Shown: piece by piece, positions 1 through 64,000 of the stretch
Position numbering within the stretch: position 1 is the first letter of the stretch
Layout: the number at the start of each line of letters is the position of its first letter
NCBI GenBank assembly: GCA_965205835.1
Contig: OZ242182.1
Span: 1,852,226 to 1,916,225, forward strand
Direction: 5' to 3'
Length of the DNA: 64,000 nucleotides
Origin: Nitrospinales bacterium
GTDB taxonomy: Bacteria > Nitrospinota > Nitrospinia > Nitrospinales > VA-1
Notes under the pieces: generated by a model
What the model was told of the DNA's origin: nothing
Databases searched by the model: none
What the model saw: the letters and a program-made list of their open reading frames with translations, nothing else
Position numbers and translations under genes: made by a program

Positions 1-108
1 CCACCCCTGTTGCAACTATTGGTCGGCATATTCGCCACTATCGGAGTCATCCGACTGTTCATGTTCGTGGTGGATATTATCGAAGACCGAAAAGAAGGGG
101 AAAGTTAG
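1..108 (+). CDS. 3' end of a membrane-protein gene (partial; start lies outside the window)
   Basis: The frame is open from the window edge to TAG at 106-108. The tail is hydrophobic (LLQLLVGIFATIGVIRLFMFVV). No family recognised. Confidence 0.3.
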   Translation, partial: PPLLQLLVGIFATIGVIRLFMFVVDIIEDRKEGES

Positions 109-123
109 GAGCCGAGCACCCTG

Positions 124-876
124 TCACAGTTCAAACCGCATGAGATCATGAGCGAGAACCAGTTCACCCGCATAGAGAGCGGATACGGTTTCGCGCATGA
201 CATCGAAATCGCAGGGCGGATAAAAATGAGTGAGGCAAAGCGTCTTGCAGTCGGCTTCTTTCGCCAGCTTTCCTGCCAGCGAGGGAACCAGATGTCCCAC
301 CACTTTATCTTCGTCGGGAAAGGCGCATTCCAAAATCATGAGATCCGCCCTCCTGGCCAGATCTATCATACTCTGGCAATAATCGGTATCTCCCGATAAT
401 GCCACCGACTTTCCCGCCAAGCTCTCAAACCGGTAGCCCCGGCTCATCTCGATATGCTGAACTTTTTTGAAGGTAACCTGATGACAGCCAAATTTTTTCG
501 ACCCCTCATCAATTTCCGTGATGCGGAGTTGGTATTCAGTGGGGGCAAGCCAATGTTTGAACGCTGACATGAGCTTGTCGAGGAACTCTTGGAACCCGGG
601 GCCCGCAACAATCTCCAAATCTTTTTTTCTTGATGAGGGACGGTAACGAGCTCCAAATAAGAAAGGGATCAAATCACACATATGGTCCGGGTGGTTATGG
701 GTGAAAAAAATCCGGTCGATATCGTGGTAGGTGATTCCCAGATTCAATAGTTGTTTCAGGGTTCCATAGCCAAAATCAATCAGGGTATTGATACCCTCTT
801 CCTGAATAAGTACTCCAGACGAATTGCGCTCCAGCGATGGCACCGCAGTACCGGAGCCTAGTATTGTGACGTTCAT
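124..876 (-). CDS. MBL-fold metallo-hydrolase (RNase Z-like)
   Basis: 250-aa ORF with the HxHxDH motif (THNHPDH) and an N-terminal ILGSGTAVP pattern typical of the metallo-beta-lactamase fold. Confidence 0.8.
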   Translation of the reverse strand: MNVTILGSGTAVPSLERNSSGVLIQEEGINTLIDFGYGTLKQLLNLGITYHDIDRIFFTHNHPDHMCDLIPFLFGARYRPSSRKKDLEIVAGPGFQEFLDKLMSAFKHWLAPTEYQLRITEIDEGSKKFGCHQVTFKKVQHIEMSRGYRFESLAGKSVALSGDTDYCQSMIDLARRADLMILECAFPDEDKVVGHLVPSLAGKLAKEADCKTLCLTHFYPPCDFDVMRETVSALYAGELVLAHDLMRFEL

Positions 877-1025
877 ACATTCCCCTCATCTGCCAGCCCC
901 TTAGCAGTGGAGGCAACTGGCAATGGTTCTTTCAGCCGAGACAACTCTTTGCTCGCCAGCAAAAGCGATTGCTCACTTTGCCCCTGTCGGGCAGGAAAGC
1001 TGGGAAAAGATACCACCGCCCACGC

Positions 1026-2216
1026 CTAGTGGGAGCGGGCTTTTCGGAAGATGCCAAACGAACTGGTATAACCGTGTAAAAAGGTAGTGTTTCCCACCGG
1101 GCCAATCTCCCCATTGCAGAAAAACCCTCCCAAGGGAATCTCCCCCAGTTTGCCACGGAACATATCCGTATCGTGATTGGTTTTGCCATAAAGATATTGA
1201 CCGCGCCCCAAACAGGAAAATAACAGGGCTCCTTTGGCGTTTTCGGCGTTCCCCTGATTCAGATAGCGGGTCAACATCGCATCGAGGTCTTCTGCCGACA
1301 TCTTTCTATCGCGTAGGTGAAACTGCACCAATTGTCCGTTTCTTAACAGAGTGCCGATAGCCACAGCTCCGCTCTCCCTGTCAACCCCCATCAAATTGCG
1401 AATGAGGAAATCTCCCTGTGTGGGATTTTCTTTCATCGGGTCCATTTCTATTCCCAGAAACAAAGAGGTCTGAATCAGTTTTTTGTCAGCGTCTGACAAA
1501 GTTTCTTGCAGTTCCTGTAGCACTTCCAACGGCGGCTTTCCCTCCAGTTCTTTTAGCAGATTGCGCTCACACTGGGTGATTTGCAGGGGTTCACCAATGG
1601 GGCGGCACCCCTGAGCAACAATGGTATCGACTTGGATATCACCGCTTAGCGCAATGCCGATCAACCCACTATCACAAATTTTTTCCCCGAGATACAGGGC
1701 ATTTCCCCCTTGAGCCTGGGTGCCGCTGGCGAGGCCGCCGATTTTTTTACTATTAGGGTAGGCAAAATCCACCCCCGCCAGAAACTCTTCACCGCGGAAT
1801 GAAAAGGGGTCTGCCAGAAAAACAAAATGAGGATCGTCCTCGACATTCACCTTCAACCATTCGCGCCAGACGGAAGGCGAGGTATCCTGATCCGGTAAAT
1901 CGGTAGTCTCGAACTGGATAGGCTGAATTTTCACGCCAGGCAGTTCGGCACACGTAATACTGATGGCCGCCTGTTGCTCTACTTCTTCGCCATTGCCGAT
2001 GATTCCTCCTCCTGAGCAACCAAAGAGCAGACCAGGTTTGAAATAACGACTGATCAAATCAGGAACCTTGTTATAGAATTCCTTGAACTGGGGAGAAACA
2101 AACACAACGGTCAAATCGGCATAGTCTTTGCCAAGTTGCTGGATGGCAGATTCGACCGCTTCTTGCACAGCGCTGTCGATATCGGTTTGCCGGGAAAGGG
2201 TGGAAACCCACTTCAT
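1026..2216 (-). CDS. FIST-domain signal-transduction protein
   Basis: 396-aa ORF whose length and sequence pattern (FVSPQF..., GCSGGGIIG, GFFCNGEIGP) match the FIST_N plus FIST_C architecture from memory. Confidence 0.7.
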   Translation of the reverse strand: MKWVSTLSRQTDIDSAVQEAVESAIQQLGKDYADLTVVFVSPQFKEFYNKVPDLISRYFKPGLLFGCSGGGIIGNGEEVEQQAAISITCAELPGVKIQPIQFETTDLPDQDTSPSVWREWLKVNVEDDPHFVFLADPFSFRGEEFLAGVDFAYPNSKKIGGLASGTQAQGGNALYLGEKICDSGLIGIALSGDIQVDTIVAQGCRPIGEPLQITQCERNLLKELEGKPPLEVLQELQETLSDADKKLIQTSLFLGIEMDPMKENPTQGDFLIRNLMGVDRESGAVAIGTLLRNGQLVQFHLRDRKMSAEDLDAMLTRYLNQGNAENAKGALLFSCLGRGQYLYGKTNHDTDMFRGKLGEIPLGGFFCNGEIGPVGNTTFLHGYTSSFGIFRKARSH

Positions 2217-2247
2217 GAGGAACTCCTTTTTTTAGTAGTTATGGACG

Positions 2248-3678
2248 TTAGACGCTAATTTCGACCTTGGGTTTCTCAACCAGAAACTGGATCGCTGACT
2301 CAGCCGACTGGGTTCCGTGCTGGACGCAATCGGGTATGCCAATGCCGCGGTAGGTGCTTCCTGCCAGAAAAAGTCCTTCTTGCAGCTCTTGCATGATGGC
2401 ATCAATACGCTCGGAATGGTTCACGTGATATTGTACGTTGGATTTCCGGTTGTGAAAAACTTTGCAGAAAACCGGCTCTTCCCGGATTCCCATTATTTCT
2501 CTAAGGTCCTGCTTGACCAAGGTAGCCATGGTCAGCTCGTCTTTTTCGGCGATATCTTCCTGCAGGGCTCCCCCCAGATAACAGCGAAGCATGGCATAGC
2601 CTTCGGGAGTCCGGTGGGGAAACTTCGACGAAGTCCAGGTGCAGGCAAGAATACTGCGACCTTCACATTTGGGCACAACAAAACCAAATCCATCCATGGC
2701 GTGAGAAAACCCTTCCTTTTTGTATGCGACGGTCACGGTGGCAGTGGAAACATATTTAATCTGCTTTAAGAGTTCAGCGGCTTTGGGGGTGACCGATTGC
2801 AGGAACCGGGCAGTGATATGACCAGGGGTAGCCAATATGAGTGCTTCGGCTTTGTGTTCGCCACCGCCTTCCAAACGTATGGACCAGTCACCTGCTTTCC
2901 CGGCAATGGATTCCACTCTTGCCCCAGACTGAAACTGAATATCAGGAGATCGTTCAATCACCGCGTCGACCATTTGCCCCAAACCGTTTTTCAAAGTCAT
3001 GAACAAACTGAAGTTACTTTCAGGACGTTTACCAGCATTCAGAAACATGGCTTTTTTTCTTGCCAGCATTCCCAGAATGAGAGATCGGTATTTGCGTTCG
3101 GTCTCGACAAACATGGGGAAGGTGCTACCAATGCTCATGGTTTCAGGATCACTGGCATAAATGCCGGCCAGCATGGGCTCGGCCATTTTTCTCAACGCTT
3201 CCTCCCCCATCCTCCTGCGGACAAATGAAGCCAGACTTTCATCACTCTTATCGGCTTTTTTCGGGATCAAAAGATCGAACGCCATGCGGATTTTTCCAGA
3301 CAAGCTGAACATAGGCGTCAGGGCAAACGGTAAAAACCTGGTAGGAATCATCAGACTCAACCCATCCGGCATGGTCATCAGTTTACCTCCGGTATACACG
3401 TAGGTGTTGGGGGTTTCTGGATTGGTTGAGACCAGCTGGTCTCCAATGCCCAGTTGTTGGCAAAGTTGAATGGCCGCGGGTTTTTGTGAAATAAATGAGT
3501 CTGGACCCCGTTCGATGATGAACCCCTCAGACCTTTTTGTGGCAATTTTTCCGCCAAAATGGTCTCCGCTTTCGAGCAAAGCGCACTCCAACCGGGCTCC
3601 TTCTGATATCTCCTTCTGGATACGGTAAGCCGCCGCTAATCCGGCGATTCCGCCTCCTATAATGATAACTTTTTTCAT
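2248..3678 (-). CDS. hemY: Protoporphyrinogen/coproporphyrinogen III oxidase (HemY type, FAD-dependent)
   Basis: 476 aa with an N-terminal dinucleotide-binding motif (IIGGGIAGLAAAY). Overall HemY-like pattern and length. Confidence 0.8.
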   Translation of the reverse strand: MKKVIIIGGGIAGLAAAYRIQKEISEGARLECALLESGDHFGGKIATKRSEGFIIERGPDSFISQKPAAIQLCQQLGIGDQLVSTNPETPNTYVYTGGKLMTMPDGLSLMIPTRFLPFALTPMFSLSGKIRMAFDLLIPKKADKSDESLASFVRRRMGEEALRKMAEPMLAGIYASDPETMSIGSTFPMFVETERKYRSLILGMLARKKAMFLNAGKRPESNFSLFMTLKNGLGQMVDAVIERSPDIQFQSGARVESIAGKAGDWSIRLEGGGEHKAEALILATPGHITARFLQSVTPKAAELLKQIKYVSTATVTVAYKKEGFSHAMDGFGFVVPKCEGRSILACTWTSSKFPHRTPEGYAMLRCYLGGALQEDIAEKDELTMATLVKQDLREIMGIREEPVFCKVFHNRKSNVQYHVNHSERIDAIMQELQEGLFLAGSTYRGIGIPDCVQHGTQSAESAIQFLVEKPKVEISV

Positions 3679-3837
3679 GGGCGCATTATGTCAGGTTTCC
3701 CCTGTTCCCGCAATATGACGCAGAACCACTATCCGGTGGATAAGATTATTGCTATTTGAGGAAAGAATTTGGTACACTTTTCATTTCCAATCAAGATGCT
3801 AGGAAATGAGTCCATTAATTTTGTCAGGAGTCCCACA

Positions 3838-4212
3838 ATGTCTAATTCTGCCGTGGCGTTGAAAGAAGCCGTCGAGTTTGAGAAAAAAGCCTTGGAAAAA
3901 TACAAGGAGGCCACCGCTATGGTGAAGCATCCTGAAACCAAAGAGTCCCTTGAAAAAGTAACTGCCGAAAAAGCGCAGACTATCGAGTCCATGCATTGGA
4001 TCATCATGGCGGAAGCGGGAGAAATTGAAACTGAAAAACCCGCACCTGCACCTGCCGCCGCAGGCGAAGAACCCAAGAGCGGGGGGAGCAAATGTCCTTT
4101 CTCTGGTGCTTTGGCAGAAATGGGCATTGACATTACTAAAATGTCTAAAGAAGAGGCCATGGAAAAAATGGGCGACATGTCAAAAATGTTCCCTGACAGC
4201 TCAAACTCATAA
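3838..4212 (+). CDS. Hypothetical small protein: helical N-terminal half, Ala/Pro linker, Met-rich C-terminus with a KCPF motif
   Basis: ATG at about 3838 is preceded by AGGAG. The ORF track gives a longer 3769..4212 frame. Divergent from hemY. No family recognised. Confidence 0.5.
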   Translation: MSNSAVALKEAVEFEKKALEKYKEATAMVKHPETKESLEKVTAEKAQTIESMHWIIMAEAGEIETEKPAPAPAAAGEEPKSGGSKCPFSGALAEMGIDITKMSKEEAMEKMGDMSKMFPDSSNS

Positions 4213-4219
4213 CCCTGCC

Positions 4220-4636
4220 ATGAATCTGAAGGCTCCTTTCGACCTGTTGATGGAGTGCGGAGGTTGTGGACTTGAGAACCTCATTTCCACATTCACTCTT
4301 GGTACACCTGCCATCTGCAACCAATGCCGGGAAAACTTGATGGCTTACGATTTGGTCGGCACCCATCAAGGCCATACCTGCGACTCTTGCCAAAGGGCTT
4401 TGGTGCTCAAAAAAGAGACCGCGTTTGTAAACGGAGAATCGGAATGCGAATGCGGGTGCCAGGATTTCACGGAATTGAGCATGAGAGATTTCGCGGATAG
4501 GGCAACCCAAGCCGAAAAAACGGGTTCCGACAATGCTGATGACAACCCTGATTTCGACTGGTGCCGCCCCGCACCAGATCATGCAATCAAAGAGGATTAT
4601 AACGAAATATTTGATGATGACCCCGGGTTCCGGTAA
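4220..4636 (+). CDS. Cys-rich (zinc-ribbon-like) hypothetical protein
   Basis: Internal ATG (MNLKAPF...) lies 8 nt after the previous stop. Four CxxC-type pairs are present (CGGC, CNQC, CDSC, CECGC). The 5' part of track ORF 4025..4636 overlaps the previous gene and is probably not translated. Confidence 0.5.
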   Translation: MNLKAPFDLLMECGGCGLENLISTFTLGTPAICNQCRENLMAYDLVGTHQGHTCDSCQRALVLKKETAFVNGESECECGCQDFTELSMRDFADRATQAEKTGSDNADDNPDFDWCRPAPDHAIKEDYNEIFDDDPGFR

Positions 4637-4646
4637 CCTTTTGTTT

Positions 4647-5550
4647 CTAAACCCACACTAGCTGTAAGAAATTATTAGATTTCCCTTCCCCAGAAAACCT
4701 CATTAGCCATGCCGTTGGTTTAATAAATTTCAGAGGAGTAATATTCATGCTACGCAAGCCATCCACAAAATCCGACGCAGGGTATCCCTTCCCAGTGTTT
4801 TCGGGTGCACCCGCTTTCTGACTTGGCACGAAAGCATATCCAAGGCGGCTTCCTGTTCCGCATAACCCGTGGCTTTGTTGACTTTGAGACCAACGCATGC
4901 CCTGAAAACAATAGCCAGGCTTCTTTCCCAAACCCTCTAAGCATGAGCCGTGCGTCGGGGTCGGTTCTACTTCAGCACGTTTTGTTTGAACGTTTCTCCC
5001 CACGAAAATCCACGTTGGGGTCACTTCCACCATCTTGTGGCGGTTTACCCGGTTCTTGTAAGGGTTCTATCGGATGAAAACTTTTCATCGAAGCCTAGGC
5101 ATCGATCAACGTGCCATCCACGGTGAAATGATCATCTGACAATAAATCCTGCTTACCCGCCTGACGCGCCACCGCATCGAAAAACTTCAATGAAACAGCA
5201 TGGGCCAATGACGCTCCCGGTTCTTGGTGAAACTCGTGGCATCGAATGACGGTTCCTCAAGGCTCATATCAAGAAACCAGCGGAACAGAATGTTGTAATC
5301 CAATTGCTCGCGGAACATCCGGACCGAGCGCACCGTAAACAAAGCCATCAAGAGTTGCGCTTTCAACAACCGTTTCCGAGAAACAGAAGGTCCTCCTGTG
5401 TTGCTGTACATCACCTGGAACGTTGGGTTCATCTCTTTCAAGACCGCGTCGGCACGCTTTGATCATGCAGAGAGGATGGCCCTCGGACGTCCTTTGTTCC
5501 GGCGATAAATACGTAAACATAAAACCTTGACTCTCTTCTTGACCGCGCAT
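4647..5550 (-). mobile_element. Degraded IS5/IS1182-type transposase gene (DUF772-type N-terminus), with several frameshifts and in-frame stops, 3'-truncated
   Basis: Pieces lie in three frames: MRGQEESQGFMFTYLSPEQR..HPL; LLKAQLLMALFTVRSVRMFREQLDYNILFRWFLDMSLEEPSFDATSFTKNRER; LLSDDHFTVDGTLIDA; DFRGEKRSN..DPDARL; GKGYPASDFVDGLRSMNITP. Track ORFs 5269..5550, 5187..5441 and 4647..5033 overlap or abut in different frames. Confidence 0.7.
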
Positions 5551-5970
5551 GGCTCCTCTCCAATAAAATAGTGCTCACGCCTGTTTTACAATCTAACCCC
5601 CTTGCTTAGGAGTTTTTCAACAACCTGCTAGCCCTCTCTATTTCTAACCCTTTATCCCAAATTTCAGAGACCAACCATCCTTCAACTCTAAATACAGGCA
5701 CTTCTCCCTTAGAGTTAGGCAAAAAAGCAGCGTGCAAAACTTTCCCTGCCTTAAAGTGCCTTCTTGAAAAGGTGTATCTGGAAAGAGGGCTCGGCGGGAT
5801 CAATCGGGACCAAGATCATTCGTCATCTTCTCCGCAAACCTTTCGGATGTGGCTTATGACGTAACGAGGTATGCCTTTGGAAAGTTCTTCCCTACAGCTC
5901 CCGGTACTATTTTGGTCAAAATACCATGAAAGAAAAATAAGGCCTTCTCCGCTTAAACCAGCAACATATG

Positions 5971-6294
5971 TCATGTTTTTTCTCCAGACCATTCAAAGGT
6001 AATGCCACCATCAGGTTGAGGGACAATATGCGGAGAAGGGAAAAGGACAGGAAGATCGTCTAAAAATGTTTTCGCCTCAGAGTAAGAATCAATCGAAACC
6101 AGGGCAGCATCATAGCCATCCCAATTCGCTTGGGAACATTCACTGAAGGTTTTCTCAAGTTCACGTTCTAAATTTTCCCGCTCCCTTTCTTCGAGCTCAT
6201 GATAATCTAAAGAGAGATAATCCTCTTCCATTGCTCCAATTTCTGCCAAGCTTGGAAATTCTCTGCTTGGGACTAGTTGTAATGCAAGCGTCAC
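5971..6294 (-). CDS. Hypothetical acidic protein (NWDGY...PDGGITFEW motif); possibly the 5' part of a frameshifted longer gene
   Basis: 107-aa ORF, with a likely true start at the internal MEEDY (about 6231). A further 52-codon ORF (about 5815-5973) starts in an ATGA overlap right after an A6 run. Confidence 0.4.
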   Translation of the reverse strand: MTLALQLVPSREFPSLAEIGAMEEDYLSLDYHELEERERENLERELEKTFSECSQANWDGYDAALVSIDSYSEAKTFLDDLPVLFPSPHIVPQPDGGITFEWSGEKT

Positions 6295-6310
6295 ATTTCC
6301 TCCTTATTCA

Positions 6311-7123
6311 CTATTCATCCAAAGACACTTTAAGCTGATCGCTAATAGCCCAACTAAATAAATTATAAGTCTTCTTATTTACTTTTCGCCATTCAGAGAT
6401 AACATTTTCAACTTCAACATTAAATTGGTTTTCTGAAATAAGGTCAATATCAAGAATCACCTGCGGCTTGTCCATTTTTTTTACTGTGGGAGGCTCCGGT
6501 AATAATCCATAGCTAAAATTTAACCTATAACCATCTGCTTTTAAAGTAGCCTGAATAACTCCAGATTTCATAATGGCTGGATTGGGAAATGCCGTAAAGT
6601 TGCTAATCAGCTCTTTGTTGAAAGCAAAGTCGAGAAGTCGTGTTACACCAAAGTCAGTGGGAACAGAGGGTTCCAATATATTTATTTATATTTATTTTTC
6701 GGGCAGAAATCCAGCTTACATCGTCAATCCCACAAACCTCCAAAGCTGGTAAAAGAAGTTTCTCGATTTCACCTAGTGCATCCTCAAAACTCGTATATAC
6801 CCCACCAAATATGGTATAGGGAAATGCCCCTCCTGTGATTTTGAATATTTTTTTTCCATCTTCCGTCTTAAATTCAAAACCTTCACTTTCCCGCTGGCAG
6901 ACTCAAGTATGGGTGTCTTTGATGGTTCAAATCTTATTTTGGCTCCCACTCGTGTAACATCATTTTTTATTGGAAAATGAGGGCGCAAAAGAATCTCAAG
7001 ACGTTCGTGATTTTCCCTTATTGTTTTTGTTTCGGAGTATTTGAATTGAAATCTTACAGTACGCAGTAAATTTTTCTTGTGTTTAAACCCATCTTCCCTA
7101 GGTTGATCTGGGAAACCAAACAT
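6311..7123 (-). pseudogene. TIGR04255-like protein gene interrupted by two frameshifts
   Basis: Track ORFs 6773..7123 (N-terminal part, LRTVRFQFKY...) and 6311..6676 (C-terminal part) are bridged by a third-frame stretch. That stretch reads ...GFEFKTEDGKKIFKITGGAFPYTIFGG...DDVSWISARKININ (RYiN-like motif). The first shift sits at an A8 run near 6850. Confidence 0.45.
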
Positions 7124-7341
7124 TTTTCATAAACCTTTAAGAAGGCCTAAATTTATTGGGGTGGGGTAATAGCACTTTTGGCACTCGCCACGACAAATTA
7201 CTTACAAACAGGATAACAAGAACGACTCCTCCCTGCAAAAGCGGAACACCTCTCTGCTGGTAACCTGCAATGTCTTTATTTCACGGACAAACGTTTTCTC
7301 AGCCCAACAAGCCTGCCCATTAGCCTCACGCCAAGTGGGGA

Positions 7342-8823
7342 TTAAAACCTCAGGGCTTCCAGGTTGTTGAGTTTTGGAAAATCCGCCAAGAGGATAATAT
7401 CCGATTCCTTAAGTTTATTGCGGCGAAGATCCAGCTTTTTTAGCCGGGGTAACTTGCCAGAGTTTGCCCAAGAATCCAAGCCTTCCCGGGTGATGGTGTT
7501 GCCCATGGCTTCCAGCTCCTCAAGTTGGCTTAAAGTATCGGACTGAACCAGTGCCTGAAATCCAGAATCGCCCATAGGAATCCCCGAGGCTCTTAGTTTG
7601 ATGAGGCTTTTGAAGTTCACGGAATCCGCTAAAATACGCAGACCTTTTTCTCCCAGATTGTTGCCACTCACATTAAGCTCTTTCAATCGACCGAGATGTG
7701 GAGACCGCGAGAGGGCGAGGATTCCTAACGATGTGATCCCCGTATTTTCCAGATTCAAAACCTCCAATCGCGAAAGATTGGGAGATTCCGCCAGCAAGAG
7801 AAGACCTTTGTCCCCCACTGCATTGCTCATCAAGTTGAAGGATGTCAGGTTTTTGAGAAACTGGGAATTGGCAAGGTCCTGAACCCCATGGTAATCAAAA
7901 TGGTTGTTCCTCAGTGAAAGAGAAACAATCCCGCCCAGTTTTTCGTATTGCGCCAATGAAGCAATATCTTTGTTGTCCAATCTCTGCTCATTAAAGTTGA
8001 GTATATTTTCGACTCTTTTCTTCTCAACCAGAATCCGCGACCGCATGACCCTAAGAGCGGTCTCTCCAGCCCGACCATAATTATTATCCTGCATATAAAG
8101 CTGAACAAGATTATTCAAGTGCTTGGACCCGGCAATGCCCAAAGCTCCAGAGTCACCAATATGATTGGAATCGAGCACCAGAATTTCCAGACGGGTTAAC
8201 GTGGGAGAATGCGCAAGAGTGCGGGCACCCTGATTGGTGATTTGATTCCAGCCTAGGTTCAGTTGTACCAGTTTTTCAAAAGCACCAGCCTGCGCCCAGT
8301 CGGAAAGACTTTCATCGCCAACAAGATTGCGACGAAGGTTGAGAACACGAAGCTTGGAAACCACCGCACCGTCTGGAAATCGGGTCAATTTTCGCTGTCC
8401 CACCTTATTCATTTCCAAATCAATGAATCCAAGGTTCAACAGTGACTGCGACTTCACAAGGCTGAGAGCACCAAAATCAAAAATCTTATTGTTGGCCAAC
8501 TCTAGTGTTTCAAGGTTGGGAAGATTTTTTGAAAGCGCGAGACTCCGGGCTCCCTCCTCGCCAATCTGGTTGGCGTTGAGAACAAGATGCTTGAGCTCGG
8601 CCAGCGAATCCATGTCGGCAAGAACAGTCAGTCCTTCATCGGTGATTTCATTCCAGCTCAAATCCAGTTTTTGAACATGAGATAAATCTTTATTCCGGGA
8701 CAAAAAAACGATCCCCGCATCTCCCATTCGGTCATAGGAGAGATCCAGAACCGGGTCCTTGCGGGTCAATCTATCATTAAGAGTCTGGATAAAGTTCAGG
8801 TCTTTTATTTCATGCCGCATCAA
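7342..8823 (-). CDS. Leucine-rich-repeat protein, ribonuclease-inhibitor (RNI)-like 28-29-aa repeats (downstream part)
   Basis: 493 aa made of about 16 repeats of the pattern LxxLxLxxNxIGDxGAxxLAxSxxLxx. It is contiguous and in frame with ORF 8824..9516. Confidence 0.8.
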   Translation of the reverse strand: MMRHEIKDLNFIQTLNDRLTRKDPVLDLSYDRMGDAGIVFLSRNKDLSHVQKLDLSWNEITDEGLTVLADMDSLAELKHLVLNANQIGEEGARSLALSKNLPNLETLELANNKIFDFGALSLVKSQSLLNLGFIDLEMNKVGQRKLTRFPDGAVVSKLRVLNLRRNLVGDESLSDWAQAGAFEKLVQLNLGWNQITNQGARTLAHSPTLTRLEILVLDSNHIGDSGALGIAGSKHLNNLVQLYMQDNNYGRAGETALRVMRSRILVEKKRVENILNFNEQRLDNKDIASLAQYEKLGGIVSLSLRNNHFDYHGVQDLANSQFLKNLTSFNLMSNAVGDKGLLLLAESPNLSRLEVLNLENTGITSLGILALSRSPHLGRLKELNVSGNNLGEKGLRILADSVNFKSLIKLRASGIPMGDSGFQALVQSDTLSQLEELEAMGNTITREGLDSWANSGKLPRLKKLDLRRNKLKESDIILLADFPKLNNLEALRF

Positions 8824-9516
8824 TCAACCACCAATACGGGGGTAGTCCGTTTTCACTGCATTCATTTCCCGTAACCGTTTGGACTCATTCAAAAGTTCCA
8901 GTCCCTCGGGGTTGATCAGGTTATAAGACAGGTTTAAAGTCTGAAGGTTTTGCAATCCAGAGAGTTCAGCCAAAGCCTGCATTCCCCTGAGACCAATTCG
9001 GTTGGCATCAAGATGCAATTCCTTTAAATTTTTAAGATGGGTCGAGTTTGCCAGGGCTTCCGCTCCAACGTCTCCAATCCGATTAAACGAAAGATCAAGC
9101 TTTTCAAGTTTGGAAAGACTTTTAGAATTTGCCAAAGCCACGGCTCCTTCATCCTCGACTTTATTGGTATATAAACTAAGGTATCGCAACCGGGTCAATA
9201 CTTCAGACTCGGCCAAAGCCCTGGCTCCATCATCGCCGATCAGGTTTTCATACATCCATATCTCTTTAAGCGGCTCAAAAAATTCTGACCGGGCCAATTC
9301 CTCCACACCCAGGTCCTTGATTTTATTGGTATGAATATAAAGGATTTCAATATCAGGAAGTGCGACGTTTTCAGCCAGTTCCATGGCGGTCCCGTTATCG
9401 ATTCCTCTATTGGAAAAATCCAAGGTCTTCTTATCCTTACTCAAACCGCGCTTGACCCATTTTCTGATATAGGAAATATCTTCTGCCATGGCCAGGAACC
9501 AAATAAAAAGTTCCAT
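8824..9516 (-). CDS. Leucine-rich-repeat protein, RNI-like (upstream part, ends at an in-frame TGA)
   Basis: 230 aa with the same repeat type (NKIKDLGVEELARS, NLIGDDGARALAES, NKVEDEGAVALANS...). The stop at 8824-8826 is immediately followed, in the same frame, by the next LRR ORF. Confidence 0.8.
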   Translation of the reverse strand: MELFIWFLAMAEDISYIRKWVKRGLSKDKKTLDFSNRGIDNGTAMELAENVALPDIEILYIHTNKIKDLGVEELARSEFFEPLKEIWMYENLIGDDGARALAESEVLTRLRYLSLYTNKVEDEGAVALANSKSLSKLEKLDLSFNRIGDVGAEALANSTHLKNLKELHLDANRIGLRGMQALAELSGLQNLQTLNLSYNLINPEGLELLNESKRLREMNAVKTDYPRIGG

Positions 9517-9760
9517 TCTATAAAGGTGTGGGGGAAAGTAAAGAATTAAATGAGAAATCAGTGAAATTTCGTATTTTTCTGATTTTATCGGGCTGTATGA
9601 TCAAAGATTTCCCATGCTATACCAGAGAATTAAAACTCCCATCCCGTTAAAAAAAGCTTACCATGACCAAATTCGAGTAATGGTGGCTATAATGGGAAAA
9701 TTTGAGTGCTTTCAATGTAAATATCGAGGGAATTCAATAGGTAAAACCTACGGCTTTTAA

Positions 9761-11347
9761 ATGAAATTGCAAAATACCGTATTTTCTTTCTGGTTGCCGG
9801 TTATAATCTTTTCGTGGGTTCTCACCGGTTGCGGTCCGTCTGCCCCAACGGACGGGTCTGTTTTCCGCATGTCCATTAAAAACGAGCCTCCCACGCTTGA
9901 CTGGACCCTTGCGACAGACAGTGTTTCTTTCACGGTTCTCACCAACATCATGGAAGGACTCACCCAGTACGATTCGGAGCTAAATGCCCAACCCGCCATT
10001 GCCAAAAAATGGGAATACTCGAAGAACGGTCAAGTTATCACTTTTTTCCTGCGCAACGATGTTACCTGGAGTGACGGCAAGCCGGTCACCGCAGAGGACT
10101 TTGAGTATTCCTGGAAACGATTGTTGGCGCCGGAGACGGCGGCCCAGTATGCTTACTTCCTCTTCGACATCGAAAATGCCTCGCAATATAATTCAGGGGA
10201 AATTACAGACCCAAGTCAGGTCGGGGTCCGGGCACTGGCGCCGGATATTCTTGAAGTCCGCTTAAAAAAACCCGTGGTCTATCTTCCCAGCATCACCACG
10301 TTCATGGTTACGTTCCCGGCGCGAAAAGATATTGTCCTTAAACATGGAGACTCCTGGACAGAACCTGAAAACATTGTTACCAACGGCCCTTACATGCTTA
10401 AAGAGTGGCAACATGAATACAAAATAGTGTTGCAAGCCAACCCTCGCCACTACGAAGGCAAACCCGCTGTGGACGCCATCCGCATTTTTGTGGTGCAGGA
10501 GCCCACCACTGCCCTGACCCTTTACGAAACCGGAGAGCTGGACTATCTCGAACTGCCGCCAGTGGCGATTCCGCATTATAAATCCAGCCCCGAATACCGG
10601 AATAAATCTCAACTGCGAGGCTATTATTACGGTTTTAATGTGCAAAAGCCGCCCTTTGATGATGTGCTGGTCCGGCGGGCATTTGCTCATGCCATCGACC
10701 GGTCCCGCATTCCCAAATTTCTTAAAGGCGGGGAACTGCCTGCTTCATCATGGATTCCCAAAGGCATGTTCGGTTATAACGAAAACATAGGATCAAAGTT
10801 TGACCCTGAAAAAGCCGGAGCCCTGTTGGCTGAAGCGGGCTATCCCGACGGCAAAGGGTTTCCAAAAGTGACCGCGGTCTTCAACACCGGCGATCTCAAC
10901 CACTTCATTGCGGAATTCATTCAGGCACAATGGAAAAAACATCTGAATGTGCGGATTGAATTTGAAAGCCAGGAGTGGAAAGTTTTTCTCAGCCGGTTGG
11001 ATCTCGACCCACCGCAGATTTTTCGGCTGGGGTGGGGGGCTGATTTCCCTGACCCCGACAACTTCATGAACCTGTTCATTACAGCCAGCGGCAATAACCG
11101 GCTCAAATGGTCTAACCCTCGTTACGACGAGCTGATCGCCATGGGGTCCGCGTTGAAAAAACCGGAAGAACGGCAAGCAGTCTATGATGAAGCCCAAACC
11201 CTGCTCACCGAAAAAGAAGTCCCAATGATCCCGCTTTTTGTTTCGGCCCAGAACCTGCTGGTCAAGCCTTATGTGCAAGGGTTAAAGAACAACGCTATGG
11301 AACTTTTATATTTGAAACGAATTCGATTAGAAAAAGTCGCCAATTGA
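9761..11347 (+). CDS. ABC-transporter substrate-binding lipoprotein, family 5 (peptide/nickel, OppA/DppA-like)
   Basis: 528 aa with a lipobox (VLTGCG) and a family-5 SBP pattern throughout. No permease or ATPase genes are adjacent. Confidence 0.8.
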   Translation: MKLQNTVFSFWLPVIIFSWVLTGCGPSAPTDGSVFRMSIKNEPPTLDWTLATDSVSFTVLTNIMEGLTQYDSELNAQPAIAKKWEYSKNGQVITFFLRNDVTWSDGKPVTAEDFEYSWKRLLAPETAAQYAYFLFDIENASQYNSGEITDPSQVGVRALAPDILEVRLKKPVVYLPSITTFMVTFPARKDIVLKHGDSWTEPENIVTNGPYMLKEWQHEYKIVLQANPRHYEGKPAVDAIRIFVVQEPTTALTLYETGELDYLELPPVAIPHYKSSPEYRNKSQLRGYYYGFNVQKPPFDDVLVRRAFAHAIDRSRIPKFLKGGELPASSWIPKGMFGYNENIGSKFDPEKAGALLAEAGYPDGKGFPKVTAVFNTGDLNHFIAEFIQAQWKKHLNVRIEFESQEWKVFLSRLDLDPPQIFRLGWGADFPDPDNFMNLFITASGNNRLKWSNPRYDELIAMGSALKKPEERQAVYDEAQTLLTEKEVPMIPLFVSAQNLLVKPYVQGLKNNAMELLYLKRIRLEKVAN

Positions 11348-11468
11348 AGGCACAACAAAAGCAAATCCCCACGACCCCCTTCGTAAAAGGAGACCTTTGC
11401 GCAATTCGAAAAAGAGGAAAGACGAGATTACCCGTTTCGGGCACGAAAGTCTAAGTGAAACATCATGT

Positions 11469-11553
11469 CTTCACCGCATTCAGAATGACACGAAGCGCCG
11501 GTTTGTCATCCTCTATGAGTCGAAGGCGACGAAGGATCCGGGGTTATGCAAAG
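11469..11553 (-). repeat. Composite dispersed repeat, copy A (inverted relative to copies B and C)
   Basis: Its reverse complement aligns with 31927-31995 and 62123-62195 (ctttgcataacccc.gatccttcgtcgccttcg...aggatgacaaaccggcg...gtcattctgaa.gc.gtgaag). Confidence 0.85.
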
Positions 11554-11601
11554 TTTTTTTTCAAAGAGGAACTGGGGCGATTTTACGGTCTGAAGAAACA
11601 T

Positions 11602-11634
11602 AAAACCCTGTCGGCAAATGTCGACAGGGTTTTA
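11602..11634. terminator. Bidirectional stem-loop terminator between convergent genes
   Basis: aaaccctgtcg-gcaaatgt-cgacagggttt forms an 11-bp perfect stem flanked by A-run and T-run. It lies between the SBP gene (+) and the NuoF-like gene (-). Confidence 0.7.
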
Positions 11635-11646
11635 TAAAGTTAAAGT

Positions 11647-13476
11647 TTATTCGATGGCCAGGAATCCGCAGGCCTGGTAACAGGCATTGCAGTTGATGCA
11701 CAAGTCCATATCAATGTGCGCCGCGACTTTGCGGGTCCCCCCGGTGATCGCCCCTGTTGGACACGGTTTGATACACGCGCCACAGGCCACACAATCCTCT
11801 TCCTTGACATAATAACGATAAAGACCCACACACCGCGCCGCATCACAGATTTGGTCGACAATGTGTCGTTCATATTCTTTACGGAAATATTTTAAGCCGG
11901 TCAAAATTGCCTTCGGTGCCGTTTCGCCCAGTCCACACAATGAAGTCTGGCTGATTTCTTCGGCCAGAGACTGAAGCTTGTCGAGGTCTTCAAGCTTGCC
12001 CCGGCCTTCGGCGATATCCGTCAATTTGTTTTTTATCAGCGTCAGACCAATCCGGCAAGGAGTGCATTTTCCGCAGGTTTCGCTTTCGTTAAACCCGATA
12101 GAAAAAAGCGCGAGATCAATCACACAAGCCGAATCATCATAAGCTGAAAAACTGGCCTGACCCATCAACACGCCTGCGTCAAGCAGGCTTTCGTAGTCTG
12201 TTGGGGTATCAGCTTTCCCTGGGGGAAGGAATCCGCCCGTTACACCGCCGACATGGATAACCTTAAGCTCTTTTTTCTTTTGAATACCGCCGCAATAATC
12301 GTCAATGGCTTCCCGGAACGTGGTTTTCATATCCAGTTCCATCAAGCCGTTGTACTTGATGTTTCCGGCAATCGCCCAGACCTTGCAACCCTGAGCATTT
12401 TCATTACCCATCGCCGCATACCAGTCCGCACCTTTCTTGATAATCTTGGGAACTGTGGCCCAAGTCTCAGCATTGTTCAGCACGGTCGGCTTGCCCCACA
12501 ACCCCGAATCGCAGGAATGCGGCGGTTGTGCTTTCGGGAAAGGACGCTTGCCCTCAACCGATGCCATCAACGCGGTGGACTCGCCACCGATGAACGCCTC
12601 AAGCCCCTCATGCACTCGAACGTTGATGCTGAAACTCGACCCCATGATTTTGTCGCCGAGAAAACCTCGCTCTTTAGCCTGCTCGATAGCCATGTTCAAG
12701 CGCTTCACCGCAATGGCGTAATCCGAACGGGTGTAGATGATCCCTTCTGTCGCGCCAATGGCATAAGCCCCGATCAACAAACCTTCCAGAACCTGATGCG
12801 TCGCGCCTTCCATGACACTACGGTCCATATAGGAAGCCGGGTTGCCCTCGTCTCCATTGACCATGATGTAGCGGGTGCCTTTTTCATCGGTCGGGGCCTT
12901 AGCTGCCTTCTCCCATTTGTTGGCTGTGACAAACCCACCGCCGCCTTTGCCGCGCAAACCAGATTTTTTAACTTCCGCGATCACTTCTTCCGGCTTCATG
13001 GTGGTGAGAACTTTTTTCAAAGCTTCATAACCACCGACTCTAATATAATCGTCAATATTTTCAGGGTCGATAGCACCACCGTGCTCCAACGCCACGCGGG
13101 CCTGCTTTTCCAGAGTCACGTAATAATCGTTTTTAGACGCGGCCTTTTTAAACACTTTGCCGCCGACAATATGGTCTCTCAAAATATTTTTGACCATCGC
13201 CGGTTTGACTTTTTCATAAGTCACACGATCTTCACCAGGAACATAAACATCTACCAGAACATCACGACTGCAATAGCCCCGGCAACCGACCTGAGCCATT
13301 TCGCATTTTCGTTCACCGAGTGTGGCATCGGCTTCCATTTCGCCAATCTGCTTCTGAAACTCGTCATAAACTTCCTGACCGCCTTCAGCGATTCCACTCA
13401 AGCTCAAGCATACGGTTATTTTTATCTGGCCTTGTTTTTGAGCAACGGCCTGGCCTTTTTCTGCAACGGCTTCCAT
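11647..13476 (-). CDS. NuoF/HydB-like NAD(P)H-binding flavoprotein fusion: thioredoxin-like 2Fe-2S N-domain, FMN/NADH core, N3 4Fe-4S, C-terminal 2x[4Fe-4S] ferredoxin
   Basis: Motifs present are GLRGKGGGGFVTANKW, NGDEGNPASYMDR, ETCGKCTPCR, SLCGLGETAP, CVACGACIKPCP and CINCNACYQAC. Confidence 0.8.
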   Translation of the reverse strand: MEAVAEKGQAVAQKQGQIKITVCLSLSGIAEGGQEVYDEFQKQIGEMEADATLGERKCEMAQVGCRGYCSRDVLVDVYVPGEDRVTYEKVKPAMVKNILRDHIVGGKVFKKAASKNDYYVTLEKQARVALEHGGAIDPENIDDYIRVGGYEALKKVLTTMKPEEVIAEVKKSGLRGKGGGGFVTANKWEKAAKAPTDEKGTRYIMVNGDEGNPASYMDRSVMEGATHQVLEGLLIGAYAIGATEGIIYTRSDYAIAVKRLNMAIEQAKERGFLGDKIMGSSFSINVRVHEGLEAFIGGESTALMASVEGKRPFPKAQPPHSCDSGLWGKPTVLNNAETWATVPKIIKKGADWYAAMGNENAQGCKVWAIAGNIKYNGLMELDMKTTFREAIDDYCGGIQKKKELKVIHVGGVTGGFLPPGKADTPTDYESLLDAGVLMGQASFSAYDDSACVIDLALFSIGFNESETCGKCTPCRIGLTLIKNKLTDIAEGRGKLEDLDKLQSLAEEISQTSLCGLGETAPKAILTGLKYFRKEYERHIVDQICDAARCVGLYRYYVKEEDCVACGACIKPCPTGAITGGTRKVAAHIDMDLCINCNACYQACGFLAIE

Positions 13477-13861
13477 GAACGACCTCCCGTCGTTATTCGA
13501 AAATTTTTTATTATGTATAAACTTGCTATCCGGCTGGGAAAAACGGCTCCTGCCAGACTGCTCAATGTCTCATAAAACCGAGGAAGATTCCAGCCATTCT
13601 AGTGACCCCAGCACAGATTGTCAATCCTTGCTTTCCATCTGATTTTGCAAGGCTTTGGAGAGTTTTTTAACTCCCCTGTTTACAACATGACGCCGGTCAC
13701 ACCAAAGGCCTCAAAGCATGGCCCCAAACCGGGTTTCAAGTGCTAACCCTCTAATAATCAATTTGTAAAACCAGTTGTAAGCGGAAATGACAGCCCAGGT
13801 TCCAGAGAAAACTCACCTGACAATCTCCGCAAAAGAACTCACCCCCTCCGGCATGCAAAAT

Positions 13862-14385
13862 TCAAGGTACCAATTTGCCTACCCTATCTTGGCGCCCTCC
13901 CCGGAAATACATTCCCATTCCTGTGAACCGGACATTGCCTTCCTTATCCAACACCAAGTTACCGGGATGCACACCCCTGGTCGGTAAAGCAAACAGTATG
14001 CCTTTGGAGGTTCCCGGTTCGGCTTCGTTTACATCAAGCCTGCCGATGCTGTCTTTCTGGTTGGCCACAAACCAGATCCACCGCTTGTCGTAATCCACAA
14101 CGAGATCGCGCGCTCCGGTTCTTTTTCCCAGAACCGATAATCAATCACCTTGGGCAGGAAATCTTCTGAAAAATCCAAACGCGAAATTTTGTTGGCAAAA
14201 AACTGAGTGAACCAGAGGTTGCCTTTGGAATCAAAATTCAATCCCGCCGGACTGCTCGCGGAAGTCGGTGTCAAATACTCAATAATCGTTTCTGCCTGCG
14301 CCATGCCGGTAGGCCCCATCACCAAAGCAATGACCATCAACCTTGAAAGAAAACAACTCTTCAATATTTCCATACGGCCCCTCAT
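13862..14385 (-). pseudogene. Vgb-lyase/NHL-like beta-propeller gene, frameshifted and truncated
   Basis: Track ORFs 14029..14385 and 13862..14098 overlap in different frames. Both carry propeller-blade motifs (GNLWFTQFFANKISRLD; IWFVANQKDSIGRLD). Signal peptide at the N-terminus. Confidence 0.4.
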
Positions 14386-14516
14386 TCATAAAATTGAGGT
14401 TGATTGTGGTAGATCATAAATATAAACTCTAATCTAATTGGCGCAAGCCCTACTTTAGGGCGAGCCCCACTTTGGAGCGAACCCCAATAACAGCCTCTAC
14501 CTTATAAAAGGCGACC

Positions 14517-16037
14517 ATGATAAAAATAAACCAGAAATCCGATAGCCCCCTTGACCATAAAGCCGAATGCCTCATTCTGCCCTGCCCGGAAGAAAAAAAA
14601 CCGGGCGGAACTTTGAAAGACGTTGACACCGCCCTCAACGGTGCCATCGCCACAGCATTTGAGAACAAACGCTTCGAGGGAAAATCCAACCAGACGCTTT
14701 TGCTGAGTTGCAACGGCAACCTGAAAGCCGACAACCTGCTACTGGTCGGAACCGGAAAAGCCAAAGACCTGACCGCCGAAAAAATCCGCAAAGCATCAGG
14801 GACCGCAGCGAGACTGGCAGAAAAATCAAACTTCAAATCGGTTTCGGCTTATTTAGGCTGTTTCGAGAAAATCGCCAAAGGTCTGCGCTATGGCGAGTTT
14901 TCCGGTGCCATGGCTGAGGGAGCAGGACTCGCCCTCTACCATTTCGACGAATACAAAAGCCATGATGAGAAAGACGACCCACCCAGCCGAGTGCAAAAGC
15001 TGACCCTCGTTGCGGAATCAAAAACAAAAACCGCCATACTGGCAAAGTCCATCGACCGGGCCAAAAAAATCGTCAGTGCCGTGCATGAGGCAAGAAATTT
15101 AATATCGCATCCCGGCAACAGGGCGACCCCGACTTATCTTGCGGACCACGCAAAAAAAATCGCCCGCAAATCTAGAATCACCTGCAAGGTGCTGGGTAAA
15201 AAAGAAATGGAAAAACTCGGCATGGGTGCCCTGCTCGGCGTTTCGCGCGGTAGTCACGAACCACCTGCACTGATCGTACTGGAATATTTCGGCACTGCTA
15301 AAAAGAAAGCCCCGACCGTCATAGTGGGTAAAGGCATCACCTTCGACACCGGCGGCATTTCGCTTAAACCGGGAGCGGGTATGGATGAGATGAAAATGGA
15401 TATGTCCGGTGCCGCCGCAACGCTTTCGACTCTGCAAGCCATCGCCGACCTGAAACTACCGGTCAACGTTATCGGCATCGTGGCCGCGGCAGAAAATATG
15501 CCCGGTGGGTCAGCCATCAAACCCGGCGACATTTTGAAAAGCATGTCCGGCAAAACAATAGAAGTGCTCAATACCGATGCCGAAGGCCGACTGGTCCTCG
15601 CAGACGCGCTGACCTACGCGCAACGCTATAAACCAAAAGAAGTGATCGACCTCGCCACTTTGACCGGTGCTGTGATCATGGCATTGGGACACCAGGCCGC
15701 CGCCGTCATCGGCACGAACCCTGCCATGATCAAACGTCTGAAAGAGTCCGGCGATGCCACAGGTGAGAGGGTGTGGGAACTGCCACTGTGGGAAGAATTT
15801 GATAAAGCCGCCAAAAGCGACATCGCCGATCTTAAAAATATCGCGTCACCGGGAGTCGGCGCAGGCAGTAGCATGGGTGCCGCGTTTCTCAAAGCATTCG
15901 CGGGCAACCAACCCTGGACCCACATCGATATCGCCGGCATCGCATGGGGGGAAGCAACCGCCTACACGCCTAAAGGCGCATCCGGCTATGGCGTGCGCCT
16001 GCTCATCCATTACTTGGAACACCTCCGAACCAAATGA
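14517..16037 (+). CDS. pepA: Leucyl aminopeptidase (M17)
   Basis: 506 aa with the signature NTDAEGRLVLADAL and GKGITFDTGGISLKP. Confidence 0.9.
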   Translation: MIKINQKSDSPLDHKAECLILPCPEEKKPGGTLKDVDTALNGAIATAFENKRFEGKSNQTLLLSCNGNLKADNLLLVGTGKAKDLTAEKIRKASGTAARLAEKSNFKSVSAYLGCFEKIAKGLRYGEFSGAMAEGAGLALYHFDEYKSHDEKDDPPSRVQKLTLVAESKTKTAILAKSIDRAKKIVSAVHEARNLISHPGNRATPTYLADHAKKIARKSRITCKVLGKKEMEKLGMGALLGVSRGSHEPPALIVLEYFGTAKKKAPTVIVGKGITFDTGGISLKPGAGMDEMKMDMSGAAATLSTLQAIADLKLPVNVIGIVAAAENMPGGSAIKPGDILKSMSGKTIEVLNTDAEGRLVLADALTYAQRYKPKEVIDLATLTGAVIMALGHQAAAVIGTNPAMIKRLKESGDATGERVWELPLWEEFDKAAKSDIADLKNIASPGVGAGSSMGAAFLKAFAGNQPWTHIDIAGIAWGEATAYTPKGASGYGVRLLIHYLEHLRTK

Positions 16038-16510
16038 CCAATGCTATCATCATTTTCATTCACCTGCTAGCAGCAGGGGTCGCATTGGGCAGTAGCATCT
16101 ATTGCCTGAAGGTCTATCTGCCCGTGGTCGAGAAAAACCATGGCGACCGCGATGAAAATTCACCGTCCTATAAAATCCTCGACCTGCTGGCACCAACCGT
16201 GTTCGCCAGCCTGCTCATGCTCATAGGATCAGGGGTCTACTACTTGCTGGAAAACTATTCGGCGCAGGTCGGACTCAAACCCGGTTACTACAACCTGTTT
16301 GGTATCAAGATGCTGTTCGTGGCAGGAGCATTTTTCATCAGTATGTATGTCACCTTCTCGCTGAGAACCCAGATTTCGGACCTCGACCTAAATCCGGTTA
16401 ACAAAGATCTGGTGTCGCCGAACCTCAAAAAGATGATCAGCCTGAGCAAAATGACCATGTGGATAATCGCCATCGCCCTATTCCTTGGAATAAGGCTGTC
16501 AAAATATTAA
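16034..16510 (+). CDS. Integral membrane protein (4 predicted TM helices), function unknown
   Basis: 158 aa, hydrophobic, with an ATGA start/stop overlap with pepA. Confidence 0.6.
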   Translation: MTNAIIIFIHLLAAGVALGSSIYCLKVYLPVVEKNHGDRDENSPSYKILDLLAPTVFASLLMLIGSGVYYLLENYSAQVGLKPGYYNLFGIKMLFVAGAFFISMYVTFSLRTQISDLDLNPVNKDLVSPNLKKMISLSKMTMWIIAIALFLGIRLSKY

Positions 16511-16713
16511 CCGGCGATGGACGACACCAATGAGTGACTCTCACCCCAAACAGCTTCGAAGGTTAAACCGCGCGCGTCATCGCAAGAAACCATCCGTGAC
16601 GAAGCAATCCAGGTTGGACCGCCGCGCCGATCTGTGGCTCGCGATGACATGAAAGAAGATTTGAGGAAGAAATTTATTTTCAGTAGTGTGCAGAACAGAA
16701 CGGAGGCCTGAGC

Positions 16714-17055
16714 ATGAACGACACAACCGGACAAACCCCACTGGAACCGGAAAGAATCGTCAACGAAGAAGAGCAAATGCCCGTCCCGCCGCAAAGTGCG
16801 TTGCCGTTCCCGGAGACGGTGGACCTGAACGAAGTGTTCCCCGAAGAAGAAAGCAACCTCAACGACCTGTTCCCGGATGAAGAGACCAAAATCCTGCTGA
16901 AAAAAATTCAACGCAACAAAAAAGACCTGCACACCATGACCGACCGCCTTACCAAAGAAGATTGGTCCGGCACTAGCAATGAAAGTAGCGACGACGAGCC
17001 CCGCCCAGAAGACTCAACCGACCCACAAGAATCCACCGCACCTCCACCCGCTTAA
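16714..17055 (+). CDS. Acidic Pro/Glu-rich hypothetical protein
   Basis: 113 aa with GGAGG 7 nt upstream of the ATG. The competing antisense ORFs are less plausible. Confidence 0.45.
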   Translation: MNDTTGQTPLEPERIVNEEEQMPVPPQSALPFPETVDLNEVFPEEESNLNDLFPDEETKILLKKIQRNKKDLHTMTDRLTKEDWSGTSNESSDDEPRPEDSTDPQESTAPPPA

Positions 17056-17532
17056 AGCTTTATCTATCAGGCCTCTCGCAGAGAGTGCTTCATTCTCCAC
17101 TTTCGGTCAGGTAGGGTGCCTCTGGTTTTTCAAGATTGACCTGCTTTACAAAGAGGTTCCATTGCAGTGTCTATGACGGAGGTTATTTTAGCATCGACAT
17201 GAAGCCCCGCAATGGAATGTTTTCGTAAGGCCGCCCCATTCTCGAACAACTCCCATATCCCACCCCACTCCGGTCTTTAATCTTTTGAACCCTCATGTCA
17301 AGCGGACGAAGCAGGTCATGGCATATCTTTGATTTATCAGTCTTTGCAGGGTTTAATAGCAAAGGCACAACCATCACCATCTGGACGATCAGAAAAATTT
17401 TGAGGAATTTCATGGATCGAAACCCCAGAATGTTATTCAATAGAGTCAGTACACTTAGGACCGGTTGTAACAAATAAAATTCAAGGATAAGACAGGCACA
17501 TCATTAACTTGGTAGGAACAGATTCAGACCCT

Positions 17533-18093
17533 ATGTTTGACTTTATACAAAATAGTAAAAGCCGAACTGAAAACGCGTGCCTGTTTGGTTCCTGTCTTTT
17601 TATGCTGTTCTGCACTTTAACAGCAACCCCGGCGGATGCTGACCTGATTGACAAAGGCAAATCGGACAGTGCTATCAAGATGCTGGTGTTTCCTCAATCC
17701 CTTCGGGTGATCGAAAACCGCGCCCGCCAAATCAGTGAACGGGATGCAATCCCGCCGGACCCTGGGCAGATCCGTAAAACCCTGCTGAAGGTAGACCCAG
17801 CCCGCATTGCGCCCGCCAAAGCCGGGGAAGCCTTTACCAGGCCGGTCACGCGTGATCGACTGCGGGAACTGGGTCAACAATATAGCGAAGATGTGATCTT
17901 CATCTTCCGGCGAAACCTGAAGACCGAGGTCATCCGTTACGAGGGCCTGCTGTATCTAGCAAAGCAGAAAAAGGTACTGGCGTTAAAGGGCAACGAGAAT
18001 GCGGATCCATTTATTGGACTCAAAACCCTGGCCCAGGAAGCAAGGAAACTTTTACACTCACATAAATTTGAAAAACGCCAATCGGCGTACTAA
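17533..18093 (+). CDS. Hypothetical secreted protein
   Basis: ATG inside track ORF 17509..18093. Contains a hydrophobic signal-like segment (CLFGSCLFMLFCTLTATPADA). Confidence 0.45.
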   Translation: MFDFIQNSKSRTENACLFGSCLFMLFCTLTATPADADLIDKGKSDSAIKMLVFPQSLRVIENRARQISERDAIPPDPGQIRKTLLKVDPARIAPAKAGEAFTRPVTRDRLRELGQQYSEDVIFIFRRNLKTEVIRYEGLLYLAKQKKVLALKGNENADPFIGLKTLAQEARKLLHSHKFEKRQSAY

Positions 18094-18110
18094 ATCCTCC
18101 AGAAGCCCCT

Positions 18111-18332
18111 CTATCCCTTCGACCTTGGCTTAAATATTGCTTTGATCCGTCCCCAAACTTCTTTACCCAATAAAGCAATAGCCGCAAAGAACGCTAACTC
18201 CGCCGCAATAATTAAAATTGTAGTCGCGCCGGCTATCTGCCCTTTTGACAAATCCAGAAATGAGAGGAGAGGAATTACAGCCCACAGAACGAATGATAAA
18301 ACAAGTAATATATAGCCTATGATTTTCTTCAT
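18111..18332 (-). CDS. Small two-TM membrane protein (resembles the transporter suffix domain family)
   Basis: 73 aa with two hydrophobic helices and a basic tail. Confidence 0.5.
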   Translation of the reverse strand: MKKIIGYILLVLSFVLWAVIPLLSFLDLSKGQIAGATTILIIAAELAFFAAIALLGKEVWGRIKAIFKPRSKG

Positions 18333-18380
18333 GTTAGAACCATTTCCCTCGCTATATTATTCCTGTCCTCTTTCTCCAGG

Positions 18381-18629
18381 CTAACGTGCCGAGGGGTCTT
18401 GGGTCCTCAACATTGCAATCCCCCTCACCTGGCCTTTCGAGGGGGAGTTGCTGGCAGGATCGAGAAACATCGCCTCCGCTTCAATATCATCTTTGTTGGG
18501 GAATTTGACATCCAGGACTCCCGCTTCCTTCACCAAATCATGGTAGTTGAATACATACGTTCCATCATCAATGAGGAACCCTGAGTCCAGCAGGGTCACA
18601 GATATGGTGAAGATCGTGAAGGCCGACAT
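18381..18629 (-). CDS. Hypothetical small protein (3' end runs into a GC-rich hairpin repeat)
   Basis: 82-aa ORF. Its last ~20 codons overlap the hairpin at 18420-18445, which recurs at 41063-41097. Confidence 0.25.
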   Translation of the reverse strand: MSAFTIFTISVTLLDSGFLIDDGTYVFNYHDLVKEAGVLDVKFPNKDDIEAEAMFLDPASNSPSKGQVRGIAMLRTQDPSAR

Positions 18630-18922
18630 AATTCCTATGATATAGGCACACCCAATGCCTCGATCATTTTCCCCTCAATTTCCCTCTGACACAATAGTTG
18701 TGGAATCCCCCGGAATGCTATCCCGAAGCTCACAGGATCCAAAAATTATTTAAAATTTTCTTGTTTCCTTCTTTTGCAATACCGTATAAAATGTTCTTCC
18801 TTAGCAAAATATAAAGGAAACATACACACATTTCTCATTGCATAGAGCCTTGAAATAAATTGTGTTGTCGTTCCCGTGGTGGCGGGCTAGAACCTCGTCA
18901 ATCACCCCGACTCATTAAATAT

Positions 18923-18999
<77 letters not shown>

Positions 19000-19136
19000 T
19001 TACCGAGGGTAGGGCCCTGTGAAATGCGGTTTTACCTACAGGAAACCGGCAACTGCCCTGTTGGGCTATCGGAAAAGATTCAGGCTGAAAAATGATTTGC
19101 CTCGGACGACCGTAAAAACAAGAAAAGGAGAGGATT

Positions 19137-19841
19137 ATGTTTGATCTGAAAATAAGACTGGCCATTCTGACCGCAACCCTGTTCTTAAGTCAAAACGCCT
19201 TGGCGGCAACCGGAATGGAATCCATCGGCACTGGCAGTGCCGGCAGTTACAATCATGGCGAGCAAAAAGGCGAGGGCAGTAAAACCAAAACAATGCCTCA
19301 TCACATTTCTAAAAACAAGGGCCACCACATTTCCGGAAGTAGTGGTCATTCTAAACCAGAGGGAAGCGGCTCTAGAAAATCCTATTCCCATCATGGAAAA
19401 TCAAAGGGGCATAGCTACAAAAAGTCCGAAGGAAGTTCTTCGCACCATGCCCGATCCGGTCACGGTTATAAAAAAAGGTCACATGGAAGCTATGGCGGCC
19501 ACACCAGCAAATGCCCGTTCACCCATTTACTACGCTTCAAGGATAAACTGGGCCTGACCGAAACCCAGGTGGCGGAAATCAAGAGACTGCGATTTGAATA
19601 CCAAAAGAGAAGCATTCGCAACAAAGCCGAACACAAAATCGCGCATATGGATTTCAACAAACTGGTTCATGCTGAAAAGGTAAATGCTCAAGGTATCCGA
19701 TCAGCAGCGGAAAAAATTGCCGCAACCAAAACTCAAATGATTATGGCGACGGCAGAAGCAAAAATTGCTTTGCTTAACCTTCTGACCGAAGAACAGCGGA
19801 AAAAAGCTCAGGTCATGCATTCGGCTCATTCCTCTCACTGA
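19137..19841 (+). CDS. Periplasmic Spy/CpxP/ZraP-family (LTxxQ) protein with a His/Ser/Gly/Lys-rich N-terminal half
   Basis: Signal peptide present. LTxxQ-type motifs are LTETQVAEIKRL and LTEEQRKKA. The low-complexity His-rich region spans roughly aa 40-120. Confidence 0.65.
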   Translation: MFDLKIRLAILTATLFLSQNALAATGMESIGTGSAGSYNHGEQKGEGSKTKTMPHHISKNKGHHISGSSGHSKPEGSGSRKSYSHHGKSKGHSYKKSEGSSSHHARSGHGYKKRSHGSYGGHTSKCPFTHLLRFKDKLGLTETQVAEIKRLRFEYQKRSIRNKAEHKIAHMDFNKLVHAEKVNAQGIRSAAEKIAATKTQMIMATAEAKIALLNLLTEEQRKKAQVMHSAHSSH

Positions 19842-19869
19842 AAATAAGGGATGTATTAAAAGAATTATT

Positions 19870-19947
<78 letters not shown>

Positions 19948-20158
19948 TTCAAGTCAAGGGTTTACGGAAAAAATATTATAGCTGGCCCGGGATGACAGCC
20001 TCCCACCAAGCGTTCATCCCACCGAAAATCCCGGTGATGTGTGAAAGCCTTCCAGAGCACATCATCAAATCGGCGGAGAACCTCCGCAAATAACAGGTCA
20101 CATTCCCGTCTTGGCCTCAATAATTGCCCCCGACTACCCCGTCTGAGTCTACTGATGT

Positions 20159-21169
20159 CTAATCCCTGTAGGCGACTCCATGGGTTTCACCATCGGTATC
20201 GACTTTCATCGTGAGACTGAGGTCACTGGCGGAGACGATGGCCAGTTTATTTTCATCGCGAATGGCAACGTAGATCGTTTTCCCATCTGAGCCAATGGCT
20301 ATCATATCCGGACGTTGCCCCAGTGACGTGGTTTTAGTGATCTTGCGGCTGGCCGTGTCGATCATGGCAATCTGGCCCAGCTTTCGTTGCCCAACGTAGA
20401 CAGTTTTCCCATCCGGACTGTGGACCAGCCCGTGCGGTTCTCCCGGCACATCAATGGAAGCTTCCAACGCGCCAGTGCGTGAGTTCAACAATAATAATTT
20501 ATTATCCGCCGGAGCGGTGAGCCAGAACTGACCCCAGTTTTTGGTCGGTTTTATGGCCATGGCACCTTTGGCACCTTGCCGGGTTTCGGTGACTTTTTTG
20601 GACTTCACATCCACCACCGAAATATTCGCGGCCCCAGCGTTGACCACATACAACGTGTTTCCATCGGGAGAGAACACAGCAGTGATAGCTTTCTTACCCG
20701 TCGCCATGGTGTGAACGGCCTTCTTTGAGGCGACATCGATGAAGGTGATGTTGCCCGCCCCCACGTTGCAGGAGACGGCAGTCTTGCCATCGGGTGAAAC
20801 GGCAACATCGTGAGCCTTGGTGTCTGTCACGATATCGGCCAAAACCTCTTTCGACACCGCGTCTATGACAGTGATGCTGTTGGTACCCAGGTTAGCGATG
20901 TAGGCCAGCTTGCCATCCGGACTGAAAGTAACATTATGTGCCCCGGCACCTGTGGCTATGGTTTTGATGACTTTGTTGGAACTGGTATCTATGATCTGAA
21001 CATTAGCGCCTTTCATGTTGGCAACCCACACTTCACCCGCCATACTCGACACCGCTGCCATAAGGAATAGAACCGTAAAAATGGCGACCCCTAACCACGA
21101 CTGTCGTCTTTGCTGAAATATGCTTTTAAATTTCCCGCAGATAGGATAGATTTTTTTATCTCCGCACAT
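20159..21169 (-). CDS. YncE/YVTN-type seven-bladed beta-propeller repeat protein (secreted)
   Basis: Repeated blades carry the pattern ...H.V.FSPDGK.AYV.N.G...I.VID. Start set at the internal ATG (MCGDKK...) before the TM/signal segment; the track ORF extends to 21268. Confidence 0.7.
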   Translation of the reverse strand: MCGDKKIYPICGKFKSIFQQRRQSWLGVAIFTVLFLMAAVSSMAGEVWVANMKGANVQIIDTSSNKVIKTIATGAGAHNVTFSPDGKLAYIANLGTNSITVIDAVSKEVLADIVTDTKAHDVAVSPDGKTAVSCNVGAGNITFIDVASKKAVHTMATGKKAITAVFSPDGNTLYVVNAGAANISVVDVKSKKVTETRQGAKGAMAIKPTKNWGQFWLTAPADNKLLLLNSRTGALEASIDVPGEPHGLVHSPDGKTVYVGQRKLGQIAMIDTASRKITKTTSLGQRPDMIAIGSDGKTIYVAIRDENKLAIVSASDLSLTMKVDTDGETHGVAYRD

Positions 21170-21426
21170 ATTTGCCTCCAGAGAAAATAGATGGTGGATG
21201 AATCGCGTAACATTTCTGTTGCGCTTAAAACTGTATTGAACACCTTTATAGTTAGAGTTGCAAGGCAAGAAACAGATTCAAGCCCTCTGATAAAGTTTTT
21301 GGAGAGTTAAGTGTCACTTTATTGATTTTATTGGGGAAAAAGGTTCTTCATACGCTCAAACCGTGTGGGTAGCTTGACGGGCAATTTCCCACTTCCTCAC
21401 CAATTTGGCTACCTGCGGCTCACCGG

Positions 21427-22149
21427 TTAGTGCGTGTTCAGGTTCTGGCCGCCTCTTAATTTGTTAAGGACAGCGGTAATATGGTCGTAGCCCATCTGGT
21501 TTTCGAGGGCGGAAAAGGTATCGCGGGCGCGGGTATACCAAAGGATGGCTTCGGGAATATTTTCTTCCTTCTTCCAGTAGATGCGCCCCATATTCTCGAA
21601 CAGGACCGCCTGAACCTGGTGCGGGGGAACATCTTGCACCAGTGCCACGCCTTTTTTATACCAGTCCCCTGCCGGAGCATACTCGCCGCGCTCCATGAAC
21701 AAGTCACCAGCACGGTTCATAGCCCGGGCCTCACCCAATGGATTATTAATTTTATGGTGGTAGTTCATGGCGAGGATGTATTGCGCCTCGGCTTCCTGAA
21801 TTCTCGCACGAAACTTATACAGATCGCCCAAGGACTCATAAACCTTCGCGGCTTTTTTCAGCCGACTATCTTTTTCATAGGCGATGATGGCCTTGCCATA
21901 ATTCTCGATGGCGTGGTCAAACTCGTGGTAGAAAAAATCTTCCGATGCCTGTTGCAGGTATCGCCCAGCCTTATCTTTGGCATCTATCGGGGTGGTGATG
22001 GAGACAACCTCATCTCTTTGCTTTTTCCCATGCGGCAGGAACCAAACGGCAAACCCCATCGCCAACGTCACCACAATAATGAGAAAGTATCTCAGCACTG
22101 GCTTGAGGAAAGAGTTCACTAAAGATACCTGACGATAATGGGGAAGCAA
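21427..22149 (-). CDS. TPR-repeat protein with an N-terminal membrane anchor
   Basis: 240 aa with one TM segment followed by TPR-like repeats (A..Y..A...Y pattern). The start codon is uncertain (non-ATG in the track). Confidence 0.6.
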   Translation of the reverse strand: MLPHYRQVSLVNSFLKPVLRYFLIIVVTLAMGFAVWFLPHGKKQRDEVVSITTPIDAKDKAGRYLQQASEDFFYHEFDHAIENYGKAIIAYEKDSRLKKAAKVYESLGDLYKFRARIQEAEAQYILAMNYHHKINNPLGEARAMNRAGDLFMERGEYAPAGDWYKKGVALVQDVPPHQVQAVLFENMGRIYWKKEENIPEAILWYTRARDTFSALENQMGYDHITAVLNKLRGGQNLNTH

Positions 22150-22643
22150 CTTTCATCAGCTTAACATGAAACAGGGCCATCCACCAAGCGTGCGGCTGTG
22201 ATGTCCCCCTCAATAACTTTCATGCCCCCGCAAAGGGATACAGGGTACAATGAGCGATGTCTTGGATAGGCAGGTGCCTTGTCGACCTGGTTTATGGTAT
22301 TGCTACTCACCAGGCCCCTGCTATGGGTTGCAGAATAACTTCATGAATTTCTTTGTCAAAGGTTTCGGCGTTGGCCTTGAAATATAAGGAAAGTGTTGGT
22401 AACGCGATATTCCCAGAGGGTTAACAGGTGATTTATCATTGTTTTTTGGACTACTTTGGTGATCTATTTTGACTATTGGAGATTGCGCCGGTCGAGTATA
22501 GAATACATCCGCCTTTCATCCGGAGTGTTGTTCTGGAAACTTCCAGCTTGTTTGGAGGGCCGTCGCAACCGAAAACAATCGACTCGCTTTTCTGAAAGAT
22601 GTCCTGTCCCGAAACCAACCTCCACTAGAGTAGGGTTCCTTTC

Positions 22644-25139
22644 TTGTTGAATTTATTAGCCAGTAGCTATCGGAAATGGGTGATCGAAAAACCCCTTGCC
22701 AGCCTGATGATGGTTTTGCTGGTTGTCGGTGGTTTTTCCTATTACATTCCGAACTTCAAACTCGATGCTTCCGCCGAATCTCTGGTTCTGGAAAATGATA
22801 ATTCCCTGCGATATTACAGGGCGATCAGCAAATCCTACGGCTCCGATGATTTTCTGATCATGACTTACGCTCCGTTCCAGGACCTGATGTCCGATGCGGT
22901 ACTGGCAGATTTAAAATTGTTGAGCAATGAGCTTACCGATCTCGACCGAGTGCACTCTGTAGACAGCATCCTTAATGTTCCCCTGCTGAACAGTCCGCGT
23001 GTTGAAATCTCCAAGCTCGATACGGATATCCGCACTCTGGAAACTGTCGGCGTAGACCGGGAAATGGCCCGCAAGGAGTTTCTCGAAAGCCCTATTTATA
23101 AAAACCTGTTGATGAGTCCGGATGGGAAGATCACAATCATCCGGGTCAACTTCAAGCGTGATGAAAAATATTTTTCACTGATGTATCGGCGCAATGACCT
23201 GCGCGACAAAAAAAAGGGGTTCGGCCTTGGCAGGGAAGAAGAAGCCTTATTCGTCAAAGCCCGTCAGGAGTTTCGCGATTATCACGCCCATGTGCTGGAT
23301 AGTGAAGACCGACTCATAAGAGCCGTTCGGGAAATCATGGACAGGCACCGCGATCAGGCAGAGATGTTCCTCGGCGGGGTTCCTATGATCACGTCTGACA
23401 TGGTCAGTTTTATCAAGCACGATCTGAAAACATTCGGGTTGGGGGTGCTGGCTTTTCTTGTTCTGATGCTCAGCCTGTTCTTTAAAAAATTCCGCTGGGT
23501 GGCCCTGCCTATGAGTTGTTGCGTCATCACCGTGCTGGTGATGGTAGGCTTTTTAGGGTTAATGGATTGGCGGGTGACGGTAATCTCATCCAATTTCGTT
23601 TCGATTCTGCTTATCATCACCATGTCCCTGACCATCCATTTGATCGTGCGTTACCGGGGCATCAACGACAGCAACCCGGGCCAAAGCCAGAGGGAACTGG
23701 TCTGGCAGACAGTCTGTCTCATGGCCCAGCCCTGTTTTTATACCGCCATCACCACGATCGTCGCGTTCATCTCTCTCCTTATCAGCGGCATTCGCCCAGT
23801 GATTGATTTTGGCTGGATCATGACCATAGGTATCGGCCTGGCGTTCGTGTTGAATTTTATCTTTTTTCCTGCGGCACTGGTTTTATTGCCACCGGAGCCT
23901 CCCGGTTTCGCCAAAGACAGCACCCGCGACTTCACCCTCGCCATTGCCGCGTTCACCAACCGCTACCGCAAAACCATCTTATATGGCTCACTACTTCTGG
24001 CTGTGGTTAGCGCTATCGGGATTTCTAAACTGGAGGTGGAAAACCGTTTCATCGACCATTTTAAAAGCAACACCGAAATCTATCAGGGCATGGAAGTGAT
24101 CGACCGGCAGTTGGGAGGCACCACGCCGCTCGACATTGTTATGAATCCGGACCAGAAGTATTTTGATTATCTAAAAGAAGCCAACGCGAAAGATGAGGAG
24201 GAAGCTTTTGATGATCCTTTCGCTGAGGCATCGGAAGAAGTAGAGAACAATTATTGGTTCAACTCCAATATGCTTGACCGGGTAGAAAATATTCATGACT
24301 ATCTGGAAAGCCTGCCGGAAGTAGGCAAAGTCCAGTCCATATCCACTCTGATCAAAGTCTTCACGCAACTGGACAAAGGTAGGAAACCAGACGATTATGA
24401 TCTGGTGCTGATCCGCAAACTCATGCCTGGTAATGTTAAAGATTCGCTGGTCAGCCCTTACCTGTCTCCAGACGCAAACCAGATTCATATCAGTGCAAGA
24501 TTGGTCGAATCTGACCCCGCCCTGAGACGTTCTCAGATGGTAGAAAAAATCCGCACCCATCTTGTTGAAGAACTAAAATTCGACCCTAGGACCATCCATT
24601 TCACCGGGATGGCGGTGCTTTATAACAATATGTTGCAGAGCCTGTACCAGTCGCAGATTCACACCATCGGAACAGTTTTTGTAGCCATCATGTTCATGTT
24701 CATGATTTTGTTCCGAAGTGTGTCGTTGGCATTGATCGGCATCATCCCCAACCTGCTTGCGGCGGGAACAGTATTGAGCCTCATGGGATGGATGGGAATC
24801 CCGCTGGATATGATGACCATCACCATAGCCGCCATCACGGTGGGGATTGCGGTGGACGATACCATTCATTACATCCACCGTTTTGAAACGGAGTTTAAAG
24901 TGGACCAGAATTATCTGGCCGCGGTGGACCGTTGTCACGGGAGCATCGGCAAAGCCATGTACTACACATCCGTGACCGTTGCTCTTGGTTTTTCTATCCT
25001 GGCACTTTCGGAATTCATGCCCACTATCTATTTTGGCCTGCTGACCGGCGCGGCTATGGTGATTGCCCTGATCAGCGCTCTCACCCTGCTACCACTTTTG
25101 ATTGTTATCTTCCACCCCCTTGGCAGAGGAGGCAGCTAG
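22644..25139 (+). CDS. RND-superfamily exporter, MMPL/HpnN-like (two 6-TM sterol-sensing-type bundles)
   Basis: 831 aa with two hydrophobic blocks separated by large soluble loops, consistent with the MMPL/SSD pattern. Confidence 0.75.
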   Translation: MLNLLASSYRKWVIEKPLASLMMVLLVVGGFSYYIPNFKLDASAESLVLENDNSLRYYRAISKSYGSDDFLIMTYAPFQDLMSDAVLADLKLLSNELTDLDRVHSVDSILNVPLLNSPRVEISKLDTDIRTLETVGVDREMARKEFLESPIYKNLLMSPDGKITIIRVNFKRDEKYFSLMYRRNDLRDKKKGFGLGREEEALFVKARQEFRDYHAHVLDSEDRLIRAVREIMDRHRDQAEMFLGGVPMITSDMVSFIKHDLKTFGLGVLAFLVLMLSLFFKKFRWVALPMSCCVITVLVMVGFLGLMDWRVTVISSNFVSILLIITMSLTIHLIVRYRGINDSNPGQSQRELVWQTVCLMAQPCFYTAITTIVAFISLLISGIRPVIDFGWIMTIGIGLAFVLNFIFFPAALVLLPPEPPGFAKDSTRDFTLAIAAFTNRYRKTILYGSLLLAVVSAIGISKLEVENRFIDHFKSNTEIYQGMEVIDRQLGGTTPLDIVMNPDQKYFDYLKEANAKDEEEAFDDPFAEASEEVENNYWFNSNMLDRVENIHDYLESLPEVGKVQSISTLIKVFTQLDKGRKPDDYDLVLIRKLMPGNVKDSLVSPYLSPDANQIHISARLVESDPALRRSQMVEKIRTHLVEELKFDPRTIHFTGMAVLYNNMLQSLYQSQIHTIGTVFVAIMFMFMILFRSVSLALIGIIPNLLAAGTVLSLMGWMGIPLDMMTITIAAITVGIAVDDTIHYIHRFETEFKVDQNYLAAVDRCHGSIGKAMYYTSVTVALGFSILALSEFMPTIYFGLLTGAAMVIALISALTLLPLLIVIFHPLGRGGS

Positions 25140-25165
25140 CAGTAACCCTGCCTGCCAACCAATGA

Positions 25166-25203
25166 CGCACTGAGCACTCTTTGCCAGCGGTAAAGAGCTA
25201 TTG
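25166..25203 (+). repeat. 38-nt dispersed repeat, copy 1
   Basis: gcactgagcactctttgccagcggtaaagagctattgc aligns with copies at 27408, 35772(-), 37033(-) and 49681. Confidence 0.75.
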
Positions 25204-25591
25204 CCTTATGTACCTCTGGCATGAAATTCATAGAAAGGAATATCACAAGTCCAGCGTTGCGTGTGGTGCCCCATCATTTGCCCTCATGCCTCGGAGAGGT
25301 AAAAAGAGCGTGGCGATCCAGATTCTGGATTGCTTCACTACGTTCGCAATGACGATACAAGCTGAGGAACAAGGTGACGAAGACGTTATATCCTCCTCCT
25401 TAAAAAACTTCTTGCCCGGAACGGGTAAAAGGTGTACTACTGCGAGGTTTGTACTGTGCTATTAGGTGAAAAACAAGCCAAACTAGTTATTTTTTACCCC
25501 TTTGCCAATAAGATTTCGGTGATAACTTAGAGGAGGGTGGTTCTTACTGGACTTATATGAAATTGAGAGTTTTGTAAGATCAGGGGGAGCG

Positions 25592-26179
25592 TTGCTTGGG
25601 GAAACATTACATAAGTACTGGCCAAGTAGGGAACACGAAGGAATAAGGGAAAGAAATATGACATTTCATTTGGCTTCAATATTCTTAAAAAATGATTTTT
25701 CTGTAATTGCTGAGCATAAATTTGGTAAAAACGATGAATCTTTGGATATGCTAGCCCTTGATTATCGTAGCAAGCTCCAAGTGAGAATTGAAGCTAAACA
25801 ACTAAGGGGGGATATTTCTGTAATAGAGCATGATTTGGGTAAGATAGAACGATTCACCCTTATTAAAAAAGAAGACAATGACTACTATAGCAATAAAGTC
25901 GGAGTGATTATTGCTTCATGTTGGAGACCAGAAATTTCATTATTATGGATGGACCCAACAAATAGCAACGGTGAAAAGTATAAAAACAATGGAAAAAATA
26001 CCATAACCTATCTTGAAGAAGCGAAGAAGCAACGCGATAATATTGACCCTAATTTTGTCTCTGGAATATATACCCTTTCCCATGATGAAGCAGAAAATGA
26101 AACAGGCTACAGCAGAACGCACTCAATACTTTATTTAATTTATAAATTATACGCGACTAAACTCATTAACAAAGATTAA
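25592..26179 (+). CDS. Hypothetical protein with a PD-(D/E)xK-nuclease-like motif
   Basis: AT-rich ORF containing E41...D52(LDMLALD)...E67-A-K69 (RIEAKQL). An alternative ATG start at about 25658 has a better RBS. Confidence 0.5.
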   Translation: MLGETLHKYWPSREHEGIRERNMTFHLASIFLKNDFSVIAEHKFGKNDESLDMLALDYRSKLQVRIEAKQLRGDISVIEHDLGKIERFTLIKKEDNDYYSNKVGVIIASCWRPEISLLWMDPTNSNGEKYKNNGKNTITYLEEAKKQRDNIDPNFVSGIYTLSHDEAENETGYSRTHSILYLIYKLYATKLINKD

Positions 26180-26216
26180 AGGGTTAATGAGATTATCAAT
26201 TCTTTTAAGGGGTCTA

Positions 26217-27270
26217 TTACTCCTTTATTCTCTGCACATAATAGGTTCCGCGTCCTTTGCTTTTGGTTTCGATGAGGCCTGAATCGAGCAGTTTTTCAAA
26301 ATCCAGTTTGCGGGAAGCGAGGCTACGGGAGGAAATAGCTCCGTATTCGCGTTGCGTGATACTGTCATGCTTGCTGATGTAGTCCAGAATTCGATGATGG
26401 TGCGGTTCCAAACGCGGCTGGGGTTTCAGGCTTTCAGGCAGTACTTTCTGTACCCGCCGCAATTCATCCAAAATACCGTCTGCAAAATATTCCAGCCACT
26501 TGGTAAAATCTATCGCTCCTTTTAATTCGTAATAATCGCCCTGAAGCCCGACAGCTTTAAAATAACGCATGATGTTCTGATTATAATAATTTTCAAAACT
26601 GAAAACCCCGAACAGGTCAAGACCGGCCCTGCCCATGATCGCGGTGGTCAAAAGCCGGGTGGTGCGCCCATTTCCATCCATAAAGGGATGGATGATGACA
26701 CACTGCTGATGAAACAGCCCTGCCAAAATTACAGGATCAATCTTACCTGACTTTTTATTGATGAAGTCTATTAGACCAGAAGTCAATGCCCGGACATCTT
26801 TTGCATCCGGCGGCATGAAAACAATTTCATCCGGTTTGCGTGGATTGCGGATGATAAAGGGCGTTTTCCGCAAATGACCGCAGTCAGCAGGATTATCCAT
26901 CAAGCCGCTAACAACCTGGGCCTGTACTTTTTCAAGTGTTGCAATATTCAACTTGAATGTTTTCGACTTCATCACCTTGTAAAGCTTCTGCAGGGCTTGG
27001 TTATAGTTGAGCACTTCGCGTTCCGTATCGCGGATGTGGGGAGGTTTGGTTTTCAGTAGACGTTTGACATCAGTGAGGGGTAGCGGATTGCCTTCAATAC
27101 TGGTCGAGGCATAAGAAGATAGTTCTCTGGCGTTTACTTCCAGCTTTGCTTGCCAGTGCTTTGTCCGTGAGATTAAAGCTTTTAATTTCACCAACCGCTT
27201 CGCCTATCTCGTGGATTGTAAGCAGAAGTTTGTCAGTAATCGTATATTGCGGTGACCAGACCATAACCAT
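26217..27270 (-). CDS. Fic-family protein (AMPylase-type HPFxDGNGR core plus C-terminal wHTH), with an apparent 1-nt frameshift near 27190
   Basis: Contains HPFMDGNGRTTR. Track ORF 26217..27194 starts at a non-ATG codon just after the expected Fic_N segment. The missing N-terminus (MVMVWSPQYTITDKLLLTIHEIGEAVGEIK) is encoded in another frame from ATG at about 27270, with the junction at an A-run. Confidence 0.75.
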
Positions 27271-27273
27271 AAG

Positions 27274-27357
27274 TTAGCCTTAAATTAGTCAAAAAGTAAC
27301 GGCTAAAATCACACTTGGCTAATAAATGACTAGCCGCAATATAGCCATAATTTAGCC
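27274..27357. promoter_or_regulatory. Array of six TAGCC/GGCTA(A) hexamer sites immediately upstream of fic
   Basis: TTAGCC at 27274, GGCTAA at 27301, GGCTAA at 27317, TAGCC at 27331, TAGCC at 27342, TTAGCC at 27352, all within 84 bp of AT-rich DNA. Confidence 0.4.
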
Positions 27358-27407
27358 GATTAACCCATCCTCGCGGCAGGGGAGCAACGAGCAATAACCC
27401 CTCACAA

Positions 27408-27444
27408 GCCGAGACAAACATTTCTAGCAAATAAAAGCTATTGC
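27408..27444 (+). repeat. 38-nt dispersed repeat, copy 2 (overlaps the stop codon of the GHMP kinase gene)
   Basis: gccgagacaaacatttctagcaaataaaagctattgc. Confidence 0.75.
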
Positions 27445-28445
27445 TCGCTGGCCCTCACGTCCAGTGGGCGAGAGACGAAACGGAAAGGAAGCACCTGGGT
27501 TCCCTTTGAGGCGAGTTCTTCCATTATGGATTGCTTTTTAGCCGGTGGCACAATGAAGGCTATACACCCGCCGCCACCCGCACCGCAAACCTTGCCCGCC
27601 AACGCTCCCATTTTCAGGGCCGAGCGGATCAGCCGGTCCATCTCGGGAGTGGTGATGTTGGGAGCCAACTGTTTTCGGGCTTTCCATTCCCTTGCAAAAA
27701 TCGGTGCCAGACTTTTAAGTTGGCCCCGGCTCAATGCTCGTTCCATTTCCACAGCGCAATCGCAAATGGATTTCAGGTGACGGATCACTGCCCGGTTTCC
27801 ATCCACCGCTTTTTTTGTGACCTCCCAATTATTGATCCCCGAGTTTCGTGGTTTGCCGGTATAGCACAGCACAAAATGCCGAGTCAGCTCAGCAGGGCCG
27901 ATAGCAAGCTTTTTGGTCTCGGTGCCTTGGACCCCGGGAACAACTTTTCGCACCCCTCCATACATTGCTGAAAAATAATCCTGGCATCCTGCGGGAACCT
28001 TTATGACCTGGGTCTCGATATTTTTGGCGATTTCAATCATCTCGGCCCTACGGTAACGTCGGCCGGTAAAACAGTTGAGTGCCCCGTGCAGAGCAACGCT
28101 CAAAGCTGAAGAACCACCAATGCCCGAGCCTTGCGGAGCCTGACAGTCTGTCGATATTTCCAGTCCCGATTTTGGCGCGTAGAACTTCAACGTGCGTACA
28201 ATAAGTTCCAAGGGGTGATTTTCAGGGAGTGCCTCCAGTGAGGGAAAGTTGTCGCTCAAACCCAAGTCGCATGAGTTCAGGAAAATCCGTTTGTCTTTTC
28301 GGGAAATGATTTCAACCGTGGCATAAAGATCAATCGCCGCGTTGAGGGTAGGGGGGTTACCAAAAAACAGGTGCAAAGGCCATATATCGAGTGTGCCCCC
28401 AGCCAGATCAATGCGGGTGGGGGCAGAGCTTTTAATGCGGAGCAC
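27438..28445 (-). CDS. GHMP-family sugar kinase (COG2605-like; heptose-7-phosphate/fucose kinase type)
   Basis: 335 aa with the GHMP motif II PQGSGIGGSSALSVAL and the C-terminal GAGGGG motif. Confidence 0.75.
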   Translation of the reverse strand: MLRIKSSAPTRIDLAGGTLDIWPLHLFFGNPPTLNAAIDLYATVEIISRKDKRIFLNSCDLGLSDNFPSLEALPENHPLELIVRTLKFYAPKSGLEISTDCQAPQGSGIGGSSALSVALHGALNCFTGRRYRRAEMIEIAKNIETQVIKVPAGCQDYFSAMYGGVRKVVPGVQGTETKKLAIGPAELTRHFVLCYTGKPRNSGINNWEVTKKAVDGNRAVIRHLKSICDCAVEMERALSRGQLKSLAPIFAREWKARKQLAPNITTPEMDRLIRSALKMGALAGKVCGAGGGGCIAFIVPPAKKQSIMEELASKGTQVLPFRFVSRPLDVRASEQ

Positions 28446-28459
28446 CTGACCCAGGTCTC

Positions 28460-29089
28460 TCAGAGGTTTTCTGAGTCTATATTTTGTCTAGCTTCAAGTT
28501 CGTCGATCTTTTTGCTCAGTTTACTGACCAGAGCCGCGTAGGATTCGGTACTGATTATTTTAGAGAACTGAGACCTATAATTACGAATCAGGCTAACCCC
28601 TTCTATTACAAAGTCATAGACCAGCCATTCGCCATTACTCTTGAGCATTTTGTAATCAACATCAACCACACCATCCTTGCGGACAATCTGGGTTCTGACC
28701 ATGGCATATTTCCCCTTAACCTTTTCGTCCACATAACTAATGGTCTCATTCCGATAATTCTCAATTTTGCTGGCGTAAGAGTTTTCAAGTAACTTTTTAA
28801 AAAGCCTGGTGAACTCTTTGCGCTCCGTATCGCTCCGGTCGTTATAATTCTTGGCCAGAGAGCGCATCACCATCTGCTTGTAATTGAAACGCAAGCTAAT
28901 CACCTGGCGCAGTTTTTCCCTTCTTAAGACCGGGTCTCTGTTAAGGTTTTCATCAGAAACAATCTCCAGAACCTGGTCAATGGTTTCCTTCACGTCCGCA
29001 GTAACCTGTGACCCCGCAAACACCTGCCCGGAACCCAAAAGCAAAAAAACCGCAATCAACGAATAAACCCAAGCATATTTTCTGTTCAT
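28460..29089 (-). CDS. mlaC: MlaC/Ttg2D-family periplasmic phospholipid-binding protein
   Basis: Start at the internal ATG (MNRKYAW...) with a signal peptide. Contains the conserved W.VYDF.IEGVSL..NYRSQF block. Confidence 0.7.
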   Translation of the reverse strand: MNRKYAWVYSLIAVFLLLGSGQVFAGSQVTADVKETIDQVLEIVSDENLNRDPVLRREKLRQVISLRFNYKQMVMRSLAKNYNDRSDTERKEFTRLFKKLLENSYASKIENYRNETISYVDEKVKGKYAMVRTQIVRKDGVVDVDYKMLKSNGEWLVYDFVIEGVSLIRNYRSQFSKIISTESYAALVSKLSKKIDELEARQNIDSENL

Positions 29090-29409
29090 CAAAAAAATCC
29101 TCACAGTTAGTTTCACTCCACTGTTTTGAGCGACTCTAACAAATATGGCATTTCGAATCAAGCACCCAGCCATCCCTCATCAAGATAATTTCTCACTTAT
29201 CTTAACCCAAGAAAATGTCGATAAATTATAGGAGGCTCAGGCCCACTATCACCCGTCGAAATGCTGGCCGGAGGAGGAAAACCCTCTGGATCATAACTTA
29301 TTTAAATTTAAACAAATTCTTTAAGATATTGACAAGTCTTGCAGGGTTTCATATAGTGGACATATCTCTAAATAGCTAAATAATCAATAATTTAAGCGGG
29401 TATCCCATC

Positions 29410-30369
29410 GTGAGTCATTACCGTGTTCCCCAATCCCTGAAACTATCCCTTGTGCTTTTGGGACTCCTGTTTGCCGGATGTGGCACCGTTGACCTGGAAA
29501 TTCGCCACGGCGGCACAAATACGAGCTTGCAACCTCGATCGGTAGCCATTTTGCCTTTCACCCTTGAAGAGTCAGCTCATGAAAAAGTTGCCCCTCACGA
29601 CCTGTTCCGAGACTGCTTTTACAATTATTTCAGTTTTCTCGGTTATGTGGACCTACCCTTAGAAACCATTGATCAAAAATTACAACAGGCTGGCTTGACT
29701 GACAATAAAAAGATTTTAGAGTTGAGTCCTGAAAAGCTTCGGGAAATCCTGGGCGTTGACGCGGTGATTCGTGGCCGTGTTCTATCCGCCAGCAATTTTA
29801 CCGGCGGCATTCATGCGGAAACCTCCCTCAAAGCAAAAATTGACATGCTTGACCTGAGAACAGGAGGTGTTCTCTGGGAAACTGAACATAAGGAAATGAC
29901 CTACTCAGGAATCCTTTCCCCAACGATTATCGAGATCATCCAGAGTCAAATGGACAACGCAAAAATAAACCAGGCCTACTTCAAAACAGCGGAAATGTTT
30001 TCGATCAACATGATGAAGGAAATTCCCGACCCTGCTGACAGCTGGAAAGAGGAAATTCACCTGCCAAAGATCACCAACATTGAAACCAATTTGAAGCCAA
30101 ACCTGAAACTGAAACCCAATGACCGGATCCATGTGAACCTGAAAGGCGACCCGGGGCTGACCGGGTACTTCGGTATTGGAAGCTGGAAATCAGATATACC
30201 TTTAAAAGAAATCGCGCCTGGACTCTACACCGGAAGCTACACCATCAAAGCCTCTGATGATGTGAGCAGTTCTTTGATAATCGGCACTCTGAAAAACAAA
30301 AACGGCCTCACCGGGAAAAGGTTTTACAAAGACAGCATGGCCCGGTTTGATCGTTCATCCAAATACTAA
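29410..30369 (+). CDS. Lipoprotein, LpoB/GNA1162-like N-domain (tentative) plus extra C-terminal domain
   Basis: Lipobox LFAGCG, with VAILPF...GVDAVIRGRV pattern. Paralogous to the next gene. Confidence 0.55.
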   Translation: MSHYRVPQSLKLSLVLLGLLFAGCGTVDLEIRHGGTNTSLQPRSVAILPFTLEESAHEKVAPHDLFRDCFYNYFSFLGYVDLPLETIDQKLQQAGLTDNKKILELSPEKLREILGVDAVIRGRVLSASNFTGGIHAETSLKAKIDMLDLRTGGVLWETEHKEMTYSGILSPTIIEIIQSQMDNAKINQAYFKTAEMFSINMMKEIPDPADSWKEEIHLPKITNIETNLKPNLKLKPNDRIHVNLKGDPGLTGYFGIGSWKSDIPLKEIAPGLYTGSYTIKASDDVSSSLIIGTLKNKNGLTGKRFYKDSMARFDRSSKY

Positions 30370-30371
30370 CT

Positions 30372-31661
30372 ATGGTTTTGGCTAAACACATTTCCAGTCT
30401 TCGCCAGTCTTTTGCAATATTGCTTTTGGCAACCTTGGTTTCTGCCTGTACCTCGAACCTGCAAACCAGGGTGTCCGGACATCTTAATGAGCTGTCCATG
30501 CATCAGACTGTGGCCATCCTGCCCGTTGAAGAAAGCAATACGAGACAAAAAGAAATGGCAAAAATGTTCCGGCAAGGCTTATATGCCAACCTCAAGCAAT
30601 CCAAATTCAATTTACTGGAAAAATACATTGTAGACGCTCTGCTGAAGCAGAACAACTTGAACGATCCCGCAAGCTTTCTCGCTATCAATCCAATGCGGTT
30701 TGGTGAAATCCTGGGTGCGGATGCTATTGTGTTCAGCCGAATCAACAAAGTGGAGCGCAGTTACTTTATTGTGCATTCCTCCATCGAACTCAGCGTCTCC
30801 GTGCAGATGGTGGACACGCGCACCGGAGAGATTCTCTGGCGAGCCGAACAAACGGAACATGATTTTTCCGGTATCGGGAAAATTCCAACCGGAATCTTCA
30901 CCGCCCTGCTCGCTCCCATTCAGTTTGTAACGAATAGGTTCAACCTGCGCAAGATGACCTCTAAAATGGTCGAGAAACTGACTACCCTGGTGAAGAAACC
31001 CGAAGACGCGGAAAAAGAGACCCAATTTGAAAAAACGGTGATTGCAAAAAAAGCCACCATCGGCCTGAATAAAATTGAAGGCCTCCAGCAACTCAAAGCT
31101 GAATGGAACCAGGCGCTGGTTCTGGATGATGAAGTTTTATCAGGTGAAAACCGGAAAGAAGCAATGGTTCCGATAAAAAGTTCTTCATCTTTCGTACCCG
31201 TAGGAAAAATTCAGCAAGAGGTGCCGCTGAGAGTGGCGGTTCGCAAAGTCGGTGCCATGAATGCAGAAAGGACGCAGCATCCAGCTACTCCTGAAACAAA
31301 AAAACAAAAAATCGTAACACCCATTCCCATGAGCCCGTATAAAGCAACCCCGGCGGCCACATCTCCCCGCGTCGACGACCGCCTGTCTCGCGTAAAAGCT
31401 GAATCCGGAAAAAATATTAATAAAAATCCAACACCAACGTTATACACCGTGCAGGTGGGGGCTTATAAAACCAAAGCCTATGCTCAAAGCCTTTTGAAAA
31501 AGCTGGTAAAAAAAGGCTACAAAGCTTTCGTGGTCTATAACAAGGTTTACAAAGTGAGGGTAGATAAATTTAAAAATAAACAGGATGCTCTCAAACTTGC
31601 CCAACTCATACAGAAAAACGAGAACCTGAAAAACTTTGTGACCATCATCAAAACGGGTTAA
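30372..31661 (+). CDS. Lipoprotein paralogue with a C-terminal SPOR (peptidoglycan-binding) domain
   Basis: Lipobox LVSACT, with VAILPV...GADAIVFSRI pattern. The C-terminus YTVQVGAYKTKAYAQSLLKKLVKKGYKAFV...YKVRVDKFKNKQDA is SPOR-like. Confidence 0.65.
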   Translation: MVLAKHISSLRQSFAILLLATLVSACTSNLQTRVSGHLNELSMHQTVAILPVEESNTRQKEMAKMFRQGLYANLKQSKFNLLEKYIVDALLKQNNLNDPASFLAINPMRFGEILGADAIVFSRINKVERSYFIVHSSIELSVSVQMVDTRTGEILWRAEQTEHDFSGIGKIPTGIFTALLAPIQFVTNRFNLRKMTSKMVEKLTTLVKKPEDAEKETQFEKTVIAKKATIGLNKIEGLQQLKAEWNQALVLDDEVLSGENRKEAMVPIKSSSSFVPVGKIQQEVPLRVAVRKVGAMNAERTQHPATPETKKQKIVTPIPMSPYKATPAATSPRVDDRLSRVKAESGKNINKNPTPTLYTVQVGAYKTKAYAQSLLKKLVKKGYKAFVVYNKVYKVRVDKFKNKQDALKLAQLIQKNENLKNFVTIIKTG

Positions 31662-31926
31662 ACCCATGGTCAACGAAATTTTTCCTATCAAAGATATCGT
31701 ACTGGTCAGAAATCAAATTAGACATAATAAAAAAAGAGTCATGACCCTTAAAAAATATGCCGGTGTCTACTCCGCGATACTATCTAAACAAAAAAACCTG
31801 AATCCAATTTACATGGGCGCTTTTGTCGGCACGAGATCCACCAGAAAAAGGGCTCAGGAGAGCTAATTTCAGGATCCTCTCTTAACGCAATAAATGTTAA
31901 TCCACCAGCCCCCGTTCCCAAGAGGA

Positions 31927-32078
31927 CCTTTGCATAACCCCAGATCCTTCGTCGCCTTCGGCTCCTCAAGGATGACAAACCGGCGTTTCTTGTCATTACG
32001 AACGACTGCGTTGTCACTCTGAACGACTGTGTATCATTCTGAACAACTGCGTTGTCATTCTGAACGCAGTGAAGAATC
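31927..32078 (+). repeat. Composite dispersed repeat, copy B, with four tandem ~21-nt modules at its 3' end
   Basis: The 5' part matches copies A and C. The tandem modules are gtcattacgaacgactgcgtt / gtcactctgaacgactgtgta / tcattctgaacaactgcgtt / gtcattctgaacgcagtgaag. Confidence 0.85.
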
Positions 32079-32096
32079 CCCAAGCTTATGTAAAAC

Positions 32097-32237
32097 ATGA
32101 TTACGTTCTAGTTCCCGGCTGATCGTTGATTTATGAGCAGAAAGTACTTTAACTGTCATTGTCTGGCTATGACCGGTTTTCAAGAGTATTTCAATCTGGT
32201 ATCGTTGTTCCTGGGTAAGTTGCGCGTAACCACTCAC
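32097..32237 (-). pseudogene. IS30-family transposase remnant (N-terminal HTH only)
   Basis: LTQEQRYQIEILLKTGHSQ...STISRELERN matches the IS30 HTH_38 pattern. The frame then runs straight into repeat copy B, and no catalytic domain follows. Confidence 0.6.
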
Positions 32238-32280
32238 AGGTGTCCCCTTACTTTTATCGGTAAGAAAACCACGATGTTAC

Positions 32281-33420
32281 TTACCGCTTTGATGCCACAA
32301 ATTTATCCAGCAGGTCGAAGAATTTGAGAATCTCGTCTTCACTATTATAAAAATGCGGCGAGAGGCGGACGAGACTATCGCGGACGGTGAGTTTGACCTT
32401 GTTTGCCAACATCCACTCATAAAGCTGACTGACATCCTGATTCATGACGAAGGCAATATTTCCGGAGCGTTCCTCTGGGCGGGTGGAGCTGTAAATTTTT
32501 AGTCCGCGCTGGTTGAGTTGTTCGAGAACCCTGTCCCCCAGAGTCATCACCCGTTTCTCGATATTTTCGATCCCTGTTTCCAGTAGCAGGTCCAGTGCCG
32601 CACCAAACGCGTGAATGCTCATGGTGTTGGGCGAACCTTCTTCAAAACGTTGCGCGCCCGGTCTGAAGGCAAACTCATAATTCATGAAGTCTGCGGCATT
32701 GACCATGTTTCCCCATCCCACCGTTACCGGATAAACTTTTTCCAAAGCATCCCTGGAAATATAGAATCCGCCAAGCCCCTCGACACTGAGCATCCACTTA
32801 TGCCCATCTGCAGAGAGAAAATCGATATGATCGCGTTTCACATCCATAGGCAGGAGTCCCAGGCTTTGAATGGCATCGACGCAAAACAGGATGCCCTTTT
32901 CCTTGCAGAACGCTCCAATGCGGTTGAGATCGGAGCGGAATCCACTATTGCACTCCACCGAACTTATGGAAATGAGTCTGGTCCGGGCATTCACCTGTTT
33001 GACCAGATCGTCAAACAACACCCGCCCCTCAACAGCAGCAACCATGCGGGTTTCAACGCCCAGGCGTTTCAGGTTCCACCAAGGGTAAACGTTGGCAGGA
33101 AACTCAATGTCGGGGATGAGCACATTGTCGCCCGACTTCCAACCCAGTCCATTGGCAACGATGGAAAGTCCTTCAGAGGTGTTTTTGACGAAAGCCACCT
33201 CATCCATCCCGGCGTTGATGAGCCGGGCAAAACTTTCCCGGGCTTGTTCGACGCGCGCCATCCAGGTTTCGTAATGGAGCGTGGCGTGGCGGGTGGCGTC
33301 ATCCACAAATGCGGCCACCATTTTACGCACCCGATCGGGTAAGGGAGCCACCCTGGCATGGTCGAAAAAAATCAACTCTCTTGTGACGGGAAACTCTTCT
33401 TTGATATTTTCAAAATTCAT
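32281..33420 (-). CDS. Class V aminotransferase / cysteine-desulfurase-like PLP enzyme
   Basis: Start at the internal ATG (MNFENIKEEFPV). PLP-lysine context SADGHKW, with overall CsdA/SufS-like pattern. Confidence 0.75.
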   Translation of the reverse strand: MNFENIKEEFPVTRELIFFDHARVAPLPDRVRKMVAAFVDDATRHATLHYETWMARVEQARESFARLINAGMDEVAFVKNTSEGLSIVANGLGWKSGDNVLIPDIEFPANVYPWWNLKRLGVETRMVAAVEGRVLFDDLVKQVNARTRLISISSVECNSGFRSDLNRIGAFCKEKGILFCVDAIQSLGLLPMDVKRDHIDFLSADGHKWMLSVEGLGGFYISRDALEKVYPVTVGWGNMVNAADFMNYEFAFRPGAQRFEEGSPNTMSIHAFGAALDLLLETGIENIEKRVMTLGDRVLEQLNQRGLKIYSSTRPEERSGNIAFVMNQDVSQLYEWMLANKVKLTVRDSLVRLSPHFYNSEDEILKFFDLLDKFVASKR

Positions 33421-33628
33421 TTTGGCCTTGAGCCGAGTAGAGGCTCGCCCCTCGCAGTATGGATTTAAAGCCATATTTGTGACGGATGTGGTCGATGCCC
33501 TGATACAGACCGTTCCAACATTGCTCTCCTTATACCATCAAACAAATCTTCCTGTCGATGTGCGGTCAACGAAGTGAACACGATAACGATGAGGAGCACC
33601 TGACGCAAAATTCGACGCGGGTCCGTAT

Positions 33629-34238
33629 TCATTTATCAAACTTGCGCAACAGCCCGATGACCACGCCCTGAATAGCAAAGCCACCTTCATGGACGATGAT
33701 CGGTTTCATATCCGGGTGGGCGGGTTGCAGACGCACTCGGCCTTTTTCCCGGTAAAACCGTTCTAAGGTGGTCTCGTCGTTATCGATCAATGCCACCACA
33801 GTTTTTCCGTTTTCGGCCACATCGCGCCATTCCGCGATCACATAATCTCCACCCTGAATATGACCTTCGATCATCGAATTGCCTTTGACCTTGAGGACAA
33901 AGATACCCTTATCTCCGGCATCGGGCAACAGAGCCATCACTTTACGGTGGTCCATCACCTCAATCGGCTTACCTGCCAATATGGCCCAGCACCGGGTATT
34001 CCCGCGTGGACCCTTCCACCACTTCAATGGCGCGACTCAAATTAGGTTGCTTCTTAATCAGCCCTTTCTTTTCCAAATGGATCAGGTGCTTGTGCACCGT
34101 CGCCGGAAAACTGAGCTCGATCGGGTGGACTGGCATTCTGGTTCATCCGTGCCGAGCGCTATATGCGTGCCGAAGGCATGCCTTTCCAATCAGTGCGAGA
34201 ACGTTGCCAAAAACTTGAGTCCGCGGTGCCACAACCAT
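33629..34238 (-). pseudogene. lexA: lexA-like repressor gene, disrupted (S24 peptidase domain intact; wHTH domain in another frame and containing an in-frame stop)
   Basis: Track ORF 33629..34027 encodes only AGKPIEV...VKGNSMIEGHIQGGDYV... (S24). Upstream, a different frame encodes ...PATVHKHLIHLEKKGLIKKQPNLSRAIEVVEGSTREYPVLGHI, ending at TAA at about 33969. By my reading there is also a further TGA at about 34143. Confidence 0.6.
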
Positions 34239-34290
34239 CGCAAAAGGAAGATTAATGTTAATTCAGCAAAGAACGGTGAACTTGATCGAA

Positions 34291-34307
34291 GATCAAGCAT
34301 CGTTTGT
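34291..34307. promoter_or_regulatory. Perfect palindrome CTTGATC-gaa-GATCAAG in the divergent lexA / DUF1611 intergenic region
   Basis: 7-bp arms with a 3-nt spacer, about 55 nt upstream of the lexA-like start and 10 nt upstream of ORF 34317. Confidence 0.3.
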
Positions 34308-34316
34308 TAAACAGGA

Positions 34317-35128
34317 GTGGAAAACCGAAAAGAAACACAGTCTCGGCCAAAAAAAACGGCTTTGGTTTACTGCGACAATCAATTTGGTTTGGTCGATGGA
34401 AAAACCACCGCGGCGCTAGTTAGGCACTCAGAGATATACACCATTGTTGGGGTTATTGACAGATCCTTAGCAGGTAAGGATGCTGGGGAAGAGTTAGGCG
34501 AGGGAAAGAGCGGTATTCCCATTTTCTCGAATTTAAAGCAGGCCTTGAACAAACTCCCAAAGGTTCCAGATTGTTATATTTATGGGAAGGCTCCCTTAGC
34601 TACTTATATATATGCAATAGGGAGAGGTCTCTGATTCTGGAAGCTATGAGAAAAGGGATGGACATCATCAACGGTCTGCATCAATTCTTCTCTGATGACC
34701 GAGAGTTTGCCGATACAGCCGCCCTGAACGGCATCCAAATCAAAGACATCAGAAAATCTCCTCCGTTAAAAGATTTGCACCTCTTTACGGGCCGAATATC
34801 AGAAGTAGATATTCCTGTCATCGCGGTATTGGGCACCGATTGTGCCTGCGGGAAAATGACCACCGCAGTGGAACTCAATAAAACTCTGAGCAATCTCGGC
34901 ATTAAGTCAGTACTGGTCACGACAGGTCAAACCAACCTGATGCAGGGAGCCATGTATGGCGTATCGACCGATGCTCTTATTTCCCAGTTTGTGGTCGGCG
35001 AAGTAGAAAACTCCGTTATTCAAGCCTTCGAAAACGAACATCCCGATATCATTTTAGTGGAGGGGCAGAGTGCTGTTAGTGATCCCGCTTTTATGAGTTC
35101 TCTTGGAATATTGAGAATTATAAATTAG
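34317..35128 (+). pseudogene. DUF1611-family (P-loop, DgcN-like) gene, frameshifted and C-terminally truncated
   Basis: Track ORFs 34317..34634 and 34571..35128 overlap in different frames. Contains the conserved GTDCACGKMTT...TGQT...VEGQSA block. The ORF ends about 100 aa short of typical family length. Confidence 0.6.
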
Positions 35129-35312
35129 AATTTGCAGACGGAGAAAAACATGCCAATGAAGATGCCGCAAAAAAATTAAAGGCCATATTAGCTAAAATGT
35201 AAAATGCTTTCCAAGCTATGATGACCTCTTCATTTGCTTTTATGCCCCGCAATTGAGTCCAGCGGCTATACGCTGATGTCCCTCTCGTTAGAAGGTGGTA
35301 TTCTGGAGTAGT

Positions 35313-35744
35313 ATGGCAACAAAACTGAAGCTTCTATTTTTGTGTACCGGCAACTCATGCCGAAGCCAGATGGCCGAGGGCTGGGCACGGCACTTGAAGA
35401 GTGACTCCATCCAGGCATTTTCAGCCGGGCTCGAGGCACATGGGCTCAACCCCAACGCGGTTCAAGTCATGCAAGAGGTCGGAGTGGACATCACTGGTCA
35501 GAAGTCACAAAAAGTGGAGGAAGTAGAAACCATTCCTTTCGATTTTGTGATCACGGTGTGTAGTCGCGCCGATGAGAACTGCCCCGTTTTCACCCGCACC
35601 TCCACCGTCGTGCATTTCGGGTTTGACGATCCACCCAAGCTTGCGCAAAACGCAAACACAGAAGAGGAAGCCCTCGAGCACTATCGCAGGGTGCGTGACG
35701 AGATTCGCATCTTCATCGAAACCCTGCCGAAAGTATTGTGGTAG
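35313..35744 (+). CDS. arsC: Arsenate reductase, thioredoxin-coupled LMW-PTP type
   Basis: Contains LFLCTGNSCRSQMAEG (P-loop Cys) plus a downstream Cys pair (VCSRADENCP). Start at the internal ATG. Confidence 0.75.
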   Translation: MATKLKLLFLCTGNSCRSQMAEGWARHLKSDSIQAFSAGLEAHGLNPNAVQVMQEVGVDITGQKSQKVEEVETIPFDFVITVCSRADENCPVFTRTSTVVHFGFDDPPKLAQNANTEEEALEHYRRVRDEIRIFIETLPKVLW

Positions 35745-35771
35745 CCGCCAACGTAACGCCAGACTCAATGA

Positions 35772-35809
35772 GCAATAGCTTTTTACCGCAGGCAAAGAGT
35801 TGTCTCGGC
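35772..35809 (-). repeat. 38-nt dispersed repeat, copy 3
   Basis: Reverse complement is gccgagacaactctttgcctgcggtaaaaagctattgc. Confidence 0.8.
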
Positions 35810-35889
35810 TCAATGGACTATTGCCAGTTCCCTTCCACGGGTAATGGGCGGCGAGCCGCCGGGGACAGTAGGGTAAGGGAGACTCTATT

Positions 35890-37017
35890 ATGAAGTGGTT
35901 CGCGGTGAAAACAATTTTTCTCCTGGCTCTTGCCCTATTTGTGAATTATTCCCTCAGCGATGGCACACCACGTAAAAAAACGGGACACCAAAAGATCATG
36001 ACCCCGTTCCCCCAAAACGCCACTATGCGTATTGCCATCGTCGGGGATACCGGAACCGGAGAGCGGGCCTACGCACCGGGATTCTCCGCCGTGCAAAAAG
36101 CCATGCGCGATACCAATCCGGACGCGTTACTGCATCTCGGCGATTTCGTTTACCAACCGGAACCGTTTCCCGACTCCTGCCCGGACCGATACATAGAAGA
36201 AATCAAAAAAACATTGGTCGCCCCCTACCCCCTGCGCCTTTTTGTTGCGGGCGATAACGATCTACTTGCCCATCGAAAAAAGCCGAAGGCTTCGGGTTGC
36301 TGGGATAAAATTGATCCGCTCGATTCCGGTTTTGACAAAACCGCTAAAAGTGCCGCGCGGGATTTTGAAGGCACACGGGTGGTGGGCAACGCATTGATCG
36401 GCGTCATCCATAATTATCCCTGGCAGGACCCTACCGAATGGCTGAAGCCACGCGTTAAAGAAGCGAGAGAAAAAGGGCTCTGGATCATCCTTGCCATCCA
36501 CGAGCCGGCACTCACCACCGCCTGGTATCTGGACAAACGCAACACGGTTCTCAAACAGTTGAATGCCTTAAAACCCGACCTGGTGTTCGCCGGCAACCAG
36601 CACTCGTACGAACGGTTTCATCCCATGATCTCGATAGAGGGCGGTGCATTCAAGGTGATCAAATCGGAACCCGGCAAATACCAAAGCGGGGATGGAACGA
36701 TGCACATAGTTTCAGGCGGCGGCGGGGCAACCTTCAAACCTTTTGCCGATACTCAGAATAAAAAGAAGGGCATCGCGCCAAAAGAGGTGTTCGACGCGCT
36801 GGCAAAAAGGGCATTGATGAATCATTTCGTCACGCTGGATATTTCGCGGGATGTTTTGAAAGGAACGGTCTGGCGGGTCTGCGTGAACGATGATCCCGAT
36901 GACCAACAAAACCCGCGCTGGAAATCGCGAAAGAAATTCTGGGACAACATCCCCCTGGAGTGCGACGACAAGCCTCAAGGCGTAACGGTTTATGAAGAGT
37001 TTGAAATTAATCATTAG
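35890..37017 (+). CDS. Secreted calcineurin-like metallophosphoesterase
   Basis: Signal peptide present, with motifs VGDTGTG, LHLGDFVY, GDND and GNQHSYER. Confidence 0.75.
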   Translation: MKWFAVKTIFLLALALFVNYSLSDGTPRKKTGHQKIMTPFPQNATMRIAIVGDTGTGERAYAPGFSAVQKAMRDTNPDALLHLGDFVYQPEPFPDSCPDRYIEEIKKTLVAPYPLRLFVAGDNDLLAHRKKPKASGCWDKIDPLDSGFDKTAKSAARDFEGTRVVGNALIGVIHNYPWQDPTEWLKPRVKEAREKGLWIILAIHEPALTTAWYLDKRNTVLKQLNALKPDLVFAGNQHSYERFHPMISIEGGAFKVIKSEPGKYQSGDGTMHIVSGGGGATFKPFADTQNKKKGIAPKEVFDALAKRALMNHFVTLDISRDVLKGTVWRVCVNDDPDDQQNPRWKSRKKFWDNIPLECDDKPQGVTVYEEFEINH

Positions 37018-37032
37018 GCGTGGGGCCGACTG

Positions 37033-37070
37033 GCAATATCTTTGATTGGCGAACAATAGTTTATCTCGGC
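37033..37070 (-). repeat. 38-nt dispersed repeat, copy 4
   Basis: Reverse complement is gccgagataaactattgttcgccaatcaaagatattgc. Confidence 0.7.
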
Positions 37071-37359
37071 TTGTTATATTTTTCCGTAGGGGGATGTCCT
37101 CCTCAAGAACCTTGCAAGCGACGGAGCATCTCGCCTGTCATCCGAGTTTGGTTTGCCGTGCTGAGCCTATCGAATAATCATGCCTCGAATGGGTAGAAGA
37201 ATTAGACCTCTTTATTTATTGATTTTTAGTAGAAAAATATTGAAGTTTAAGGAGTGCTATATTTATCTGAAAAAGCAATTTACTTAATGACTGCGACTCA
37301 AGTTTATAATACGATTACCTGTAAACTAGAGTTCTGAAAATGGAAACAAAGACAATTCA

Positions 37360-38625
37360 ATGATTAAAGTTAAGACAATTAAAAAAGAGCTTTTCGACTC
37401 AATTCCGATTGACCCTCTATGGAATATCGGTAAAGAAAAAGAGTTGAAAATGCATAGAATTCATTCATATCCTGCAAAGTTCCCGGCTTTTATAACAAAT
37501 AAAGCAATTGATTATGCAAGAGAAAATAAAATTAAATATAAGCGAATAGCTGACATATTTTGCGGGTGTGGGACGGTGGCATTTGAAGCAAAACGAAAAA
37601 ATATAGATTTTGTTGGTTATGATATTAATCCTGTTGCGACAATGATTGCAAAGGTAAAAAGCCGAAAATACAACAAAAATATTTTAGAAAATTATTATAA
37701 AAAAATTCAAAGTTATTATTTTAGTTTAGATAAAAGGACCAAAGCCCCTGAACTTAAAAATGAACGCTTAAAATACTGGTACAGCACAAAGCAACTAAAA
37801 CAACTTGCATTCTTGAAATGTTCTATTCAGAAAATCCTTCCTTTAAAAAGTATCTATCGTTTATTTTTTTTGTGCGCCTTTTCTAATATTTTAAAACCAA
37901 CTTCTCGCTGGCTCACGAAGTCAATAAAGCCACAAATTGACCCAGGAAAAATTCCTGCAGAGGTAATTCCGGCCTTTAGAGATCAATATCGTTTTATGTT
38001 TTCAGCTAATTCAGAAAGCGATGCCATTTGTAATTCAACGACAAAAATTAAAACTCTCAATTTTTTAGATGAAACAGAAAATCATCCAATTGTTGATACG
38101 ATCATAACAAGCCCTCCATATGTAACTTCTTATGAATATGCCGACCTTCATCAGCTTTCATCACTTTGGCTGGGTTTTGCCAGGGACTATAAGGATTTAA
38201 GAGAGGGGGCGATAGGGAGCCTTCATCACTGTTATGAATATGAAGCAGAACTTAAAAAATTAAATAAAACGGGCAAAAAAATTCATTCTGAATTATTAAA
38301 AAAAGATACTTCAAAGGCAAAATCTGTTGCTAAATATTTTTTAGATATGCAGTGTATTACTAAAAATTGCTTCAAGATGTTGTCAAGAAATGGAATGGCC
38401 CTTTTTGTTATTGGAAATACAGAATACAAAAGAGTACGTATAGATAATGTCCTCCATCTGGCCGAATCCTTAAGAGAAAGTGGCTTTAATGAGATTTTTG
38501 TTACCAAACGAAAAATCAGCAAAAAAATTTTAACACCATATAGAGATAAACGAGGTCGCTTTTCAACTGACGGGAGTGGCCGGAAAGTTTATAGCGAGGA
38601 ATTTATACTGATTGGAAGAAAATAA
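37360..38625 (+). CDS. DNA amino-methyltransferase (motif I ... long insert ... TSPPY; predicted m4C or m6A)
   Basis: 421 aa. Contains HSYPAKFP, motif I DIFCGCGTVAFEA with GYDINP, and motif IV IITSPPY about 185 aa downstream (alpha-like order). AT-rich. Confidence 0.8.
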   Translation: MIKVKTIKKELFDSIPIDPLWNIGKEKELKMHRIHSYPAKFPAFITNKAIDYARENKIKYKRIADIFCGCGTVAFEAKRKNIDFVGYDINPVATMIAKVKSRKYNKNILENYYKKIQSYYFSLDKRTKAPELKNERLKYWYSTKQLKQLAFLKCSIQKILPLKSIYRLFFLCAFSNILKPTSRWLTKSIKPQIDPGKIPAEVIPAFRDQYRFMFSANSESDAICNSTTKIKTLNFLDETENHPIVDTIITSPPYVTSYEYADLHQLSSLWLGFARDYKDLREGAIGSLHHCYEYEAELKKLNKTGKKIHSELLKKDTSKAKSVAKYFLDMQCITKNCFKMLSRNGMALFVIGNTEYKRVRIDNVLHLAESLRESGFNEIFVTKRKISKKILTPYRDKRGRFSTDGSGRKVYSEEFILIGRK

Positions 38626-38630
38626 TTGCT

Positions 38631-40478
38631 ATGTTCAATCTTACCGAGTTAAAAGAAGAAATAGTCCACAATAATCGTTTCGAGAGACGCATAGCAAAAC
38701 TAGTAGCTCAAGGGCAGGAGGTTGGCAGAATTAAGAATGTTGTCGCATCGGCTATTTATAAGATTAAGGATGGGGAAAGTTCTTTTGTTATTTACGGTGA
38801 GCCGCAAAGCGGAAAGACCGAGATGATGATTGCCTTAACAGCCCAGCTCTTAGATGAAGGTCATAAGATAATCATAGTTATGTTGAATGATAGCGTTCAG
38901 CTTCTAAGTCAAAATTTGGAAAGGTTTCAGAGGTCAGGATTGGACCCTTCCCCGAAAAAATCTAGTGAGGTGTTGCCAAGAACGATTAAAATTGGAGAAC
39001 AAAGCTGGGTCATTTTTTGTAAGAAGAATGCCAGAGACTTAGAAAAGCTAAATGACAAACTTTCTCCATTCAAAGGAAAGGTAATTATTGATGATGAAGC
39101 GGACTACGCCACTCCAAATTCTAAAATAAACAAAAAGGAGAAAAGCAGAATAAATGAGCTGACTGAAGAATTTATTGGCTTGAAGGGTATTTATATCGGT
39201 ATTACGGCTACTCCAGCGAGACTTGACTTAAATAGAACCCACAACAATAGCAGTGGAAACTGGATCGATTTCCCCCCACACTCCGACTACACTGGACAAG
39301 AAGTATTTTTTCCTTCATCTGCAGAAAAATTACCATTCTTCCTAACTTTACTGCCAGACCAAGGAGATGATCCTAAATATTTGAGAGGAGCATTATTTAG
39401 TTTTATGGTCAATGTAGCCTATTTGAACTCTGAAATTAATGACAATGAGGAAAATTATTCATTCCTAGTTCATACAAGTGGGAAAAAGGAGGGCCATACG
39501 GGTGATTACAAATTGACCGTTGAAACCTTTAAGATTTTGATGGATAAGGAAAACCCAAAGCATGAGAAATATTATAAGGAATTATGGGAAATAGCTCGCA
39601 AACGTTATCCAAACTTGGAGAATGGGCTAACTAAATACATTATATCAAACAATACCCGCAATAATATTGTTGTGATGAATAGCGATAAAGAAAAAAATAC
39701 GGCAGACAATAGGACGGCTACTGAACCTACCTCTCCATTTACCATTGCTATCGGAGGGAATATAGTTTCTAGGGGGGTAACTTTTAACCATCTTTTGTCC
39801 ATGTTTTTCACACGAGATGTGAAACATAACATACAACAGGATACCTACATCCAAAGGGCTAGAATGTTTGGAGCGCGGAATACATATTTAAAATATTTTG
39901 AACTCACTATTCCTGAAAGCTTGTATTCGAACTGGCAAAGATGTTTTATTTTTCATAGACTCTCTCTTGAATCACGAAGAGCGGGCAATGGAACACCCGT
40001 TTGGCTTGAGGGTAAAAAACTAATAGCTGCCGCACGCACAAGTATCGACAAAGCTAGTGTGGTAATAGACAGTGGTGAGATGAGTTTTGAAATTTTTGAT
40101 TTCAAGGCCAACGAGGTAGATGAAATACTAAACAAGCAAATCGGAAATTTGCAGAAGATCAATACCATATCAGAACTTCTAGGAGATGAGAAACTCCCTA
40201 AATATCTTATTAATTATATCGAAAACTATATGCCTTTAGGCGAGAAGTCCCTAGCACTCCACGCCTCGAAAAGTATTACGGAATATAAAGACGCTATCAC
40301 AGATCAAGAAGCAATTACTCGTACTAAGGGTTTTATAGGCCAGTTTGAACTTGAACCCAAAAAATATCCCGACGCAATTCACCACATTAGAATTCTCTAC
40401 AATGGCGCTAATAAAGCGAGAGTTTTCTATAAGTATAAAGGGAATATAAAATTTTTAAAAACTGCAAATAGAACGTGA
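38631..40478 (+). CDS. SF2-helicase-like P-loop NTPase with a C-terminal Z1 domain
   Basis: 615 aa with Walker A GEPQSGKT, Walker B IIDDEAD and motif III-like ITATPAR. Z1-like core is GGNIVSRGVTFNHLLSMFFTR...QQDTYIQRARMFGARN. 5-nt gap after the methyltransferase gene. Confidence 0.75.
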   Translation: MFNLTELKEEIVHNNRFERRIAKLVAQGQEVGRIKNVVASAIYKIKDGESSFVIYGEPQSGKTEMMIALTAQLLDEGHKIIIVMLNDSVQLLSQNLERFQRSGLDPSPKKSSEVLPRTIKIGEQSWVIFCKKNARDLEKLNDKLSPFKGKVIIDDEADYATPNSKINKKEKSRINELTEEFIGLKGIYIGITATPARLDLNRTHNNSSGNWIDFPPHSDYTGQEVFFPSSAEKLPFFLTLLPDQGDDPKYLRGALFSFMVNVAYLNSEINDNEENYSFLVHTSGKKEGHTGDYKLTVETFKILMDKENPKHEKYYKELWEIARKRYPNLENGLTKYIISNNTRNNIVVMNSDKEKNTADNRTATEPTSPFTIAIGGNIVSRGVTFNHLLSMFFTRDVKHNIQQDTYIQRARMFGARNTYLKYFELTIPESLYSNWQRCFIFHRLSLESRRAGNGTPVWLEGKKLIAAARTSIDKASVVIDSGEMSFEIFDFKANEVDEILNKQIGNLQKINTISELLGDEKLPKYLINYIENYMPLGEKSLALHASKSITEYKDAITDQEAITRTKGFIGQFELEPKKYPDAIHHIRILYNGANKARVFYKYKGNIKFLKTANRT

Positions 40479-40930
40479 TCAAAGAATTTGAATTCTACCA
40501 TGGTGCCGTTCTTGCGAGGCTCGCCCATGCGAATAAGTCGGTTTCCTTAAAGCTTTATACAACGGCTAGCAATTCTTCCTACGTTATTGATGATAAAATT
40601 GGGATATTCATGAAATATTCTTCCAAGCGAATGTCTCCTTGGGGCTTTAGTTTTCTCAAGAGTCATCAGGATGAAATATTAGAAATAAAGAAAGCGATTG
40701 GAGAAGTTTTTCTTTTGCTAGTGTGTCACGACGATGGAATCGTGGCATTAAACTTTGATAAGTTAAAAATTATTCTTGACGAAGTACACGATCAAGTTGA
40801 GTGGATTAGGGTTTCAAGAAGACCTCGAGAAAAATATTCTGTCAGTGGTTCTGATGGAAAATTAAAATTTAAAATTGGTGGGAATGAGTTTCCAAAAAAA
40901 ATATTTAATGCGTTGGGGTTGCAGGAATAA
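40475..40930 (+). CDS. 151-aa orphan protein, translationally coupled to the Z1 gene
   Basis: GTG start overlaps the Z1 stop (GTGA). Same AT-rich composition. No motif recognised with confidence. Confidence 0.6.
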   Translation: MIKEFEFYHGAVLARLAHANKSVSLKLYTTASNSSYVIDDKIGIFMKYSSKRMSPWGFSFLKSHQDEILEIKKAIGEVFLLLVCHDDGIVALNFDKLKIILDEVHDQVEWIRVSRRPREKYSVSGSDGKLKFKIGGNEFPKKIFNALGLQE

Positions 40931-40993
40931 GTCTAAAATAATTTCCAAAAAATAAGTCAGCTCCCCTCTCCCGGAAAAGGAGCCAGCTAGGAT

Positions 40994-41196
40994 ATGCCCT
41001 TCGGGGCATGATCCTTCGATGGACTCAGGATAATGGCGGCGGGCCAAGGTGACGATTTTGTTCCCCCTCATCTGGCCTCTCCCACGGAGGGAGAAGGAAT
41101 AACTGGGTTTACCCTCCGGGGCATGGATATGAATTGCCGCACCACTTTGTGGTTCGCAATGACGGCACCCCCCCCCTGGCCCCCTTCGTAAAGGGG
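40994..41196. repeat. Cluster of short GC-rich hairpins and repeat modules at the right edge of the AT-rich island
   Basis: Contains atgccc-ttcg-gggcat (40994-41009), gatccttcgatggactcaggataatgg, tctccc-acgga-gggaga (about 41078-41094), module cactttgtggttcgcaatgac (about 41142-41165) and cccctt-cgta-aagggg (41181-41196). Confidence 0.6.
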
Positions 41197-41239
41197 AAGT
41201 GGGAGCCACCGGCGGCTCTCCGGCCCCATGCCCAGTGGG

Positions 41240-42193
41240 TTATGATCCGTTTCTCAGGATCGCGTCTATCTCATCGCAGGTTTTTTTCACATCCCGCGCG
41301 GAGACATCGAGAGCGTCTTGCTCTTCATCGGTCATTTTAAGTTCGATGACTTTTTCGATTCCGTGGATGCCCATCATGACAGGAACGCCGAAGAAAATTC
41401 CACTCCAGCCGTATTCACCTTCCAGATAAGCGGTGCAGGGGAGGATGCGGCGTTTGTCCTGCAAGATCGCCTCGATCATTTTCACCACCGAAGCACCAGG
41501 CGCGTAAAAGGCACTACCGGTTTTAAGCAGTGCGACAATTTCCGCCCCGCCCTTTCGGGTGCGTTCCACCACCCGGGCGATCTGTTCCTGGGTCATCAAT
41601 TCGGTGATCGAGATGCCCGACACAGAAGTGTAACGGGGCAATGGGACCATGGAATCGCCATGCCCGCCAAGGACCATCGCGTCCACATCTACCAGTGAGC
41701 AGCCTAGCTCCAGCGAAACAAAGGTTCGCAACCGGGCCGAGTCGAGTACGCCAGCCATGCCGATGATTTTGTTCTTGGGCAGGTTGCCGGTTTTCTTGGC
41801 CATGTACACCATTGCGTCAAGCGGGTTCGACACCACGATGACAATCGGGTCGCGGGAATGCTCCATGATCTTCTCTGTCACCGATTGCACAATTTTCGCG
41901 TTGGTAGCGAGAAGGTCTTCGCGGCTCATGCCCGGCTTGCGCGGCAGTCCTGCTGTAATGACCACGATATCGGAATTGGCCGTGTCTTTATAATCGTTGG
42001 TCCCTGTCACCAAGCTGTCAAAAACCTGCAGACAGCTCGACTCCTGCAAGTCCAGTGCTTTCCCCTGCGGCACCCCCTCGATGATATCGATGATCACCAC
42101 ATCGCCGAGGCTTTTATAAGCGGCCAACTGGGCCACCGTGGACCCAACCTGACCCGCCCCTACTACCGTGATTTTTCTTCTTGCGCTTGACAT
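41240..42193 (-). CDS. mdh: Malate dehydrogenase (LDH-like family)
   Basis: Contains KITVVGAGQVGST, GLPRKPGMSR and VLGGHGDSMVP. Start at the internal ATG (MSSARRK). Confidence 0.9.
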   Translation of the reverse strand: MSSARRKITVVGAGQVGSTVAQLAAYKSLGDVVIIDIIEGVPQGKALDLQESSCLQVFDSLVTGTNDYKDTANSDIVVITAGLPRKPGMSREDLLATNAKIVQSVTEKIMEHSRDPIVIVVSNPLDAMVYMAKKTGNLPKNKIIGMAGVLDSARLRTFVSLELGCSLVDVDAMVLGGHGDSMVPLPRYTSVSGISITELMTQEQIARVVERTRKGGAEIVALLKTGSAFYAPGASVVKMIEAILQDKRRILPCTAYLEGEYGWSGIFFGVPVMMGIHGIEKVIELKMTDEEQDALDVSARDVKKTCDEIDAILRNGS

Positions 42194-42326
42194 AGCGGTT
42201 CCTCTATTTGATAAAAATACACCTGAAGCAGGCTCCACAGCTTCGGCAGTCGCGAGTGCATGTTATATTCCTACCTTGGCCCTCATGCCCTGCTGAGGGT
42301 ATCACCGCCTCATTTTGCCACGGCGG

Positions 42327-44672
<2,346 letters not shown>

Positions 44673-44888
44673 TTAGAAGAACGGTTTAAGCTAAATTATT
44701 ACCCCCTTCTTGTCAAGCAATTTTGGTCGGACAATTTCCCACAAAAATACTGAAAAAAGGAGCGAGAGAGCACAAGTAAAACGGCCAAGGAAGCATTCCT
44801 ACTTCAATGGGACCAAAAACAACAATGCTTAAAATTTGATACAATCGTCTTATACTTCATCCGATAATCTCCCTGCTGGTTTCCCCTT

Positions 44889-47591
44889 ATGCTTTATGCT
44901 ATGGAAAATTCTGAAAAACACTACCGACTGGCCATTGATTTCCACCAGGTACAGAATGTCCCTGCCGACCCCAAGCAAAGACTGCCCTATTTTCAGACCT
45001 TTAAAAAATTATTGAAGGATGAGAAGGCCGAGATCAAAAGCTGGCATCGATCGGGAGCTGGCGGTCGCGAAATCATCCAGGCCCACACCAGTCTGGTCGA
45101 TAAGGTCATCCAGCACGTCCTTCTTTCCATGACACAGCTTGAGATTTATGCCAAAGACCGGGTACTGGGAGAGTTCTCGCTCATCGCTGTGGGAGGCTAT
45201 GGACGGGGAGAACTCAATCCGCTTTCGGATATTGATTTATTGTTTCTTCTTTCCGAAAAAACCAAGCCTCTCACAAAAACATTTATTCAGGACGCACTGT
45301 CGGTTATTTGGGGATTCGACATGGAAATCGGTCACAGCTCCCGTACCATCAAAGACTGTGTAAAACTTTCCCGGGAGGATTTGACCATCAAAACCTCCAT
45401 GATCGAAACCCGGTTCCTCATTGGCAACCGAACCACTTATGACAGATTTTACAACTCCATTCATAAAAATGTTTTGCAAAAACATGTGAAACAGTTTTTG
45501 AACTCCAAATTGAAAGAAACATACACCCGCTACAAACAGGAGGGCGGCGTGGTGTGCCATCCGGAGCCGGATATAAAAAACGGGCCGGGAGGATTGCGCG
45601 ACTATCACAGTGCCCTGTGGGCCACCGCTGTACGCTATGGATGCCATTCGCTCCGCGAAATTAATGAGACCCACGTGCTTTCCCGGGAAGAAATTGAGTC
45701 ACTCTACCATTCTGTCGATTTTTCACTGCGCATCCGGAATGAACTGCATTACCTGACCGAAAGAAAAACCAATGTCCTGACCTTCGACGTCCAGAAACGA
45801 CTGGCCGCCAATCTTGGGTACAGGTCTTCCACCCACGGGCAACCCGTGGAAGAGTTCATGCGCGACTATTATCTGCACGCCACCAATATCTATAATTTTT
45901 CGCAAACCCTTTTTGAACATTGTCGACAAACCAAAAGATCGCTCAAAAAAATAATCTCCTCATTAACTAAAAAATCCGCAGGGAATGGATTCCATATTTC
46001 AGATTCCTCCCTGATTTATGACGGCAACGCAAAAGAGGATTTTAAAAAAGATAAATCGCTTCTATTGATTGCGTTTGAGCTTTGCGGAAAACATCAAGTT
46101 GCGCCAGATTATAAACTTCAGCGGCAAATACGGCGAAGCAAAAATCTCATTGGCGTGCAGTTCATGAAGGGAGAAAAGACTCGGGATTTCCTGTTTTCCA
46201 TTCTGAAAGACAAAGGCGCTGAGAAAATCCTGCGGCTGATGCATGAAACACACATTCTGGAACAGATCCTGCCGGAATTCGGGCTGGCACACTGCAAGGT
46301 GAATCATGATTTCTATCATCACTACACCGCCGATGAACATTCCCTGCGCATCATCCGCTTTCTCGATGAGCTGGCCATTACCGGCATCACCAATCCTACC
46401 GACCTGTCCGCCTTGTATCGGAATTACTTTCGGAAAGGGATTATCAAGTTATCAGCTCTTCTGCAATCGGCAGGAGAAATGCTCGAGGATGAACAAGACA
46501 AATTTTTAAAATCCATGGCAGAAAGACTGAACTTGGAAGAGGCAGATGCACAAATCCTGCTTTTTCTTCTCGCTAATCCCTACACCATGATCGAAACAGC
46601 CTTGCATCAGGATATCCATCAGCCCGGAGTGATCCGGAAATTCACCAAAACCGTGGTGAACGCAGAGAGACTAAAAGGGCTCTACCTCCTCAGTTATGCC
46701 GAGTTGCGGGCGGTGGCACCAGGAACCCTGACCGCCTGGAAAAAAATATTGCTCTCGGAGCTATATGAAAGAACCTTGAAGTATCTGGAAGACCCCGGCT
46801 CTCTGGAACAACAACCCCGGGCCACCCGAGCGGGGGTATTCAAATCCCTACATCGGGAACTGCCCGTGAACGATATTGAAAAGCATCTTCGCCAGATGCC
46901 GGAAGATTATTTGATGACAGTATCCTCTGAGGAGGTGGCGCTTCATATCCGCCTCATCCGATCTTTCAAGGATAAACTGTTTGTTCTGCATCACCAGTTT
47001 CATAAAGCAGGCAACTACCATAACCTGACCCTGTGTTGCCCTACCGGCATTGAATCGTTTAAAAAACTGGTGGGAACCGTCACCGCCAAAAGCCTGAACA
47101 TTCTCGGTGTGCAAATCTATCTCAAACAGGATGGCATCGTGATTGTCACCATACAGGTCGAAGCAGGTGCCAACGCCACGGCCGATGACCTCGAAATCTG
47201 GAAAGATATTAAAAATACTCTGGGCCGGTTGTTTGCGGGGGAAACCAGTTTACAGAAAATGTTGAAATCCCGAACCCGTTATGTCGGCGAGCAGAAAAAG
47301 GTGGCGATGGTCCCGAGAGTACATGTTGAAAAGACGGTGGACAATCCGTTCACAGTAATCCTGGTTGAGGCCCGGGACCATATCGGCATGCTCTACAAAA
47401 TTGCCACGGTCTTTGCCGATTTTGGCATTCGCATTCACCGAGCCAAAATTTCCACCCAAGGCGATCGGGCTATCGATGTTTTTTACGTGTCTCTGAAAAG
47501 TCCGAATTTTGACCTCAATAAGGTGGTTCTCCGGCTCAAGGAACATATGATCCAGACCTTGATGATCAAAAAACTGGAAGACGTACGATGA
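44889..47591 (+). CDS. glnD: [Protein-PII] uridylyltransferase / uridylyl-removing enzyme
   Basis: 900 aa with nucleotidyltransferase GGYGRGELNPLSDIDLLF, HD domain HDFYHHYTADEHS and two C-terminal ACT-like segments. Confidence 0.9.
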   Translation: MLYAMENSEKHYRLAIDFHQVQNVPADPKQRLPYFQTFKKLLKDEKAEIKSWHRSGAGGREIIQAHTSLVDKVIQHVLLSMTQLEIYAKDRVLGEFSLIAVGGYGRGELNPLSDIDLLFLLSEKTKPLTKTFIQDALSVIWGFDMEIGHSSRTIKDCVKLSREDLTIKTSMIETRFLIGNRTTYDRFYNSIHKNVLQKHVKQFLNSKLKETYTRYKQEGGVVCHPEPDIKNGPGGLRDYHSALWATAVRYGCHSLREINETHVLSREEIESLYHSVDFSLRIRNELHYLTERKTNVLTFDVQKRLAANLGYRSSTHGQPVEEFMRDYYLHATNIYNFSQTLFEHCRQTKRSLKKIISSLTKKSAGNGFHISDSSLIYDGNAKEDFKKDKSLLLIAFELCGKHQVAPDYKLQRQIRRSKNLIGVQFMKGEKTRDFLFSILKDKGAEKILRLMHETHILEQILPEFGLAHCKVNHDFYHHYTADEHSLRIIRFLDELAITGITNPTDLSALYRNYFRKGIIKLSALLQSAGEMLEDEQDKFLKSMAERLNLEEADAQILLFLLANPYTMIETALHQDIHQPGVIRKFTKTVVNAERLKGLYLLSYAELRAVAPGTLTAWKKILLSELYERTLKYLEDPGSLEQQPRATRAGVFKSLHRELPVNDIEKHLRQMPEDYLMTVSSEEVALHIRLIRSFKDKLFVLHHQFHKAGNYHNLTLCCPTGIESFKKLVGTVTAKSLNILGVQIYLKQDGIVIVTIQVEAGANATADDLEIWKDIKNTLGRLFAGETSLQKMLKSRTRYVGEQKKVAMVPRVHVEKTVDNPFTVILVEARDHIGMLYKIATVFADFGIRIHRAKISTQGDRAIDVFYVSLKSPNFDLNKVVLRLKEHMIQTLMIKKLEDVR

Positions 47592-47974
47592 CCAGCGTGA
47601 CGCTGAACTTAATGGGGTATAGGCAAATTTTAAGAGTGGCCCTGCTATGGTTCTTCATTAGCTGGACGCTCCATGCGTCGGCAGAACCTGTTGACCTCGA
47701 AACCGGGCGGGACATTTTCTACAAACATTGCAAAGCCTGCCACGGCAATAAAGGTGACGGTAAAACCTTCGCCGCGAATGTGCTGAATCCACCGCCAAAA
47801 AATTTCACCGATGAAGAATCGAAAAAGGAACTGACCGAAAAACGAATGATTGAGTCCGTCACAAAAGGAAGGAAAGGCACCGCCATGATGCCGTGGGAAT
47901 CGAACCTCACCTGGGAAGAAATCCGCGCCGTCGTGCGTTACATCCGCCAAAAACTGATGAAAACAGATGATTAA
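47588..47974 (+). CDS. Class I c-type cytochrome (monohaem)
   Basis: Signal peptide, CKACHG haem motif and distal Met (GTAMMPW). ATGA overlap with glnD. Confidence 0.8.
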   Translation: MTSVTLNLMGYRQILRVALLWFFISWTLHASAEPVDLETGRDIFYKHCKACHGNKGDGKTFAANVLNPPPKNFTDEESKKELTEKRMIESVTKGRKGTAMMPWESNLTWEEIRAVVRYIRQKLMKTDD

Positions 47975-48026
47975 AAGCTTATCTCCATTTCAAACAACCT
48001 CAAAACATAAAAGCTATCATTTGGAG

Positions 48027-48626
48027 TTACCGTTTTGAATTCAACCAGTTCTTCATGCGAAGTGCCGCACACTCCTCTGAAACTTTGAATTTCCTGGAAA
48101 TGGGTTTGGCTAAATAGGGGACAAGGGTTTGGTCATCTGGCAACCTACCTGAACTAAAAATTTCATGTTTTGCCAACTCAGCCTTTGCTTCCTCATATTC
48201 AACACCCAAACTGCTTGCGGGTAGAAGAACATAACTCGCAAATATATTGGCTTGAGTCTCGAGAGGATCCCGTCTGATATCATCCAGGACAAACTCAGTC
48301 CATTTCTTTGTGCTTGGAAATACCGCTTCTTCAAAAAAATGCTTATGGAGACAATAATGCCCCATTTCATGGGCAAAGGTGAAACGCGCCCTGTTTTCGA
48401 GTTCGAAATACTGGTTTCGGTCAATATATAATTCTTTAAAATCGTGTGTTAAAAAAGCGTCCATCCCGTGCCTTAACAATCCCGGAGCAGGGATCACTTT
48501 AATTCCTAATTTAATTTCCACAATTTCTTCGATCGGAATGGGGATAGAGCCATCAGGATGATGTTCTAACAAAAACTGCTTGGCAGTTTCTTCGATTTCC
48601 TGCTGGGGAATAAATTCTGTCACCAA
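48027..48626 (-). CDS. ImmA/IrrE-family zinc metallopeptidase
   Basis: 199 aa with HEMGH motif (FAHEMGHYCLH). Overlaps the upstream XRE gene by 7 nt. Confidence 0.8.
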   Translation of the reverse strand: MVTEFIPQQEIEETAKQFLLEHHPDGSIPIPIEEIVEIKLGIKVIPAPGLLRHGMDAFLTHDFKELYIDRNQYFELENRARFTFAHEMGHYCLHKHFFEEAVFPSTKKWTEFVLDDIRRDPLETQANIFASYVLLPASSLGVEYEEAKAELAKHEIFSSGRLPDDQTLVPYLAKPISRKFKVSEECAALRMKNWLNSKR

Positions 48627-48985
48627 TCTTCCTTGATTGATTTGATCAAACTTTCCAGCTTTTCTTCATCCAAGCCTTTATTATCCAAAGTTCTTAAGAA
48701 AACAGGGAGCTTTTCCAGTAGTTTTTCATCTTTCACATTCTCGAGTCCATAGGACTTGTTGGATACTTGCGCAAATTGAAAAAATTTCTCGAACTCCTCA
48801 GTGCCTTTTTCTAATCCCAAAGCCTTGGCATAATATTCTAATTTTTCATTGGATTTAGGAGCACGGATTCTTCCCCTTTCAAGCCTTGAAATATACGCCG
48901 GATCCTCCTCAAACTTTTCTGCAAACTTTCTTAAAGTCAAACCTTGTTTAATTCTTAATGAATTAAAATACTCACCGAATAGCAT
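48620..48985 (-). CDS. XRE-family helix-turn-helix regulator
   Basis: Contains LRIKQGLTLRKFAEKFEEDPAYISRLERG. Start at the internal ATG; the track ORF extends to 49024. Confidence 0.8.
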   Translation of the reverse strand: MLFGEYFNSLRIKQGLTLRKFAEKFEEDPAYISRLERGRIRAPKSNEKLEYYAKALGLEKGTEEFEKFFQFAQVSNKSYGLENVKDEKLLEKLPVFLRTLDNKGLDEEKLESLIKSIKEDW

Positions 48986-49003
48986 GTGCTTACCCTCCCA
49001 AAT

Positions 49004-49022
49004 GTTGTACTCATTGTACAAC
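49004..49022. promoter_or_regulatory. Inverted repeat GTTGTAC-tcatt-GTACAAC upstream of the XRE gene (candidate operator)
   Basis: Perfect 7-bp arms, about 20 nt upstream of the proposed ATG at 48985. Confidence 0.4.
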
Positions 49023-49327
49023 AAAAGTCATAAAAATCAAAAATAGTCGCAAAAGGAAGGAATCGTGCTAAATGGGGTTGGAAAAGGAACCGGAGAACCT
49101 AAGCATCCCAGTAGAAAGACCTCGCAGCTTATCAAAATTGGCTGAGTTGACCTACGGCAACCCAATCGACTACAAGAAATTTTCTCAAGATACCAAACTG
49201 ATCTTCCCTCTTAAAGGAAATTATCCTTGCTCACAACACACCTCAAAGAAAAGAATTAAGCACCCAACAAAAAAATCCTGAGAGCATTAGGCTTTTAAAT
49301 TTCAATTAAATCTTATCAACATGCCCC

Positions 49328-49636
49328 CTACTTCTTCACCTCTTTACCCAGTTTCTGTTCGATGGAAGCGGTTTTGGATTCCAGCCTGCCCGATTTACCC
49401 TCCCTATAGTCAATCTTGATGCCGCAGGTAATGCGTTTGCAATCCTTCTTCATCATCTCGTAACATTGTTTGACCACTCCCATAACTTCATCGAACTCGC
49501 CTTCCAGCACCGTTCCCATCGGATTCAACCGATACGGCACACCGCTATCATCAATAATTTTTAGAGAACGGCTAACCTGTTCGCTGACGCTCTCTCCTTT
49601 ATCCATGGGGCTCATGCTGAACTCAAGTAGTACCAT
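49328..49636 (-). CDS. MTH1187/YkoF-family (DUF77) thiamine-binding protein
   Basis: 102 aa with the pattern LLEFSMSPMDKG.SVSEQV...PYRLNPMGT.LEGE.DEV. Confidence 0.7.
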   Translation of the reverse strand: MVLLEFSMSPMDKGESVSEQVSRSLKIIDDSGVPYRLNPMGTVLEGEFDEVMGVVKQCYEMMKKDCKRITCGIKIDYREGKSGRLESKTASIEQKLGKEVKK

Positions 49637-49680
49637 ATTCGTGTCCTCAAAATTCCACTAGCCGCAAGGAGACTCATCCC

Positions 49681-49718
49681 GCCGAGATAACCTTTTGCCA
49701 GCCAATAAAAGCTATTGC
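49681..49718 (+). repeat. 38-nt dispersed repeat, copy 5 (followed by hairpin ccggcc-tctt-ggccgg at 49727-49742)
   Basis: gccgagataaccttttgccagccaataaaagctattgc. Confidence 0.8.
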
Positions 49719-49777
49719 AGTAGCCACCGGCCTCTTGGCCGGAATTTATTGCTTGCATTTTAGACCTGAACTATGGA

Positions 49778-50917
49778 ATGATCAACCATCCCATTCAAGC
49801 AATCGCGGGAAATCCAGATAAAGGCGGTATTTGTTTTTTGTCCCAGTTAGATGACCTGCGCCAGCAGATTGATAAAATTGACGACCAGTTGGTAAAGCTG
49901 ATCAGTCGCCGCGGTCTGTTGGCCCGGAAAATCGGCGATGAAAAATCTCGTCAGGGGAAGACCAATCACTTCCACGTTCCCCAACGCGAACGAGCGATAC
50001 TCGAACGGTTGAAGAAGCAGAACAAGGGTCCCTTCCCCAACTCTTCCATCGAACCCATTTTTCGTGAGCTGTTCTCCGCCACACTCGCCCTAGAAAAGCC
50101 TTTGAAGATTGCCTTTCTCGGGCCGGAAACCACCTTCAGCCATCAGGCGGCAGTACGGCATTTTGGCCATTCCTGCACCTTCAATCCTTGCGAAAATATT
50201 GAAGCCGTTTTTTCGGAAATCGAGCTGGGCAACTCCGATTACGGTGTCGTGCCGGTGGAAAATTCCATTGAAGGGGTTATCAACCTGACCCTCGACTGCT
50301 TTGTCGATTCTCCTCTTTATATTTGCAGTGAGACCCGACTGTCCATCGGGCTTTTTCTTTTATCCACAGTCGCCAACCGGAGAAAGATCAAGAAAGTCTA
50401 TTCACATCCCCAGCCTTTTGCGCAGTGTAGAGACTGGCTGAACATTAACCTGCCGGGTGTTGAGCAGGTTCCCGCTTCCAGTACGGCCCAGGCGGCGCAA
50501 CTGGCCAAACAAAATAAAAACACGGCCGCCATTGCCGGGGAACTGGCCGCCGAGGTCTATGGATTAAAACCGGTGGCGAAAAACATTCAGGATCGGGCTG
50601 AAAACCACACCCGGTTTCTGGTCATCTCCAAAGACAAGGCTAAAAGGGCCAGGAAGAATAAAACATCGCTCATGTTTTCCATTGCCGACGAGTCCGGGTC
50701 TTTACTCAAAACCCTACAGTTATTTGCCAAAAACAAAATCAGTTTATCGAAAATACAATCGCGGCCTCTGCGCAACCGGCCCTGGGAATACTTGTTCTAT
50801 GTCGATTTCATCGGCCACGTTGAAGATAAAACGGTCGAACGCGTTTTAAAAACATTGGGCAAGCAAACTCTGTTTTTGCGGGTACTAGGCTCTTATCCTG
50901 AGCAGGGGCAGCCATGA
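49778..50917 (+). CDS. pheA: Bifunctional chorismate mutase / prephenate dehydratase (P-protein)
   Basis: N-terminal CM_2 helix pattern (LRQQIDKIDDQLVKLISRR), PDT domain (IAFLGPETTFSH) and C-terminal ACT domain. Confidence 0.85.
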   Translation: MINHPIQAIAGNPDKGGICFLSQLDDLRQQIDKIDDQLVKLISRRGLLARKIGDEKSRQGKTNHFHVPQRERAILERLKKQNKGPFPNSSIEPIFRELFSATLALEKPLKIAFLGPETTFSHQAAVRHFGHSCTFNPCENIEAVFSEIELGNSDYGVVPVENSIEGVINLTLDCFVDSPLYICSETRLSIGLFLLSTVANRRKIKKVYSHPQPFAQCRDWLNINLPGVEQVPASSTAQAAQLAKQNKNTAAIAGELAAEVYGLKPVAKNIQDRAENHTRFLVISKDKAKRARKNKTSLMFSIADESGSLLKTLQLFAKNKISLSKIQSRPLRNRPWEYLFYVDFIGHVEDKTVERVLKTLGKQTLFLRVLGSYPEQGQP

Positions 50918-51777
50918 AGCTTTTTGGAAAAATGACCATCATTGGGGTAGGCCTGTTGGGGGGCTCTTTGGCCAAGGCCTGCAAAGAGCGCGGCCTTGTG
51001 GAGGAGATTTCGGGATATGGCAGGAGCCGTGAGAACCTGGAAAAAGCCAGGGATTTAAAAATCATCGATCACTGCCCCACTGATTTGGGGGCGGCGGTCA
51101 GCGGCACCGACCTAATCGTGTTGTGCACACCGGTTTCGACCCTCGTTCCCTTGGTGCAAAACCTGGCCTCCCAGGTTCGGCCTGGCACGCTGATCACGGA
51201 TGTCGGCTCGGTGAAAGAACCCATCGTCAAAGGCATAGACAAACTGGTTCCTCAAGGCGTTTTTTTTGTCGGGTCACACCCGATCGCCGGAGGGGAAAAC
51301 TCAGGACTGGACGCTTCCACCGCAGATTTATATCAAGACGCAAAATGCATCGTAACCCCAACAGACACCACCGATAAAAACGCTGTAGAAAAAATCAGCA
51401 CCCTCTGGCAAGCGGTCGGCATGAAAGTCGTCCGCTTGTCAGCAAAAGAACATGATTTTATTTTTTGTGCGGTGAGCCATTTGCCTCACATCGTGGCTTA
51501 CGCCTTGATGAACACTCTTGGCGCCTTGAGAACCCTCGATGGTTGTGAAGTCACCGCCTATTCAGGGGCTGGACTAAGAGACATCACCCGAATCGCTTCC
51601 AGCGACCCGGTTATGTGGCGGGATATCTGTCTTTCCAATCGCAACCATTCGCTGGATATGATCGACCGGTTCCAGAACAAACTGGAAGAAATTCGCGGTA
51701 CCATCGAAAGAGGCGACGGGCAGGAACTAAAAAAAGAATTTATAGCCGCGAACAAATACCGGCTGAATGTGATTTGA
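50914..51777 (+). CDS. tyrA: Prephenate/arogenate dehydrogenase
   Basis: Contains IIGVGLLGGSLA (Rossmann) and GSHPIAG. ATGA overlap with pheA. Confidence 0.85.
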   Translation: MKLFGKMTIIGVGLLGGSLAKACKERGLVEEISGYGRSRENLEKARDLKIIDHCPTDLGAAVSGTDLIVLCTPVSTLVPLVQNLASQVRPGTLITDVGSVKEPIVKGIDKLVPQGVFFVGSHPIAGGENSGLDASTADLYQDAKCIVTPTDTTDKNAVEKISTLWQAVGMKVVRLSAKEHDFIFCAVSHLPHIVAYALMNTLGALRTLDGCEVTAYSGAGLRDITRIASSDPVMWRDICLSNRNHSLDMIDRFQNKLEEIRGTIERGDGQELKKEFIAANKYRLNVI

Positions 51778-51781
51778 TCGA

Positions 51782-52438
51782 GTGATTGTCGCAATAGACG
51801 GACCCGCGGGCAGCGGCAAAAGCACGGTCGCCAAGTTGGTCGCCAAACGACTGAACTATCGATACATCGACACTGGTGCCATGTATCGGGCCGTGGCTTG
51901 GACCGCCCAGAAAAAAGGTTTGGACCTTGCCGACGAATCAGTTATGACCATGATCGCCTCGAGCCTGAATATTGAATTCCTTCCTAGCACCGAAGGGCAA
52001 ACGATATTGGTGGAGGGCGAAAATGCCACCGCCCTTTTGAAAAATGAAACGGTGGGACGGGGAGCCGCAACAATTGCGGCGCAAAAGTTTGTGCGCGAGG
52101 TTCTGGTAGCCCGGCAACGTCAGATCGGCGAAACTGGCAATGTTGTCATGGATGGACGCGACATTGGAACAGTTGTATTTCCCCAGGCCGACAAAAAGTT
52201 TTTCTTCGTTGCCGACGCGGAAGAGCGCGGGCGACGGAGGTATGAGGAACTGAAAACCAAGAATCCAAGCTTGGATTTGAAAACCATTATCGAAGAAATC
52301 CGGCAACGTGACCATGAAGACCGCAACCGCAAAATTTCTCCACTGGTCAAAGCAGACGATGCCTTGGAAGTTGATACCACTCGGTTAAGTATTGAAGAAG
52401 TCACCGATCATGTTTTTAAAAATATAAATAATCTTTAA
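51782..52438 (+). CDS. cmk: Cytidylate kinase
   Basis: Contains IAIDGPAGSGKSTVAK and YIDTGAMYRA. Non-ATG start. Confidence 0.9.
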   Translation: MIVAIDGPAGSGKSTVAKLVAKRLNYRYIDTGAMYRAVAWTAQKKGLDLADESVMTMIASSLNIEFLPSTEGQTILVEGENATALLKNETVGRGAATIAAQKFVREVLVARQRQIGETGNVVMDGRDIGTVVFPQADKKFFFVADAEERGRRRYEELKTKNPSLDLKTIIEEIRQRDHEDRNRKISPLVKADDALEVDTTRLSIEEVTDHVFKNINNL

Positions 52439-52470
52439 ACATCCCAAGAGAAAGTGAGAATCAGGAGGTC

Positions 52471-54174
52471 ATGAAAATATCCAAGGAATTGCTGGAACGA
52501 ATGGAAAATGATGACAAGGAAGAACAGGAAAAGCTGACCGCAAACCAGGTCGCCGCCTATGAAGAGATGGAGGACTATTTTAACGAGAGTCTTGGCCGCT
52601 TTAAAGCGTCGCAGATCATCATGGGCAAGGTGATCGCCATTTCCAACGGACTGGCCACCATCGATGTCGGCTTTAAATCGGAAGGCATGATCTCGCTTTC
52701 CGAATTCCCTGAGAATGGCAAGAACCTACAGCTCGATGAAGAGGTCGAGGTCTTTCTTGAAAAGGTTGAAGACAACGATGGCAATGTGGTCTTGTCAAAA
52801 GAAAAAGCCAATAAAATTAAAATCTGGGATGACCTGGTTCAAACCTATGAAGCGGATGAAACTATTCAGGGTACCGTAGTTGCCAAAGCCAAGGGCGGGC
52901 TGACCGTCGATATCGGACTGAAAGCCTTCCTGCCTGGTTCCCAGATCGACCTTCGCCCGATTCGCAATCTGGAAAAACTGCTGGGCGAAAAGTTCGATAT
53001 GAAAATCATCAAGATGAATAAAAAACGCGGCAATATTGTCCTGTCGCGAAGAATTCTCCTCGAAGAACAACGCAAACAGGTTCGCGAAGGCACCCTGGAG
53101 AAAATGAGCGAAGGCAACCTCATTGAAGGCATCGTCAAGAATATCACCGAATACGGAGTGTTCATCGACCTGGGCGGAATTGACGGTCTGCTTCACATCA
53201 CCGACATGTCATGGGGCCGGGTCAACCATCCCTCCGAAATGTTTTCCATTGGTGACAAAGTCACGGTCGTGGTTCTCAAGTACGATAAAGAAAAAGAGCG
53301 CGTCTCGCTCGGTCTCAAGCAAACCAGTGCCGATCCATGGGTGGATGTCGATTCCAAATACCCGATCAGCACCCAAATCAAGGGACGAGTGGTCAGCATC
53401 ACCGACTATGGCGTGTTTGTAGAACTTGAAAAAGGCATTGAAGGGCTGGTCCACATTTCTGAAATGAGCTGGAGCCGTCATGTTAAACACCCGAGCAAAA
53501 TGGTTTCGATCGAGGATGTAGTAGAAGCCATTGTGCTGACTCTCGATAAAGATAAAAAACGGATATCTCTCGGCATGAAACAAATCGAACCCAATCCATG
53601 GGAAAAAATTGAAGACAAATATCCCATTGGTTCTGAGGTTGAGGGCACGGTTCGCAACCTGACCGACTTTGGTGCCTTCGTGGAACTGGAAGATGGGGTG
53701 GATGGACTGATCCATATTTCCGATTTGAGCTGGAAAAAAATCAAGCACCCTTCTGAAATTCTGAAGAAAAAAGATAAAGTTACCTCTGCCGTGCTCAGCA
53801 TCGACAAGGAAAACTGCCGCATCTCTCTTGGGGTTAAACAATTGCAACCCGACCCCTGGGATGATATCGAAGCCAACTATCCTATCGGCACCGAAGTCAC
53901 CGGCAAGATCATCAAGGTGGCAGCGTTCGGAGCGTTCGCGGAATTTGGCGACGGATTAGAAGGCCTGATCCATGTTTCGCAACTCAGTTCTGAAAAAATT
54001 ACAGACCCTGAATCTGCGGTGAAGGTGGACGATGACATCAAAGCAAAAGTGATCAAAGTGGATACCTCCAACAAAAAGATCGCTTTAAGTATTAAAGCCC
54101 ATATGGAAAACCTCGACATTTCGCAGATCGAAAAAGAACAGGTAGGCCTGGAAGGCTTTAAAGAAGAAGAGTAA
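52471..54174 (+). CDS. rpsA: 30S ribosomal protein S1
   Basis: 567 aa with six S1 (OB) repeats (G.V..I..FGAFV.L..G..GL.H.S). Conserved cmk-rpsA-ihfB order. Confidence 0.95.
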   Translation: MKISKELLERMENDDKEEQEKLTANQVAAYEEMEDYFNESLGRFKASQIIMGKVIAISNGLATIDVGFKSEGMISLSEFPENGKNLQLDEEVEVFLEKVEDNDGNVVLSKEKANKIKIWDDLVQTYEADETIQGTVVAKAKGGLTVDIGLKAFLPGSQIDLRPIRNLEKLLGEKFDMKIIKMNKKRGNIVLSRRILLEEQRKQVREGTLEKMSEGNLIEGIVKNITEYGVFIDLGGIDGLLHITDMSWGRVNHPSEMFSIGDKVTVVVLKYDKEKERVSLGLKQTSADPWVDVDSKYPISTQIKGRVVSITDYGVFVELEKGIEGLVHISEMSWSRHVKHPSKMVSIEDVVEAIVLTLDKDKKRISLGMKQIEPNPWEKIEDKYPIGSEVEGTVRNLTDFGAFVELEDGVDGLIHISDLSWKKIKHPSEILKKKDKVTSAVLSIDKENCRISLGVKQLQPDPWDDIEANYPIGTEVTGKIIKVAAFGAFAEFGDGLEGLIHVSQLSSEKITDPESAVKVDDDIKAKVIKVDTSNKKIALSIKAHMENLDISQIEKEQVGLEGFKEEE

Positions 54175-54217
54175 AACCCGAAAAATTCTGGGCCCGAAAG
54201 GGTCTGGAATCCTGAAT

Positions 54218-55117
54218 ATGGAACCTGCTATCCAACCCAAACGATCTTTCTTCAAATCTTTTATGCGATTTGCGGCAGGGCTTTTTATCTTGATGATTTT
54301 GATAAGCATCGCCTCTACCCTGTTACCGGACCGTTGGAAATCCCCTTCCGGAGAAATCGCCCTGATCCACGTTCAGGGAGTACTGATGAGTTCCCGGGAC
54401 GTTGTCCGCCAACTCTCCGAATATCGCCACAATCCAAAAGTGCGAGGCATCATCCTGCGCATTGATTCTCCAGGTGGAGCGGTTGCGCCGGCACAGGAGA
54501 TTTACAGCGAAATCATGAAACTCCGGGCCGATCATAAAACGGTTTATGCCTCCATGGGAACGGTGGCGGCCTCGGGTGGATATTATATTGCCTCCGCGGC
54601 TGATTACGTTTTGGCTAATCCCGGTACCCTGACGGGGAGCATATCTGCCGTGATGGCTTTTAATAATATTGAAGAGCTGGCTAAAAAAATTGGCGTTAAG
54701 CCCGATATCATTAAGAGTGGTAAGTTCAAAGACATGGGTTCCCCCCTGCGAGCCATGAGTCTGGAGGAACAAAAACTTTTGCAAAATGTCGTGGACGATG
54801 TACACCAGCAATTTGTGCAAGCTATCGCGAAAGGCCGAAACCTGCCCCTTGCCCAAGTTCATAAGATTGCTGACGGAAGGATCATGACCGGCCAACAGGC
54901 TCTTAAGCTTAAACTGATTGATGAGGTGGGCGGACTCGAAAAAACCATTGAACTGCTGGCAAAAAAGCTCGGTGTCAAAGGCAGGCCTAAAATTATTGAA
55001 CAAAAGGAAAAAATTCCTTTCCTCGACTGGCTTCTGCAAAGTTCGCTTTCCAGTGGATTGGCCGAAACCTTAATGCCATCCTCCTACCCCCGCTTGCAAT
55101 ATCTTTGGTTTCCCTAA
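54218..55117 (+). CDS. sppA: Signal peptide peptidase SppA (36K type, S49)
   Basis: N-terminal TM segment, with IDSPGG and ASGGYYIA motifs. Confidence 0.85.
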   Translation: MEPAIQPKRSFFKSFMRFAAGLFILMILISIASTLLPDRWKSPSGEIALIHVQGVLMSSRDVVRQLSEYRHNPKVRGIILRIDSPGGAVAPAQEIYSEIMKLRADHKTVYASMGTVAASGGYYIASAADYVLANPGTLTGSISAVMAFNNIEELAKKIGVKPDIIKSGKFKDMGSPLRAMSLEEQKLLQNVVDDVHQQFVQAIAKGRNLPLAQVHKIADGRIMTGQQALKLKLIDEVGGLEKTIELLAKKLGVKGRPKIIEQKEKIPFLDWLLQSSLSSGLAETLMPSSYPRLQYLWFP

Positions 55118-55275
55118 AAAAAACAATGCGTTATAGCACTTGCGCCGCACAGAAAAACTAAAATACCTTCCTCAAATTCAGGTCAGGCGACCTTGTTAGT
55201 CAGGACTCCTGAAAGGGACTTTTCAAGCACAAAACTGGAGCCTTAAAACCGGGTAAACCCATTAAAATATTGGGC

Positions 55276-55303
55276 TTGACTTAATTTCACCTAATGCTAT
55301 ACT
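55276..55303 (+). promoter_or_regulatory. Near-consensus sigma-70 promoter for ihfB
   Basis: TTGACT, a 16-nt spacer and TATACT, about 60 nt upstream of the ATG, which has a GGAGG RBS. Confidence 0.5.
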
Positions 55304-55361
55304 CCCGCGGGTTCTTATTTTAAAAGTGGATAAAATGTTTACTGGTCGAGGGGAGGCTTTG

Positions 55362-55664
55362 ATGACTAAAGCGGAACTTGTTGAAAGAGTGGCCAACCAG
55401 ATCAACCTGACGAAGAAACAGACCGAGGTCGTAGTGAATACTGTTTTTTCCAGCATTACTGGATCGTTGGCAGAAGGAAAAAAAGTCGAATTGAGAGGAT
55501 TTGGAAGTTTCCGAATCCGGCAAAGAAATGCCAGGATGGGACGCAATCCCAAGTCTGGGCAAAAAGTAGAGGTTCCCTCTAAAAAAGTGCCTTTTTTCAA
55601 AGCCGGAAAAGATTTGCGAGAACTGGTGGACAAGCACGAAAAAGCTCAAGAGATAGAGTCTTGA
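55362..55664 (+). CDS. ihfB: Integration host factor beta subunit (HU/IHF family)
   Basis: Contains MTKAELVERVA...GFGSFRIRQRNARMGRNPKSGQKVEVP.KKVPFFKAGK. Positioned after rpsA. Confidence 0.85.
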   Translation: MTKAELVERVANQINLTKKQTEVVVNTVFSSITGSLAEGKKVELRGFGSFRIRQRNARMGRNPKSGQKVEVPSKKVPFFKAGKDLRELVDKHEKAQEIES

Positions 55665-55864
55665 AAGGGATTTTAAAGTTAAAATCCACCTCATTCGTAT
55701 AAAACCAAGGCCATTGGGTCCTCCTGATGCTCATACCGCACCCCTTTCCCGCCCAGAAACAATTAGCTTATAGTTTTCAATAACTTCATCTCAGGGATAC
55801 GCGAGTGAACGTTCTGTTGCTCAGTCGGGGGCCAACAGAACGAGTTACATTCAGCCTAAAATTT

Positions 55865-56935
55865 ATGCCTGGAAGCACGTTCGGAAAACATTTTAAAATT
55901 ACCACCTGGGGCGAGTCTCATGGTGATGGTGTCGGGGTTGTCGTGGAAGGTTGCCCAGCCGGATTGCCCCTCAAAGAATCTGATATCCAAAAAGACCTGG
56001 ACCGACGACGAACCGGCCAAAGCAAAGTCACCACCACCCGCAAGGAAGGCGACAAAATCCAAATCATGTCCGGTGTCTTTAAGGGCAAGACCACCGGCGC
56101 GCCTGTTTCCATGCGCGTCGATAACAAGGACGCCGATTCCTCAAAATATGAACTGATCAAACACCTGTACCGTCCAGGCCACGCGGACTACACCTATGAC
56201 GCGAAATACGGCTTTCGCGATTACCGGGGTGGAGGGCGGTCCAGCGCACGAGAAACTGTAGGCAGAGTGGCCGCCGGGGCCATCGCTAAAAAACTTTTAG
56301 CCCGCGATAAAATCACCATCACCGGGTTCACCAGACAGGTCGGGCGTCACACAGCAACAACTGTAAACTTTAAGGAAATAGAAAAAAATATTGTACGTTG
56401 TCCAGACGCAAAAACCGCCGAAAAAATGGTGGCCGCCATCATGCGAGCACGTAAAAACGGTGACTCACTGGGAGGCATCGTCGAAGTGATTGCCAAAGGA
56501 GTGCCCGCCGGGCTGGGAGAACCTGTCTTCGACAGGCTGGATGCCGACTTGGCCAAGGCGGTCATGAGCATCCCCGCGGTAAAAGGAATGGAAATTGGCG
56601 CGGGATTCCAAACCGCCACCATGACCGGCTCGGAGTGCAACGACGCATTCATCACAAAAAACAAAAAGGTGATGACCAAAACCAATAACGCCGGGGGGAT
56701 TCTCGGTGGCATTTCCAATGGTATGGATATCGTTGTCAAGTTGGTGGTAAAACCTACTTCATCTATCAACAAAACCCAGGACACCATCACCCGGAAAGGC
56801 AAGAAGTCTGAAATCCGCGTTGAAGGCCGACACGATCCCTGCGTCGCTCCGAGAGCCGTTCCTATTGCCGAGGCCATGGTCGCCCTGACCCTGATTGACC
56901 ATCTGCTGAGAAACAAAACTTCCCGGCTAACCTGA
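55865..56935 (+). CDS. aroC: Chorismate synthase
   Basis: Contains FGKHFKITTWGESHG, GGGRSSARET and RHDPC. Start at the internal ATG. Confidence 0.9.
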   Translation: MPGSTFGKHFKITTWGESHGDGVGVVVEGCPAGLPLKESDIQKDLDRRRTGQSKVTTTRKEGDKIQIMSGVFKGKTTGAPVSMRVDNKDADSSKYELIKHLYRPGHADYTYDAKYGFRDYRGGGRSSARETVGRVAAGAIAKKLLARDKITITGFTRQVGRHTATTVNFKEIEKNIVRCPDAKTAEKMVAAIMRARKNGDSLGGIVEVIAKGVPAGLGEPVFDRLDADLAKAVMSIPAVKGMEIGAGFQTATMTGSECNDAFITKNKKVMTKTNNAGGILGGISNGMDIVVKLVVKPTSSINKTQDTITRKGKKSEIRVEGRHDPCVAPRAVPIAEAMVALTLIDHLLRNKTSRLT

Positions 56936-57023
56936 CCCGAACCCGCTATAAGAGTTGGGTTTGTTCAAAACAAACCTATTTTTGCAGACGTTCAGGATAA
57001 TCTTGACCAGTGTGAGTGGTTAT

Positions 57024-57500
57024 TCATTTTTTGGGCTTCCAGTTTCTTGCCATTTCCTGGGCTTTTTCTATTTGAGATGGAGACATTTTCTTTTCTACTC
57101 TGCTTCTTGCTTCCGCACCATCTTCCTCTCCATTATATGCAGAAAGGTTGAACCACATATGCGCTAACACATAATCCTGTGGAACTCCTTTTCCTTCTAC
57201 ATACATCAGACCCAAGCTGAATTGTGCTGATGTATCTCCCTGTTCGGCGGCAAGACGATACCACTTGGCTGCTTCCTTATAATCCTGTCGAACTCCTTTT
57301 CCTTCTACATACATCAGACCCAAGACGAGTTGTGCTAACGCGTATCCCTGTTCGGCGGAAAGACGATACCACCTGACTGCTTCTTTGTAGTCTTTCCCTT
57401 GGTATGCTTCCACTCCGTCCTGGAAGTCACCCCCATAAACAGAACCACTAAACAAAAACAGAAAAGTGAGTGAGAGTAAGAATATGAGTGGCTTATTCAT
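57024..57500 (-). CDS. Sel1-repeat (SLR) secreted protein
   Basis: Signal peptide followed by 3-4 Sel1 repeats (A..WYRLAAEQG...AQ..LG.MY..G.GV.QDY). Confidence 0.8.
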   Translation of the reverse strand: MNKPLIFLLSLTFLFLFSGSVYGGDFQDGVEAYQGKDYKEAVRWYRLSAEQGYALAQLVLGLMYVEGKGVRQDYKEAAKWYRLAAEQGDTSAQFSLGLMYVEGKGVPQDYVLAHMWFNLSAYNGEEDGAEARSRVEKKMSPSQIEKAQEMARNWKPKK

Positions 57501-57701
57501 TTGATCAGAATACCATACCAACGGATAGTGGCAAAGCGGACGGTGAAACAACAGTATATGAAAAGGGTATGGGGATGAATATACGGGTATACGTGGGAAA
57601 GATATTTTGGTGTTTCTAATCCGGCTATTTCTAAAAAATCCCTGGTATATTCAGGCAAAGATGTGGAAAAGTCGCGTAGCCCTGCAAAACTGGTCCCATG
57701 A

Positions 57702-57923
57702 AGACTCACCACCAGCGCGCTGACCACCACTGCCAGGAAAACCAATGTCACCATCATCGCCGGCCTTGTCGAGATCGAAGGCGACCAAATCTACAATTCC
57801 GCCGTTATCACAGGACCGGATGGATATATCGGAAAATATCGCAAGCTCCATCTCTCCGATACGGAAAAGAACTGGTTCCAAATTTTCAATGGCCGCCGCA
57901 CAGACCCCTACCTCCTCTCTTAA
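57702..57923 (+). pseudogene. Carbon-nitrogen hydrolase (nitrilase superfamily) gene fragment
   Basis: A third + frame (no start codon, so absent from the track) reads ARKTNVTIIAGLVEIEGDQIYNSAVITGPDGYIGKYRKLHLSDTEKNWFQ. It is bounded by stops, and the N-terminal Glu and C-terminal Cys regions are missing. Confidence 0.6.
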
Positions 57924-58054
57924 CAGATAACAATCGCCCTGCTTTGAAATAATCTCACCATAGGTTAAAATAGGACTACAGTTTAGTCGAAAAATATCGC
58001 ACATTATTCATCAACATTCACTGCTTGCTGATTATTTGAAAGGAAAGGAATGGA

Positions 58055-58483
58055 ATGGGTAACGAAAAATCACGGTTTTTGAAAAGAGATGATGGAACGA
58101 TTTATGATTCTCTGACCAGCGTCACGTGGATGGCGAACGACTCACGGTTGGATCTGGATAAAGAAATCTCTTATTCGGAAACGGAAGAATACGTAAAATC
58201 AATGAACGAAAAAAAAGTGGGCGGCTATGCGGACTGGCGTCTCCCTTCCATCCATGAGGCATCCTCCATTTTTGACAAGGAAAAGTTAAACAAGGATTTC
58301 AAGGGTGCCGATATTCATCTCGACTCTGTGTTTCCTCCCGGTGCGGGCAACTGCACATGGACTTCATCCACTCGCGGCAAGGAAGCGCAAATCCTGTTCT
58401 ACGTGAACGGCTGCGCCTACTGGTACGGTAAGGACGACAACACCATTTCTCATGGAGCACGCCTCGTCCGCCGGGACAACTAG
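58055..58483 (+). CDS. DUF1566 (Lcl C-terminal-like) domain protein
   Basis: Contains TWMANDS...Y.EA..YV...N...GGYADWRLPS..E, the pattern characteristic of DUF1566. Confidence 0.65.
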   Translation: MGNEKSRFLKRDDGTIYDSLTSVTWMANDSRLDLDKEISYSETEEYVKSMNEKKVGGYADWRLPSIHEASSIFDKEKLNKDFKGADIHLDSVFPPGAGNCTWTSSTRGKEAQILFYVNGCAYWYGKDDNTISHGARLVRRDN

Positions 58484-58524
58484 CCATTGAGACAGTAGAT
58501 TAACACCTTTAAAGTCAGAAAATA

Positions 58525-59100
58525 TTAATTCGGTTTTGCGGTTTTGACATTAGGCACCTTCAAACCAAAAAAAGGAACCAGTGCATCGGGTACCGACAAT
58601 TTTCGGTACAAAACATGAAATTCCTCATCCGAAATATCCTTTCTCAGCAGTTGTTGAACCTGCTCGGGAGAAACGATCTGTTGTGAAGGTTCATCAAACA
58701 TGGTGAGGCCAACACCCACCCAATGGGAATGGAGAAACTGCTGTTGCACCAGACTCTCGACACCGGTGCTGTACTCCATGGATTTTTTTATGATATGCTG
58801 GGCGATATAGGCTGGAACACATCGCCCCACCGCAATCACTTTTGAGGTCTCGCCCATGGGGTACACCCTCAAGGCCACGCGTGTGGAACCGATCTCAGCA
58901 AATTCCTTGAAGACCTGTTTTCTTTGTTTGCGATAAGATTTGGAAACATAGCCCTCAATTTTGATACGTTTTTTATCGACAGGTTCACATTTTTCCTCGG
59001 CAAACACCGGGGCCACCAGCCCTAAAACCATCAAAACAGGTAGTACCCGCACTCGGAACCGTTGCAATAACTCACTGAATTGTTGCTTTTTAAATTGCAT
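58525..59100 (-). CDS. Hypothetical secreted protein
   Basis: Start at the internal ATG (MQFKKQQ...). Signal-like VLPVLMVLGLVAPVFA. No family recognised. Confidence 0.5.
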   Translation of the reverse strand: MQFKKQQFSELLQRFRVRVLPVLMVLGLVAPVFAEEKCEPVDKKRIKIEGYVSKSYRKQRKQVFKEFAEIGSTRVALRVYPMGETSKVIAVGRCVPAYIAQHIIKKSMEYSTGVESLVQQQFLHSHWVGVGLTMFDEPSQQIVSPEQVQQLLRKDISDEEFHVLYRKLSVPDALVPFFGLKVPNVKTAKPN

Positions 59101-59178
59101 CACGAAATTTCCTGTTTCTCCGGTTTGAGACAAATCCTCTGTTATAATATAGTCAGATCTTGGTTGACCTTGCTCTGC

Positions 59179-59412
59179 CTATGGGGTCTTGTTAATGAAT
59201 TCTTCAGCACTTTGTTCGCTTGAAAAATAATATTCCTTGCCGTTGATGGTTTTTTTGATCGCCTCAGATTTCGGGATATACACCCCATTATTGGGGTCCA
59301 TGACCATTTCCGCAGGCTCCTCTTCCGCAGATGGGCTTTTTGATGGGAAAATCGCACGCGCAATAAGAATCAGCAGAACTACGGCAATTCCAAATAGTGC
59401 TAAACGGACCAT
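59179..59412 (-). CDS. Small membrane-anchored protein with a YHS/TRASH-like C-terminus lacking the Cys ligands
   Basis: 77 aa with an N-terminal TM segment. Contains DPNNGVYIPKSEAIKKTINGKEYYFSSEQSAEEF, which resembles the YHS pattern. Confidence 0.45.
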   Translation of the reverse strand: MVRLALFGIAVVLLILIARAIFPSKSPSAEEEPAEMVMDPNNGVYIPKSEAIKKTINGKEYYFSSEQSAEEFINKTP

Positions 59413-59497
59413 AGGGTCATTTTAGGGTTTTGCCGTACGAAATACAACCCCGCAGAAATTGACGGGAACAGGCATTTATTAAATCATACTTCAAACT

Positions 59498-60418
59498 ATG
59501 AACGACGAAACAACCACAGAAGACAAACCGGATAAATCCCGGTTGCCTACAGTTCGGACCAAGGACTCGCTGGTCCCACTCGACCCTTTTTCGGCTTATC
59601 TTCAGGAAGTCCGTAAATACCCGCTCCTGACGGGAGAGGAAGAGAAAGAGCTGGCCACTCGTTACAAAGAAACTGGTGATCTTGAAGCTGCCTATAAACT
59701 GACCACCGCCAACCTGATGCTGGTCATTAAAGTCGCCATGACGTTCAAGCGCGAATGGCAGAATCTGATGGACTTGATTCAGGAAGGCAATGTTGGCCTG
59801 ATGAAAGCGGTCAAAAATTTCGACCCCTTTCGCGGAGTACGTCTTTCTGCCTATGCCACCTGGTGGATCAAGTCATATATCCTGAAACATATTCTCGATA
59901 ACTGGCGGCTGGTGCGGGTGGGCACCACCAACGCGCGGCGAAAACTATTGTTCAACCTAAAAAGGGAAAAGGAAAAGCTCGAGCAAGAGGGGTTTGACCC
60001 CACCACCAAGCTACTGGCCGAACGGTTTGGGGTTGATGAGGGAGAAATCATCGATGTCTCTGCCAGCATCGGCGCGATGGATGTTTCCATCGACACTCCC
60101 ACCCACCCTGACAGAACCATGACTCCCGCGCAAACTCTTACGGACGGGAAATCTGTCGAAGCCAATGCGGAGCTCAACCAGTTCCGGGAAATTCTCAATA
60201 AAAATATTGAAAGCTTTAAAACCGATTTGAATGCCAAAGAAATAGAAATTCTCAACCAGCGCGTTCTTTCTGAAGACCCTTTATCACTACAGGAAATCGG
60301 CGATCAGAGAGGGGTCACGCGAGAAGCCGTGCGCCAGGCCGAGCAAAGGCTATTAAAAAAATTTAAAACTTTTATCGAAAAAAAAATGCCGGAAGCGGCA
60401 GACTATTTTAAAACCTGA
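59498..60418 (+). CDS. rpoH: RNA polymerase sigma-32 (heat-shock sigma factor)
   Basis: Region 2 is [19 protein letters not shown]. An RpoH-box-like segment [14 protein letters not shown] and a region 4 HTH are present. Confidence 0.85.
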
Positions 60419-60429
60419 GGAGGAGCGTT

Positions 60430-61821
60430 ATGAGCACCCGGACCGAATCCGACAGCATGGGAGAGATCAATGTCCCGACCAGTAGTTACTATGGAGCCCA
60501 AACCGCGCGGTCATTGATCCACTTTGATATTGGCACCGAAACCATGCCACGCGAAATTCTCCGGGGAATGGGCATCCTGAAAAAGGCTTCCGCCATGGTC
60601 AATGCCGAGTTAGGGCTCATGCCTGAAAATGTCAAAGACTTGATCTGCCAAGCCGCCGATGAAGTGATCGATGGGACACTGGATGAACATTTTCCTTTAA
60701 GAGTCTGGCAAACCGGTAGCGGAACGCAGTCCAACATGAACACCAACGAAGTCATCGCCAACCGGGCTATTGAAATAGCAGGCGGGACCATCGGCTCCAA
60801 GGACCCGGTGCACCCCAACGATCATGTCAATATGGGACAGTCTTCCAATGACACCTTTCCTACCGCCATGCATATTGCGGCAGTGGAGCGCATTCGCGAC
60901 ACACTCATCCCCTCTATATCGACTTTAGCCGGATCATTCCGCAAAAAAACCGACGCGTTTCAAGACATCATAAAAATCGGTCGCACTCATCTGATGGATG
61001 CCACCCCGCTCACCCTGGGCCAGGAATTCAGCGGATACACAACTCAGTTGGAATACGCACTCGACCGTATTAACAGCTGCATGCCCAGAATGTATCAAAT
61101 CGCGCTGGGTGGAACCGCGGTAGGAACCGGCCTCAACTCGCACAAGGATTTCGCCGTGAAAGTTGCCAAACAAATTTCCGACCTCACCGGCTGCCCCTTT
61201 GTCACCGCGCCCAATAAATTTGAGTCTCTCGCGGCGCACGATGCCATTGTCGAGACCAGCGGCGTTTTAAAAACCATCGCCTGTTCACTCATGAAAATCG
61301 CCAACGATATTCGCTGGCTCGGTTCAGGTCCGCGATGCGGAATTGGGGAAATTGTTTTACCGGCCAATGAACCGGGAAGCTCGATTATGCCGGGCAAAGT
61401 CAACCCAACCCAGTCTGAAGCAATGACCATGGTCGCGGCACAGGTGATCGGCAATGACACCACCATCAATGTCGGGGGATCCTCTGGGAACTTCGAACTC
61501 AATGTTTTCAAACCGGTGATGATTTACAATCTTCTGCAGTCCATTCGCCTGCTTGCCGATTCCTGTCGATCTTTCAACGACCATTGCGTGGTAGGCATTG
61601 AACCTAATAAAATACAGATCGAAAAATATCTTGATAGCTCGCTCATGCTGGTCACGGCTCTCAATCCACATATCGGCTATGACAACGCGGCGAAGGTGGC
61701 CAAGAAGGCCTATCAGGATAACAGCACTTTGAAAGAAGCGGCGGTGGCTTTGAATCTGCTCACGCCGGAGGAGTTTGACGAAAAAGTGCGACCTGAAAAA
61801 ATGACCGGCGCAAAGGGATAA
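60430..61821 (+). CDS. fumC: Class II fumarate hydratase
   Basis: 463 aa with signature [16 protein letters not shown]. Confidence 0.95.
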
Positions 61822-61832
61822 AAGAGGAAGAT

Positions 61833-61916
61833 ATGTTTCAAAACTGGGAAAATTTTATAGGAATTGTGGTCGTACTGGTCATCCTGCTTCCCATCATTCT
61901 AAAAAAATTGTATTAA
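61833..61916 (+). CDS. Possible 27-aa single-TM micro-protein
   Basis: MFQNWENFIGIVVVLVILLPIILKKLY. GAGGAAG lies 5-6 nt upstream of the ATG, and the ORF starts 12 nt after the fumC stop. Below the ORF-track size cutoff. Confidence 0.3.
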   Translation: MFQNWENFIGIVVVLVILLPIILKKLY

Positions 61917-62122
61917 AAGGAATTTCTCACAGGGAAGAAGGTGAGCTGTTTAAGTTATCAAAAGAAACTACTCCGACAAGCACCTCATTCTGGTTGATCA
62001 CCGCAATAAAATCGACATCATTTCTGCCCGCCCAGTCAAGTCATGAAAATGGCCAAAACCATTAAAGAATGCCGACATACGTAGGCCCGCGAGAAATTTT
62101 GCATTCCTACAAATGAGAAGGT

Positions 62123-62236
62123 CTTTGCATAACCCCTAGTCCTTCGTCACCTTCGTTTCATCGAGGATGACAAACCGGCGTTTCGTGTCGTTCTGAACGC
62201 GTTTCGTGTCGTTCTGAACGCAGTGTGAAGAATCTC
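62123..62236 (+). repeat. Composite dispersed repeat, copy C, with two tandem 21-nt modules
   Basis: ctttgcataacccctagtccttcgtcaccttcg...gaggatgacaaaccggcg, followed by tttcgtgtcgttctgaacgc twice and cagtgtgaagaatc. Confidence 0.85.
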
Positions 62237-62321
62237 GATTTTTCGACTTACGCAAAGCTCTCGCCCCGCGGGGGCAGGCAGATTGCTATAGCTTTACCTC
62301 GCGCCCAATCGGTCTCTCGGC

Positions 62322-63338
62322 TTAATGGGCTGAATAACGAAACATCTGGTTGACGCATTGAAGGGCACGAACCTGAGTTTCCGGGTCGAGGGTGATGATG
62401 TTTTCGGGGCCGGGATTTTCGAGGACATTGAGTATATCTTCCAAAGAATTGGACTTCATATATTTGCAGAGCGTACAGCTTCCAGCAAAGGTTTTTTGCG
62501 GGAACTCGGATTGCAGAACACCGGTCAACCCGCACTCCGTCACCAAAAAAAAGGAGTCGCCGTTGGATTCCCTTACATGGTTGAGCATCTGGCTAGTGCT
62601 TCCCACATAATCGGCCTTGCCCACCACTGAAGAACTGCATTCGGGGTGAACGAGAATTTCCACACCTTCAAAGTTTCTCCGCACATGGTCTATGTTTTCC
62701 GGCTGATACTCTTCATGAACATAGCAGGTACCATCCCAGAGCTGGATATCCTTATTCAGGTCCTTGGATTTGAAATGGTTGATCACATTTTCACCCATGA
62801 GCCGGTCGGGCAGAAAATAAATCTTGTTATTGGGAATTTTTTCAATGATAGCGTAAACATTCGAAGAGGTGACGCACACATCACACTGAGCTTTCACCTC
62901 GGCGGTCGTGTTGATGTAGCAGACGAATGTGTGATCGGAAAACTCCTTGCGGAGCCTTATGACATCTTCCGCTGTTATGCCGTCAGCCAGGGAGCAGCCG
63001 CCATTGGGGTTGGGGTCAAGCACAGTTTTTTGAGGATTGAGAATCTTGGCGGTCTCAGCCATAAAGCGCACCGCTACAAAAACGATGACATCGGCATTGG
63101 ATTCCTTGGCTTTTTTCGACAGGTCATAAGAGTCGCCGGTGTGATCGGCGACACTGTAATAAATTTGCGGCGCGACATAATTATGCGTGAGGATGATGGC
63201 ATCTTTTTCGCGCTTGAGGTCTTCAATCTTTCTGATGGTGGGGAGCAATAACTCGCAATTTTCCTGAGTGAACCGGCAAACAGGGTTGCCCACCTGAATA
63301 TCTTTAAGCTTTTCGTATAATTGTTCCGCGGTAACCAT
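62322..63338 (-). CDS. nadA: Quinolinate synthase
   Basis: 338 aa with the NadA pattern (ILTHNY, PECS, CxxM Fe-S cysteines). Confidence 0.9.
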   Translation of the reverse strand: MVTAEQLYEKLKDIQVGNPVCRFTQENCELLLPTIRKIEDLKREKDAIILTHNYVAPQIYYSVADHTGDSYDLSKKAKESNADVIVFVAVRFMAETAKILNPQKTVLDPNPNGGCSLADGITAEDVIRLRKEFSDHTFVCYINTTAEVKAQCDVCVTSSNVYAIIEKIPNNKIYFLPDRLMGENVINHFKSKDLNKDIQLWDGTCYVHEEYQPENIDHVRRNFEGVEILVHPECSSSVVGKADYVGSTSQMLNHVRESNGDSFFLVTECGLTGVLQSEFPQKTFAGSCTLCKYMKSNSLEDILNVLENPGPENIITLDPETQVRALQCVNQMFRYSAH

Positions 63339-63342
63339 TTTT

Positions 63343-63687
63343 CTAGCCCGGCGGCCAGTTCATAGTACGACCGCCCAAAAGATGATAATGAATATGATAC
63401 ACCGACTGCCCAGCCCCGGCACCACAATTGACCACCAGTCGAAACCCTGACTTGTCGAGTCCTCTCTCCTTCGCAAGTTGATTCGCCACACTAATCACCG
63501 AACCCATCAACGCATGATCCTTCTCCTCGACATCCAACAAGGTGGCCTGATGGATTCGGGGGATGATCAGGATATGCGTAGGAGCTTGCGGGTTGATATC
63601 ATTGATCGCGAACAAGGTATCCGATTCATAAACCTTGTCTGAAGGGGTAGTCTCCTCGCCGATTTTGCAGAACAGGCAATCACTCAT
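63343..63687 (-). CDS. HIT-family (histidine triad) nucleotide hydrolase
   Basis: Contains CLFCKI and HIHYHLLGG (HxHxHxx). Start at the internal ATG. Confidence 0.85.
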   Translation of the reverse strand: MSDCLFCKIGEETTPSDKVYESDTLFAINDINPQAPTHILIIPRIHQATLLDVEEKDHALMGSVISVANQLAKERGLDKSGFRLVVNCGAGAGQSVYHIHYHLLGGRTMNWPPG

Positions 63688-64000
63688 AAGATTTTTTTCC
63701 GCGTCGCTCCGGGTTTCCCATATCCTGTTTATTTTCCTGGCGGGAGAGAGAACCAAACCGCTCAAGATGCTCTATGATTTCTTCTTTATAGGAGATGAAT
63801 GGATCGAGCATCAGAAACGGTTCGTCAGTTTTACTCAGGCGGAACCCGATCCAGTCTATGAGATAACCCATATGAGAGTGCTGGTTTATGAGCCTTTTAA
63901 CAAGCTCTCCCCGGCCATGCGCACGGGTTCCTCTTGGAGGATTAACTTTTGAGAAGTCGACCGCCTCATCGGTGGTTTTGCGGTAACCATCGCCACTGGC
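63680..64000 (-). CDS. 3' end of an unidentified gene (partial; start lies outside the window)
   Basis: The frame is open from the window edge (…DGYRKTTDEAVDFSKVNPPRGTRAHGRGELVKRL…) to TGA at 63680. It overlaps the HIT start by 8 nt. Confidence 0.4.
   Translation of the reverse strand, partial: ASGDGYRKTTDEAVDFSKVNPPRGTRAHGRGELVKRLINQHSHMGYLIDWIGFRLSKTDEPFLMLDPFISYKEEIIEHLERFGSLSRQENKQDMGNPERRGKKSYE

Follow-up and report, generated by a model that had tools for sequence, protein, structure and literature searches.

The restriction systems CglI, NgoAVII and BceSIV consist of a methyltransferase, a nuclease subunit and a DEAD-Z1 motor; the methyltransferase is a stand-alone enzyme, and the recognition sequence, GCCGC and GCWGC, is nearly constant across phyla (PMC4267653, PMC5861437). 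In CglI, Z1 forms the C-core RecA domain in a dsDNA translocase, and both ATPase activity and cleavage are lost when residues of H/H, motif V and motif VI are mutated in the motor subunit, H.CglI (PMC5861437). The locus described here lies in a window of 64,000 nt (the whole stretch of DNA that was analysed), and is composed of three genes, ORF1 (M), ORF2 (H) and ORF3 (S). The original prediction regarded their architecture as one that could not be named, but CglI, NgoAVII and BceSIV are a named three-gene system of methyltransferase, nuclease and DEAD-Z1 subunit (PMC4267653).

Three packed genes in an AT-rich island

The three co-directional frames are found where they had been predicted (Table 1), and their junctions are as described: TAA-TTGCT-ATG leaves a 5-nt gap between ORF1 and ORF2, and GTGA is a 4-nt overlap of ORF2 and ORF3, by which ORF3 appears to be translationally coupled to ORF2. 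In a test for chance reading frames the longest stop-free run spans 627 codons, as against a maximum of 156 among 200 shuffles, and hundreds to thousands of homologs are available for each ORF. The block is more AT-rich than the remaining window, as had been noticed by eye, and GC3 is 0.26-0.36 in ORF1-ORF3 vs 0.55-0.60 in the genes on either side. Island and cassette are of horizontal origin. Neither an integrase nor flanking direct repeats were found for the island, and no tRNA or Rfam element was found in its vicinity. The terminator-like hairpin at the right edge probably belongs to the convergent mdh gene, and may act for the cassette as well.

Table 1. Features of the cassette and of the surrounding island
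Feature	Position	Strand	Basis
ORF1 (M), 421-aa amino-methyltransferase	37360..38625	+	Pfam N6_N4_Mtase, PADLOC MTase_II
ORF2 (H), 615-aa DEAD-Z1 SF2 helicase-like motor	38631..40478	+	Pfam, PADLOC, H.CglI motifs
ORF2 N-core (DEAD) RecA domain, aa 37-197	38739..39221	+	ResIII match 37-197
ORF2 Z1 domain (C-core RecA), aa 251-437	39381..39941	+	Pfam Z1 match
ORF2 C-terminal domain, ~aa 479-606	40065..40448	+	AF2 model
ORF3 (S), 151-aa small subunit	40475..40930	+	AF2 model, Foldseek, phrog_28860
AT-rich island enclosing the whole cassette	37190..40955 (approximate)	.	GC 0.352 vs 0.481 in the remaining window, GC3
GC-rich hairpin and T-run, right edge of the island	40958..40985	.	Terminator-like, 11-pair stem

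ORF1 matches Pfam N6_N4_Mtase (6.5e-12, 46.3 bits, cutoff 26.7) and, over its full length, PADLOC MTase_II (4.5e-40). The motifs are those originally read, namely AdoMet motif I DIFCGCGTVAFEA at aa 65-77, GYDINP at 86-91 and the catalytic TSPPY at 250-254, and all the 56 ORF1-like methyltransferases tested (full-length, >380 aa, ORF1 of the window included) carry one SPPY each. The target base is more likely N4-cytosine, N6-adenine being possible. A variability profile delimits TRD-like variable blocks at about aa 100-160, 200-240 and 280-320, within which identity among methyltransferases is 0.2-0.39, vs 0.6-0.8 within the catalytic blocks. Because ORF3 matches no PADLOC model, the three genes jointly match no PADLOC system, and as far as PADLOC is concerned the set is as unlisted as had been supposed.

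The motor and its small partner

ORF2 matches the profiles anticipated for it, Pfam Z1 (2.8e-21, above threshold) and ResIII (1.7e-9), and additionally PADLOC Helicase_II, a REBASE-derived 'Type II helicase domain protein' (5.5e-44). The quoted N-core motifs are present, and include Walker A GEPQSGKT (aa 56-63, a Q-for-G variant), Walker B DDEAD within IIDDEAD (152-158) and motif III TATPAR within ITATPAR (191-197); columns G56-T63, D154-D158 and T192-P195 are invariant. Equally present are SRGVTF (380-385) and DTYIQRARMFGAR (404-416) in the Z1 region, which features an H/H motif (H281/H289), motif V R381 and a short motif VI QxxR (Q408/R411). These residues are invariant across the family, and their counterparts in H.CglI (H282/H290, R379, Q405/R408) are placed almost identically. 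As in CglI, the Walker A Q variant and DDEAD are also found at near-identical positions, and the domain order is DEAD, Z1, C-terminal domain. By its motifs ORF2 is thus a genuine DEAD-Z1 motor, homologous to the CglI H subunit. The notion that Z1 proteins have no demonstrated function does not hold, since the CglI translocase has one (PMC5861437) and ORF2 carries all its hallmark motifs. Nor is ORF2 short for a Z1 protein, as had been believed: H.CglI measures 632 aa, and lengths of 591-738 aa, nearly all of them 611-629, are seen among the 120 family members with the best scores.

The C-terminal domain of ORF2 is modelled by AF2 with pLDDT 82-95 over most of its length. In a difference from CglI, neither sequence nor fold searches of the PDB detect anything similar to this domain; the best Foldseek match (E 0.1, probability 0.16) reveals no recognisable relative. 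The crystal structure of the H.CglI C-terminal domain should be among the PDB entries. Neither a nuclease motif nor a nuclease fold was found in the domain. The alignment to Helicase_II ends at aa 504, a weak DnaA-domain-IV-like match covers aa 490-568, and the region is a candidate DNA-binding or partner-binding domain.

ORF3 has no match in Pfam. It had been called an orphan, but its family comprises 889 clusters at 50% identity, and phrog_28860 is matched at 1.4e-16. The AF2 model (pLDDT 85, pTM 0.82) has only PD-(D/E)xK nucleases as best structural matches, Hjc in the first place (E 3.6e-3, probability 1.0, TM 0.49/0.57), then RecU, the tRNA-splicing endonuclease EndA, Cas4 and viral RecU/Hjc-like proteins; by Foldseek these matches are of modest strength (E about 4e-3, RMSD 4-9 A). 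The predicted fold is Hjc/RecU-like PD-(D/E)xK. The remark that no nuclease domain was recognisable in the three proteins must be split accordingly: the model displays a restriction-endonuclease fold, but the canonical catalytic acids are indeed missing. K47, W56 and G125 are invariant in the family, and G10, D87, G88, R115 and Y121 nearly so. The lysine K47, retained even among relatives at 24-30% identity, is the only position of the catalytic motif conserved family-wide. According to the secondary-structure register, S35/N33 would occupy the 'D' and F/Y45 the first '(D/E)xK' position, and nuclease activity would need a migrated site, e.g. E6/D87/K47. The strongly conserved polar residues (E4, E6, H9, Y36, K47, R52, H64, Q65, E67, D87) would, by the same register, cluster on the elements forming the canonical active-site face.

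The pair formed by the two proteins might work without cutting DNA. ORF3 would be an inactive nuclease-fold subunit, binding DNA or sensing its structure, comparable to inactive XPF-like or EndA structural subunits, and the motor, once on unmethylated DNA, would block replication or displace proteins in a BREX-like manner, or recruit a host nuclease. Conservation of the motif at the lysine only is in line with this, as is the only match of ORF3 in a sequence-level PDB search, the inactive XPF-like domain of Zip2 (E 0.54, non-significant); the C-terminal domain of ORF2 contributes no detected nuclease, and the 80 loci surveyed below feature no other conserved gene which could supply one. Yet active-site migration is common among PD-(D/E)xK families, and the putative placement of the polar residues on the active-site face speaks for a working site. 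All characterised DEAD-Z1 systems, moreover, cut DNA (PMC4267653), and a non-cutting complex is regarded as rather unlikely.

Helicase-resolvase pairings are common in recombination, and Holliday-junction resolvases are the top structural matches of ORF3. The genes could hence be taken for a DNA repair or recombination module unrelated to defence, in which a branch-migrating helicase teams up with a Hjc/RecU-like resolvase and methylation marks a strand or an origin. This is highly improbable, as ORF3 lacks the resolvase catalytic residues, DEAD-Z1 motors have so far been characterised solely in restriction enzymes (PMC5861437), and both the foreign composition of the island and the spread of the pair, described below, are at odds with it.

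The pair and its exchangeable methyltransferases

The survey of gene neighbourhoods covered 80 loci; one archaeon is represented, and the rest belong to many bacterial phyla. Of these loci, 76 contain H and 77 contain S. In about 70 of the 80 genomes the two genes lie side by side and overlap, and the hosts range from CPR bacteria to Pelagibacter and include an archaeon. H and S are an obligate pair. The stop of H overlaps the start of S by 4-17 nt at nearly all loci, and the divergence of the two proteins is tightly correlated (rho 0.70). No fourth family recurs at the 80 loci. The distribution is patchy and highly horizontal over unrelated phyla, one H gene carries a disrupting IS, and some copies reside on plasmids beside TIR/NACHT genes, others in defence islands. 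Along with the foreign composition, these traits are defence-like, and count against a repair module as well. The family seems widespread, and apparently nobody has characterised it. The cassette is most probably an RM-type defence having H+S as restriction effector, in keeping with the original description of an operon-like, horizontally acquired, RM-like module made of a methyltransferase, a SF2/Z1 NTPase and a coupled small protein.

In most genomes H and S are co-conserved with a methyltransferase, as had been surmised. An ORF1-like SPPY enzyme lies within about 8 kb at 62 of 77 loci, in most of them directly upstream at gaps of a few nt, and the nearest relative, L093, has the identical M-5nt-H-overlap-S layout. 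At other loci the gene lies downstream of the pair, is encoded on the other strand, or is 2.5-7 kb off. The pair may also be accompanied by an unrelated C5 methylase or by a beta-class N6_N4 methyltransferase, and in seven Bacteroidota loci it sits beside one or two HATPase_c_3 proteins; occurrence beside C5 methylases and GHKL ATPases erases the contrast originally drawn with such contexts. Dehalococcoidia, an alphaproteobacterial MAG, plasmids of cyanobacteria and a single viral contig all provide pairs with no methyltransferase nearby. The partnership is frequent but exchangeable.

One may imagine, on these grounds, that H+S defends the cell independently of any methylase, as a modification-dependent (Type IV-like) system or by abortive infection, and that the adjoining methyltransferase belongs to another system or is a mere defence-island neighbour. 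Besides the pairs devoid of methyltransferase, lone S relatives in (pro)phages and the service of ORF1-type enzymes to another effector elsewhere (see below) would fit. However, the association with a single family of SPPY enzymes, mostly adjacent, is far above island-level clustering, and the pairs lacking a methyltransferase are all restricted to a distant clade, in which H is <= about 45% identical. Such independence is very unlikely.

How the target is recognised is a more delicate matter. Mean pairwise identity is 0.62 for H, 0.49 for S and 0.35 for M, and neither H nor S contains a large hypervariable stretch to match the TRD-like blocks of the methyltransferase. Three deep methyltransferase groups, 22-25% identical overall, have one H+S type in common. 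Seven of the seven close ORF1 relatives sampled (62-76% identity) are paired with a GHKL-ATPase (HATPase_c_3) effector instead, whereas an equally close enzyme, P0392, is paired with H+S, so that methyltransferases 75-76% identical to ORF1 have either partner; the variable blocks are equally similar in the two cases (0.61 vs 0.64). Co-variation of M and S goes beyond what the H phylogeny accounts for (partial rho 0.17-0.30, permutation p 0.002). All this is what would be expected if ORF1 both modified and read the sequence, in a Type III/Type I-like fashion, and loaded at unmethylated sites a H+S complex devoid of specificity, a 'split Res' made of motor and PD-(D/E)xK-fold subunit; the same enzyme family might alternatively load the GHKL-ATPase effector. 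The order of methylase, helicase and nuclease resembles mod-res, and a similar logic, conserved effector plus variable methyltransferase, is applied by the authors of MANTIS (bioRxiv 10.64898/2026.09.23.753747). Targeting by the methyltransferase is nevertheless doubtful. Position and orientation of the gene are not fixed, and a dedicated docking partner is hard to reconcile with pairs found next to unrelated methyltransferases, or to none. Given the low identity among the methyltransferase groups a conserved docking surface is not evident, and the co-variation has no specificity for the variable patches. In CglI, the closest characterised relative, the methyltransferase acts independently (PMC4267653).

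We lean, with a confidence just short of even, towards an RM-type defence whose H+S module, like CglI, recognises its target autonomously. A conserved effector of fixed specificity is plausible because the recognition sequence of the CglI family is itself nearly constant across phyla. The alternative partners include cytosine-C5 methylases; if SPPY denotes N4-cytosine here, a C-containing target could be blocked by N4 or C5 modification. Against the CglI-like reading stand the missing acids of ORF3 and its modest Foldseek scores, the failure to detect a nuclease in the ORF2 C-terminal domain, the confinement of TRD-like blocks to the methyltransferase, and the pairs with no methyltransferase nearby. 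Matching specificity borne by the effector is also awkward because near-equal methyltransferases pair with H+S or with an unrelated GHKL-ATPase effector.

Proposed mechanism and relation to known systems

In the autonomous, CglI-like reading, the cassette would be a horizontally acquired ATP-dependent RM system, of a family related to CglI/NgoAVII. ORF1 would mark host DNA, ORF2 would be the dsDNA translocase, and ORF3, its obligate coupled partner, would take the place of the PLD-B3 'R' nuclease subunit of CglI. The two may form a complex, H2S2 by analogy, engaging unmethylated DNA; ATP hydrolysis by the motor would drive translocation, and collision or stalling would lead to cleavage, putatively by ORF3. 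Methylation by ORF1 would prevent engagement and so protect the host, and the cassette could serve against phages or plasmids.

MANTIS (Gao_RL) and BREX-related systems are possibly alike in that a highly conserved ATP-dependent effector may be targeted by a variable methyltransferase. The MANTIS proteins are an AAA+ ORC/Cdc6-like MtsA, a DUF3870 protein, an N6-adenine methyltransferase and a SauUSI-like PLD effector (bioRxiv 10.64898/2026.09.23.753747), and none is homologous to H or S. The MZA system and the Z1-HATPase-AIPR contexts beside Dcm methylases, which feature GHKL/MutL-like ATPases, likewise host Z1 helicase genes in methylase-linked defence loci, but the cassette of the window has neither GHKL ATPase nor AIPR, ORF2 scores 28 bits vs the MzaC equivalog cutoff of 1500, and ORF3 has no counterpart among PADLOC models.

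ORF3 shares with Hjc, RecU, EndA and Cas4 the approximate size and the order of elements (alpha, four beta strands, alpha, beta, beta), and the motif lysine is conserved. It differs in that identity is only 7-13%, the E...D...ExK acids are not conserved, an additional C-terminal beta-meander carries the conserved R115, Y121 and G125, and the genetic link is with a DEAD-Z1 motor, not with recombination genes.

Type III systems (Mod and Res, e.g. EcoP15I) have the same succession of methylase, SF2 motor and PD-(D/E)xK-fold element, and a conserved motor/nuclease module joined to a more variable methylase with TRD-like blocks; H+S, 766 aa together, resembles a split Res. Unlike in Type III, the motor has a Z1 C-core in place of one of the Helicase_C type, the element with the nuclease fold is a polypeptide of its own that is devoid of canonical catalytic acids, and the partner methyltransferase is exchangeable and variable in position and strand. 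A typical Type III Mod is a beta-class enzyme with DPPY, whereas in ORF1 motif I precedes SPPY, an alpha-like order.

CglI differs in its partner subunit, a PLD nuclease of 358 aa that includes a B3-like DNA-binding domain, in place of a 151-aa PD-(D/E)xK-fold protein, and in its C5 cytosine methyltransferase in place of a SPPY amino-methyltransferase. Judged from genes and predicted structures, CglI, NgoAVII and BceSIV nonetheless have the same composition as the cassette, in that a nuclease-type subunit and a DEAD-Z1 subunit of ~620 aa are combined with a stand-alone methyltransferase.

The island and its three genes

The AT-rich island of the Nitrospinales contig hosts genes for a methyltransferase (ORF1, or M), a DEAD-Z1 motor (ORF2, or H) and a small subunit (ORF3, or S), which quite likely form a restriction-modification (RM) type of defence, in which H and S would act as an ATP-dependent restriction effector, and M would protect self DNA. 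This reading draws support from what the motor is, from the nuclease fold predicted for its obligate partner, from the operon structure, from a distribution of the genes that is both horizontal and patchy, and from the precedent set by the CglI restriction enzyme. The RM-like interpretation put forward in the original prediction stands, though three of its premises, concerning the Z1 domain, the length of ORF2 and the status of ORF3, had to be abandoned.

The genes are tightly packed. ORF1 and ORF2 are separated by 5 nt (TAA-TTGCT-ATG), and the stop codon of ORF2 overlaps the start codon of ORF3 by 4 nt (GTGA). The GC content is 35.2% in the block spanning approximately positions 37190-40955, and 48.1% in the remaining window. 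Similarly, GC3 values range from 0.26 to 0.36 in the three cassette genes, and from 0.55 to 0.60 in flanking genes. Coordinates, gap, overlap, AT-richness and motif positions, which had been read by eye, were all borne out on the window sequence. The ORFs are not the product of chance, since the longest stop-free run covers 627 codons, compared to at most 156 in 200 shuffled sequences, and homologs are numerous for each of the three proteins.

Coordinates of the cassette genes and the boundary hairpin in the window, and of plasmid loci (L081, L084) carrying S and Z1 genes in reversed order
Feature	Position	Strand	Product or remark
ORF1	37360-38625	+	421 aa
ORF2	38631-40478	+	615 aa
ORF3	40475-40930	+	151 aa
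GC-rich hairpin	40958-40985		right boundary of island
Reversed S-Z1 locus, Nostoc p057_D	L081 7001-9677		
Reversed S-Z1 locus, Calothrix plasmid5	L084 7001-9698		

The left neighbour of the island is a 375-aa ORF (35890-37017). The hairpin at the right boundary probably terminates a convergent malate dehydrogenase-like gene. This gene is set apart from the island by a GC-rich spacer, which hosts two copies, 115 nt apart, of a 21-nt element (GGATATGCCCTTCGGGGCATG at 40990-41010, GGGTTTACCCTCCGGGGCATG at 41105-41125); in both, a GC-rich hairpin is closed by a TTCG/TCCG loop, and they may be REP-like or terminator elements. Promoter and terminator scans gave an output no better than shuffled sequence. 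Flanking direct repeats, tRNA genes and integrases were searched for around the island as marks of mobility, and none was found.

The ORF3 gene model in public records is 106 aa long and begins at an internal Met (protein P0004, 100% identical over 70% of the query). Conservation in the family peaks in the first ten residues (MIKEFEFYHG), which identifies the GTG at 40475 as the true start and the deposited model as truncated.

The motor and its partners

The H subunit of CglI (H.CglI) is a 632-aa protein with a DEAD, a Z1 and a C-terminal domain; it is an SF2 dsDNA translocase, and Z1 forms the second of its RecA-like cores (PMC5861437). The view that Z1 lacks a demonstrated function is therefore out of date, and the 615 residues of ORF2, originally regarded as unusually few, are a normal length for a motor of this kind. 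Hallmarks of DEAD-Z1 proteins, numbered as in H.CglI, are a Gln replacing Gly in Walker A, a DDEAD Walker B, the H/H motif (two His residues 8 residues apart in a Z1 insertion; H282/H290), motif V R379 and a motif VI in the short QxxR register (Q405/R408) (PMC5861437). The match of ORF2 to Z1 and SF2 profiles, anticipated from its motifs, was found in Pfam: the Z1 profile (PF10593) aligns to aa 251-437 (76.6 bits, cutoff 25, E 2.8e-21), and is preceded by an N-core recognised by ResIII (aa 37-197, 38.2 bits). In an alignment of 32 family members, Q59 in Walker A (GEPQSGKT, aa 56-63), the DDEAD sequence (aa 154-158), H281/H289, motif V R381 and the short QxxR motif VI (Q408/R411) are all invariant. 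As every hallmark motif is present in ORF2 and invariant in the family, ORF2 is a genuine member of the DEAD-Z1 motors. At least 2,900 homologs were found at E ≤ 1e-3.

The C-terminal region of ORF2 is less easily placed. The PADLOC model Helicase_II ("Type II helicase domain protein", derived from REBASE) matches ORF2 with an E-value of 5.5e-44, the alignment stopping at aa 504, corresponding to model position 497 of 621. The domain beyond the core (approximately aa 479-606) is confidently modelled by AlphaFold (pLDDT 82-95), and found no significant Foldseek neighbour (best E 0.1). A THUMP domain of the kind found in Trm14 and ThiI was considered and rejected (Foldseek probability at most 0.16). 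Searching PDB with the ORF2-family profile detected no chain related to the H.CglI-type C-terminal domain; this DNA-binding domain was not recognised in ORF2 with libraries which may not hold the H.CglI C-domain chain. With the same profile, a faint resemblance to DnaA domain IV, a DNA-binding domain of the helix-turn-helix type, was noted at window positions 40101-40334 (ORF2 aa 490-568; whole-sequence E 7e-4, per-domain E about 0.2). It might mean that the C-terminal domain binds DNA, and is too weak to rely on. Single-sequence searches of PDB gave nothing useful for any of the three proteins, and NCBIfam holds no equivalog for them.

ORF1 is, by its sequence, an amino-methyltransferase, with m4C or m6A as the predicted product. 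It matches Pfam N6_N4_Mtase (46.3 bits, cutoff 26.7) and, over its full length, the REBASE-derived PADLOC model MTase_II (4.5e-40). AdoMet motif I (aa 65-77) precedes the catalytic motif IV, TSPPY (aa 250-254), and exactly one SPPY is found in each of the 56 full-length (>380 aa) ORF1-like methylases tested, including that of the window.

ORF3 matches nothing in Pfam, PADLOC (no match at E ≤ 1) or NCBIfam. Yet, it is no orphan, as it had been called: a word-indexed search retrieved 351 homologs at E ≤ 1e-3, the best 120 of which are 55-81% identical, and an exhaustive profile search extended the family to 889 clusters at 50% identity. ORF3 also matches phrog_28860, a phage family with no assigned function (1.4e-16). 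Among the best 150 of the 889 clusters, the proteins are free-standing and approximately 85-215 aa long, with one exception of 313 aa. The latter (P0280) carries a Cys-rich C-terminal extension. An S-family ORF of 361 aa, about twice the usual length, occurs in a Pacearchaeota MAG (locus L004, 4113-5198), and could be a C-terminal fusion, or the result of a missed stop or frameshift.

The AlphaFold2 model of ORF3, obtained from a 40-sequence alignment (pLDDT 85, pTM 0.82), shows one helix, four beta strands, a second helix, two strands, a helix and a final beta-meander. The best Foldseek matches in PDB are all PD-(D/E)xK nucleases, namely Hjc, RecU/PrfA, the tRNA-splicing endonuclease EndA and Cas4, the archaeal Hjc scoring an E-value of 3.6e-3, a probability of 1.0 and TM values of 0.49/0.57; RecU/Hjc-like proteins are also the best matches in the viral library. 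Scores are modest but consistent, and we accept that the predicted structure has a PD-(D/E)xK core fold (alpha-beta-beta-beta-alpha-beta). With the ORF3 profile, the sole match in PDB was a non-significant one to the Zip2 XPF-like domain. That the cassette is a repair or recombination module, as Hjc and RecU might evoke, is highly improbable.

The catalytic D...(D/E)xK motif was not found in ORF3. In the secondary-structure register, S35/N33 occupy the position of the D, and (F/Y)45-x-K47 that of (D/E)xK. In relatives down to 24-30% identity K47, W56 and G125 are the only invariant residues, G10, D87, G88, R115 and Y121 being nearly so. The lysine has thus been kept, and the canonical acids have not. 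ORF3 may use a migrated active site, for which E6, D87 and K47 are candidates, or may alternatively be a non-catalytic subunit engaging DNA. There is a slim chance that H and S together make up a non-nucleolytic effector, rather than the restriction effector proposed here.

Neighbourhoods and exchange of the methylase

A scan at one genome per species identified 80 related loci, scattered among Patescibacteria (CPR), Nitrospirota, Planctomycetota, Bacteroidota, Verrucomicrobiota, Acidobacteriota, Chloroflexota, Actinomycetota, Omnitrophota, Thermodesulfobacteriota, and Gamma- and Alphaproteobacteria, including Pelagibacter, Bradyrhizobium and Legionella. The one archaeal carrier is a Pacearchaeota MAG. 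Clustering of neighbouring ORFs singled out three recurrent families, H (76 of the 80 loci), S (77) and an ORF1-like M (62), the next commonest family being found in 7 loci only. The expected co-conservation of H and S with a methyltransferase is thus supported in most loci. H is located directly upstream of S, and in nearly all loci the end of H and the beginning of S share 4-17 nt. Divergence of H and S is tightly coupled (Spearman rho 0.70), while that of M correlates weakly with H and S (0.23 and 0.33, respectively).

The position of M is variable. In the usual arrangement it lies directly upstream; about 12 loci have it downstream, and a few on the opposite strand. M lies 2.5-7 kb away in seven Bacteroidota loci (L013, L014, L028, L031, L035, L037 and L057), where one or two proteins of the GHKL/HATPase_c_3 type (816 and 739 aa), a different ATPase effector, are inserted between M and the H-S pair, together, in four of the seven, with an approximately 455-aa protein of no assigned function. 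The kind of methylase also changes. In a variant found at four Pelagibacteraceae loci (L054-L056, L068), in streamlined Pelagibacter genomes, H is divergent from S, on the opposite strand, and is flanked by an HNH endonuclease, a 203-aa protein, and a C5 cytosine methylase replacing the SPPY enzyme. At one Nitrosospira locus the enzyme is a beta-class N6_N4 MTase. Three loci, in an alphaproteobacterial MAG and two Dehalococcoidia, lack a methylase and have housekeeping genes on both sides; a methylase-independent or Type IV-like module remains, for the cassette as a whole, an improbable reading.

Other arrangements were noted at the margins of the family. In Legionella saoudiensis (L046, 7740-8600) H is split by an IS encoding an rve-family integrase, and S is intact, as might be expected if a costly or toxic defence gene had been inactivated. 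In two mobilizable cyanobacterial plasmids (see table) a 30%-identical S is immediately followed by the gene of a 734-741-aa Z1 protein; both loci lack a nearby methylase and have TIR/NACHT genes close to them. The Nostoc Z1 protein, unlike ORF2, matches PADLOC Helicase_II end to end (1e-89), and is 28% identical to ORF2 over aa 30-464, the DEAD-Z1 part alone. S relatives (phrog_28860) occur also in (pro)phages, as seen in Burkholderia phage vB_SBP9 (L082, 208-648) and in Ralstonia prophage-like records (L083, 7995-9225). No Z1 gene was found in the flanks retrieved around the two; in the Ralstonia records, a 262-aa protein which matches nothing follows S by 4 nt. S may have partners other than DEAD-Z1 proteins, or a stand-alone role. 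Among 2.9 million viral contigs a single close relative was found, carrying H and S without M, and hence the cassette is not typically phage-borne.

Two schemes differ in how targets are recognised. H and S together might recognise the target autonomously, M being an independent, Type II-like methylase: the H-S complex would find its own site, and M would methylate separately. This is the reading we favour, with chances somewhat short of even, because M varies in position and strand, because H and S occur with C5, beta-class or no methylases, and because CglI behaves in this way. The recognition sequence of CglI-type enzymes is almost constant across phyla (GCCGC, GCWGC; PMC4267653, PMC5861437). 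Alternatively, M might read the sequence and load a specificity-less H-S complex, as in Type III or Type I systems, a scheme which we deem rather unlikely. Hypervariable blocks resembling target-recognition domains are present in M alone among the three proteins, and H and S (mean pairwise identity 0.62 and 0.49) are conserved far above M (0.35). Methylases fall into three deep groups (23, 20 and 8 loci), the window belonging to the smallest. The partial correlation between variable blocks of the methylase and variable patches of H and S points the same way, being detectable for M and S (partial rho 0.17-0.30, p 0.002), but is weak, not patch-specific, and does not separate the two schemes. 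From the same kind of pattern, the authors describing MANTIS inferred that the methylase reads the target (bioRxiv 10.64898/2026.09.23.753747).

Closely similar methylases, moreover, are common to H-S and GHKL effectors, which again suits a reading role of M. ORF1 homologs at 60-76% identity are numerous, and eight were examined. The nearest (P0392, 75% identical) resides in a cassette with the layout of the window, M and H being separated by 5 nt, and H overlapping S. In the other seven (62-76%) the methylase directly precedes a 741-821-aa HATPase_c_3 protein (L086-L092, each approximately 6001-10800), and in five of these loci a protein of about 400-416 aa without Pfam domains is also found downstream. 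This second module is found in methanogens as well as bacteria, its sources being Methanolobus mangrovi, a Methanococcoides-associated assembly, Selenomonadales and Dissulfurispiraceae MAGs, and assemblies or metagenomic contigs. Four of the seven loci lie within defence islands, with Type I RM genes or an integrase next to them. The N-terminus of the GHKL ATPase has weak matches to PADLOC REase_II, and nothing more; the SPPY methylase and its GHKL companion look like another uncharacterised methylation-linked effector cassette. The GHKL-linked methylase P0393 and the H-S-linked P0392 are similar to ORF1 to nearly the same extent, both in catalytic (0.88/0.82) and variable (0.64/0.61) blocks, and therefore a single type of methylase is used by at least two effector modules that are unrelated, sometimes by both together.

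Taken further, the ORF1-type methylase might be a hub, which marks self DNA, reads the target, and passes unmethylated sites to interchangeable, specificity-less, ATP-driven effectors, either DEAD-Z1 with S or the GHKL module. Some genomes carry both effectors, a DEAD-Z1 motor with a lysine-only, non-canonical PD-(D/E)xK subunit and a GHKL ATPase. The idea is speculative, and we regard it as doubtful. If true, it would describe a plug-and-play mode of restriction which stands apart from Types I-IV and has reached hosts as different as CPR bacteria, DPANN archaea and Pelagibacter, and would imply that the nuclease chemistry is new or the effector non-nucleolytic. Whichever scheme applies, the exchange of methylases between H-S and GHKL effectors is a tractable natural experiment on a question now debated in the field, whether the specificity of ATP-dependent, methylation-based defences comes from the effector or from the methylase. 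Predictions are directly testable, because cultured carriers exist, among which Hufsiella ginkgonis HMF7056, Flavobacterium silvaticum SE-s28, Chryseobacterium taihuense CGMCC 1.10941 and Bradyrhizobium spp., and, for the GHKL version, Methanolobus and Methanococcoides.

Relation to known restriction systems

DEAD-Z1 motors have been characterised so far only in the restriction enzymes CglI, NgoAVII and BceSIV, where they power a PLD-B3 nuclease (PMC4267653, PMC5861437). With the cassette, this motor is seen in a far larger family, encompassing the ORF2 homologs and ORF3 clusters counted here, many bacterial phyla and at least one archaeon. Here it is coupled with an amino-methyltransferase and with a nuclease-fold partner which is very small and of another kind. 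Since ORF3 matches no PADLOC model, PADLOC would probably miss the cassette, and censuses of defence systems under-count it. No named system of PADLOC-DB v2 has all its components matched, ORF1 and ORF2 hitting the generic MTase_II and Helicase_II models alone. No description of the M-H-S architecture was found in the literature either; novelty is set against the literature and PADLOC models, and prior computational annotation is possible.

Three known systems were considered and set aside. In Type III RM systems, Res is one polypeptide, an SF2 helicase with a Helicase_C C-core fused to a PD-(D/E)xK nuclease, whereas motor and nuclease-fold element are encoded by separate genes in all the loci surveyed, and the C-core is Z1. 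ORF2 scores 28.3 bits against the MzaC equivalog (cutoff 1500), the PADLOC MzaC model matching over about 60 residues only (1.4e-7), and an identity with MZA is rejected. MANTIS/Gao_RL systems have different components.

The closest relatives are CglI and NgoAVII, in which cleavage is site-specific, depends on ATP hydrolysis and is carried out by an R2H2 complex (PMC4267653, PMC5861437). In these enzymes the partner of the motor is the R subunit, an N-terminal PLD nuclease joined to a B3-like recognition domain at the C-terminus, which was found neither in the cassette nor in the 80 related loci; its place is taken here by the 151-aa ORF3, with its predicted PD-(D/E)xK fold. The accompanying methylase is a stand-alone C5-cytosine enzyme, whereas ORF1 is an N6_N4_Mtase with an SPPY motif, C5 methylases being confined, among the loci surveyed, to the distant Pelagibacter variant. 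Because of the missing PLD-B3 subunit, the non-C5 methylase and the different C-terminal domain of H, the cassette falls outside the CglI/NgoAVII family as defined. Judging from sequence comparisons, it elaborates on a principle already known, its functional steps being proposed, and is classified here as a putative ATP-dependent, DEAD-Z1-driven RM system with an uncharacterised small subunit and a modular relation to GHKL effectors.

Follow-up and report, generated by a model that had tools for sequence, protein, structure and literature searches.

A 151-residue partner of a DEAD-Z1 motor with a predicted Hjc/RecU-like fold as candidate effector of a three-gene restriction-modification cassette in a Nitrospinales bacterium

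What is the role of the small protein that closes an operon composed of a DNA methyltransferase and an ATPase motor? This question was raised by a three-gene cassette in the window, the whole stretch of 64,000 nucleotides analyzed here, which belongs to contig OZ242182.1 of a Nitrospinales bacterium. A preliminary description made from the sequence letters regarded the last gene as an unassignable, translationally coupled partner of a Z1 NTPase, possibly a divergent nuclease or a specificity subunit. Its product is termed SM ("small partner") below. The coordinates of the cassette and its borders are collected in Table 1.

Table 1. Features of the cassette and its surroundings in the window
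Feature	Positions	Strand	Basis or remark
Dispersed ~60-nt repeat copy, left island border	37008..37073	.	Dozens of matching places per genome, in nearly every searched genome of the genus
Low-GC island with three genes	37071..40930	.	GC 0.31-0.39, flanks 0.52-0.58
DNA methyltransferase (421 aa), N6/N4 amino-methyltransferase, permuted motif order (motif I before SPPY)	37360..38625	+	Pfam, PADLOC
DEAD-Z1 helicase-like motor (615 aa), homologue of CglI-type H subunit	38631..40478	+	Pfam Z1, ResIII; PADLOC Helicase_II
SM (151 aa)	40475..40930	+	Predicted Hjc/RecU-like restriction-endonuclease fold and C-terminal beta subdomain (residues 108-134)
GTGA start/stop overlap of the Z1 and SM genes (translational coupling)	40475..40478	+	Sequence

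The cassette and its genomic slot

The island is located between a metallophosphoesterase gene and mdh, and was absent from all 30 relatives searched. The flanking genes lie 68-311 bp apart in seven genomes of the same genus, while the slot is occupied by different cargo of defence type in two others. The cassette thus forms an island of low GC that is specific to this strain and occupies a variable defence slot.

The methyltransferase matched Pfam PF01555 in two stretches (6.5e-12) and the PADLOC model MTase_II (4.5e-40). Of the 80 related loci, 67 have a methyltransferase gene directly beside the Z1 and SM genes, and intact pairs with none nearby were seen at loci L069 and L070 and on a Nostoc plasmid. 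The linked enzymes belong to three N6_N4 lineages or to a C5 lineage (Pelagibacter), which swap between near-identical motor/SM pairs. Pairwise identities of the Z1 protein and the methyltransferase were correlated with r = 0.26, and among close pairs of loci (same motor/SM clade), 27% had methyltransferases that shared less than 30% identity. No hypervariable recognition block was found within any of the three methyltransferase lineages. As judged from these comparisons, the methyltransferases accompanying the Z1/SM pair come from interchangeable lineages.

The motor was matched by Pfam Z1 (2.8e-21) and ResIII (1.7e-9), and by the REBASE-derived PADLOC model Helicase_II PDLC03202 over residues 50-504 (5.5e-44). 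Across 68 homologues, conservation reached 80-95% or more for its Walker A motif (GEPQSGKTE), DDEAD DEAD-box, TATPaR, GGNIvSRGvTF, and TYIQRARMFG; the ATPase motifs are intact, and the protein carries motor motifs only. No variable recognition region was found in it, the C-terminal domain being 40-55% identical compared with 55-70% for the motor part. The family search with this protein also picked up Corynebacterium glutamicum, and a literature search on Z1 domain-containing proteins returned nothing relevant.

The SM gene starts with a GTG codon (40475-40477), while the TGA stop codon of the Z1 gene is at 40476-40478; the open reading frame and the protein sequence quoted in the preliminary description were both recovered. 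Homologues of SM numbered 351 in a collection clustered at 90% identity. Among the 120 matches listed, the identity was 55-81% with a length coverage of 95-100%, and the homologues begin with MI[KR]EFE without exception. This indicates that the SM gene is real, and is not a chance open reading frame. The genome's own gene call (P0004, 106 aa) is 100% identical to SM over 70% of the length, and the shared MI[KR]EFE start shows that this call begins too late.

Of 80 genome loci, 77 have a Z1 gene beside SM, and the remaining three have less than 710 nt of upstream flank, too short for a judgement. Overlapping stop and start codons were seen at 62 of the 73 related loci compared; the overlap was 4 nt at 30 loci, 8 nt at 18, 11 nt at 8, 17 nt at 4, and 1 nt at 2. 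Pairwise identities of Z1 and SM were correlated with r = 0.70, and even a distant version on the Nostoc plasmid (30% identity) is paired with a Z1 gene, with the gene order reversed. The GTGA overlap and this adjacency agree with the coupling to the Z1 NTPase claimed at the outset, and the gene neighborhoods point to SM as a constant, obligate partner of the motor. The two proteins are linked by synteny, coupling, and correlated divergence, and they may form an R-H-type complex, in which ATP-dependent translocation would be combined with cleavage. At individual loci further genes were observed, such as a separate HTH controller gene alongside SM (L005) and a PDDEXK_1 nuclease gene downstream of the cassette (L003).

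Distribution and predicted fold of the SM family

The SM family comprises 894 clusters at 50% identity in more than 10 phyla, which range from CPR (candidate-phyla-radiation) bacteria to Pelagibacter, Legionella, and Bradyrhizobium, together with one contig labeled archaeal. No fusion to Z1 or other domains was found among the best 150 of the 894 representatives, and the extension of a single 313-aa member contained no Pfam domain. SM is conserved evenly along its length in 320 sequences, and as highly as the motor across phyla. The earlier suggestion of a specificity subunit was not borne out, since SM is uniformly conserved and contains no variable region that points to such a role. One subfamily stands alone in islands beside toxin-antitoxin genes, and stand-alone homologues were also observed in phage, of the Ralstonia or Burkholderia type, and in prophage.

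Neither Pfam, NCBIfam, nor PADLOC models matched SM at E ≤ 1, and when 70 members of the family were scanned with Pfam, scattered single chance matches appeared with no consistent family. SM was matched by phrog_28860 (unknown function) at 1.4e-16. The term "unassignable" hence holds for the curated libraries, and does not hold for this last collection. Sequence and profile searches against the PDB yielded Zip2 alone (E 0.82), and neither profiles nor sequences connected SM to a nuclease family, Pfam Hjc and RecU included. Profile-profile comparison of SM with a small YraN/UPF0102 alignment gave a probability of 0.13% with the core unaligned; this alignment consisted of matches to the Hjc Pfam model and is not one of true Hjc, the "archaeal" genome used having yielded YraN-type sequences only.

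Two AlphaFold2 models were obtained for SM, which exhibited pLDDT values of 84 and 92 and an identical order of secondary-structure elements (H-E-E-E-E-H-E-E-H). In these models, the helix, three-strand meander, helix, and strand that make up the PD-(D/E)xK core can be traced. When the models were compared with the PDB by Foldseek, the top matches of both were Hjc, RecU, tRNA-splicing endonuclease (EndA), and Cas4 (SSO0001). These proteins or the uncharacterised 3fov accounted for 18 of the 20 top matches of the first model and all 20 of the second. The best match was Afu Hjc (2wcw; E 5e-3, probability 0.99-1.00, TM 0.45-0.60, the upper value over 110 columns), whose alignment spans about the first 100-110 residues of SM. 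RecU (1zp7) was also among the matches, as were viral models annotated RecU and Hjc, while the weaker ones included Sen15 and the N. equitans structural subunit. No PDB entry was matched at E ≤ 1e-3, and the match is modest with a TM of about 0.5. SM is hence predicted, with modest scores, to possess an Hjc/RecU-type restriction-endonuclease fold. The nuclease-like core proposed in the preliminary description thus gained support from the fold comparison and none from sequence profiles. A match to a housekeeping family, which had been named beforehand as fatal to that proposal, did not appear.

The fold also bears on the idea that SM has a regulatory or antitoxin-like accessory role, for instance as a controller or an assembly chaperone, and stands outside the DNA-acting machinery. 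A small, operon-terminal gene is compatible with this idea, and so is the occurrence of the related subfamily alone beside toxin-antitoxin genes. However, neither a helix-turn-helix nor another regulator fold was found in SM, its confident fold matches being nucleases of one fold. In addition, SM is conserved like the motor across phyla, its divergence tracks that of the motor, and locus L005 has its own HTH controller besides SM. Such an accessory role is thus very improbable.

Candidate active site

K47 was present in 100% of the 320 SM sequences, positions E4 and E6 were acidic in 83-84%, and D87 was kept in 95%. The catalytic order read from the single sequence in the preliminary description (E4/E6, D39-D40, K47) fails because D39/D40 is not conserved; position 39 is Asn in 78% of the 320 sequences and acidic in only 14%, which rules out this assignment. 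The accompanying remark that no acid is located two positions before K47 (F-M-K) was correct and turned out to be general, as 96% of the sequences carry an aromatic residue at position 45. The strand preceding that of K47 carries N33, S35, and Y36, and has no conserved acid. When IFMK of SM is placed on IEMK of Sso Hjc, a residue equivalence inferred from the secondary-structure order, an aromatic residue takes the place of the metal-binding Glu. SM therefore lacks both the Asp on strand 2 and the (D/E)-x-K on strand 3 of the PD-(D/E)xK signature, and two of the four positions of the Hjc/RecU E-D-E-K tetrad are non-acidic. It is known that cleavage by Hjc is abolished when either carboxylate is lost, and there are well-documented cases in the PD-(D/E)xK superfamily in which active-site residues have migrated.

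The most conserved residues of SM are basic or aromatic (R52, R115, K133, W56, F58, Y121, and W110). The stand-alone subfamily retains K47 and the E4/E6 acidic pair, D87 being not clearly retained, and H9, Y36, and K47 are conserved. Direct-coupling analysis of 317 SM sequences, which addressed strand pairing and the proximity of K47 to E6 and D87, was discarded because artefacts of gaps and truncated sequences prevailed in the result. The tRNA-splicing endonuclease was considered as a further template. This enzyme is metal-independent and uses Tyr, His, and Lys of its C-terminal domain in that order. EndA (2zyz) was a secondary fold match of SM (probability 0.91-0.96), H9, Y36, and K47 occur in another order and on other elements, and an RNA target is implausible for the partner of a double-stranded DNA motor; this candidate was rejected.

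These residues allow SM to be read as a nuclease-dead subunit of Hjc fold that serves the motor by engaging or sensing DNA or as an adaptor, and that might recognize the methylation state, the target, or a structure in the DNA. Foreign DNA would then be damaged by a cryptic site in the C-terminal part of Z1, a host nuclease, or the action of the motor itself. Both strand carboxylates are indeed replaced, by the aromatic residue at position 45 and by Ser/Tyr/Asn on the preceding strand, and the basic and aromatic character of the top-conserved residues resembles a binding surface. The fold has known members without catalytic activity (Sen15, Zip2, and ERCC1), of which Sen15 appeared with the N. 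equitans structural subunit among the weaker matches, and some cassettes are accompanied by an extra nuclease, as in L003. Against this, the minimal cassette occurs in dozens of lineages without another recognizable nuclease, its near-obligate methyltransferase linkage implies that the pair harms unmodified DNA, and the invariant Lys together with the conserved acids looks like a remodeled active site. We consider a nuclease-dead SM, the main rival of the reading favored below, possible, and on balance rather unlikely. A slightly more doubtful proposal is that the conserved aromatic pair replacing the carboxylates (Y36 or S35 with Y/F45) forms, beside the invariant Lys, a pocket for reading, rather than cutting, DNA, with a base or a structure as the feature read. 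DEAD-Z1 restriction of unmethylated DNA would then be gated by a sensor, and would proceed without a canonical nuclease or with wholly new catalysis. If such a pocket exists, the homologues that stand alone in phage and prophage might serve as sensors in their own right, or as decoys by which the host motor is poisoned.

Proposed mechanism and comparison with known systems

The reading that we favor, to which we give about an even chance, is that SM is the effector of a three-gene, ATP-dependent restriction-modification module, namely a nuclease (R-like) subunit with a non-canonical active site. SM is produced by coupled translation with the motor gene and would bind the motor, probably as a dimer; Hjc and RecU act as dimers. 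On DNA that is unprotected by the cassette methyltransferase, the motor would consume ATP to translocate, and SM would make the cut. The cleavage site may be built around K47, the E4/E6 pair on helix 1, and possibly D87, since the fold's usual carboxylates of strands 2 and 3 are missing. SM was earlier proposed as the only candidate effector of the cassette, and this stands because Z1 carries motor motifs alone and the third gene is a methyltransferase. No other recognizable nuclease domain was found in the minimal three-gene cassette by Pfam, NCBIfam, PADLOC, and a motif check. The near-obligate methyltransferase linkage suggests that the Z1/SM pair is dangerous to unmodified DNA. Since there is no variable region in the motor or SM and each methyltransferase lineage is uniform, the module probably has a fixed target or targets in a Type II-like manner, rather than swappable specificity domains.

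To our knowledge, the only DEAD-Z1-driven restriction systems studied are of the CglI type, and all of the studied examples use a PLD-B3 nuclease. The enzymes CglI, NgoAVII, and BceSIV consist of M, R, and H and form an R2H2 complex, in which the DEAD-Z1 motor needs a separate nuclease subunit (PMC4267653, PMC5861437). They are the closest known system, with the PLD-B3 R subunit replaced by SM, and were not named in the preliminary description. The likeness lies in a methyltransferase, a separate H subunit (DEAD, Z1, and C-terminal parts; about 615-632 aa) with intact ATPase motifs, and a separate small effector gene; the cognate methyltransferase is found here as in the 67 related loci. In contrast, CglI R has 358 aa and joins a PLD nuclease to a B3-like domain that reads the sequence, whereas SM has 151 aa, a different predicted fold (Hjc-like), no PLD or B3 match, and no separate reading domain. 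The CglI methyltransferase is a C5 enzyme, while an N6/N4 amino-methyltransferase is encoded here, and the order M-H-SM with translationally coupled H and SM is also unlike CglI. From Hjc and RecU, which belong to a recombination context, SM differs in its defence operon with a motor, in the absence of the Asp and Glu metal ligands, in its extra C-terminal beta subdomain, and in its position outside their sequence families (no Pfam nuclease match, no PDB sequence match); it shares with Hjc the helix-1 Glu and a Lys in a hydrophobic strand.

The module therefore appears to be a widespread, unstudied restriction-modification variant built on a CglI-type motor. The 894 clusters show that the DEAD-Z1 motor is far more often paired with the tiny SM effector than with PLD-B3, and current defence-system finders would miss or mislabel the module, as SM is unrecognized by curated libraries. 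It raises the questions of how a 151-aa protein of Hjc fold without the usual metal ligands acts on DNA, and where sequence or methylation is discriminated when the motor and effector lack a variable domain and the methyltransferase is swappable.

A further reading is that the module acts as a Type III (or Type I-like) enzyme divided into separate parts, in which the methyltransferase would recognize the sequence, and the motor and SM would stand in for Res without specificity of their own. Res subunits join an SF2 ATPase and a PD-(D/E)xK nuclease. As in Type III enzymes (Mod and Res, e.g., EcoP15I), an SF2 ATPase and a restriction-endonuclease-fold module are combined here with a methyltransferase of PF01555, the family that includes Mod proteins, and no variable recognition domain is present on the ATPase or the nuclease. 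Unlike Type III, the DEAD-Z1 ATPase and the nuclease-fold module are separate genes, and no variable recognition domain, such as the one by which a Type III methyltransferase confers specificity in complex with its ATPase and nuclease, was found in the methyltransferases. The free exchange of methyltransferases, including those of less than 30% identity in close locus pairs and the C5 enzyme of Pelagibacter, makes a conserved interface with the motor/SM pair hard to reconcile, and no hypervariable recognition block occurs within their lineages. In the CglI paradigm, moreover, the methyltransferase works alone (PMC4267653). We regard this arrangement as improbable.

The cassette also resembles the BsuMI-like systems in that a Z1 ATPase resides in a methyltransferase-linked defence cassette. 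Those long Z1 cassettes contain HATPase_c_3, AIPR, and DUF4420-type PD-(D/E)xK proteins beside C5 methyltransferases. The motor described here is instead a short H-type protein (615 aa), and SM matches no NCBIfam or Pfam model, including those of PD-(D/E)xK proteins. An HATPase_c_3 gene is additionally carried by Bacteroidota relatives of the three-gene module.

The small gene and its pairing with the Z1 motor

The open reading frame of the 151-aa small protein (SM) is a genuine gene, whose GTG start overlaps the TGA stop of the 615-aa DEAD-Z1 motor gene (Z1 gene) in a GTGA junction; its coordinates and length match the preliminary description exactly. A protein collection clustered at 90% yielded 351 SM homologues, with 55–81% identity over 95–100% of the length among the top 120, and all homologues among the matches listed share the N-terminus MI[KR]EFE. 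This confirms the GTG start and shows P0004, the 106-aa call of the source genome, to be truncated; it begins approximately 45 codons too late, the GTG within the stop of the preceding gene having been overlooked. When 1.84 billion representatives were searched with a profile, 894 SM clusters were obtained (E ≤ 1e-3), of which the best 150 are mostly stand-alone proteins of about 140–170 aa, the remainder being mainly shorter fragments, with no Z1-domain fusion among them. SM matched no Pfam, NCBIfam or PADLOC model at E ≤ 1, no consistent match was obtained in a Pfam scan of 70 diverse members, and a PDB sequence search gave none; the sole match in family libraries was phrog_28860, of unknown function (1.4e-16).

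The motor contains Pfam Z1 (2.8e-21) and ResIII domains, and its residues 50–504 match the PADLOC REBASE-derived model "Type II helicase domain protein" (5.5e-44). Its equivalents of Walker A, the DEAD box and motifs III, V and VI are 80–95% or more conserved in 68 homologues. The pairing was evaluated at 80 SM loci from species-representative genomes, which include Patescibacteria, Nitrospirota, Bacteroidota, Verrucomicrobiota, Acidobacteriota, Chloroflexota, Planctomycetota, Gamma- and Alphaproteobacteria (Legionella, Pelagibacter, Bradyrhizobium) and one contig labelled archaeal. A Z1 gene adjoins SM in 77 loci, and in the remaining 3 the sequence available upstream is shorter than 710 nt. 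At 73 loci the Z1 gene immediately precedes SM on the same strand, with a stop/start overlap of 4, 8, 11, 17 or 1 nt in 62 of these, and it is divergent in 4 Pelagibacter loci. Pairwise identities (50 loci) correlated with r = 0.70 for Z1 versus SM, compared with r = 0.26 for Z1 versus methyltransferase (MTase). A Nostoc plasmid version of SM (30% identity) keeps the Z1 pairing in reversed gene order, and the Helicase_II model recognizes its Z1 protein at 1e-89. In the Pelagibacter loci (L060–L062, L073), the C-terminal domain of the divergent Z1 is only 22–24% identical, the methyltransferase is of the C5 cytosine type, and integrase and HNH genes are close by. The module seems to be decaying at four loci where an intact SM gene stands beside a truncated or interrupted Z1 gene (L052 of Legionella saoudiensis, L057, L030 and L084); a rve-type IS adjoins the damaged gene at L052, and no MTase was found except for a weak 26% match about 1 kb away at L084.

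Features of the cassette, its surroundings, related loci and the SM model
Feature	Position	Strand	Remark
Slot flanks (metallophosphoesterase gene, mdh)	35890-37017 and 41240-42238		
~60-nt dispersed repeat	37008-37073		left border of island
Methyltransferase gene, 421 aa	37360..38625	+	upstream of Z1 gene, 5-nt gap
Z1 motor gene, 615 aa	38631..40478	+	directly upstream of SM gene
SM ORF, 151 aa	40475..40930	+	GTG start
Stand-alone SM homologue, Ralstonia prophage	L090 5995-6432		
Stand-alone SM homologue, Burkholderia phage vB_SBP9	L088 178-648		lytic-type phage genome end
Further stand-alone SM homologues	L106-L108		
PDDEXK_1 nuclease gene of one relative	L003 8512-9276		overlaps 3' end of SM gene
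SM model, helix	residues 4-17		
SM model, strands	residues 25-27, 35-38, 42-49, 56-61		
SM model, helix	residues 62-75		
SM model, strands	residues 77-84, 88-93		
SM model, helix	residues 94-100		
SM model, small C-terminal beta unit	residues 108-134		followed by last helix

Predicted fold and conserved residues

AlphaFold2 was run on SM with 44 sequences (pLDDT 84.3) and with 124 sequences (pLDDT 92.1, pTM 0.88), which gave an identical architecture. Archaeoglobus Hjc was the first PDB match of Foldseek for both models (E about 5e-3, probability 0.99–1.00), and the second model exhibited a top TM of 0.60 with an rmsd of 3.6 Å over 110 columns. The matches ranked next were RecU, the Pyrobaculum tRNA-splicing endonuclease and Cas4 SSO0001; viral models carrying a RecU or Hjc annotation likewise matched, and no PDB match reached E ≤ 1e-3. 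The scores are modest, and the one fold common to all meaningful matches is the restriction-endonuclease-like fold; the preliminary description had noted a loose resemblance to a PD-(D/E)xK core (E4/E6, D39-D40, K47).

The assignment of D39/D40 to the catalytic motif in that description did not hold across 320 SM sequences, where Asn occupies position 39 in 78% and an acidic residue in 14%, while its remark that the canonical acid two residues before K47 is missing was borne out, an aromatic residue occupying that position in 96%. In the same set, K47 and W56 are 100% conserved, G10, P55, G88 and G125 98%, R52 and R115 97%, D87 95%, Y121 93%, C84 and F58 92%, and S49 91%; positions 4, 6, 67 and 96 are acidic in 83%, 84%, 84% and 87%, respectively. 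The canonical E12, D42 and E55-x-K57 of Sso Hjc lie within ...VERN..., ...PDIIALKNG... and ...ILIEMKSR..., and the collinear SM stretches are ...EFEFYHG..., ...SSYVIDDK... and ...IGIFMKYS..., so that SM has counterparts of the Glu on helix 1 (E6 or E4) and of the Lys on the strand (K47). Judging from the order and spacing of these elements, the aromatic residue would stand in place of the Glu of the Hjc ExK, and Ser35 or Tyr36 in place of its Asp. Cleavage by Hjc is abolished when either carboxylate is lost; therefore SM, if it is a nuclease, must use a relocated site, for which E4, E6 and D87 are candidates. Active-site migrations are known in the restriction-endonuclease-like superfamily. 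The main rival, that SM is a nuclease-dead partner that binds or senses DNA, would suit the missing carboxylates; we consider it possible, though less probable than cleavage by SM.

Comparison with CglI-type systems and possible mechanism

To our knowledge, studies of DEAD-Z1 motors have been confined to the H (N) subunits of CglI, NgoAVII and BceSIV. All three are three-gene M+R+H systems, in which the MTase works independently and an R2H2 complex consumes ATP for DNA translocation and cleaves upon collision; R joins a PLD nuclease and a B3-like reading domain in one chain of 358 aa (PMC4267653, PMC5861437). The SM module has the same motor, three-gene logic and independent MTase, but uses amino-MTases, and R is replaced by the 151-aa SM, which has another predicted fold and no reading domain. 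No description of SM as a partner of a DEAD-Z1 motor was found in the searched literature. We give about an even chance to SM being a motor-bound effector: the motor would translocate on DNA driven by ATP, after which SM would cut unprotected DNA by means of a non-canonical active site built around K47 and E4/E6, to which D87 may contribute.

Pfam and PADLOC place the 421-aa protein among the PF01555 N6/N4 methyltransferases. An MTase belongs to the cassette at 67 of the 80 loci (65 by tblastn and 2 just beyond the fetched flank); loci without it are mostly short contigs or have a decayed Z1 gene, and none is nearby at four intact Z1–SM pairs (Nitrosospira L049, two Chloroflexota loci and the Nostoc plasmid). 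Three PF01555 lineages (24, 22 and 8 loci) occur in addition to the C5 enzyme of Pelagibacter, and 27% of locus pairs with motors >75% identical have MTases <30% identical. No hypervariable recognition block was detected within any MTase lineage, in SM or in the motor; identity across motors is 40–55% for the C-terminal domain versus 55–70% for the core. Exchange of MTases without a variable block argues against swappable specificity of Type I or III style; a split Type III-like arrangement is unlikely. A few fixed targets, protectable by non-homologous methyltransferases, would fit the exchange pattern.

Island setting, stand-alone homologues and enlarged cassettes

The cassette forms a low-GC island (0.31–0.39 versus 0.52–0.58 in its surroundings), and SM was absent in 30 of 30 relatives searched, 18 of them of the same genus. 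A gap of 68–311 bp separates the flanking metallophosphoesterase and mdh genes in seven genomes of the genus, and in two others (L104/G074, L105/G092) the slot is filled with other cargo, 6.9 or 10.5 kb long: a C5 MTase, HATPase_c_3 and HNH in one, and an AAA ATPase, S8 peptidase, DUF3800 and HNH in the other. These empty sites and differing cargo indicate a variable defence-type slot. The ~60-nt border repeat, of which almost all searched genomes of the genus contain dozens of copies, resembles dispersed REP-like elements and might serve as the recombination target for the hotspot.

Stand-alone 145-aa SM homologues (25–30% identity) were found in Ralstonia P2-like prophages, Burkholderia phage vB_SBP9 and various islands, some beside HicAB, with no Z1 gene near them. 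Both subfamilies share acidic residues at 4 and 6, H9, G10, Y36, K47, P55 and W56, as well as L82-V83-C84, E96, G125, G128 and L130; only the Z1-linked one has R52, R115 and a clear D87. Since core residues persist away from Z1, the SM fold would have an activity of its own. A purely regulatory role would accord with the small size of SM and with the Z1-free relatives beside HicAB; it is very improbable, since the confident fold matches are nucleases of one fold and the divergence of SM tracks that of the motor. The basic residues specific to the Z1 subfamily may serve motor or DNA contacts, and a stand-alone homologue might act as an effector in its own right or as a phage-encoded decoy of the host motor. 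The SM homologue of the Ralstonia prophage is followed by a 262-aa ORF that matched no family.

Enlarged cassettes occur in Bacteroidota (L020, L034, L037, L041, L043, L063). The fullest (L037, L041, L043) read MTase, HATPase_c_3 (739 aa), a 455–471-aa protein, Z1, SM and a 544-aa protein, with an additional 544-aa protein between MTase and HATPase_c_3 in L037 and L041, and in L020 and L034 the MTase and a HATPase_c_3 protein of 821–825 aa immediately precede Z1 and SM. The 455–471-aa and 544-aa proteins gave no Pfam or PADLOC match. The extra PDDEXK_1 gene of one relative points to the addition of a canonical nuclease in some cassettes.
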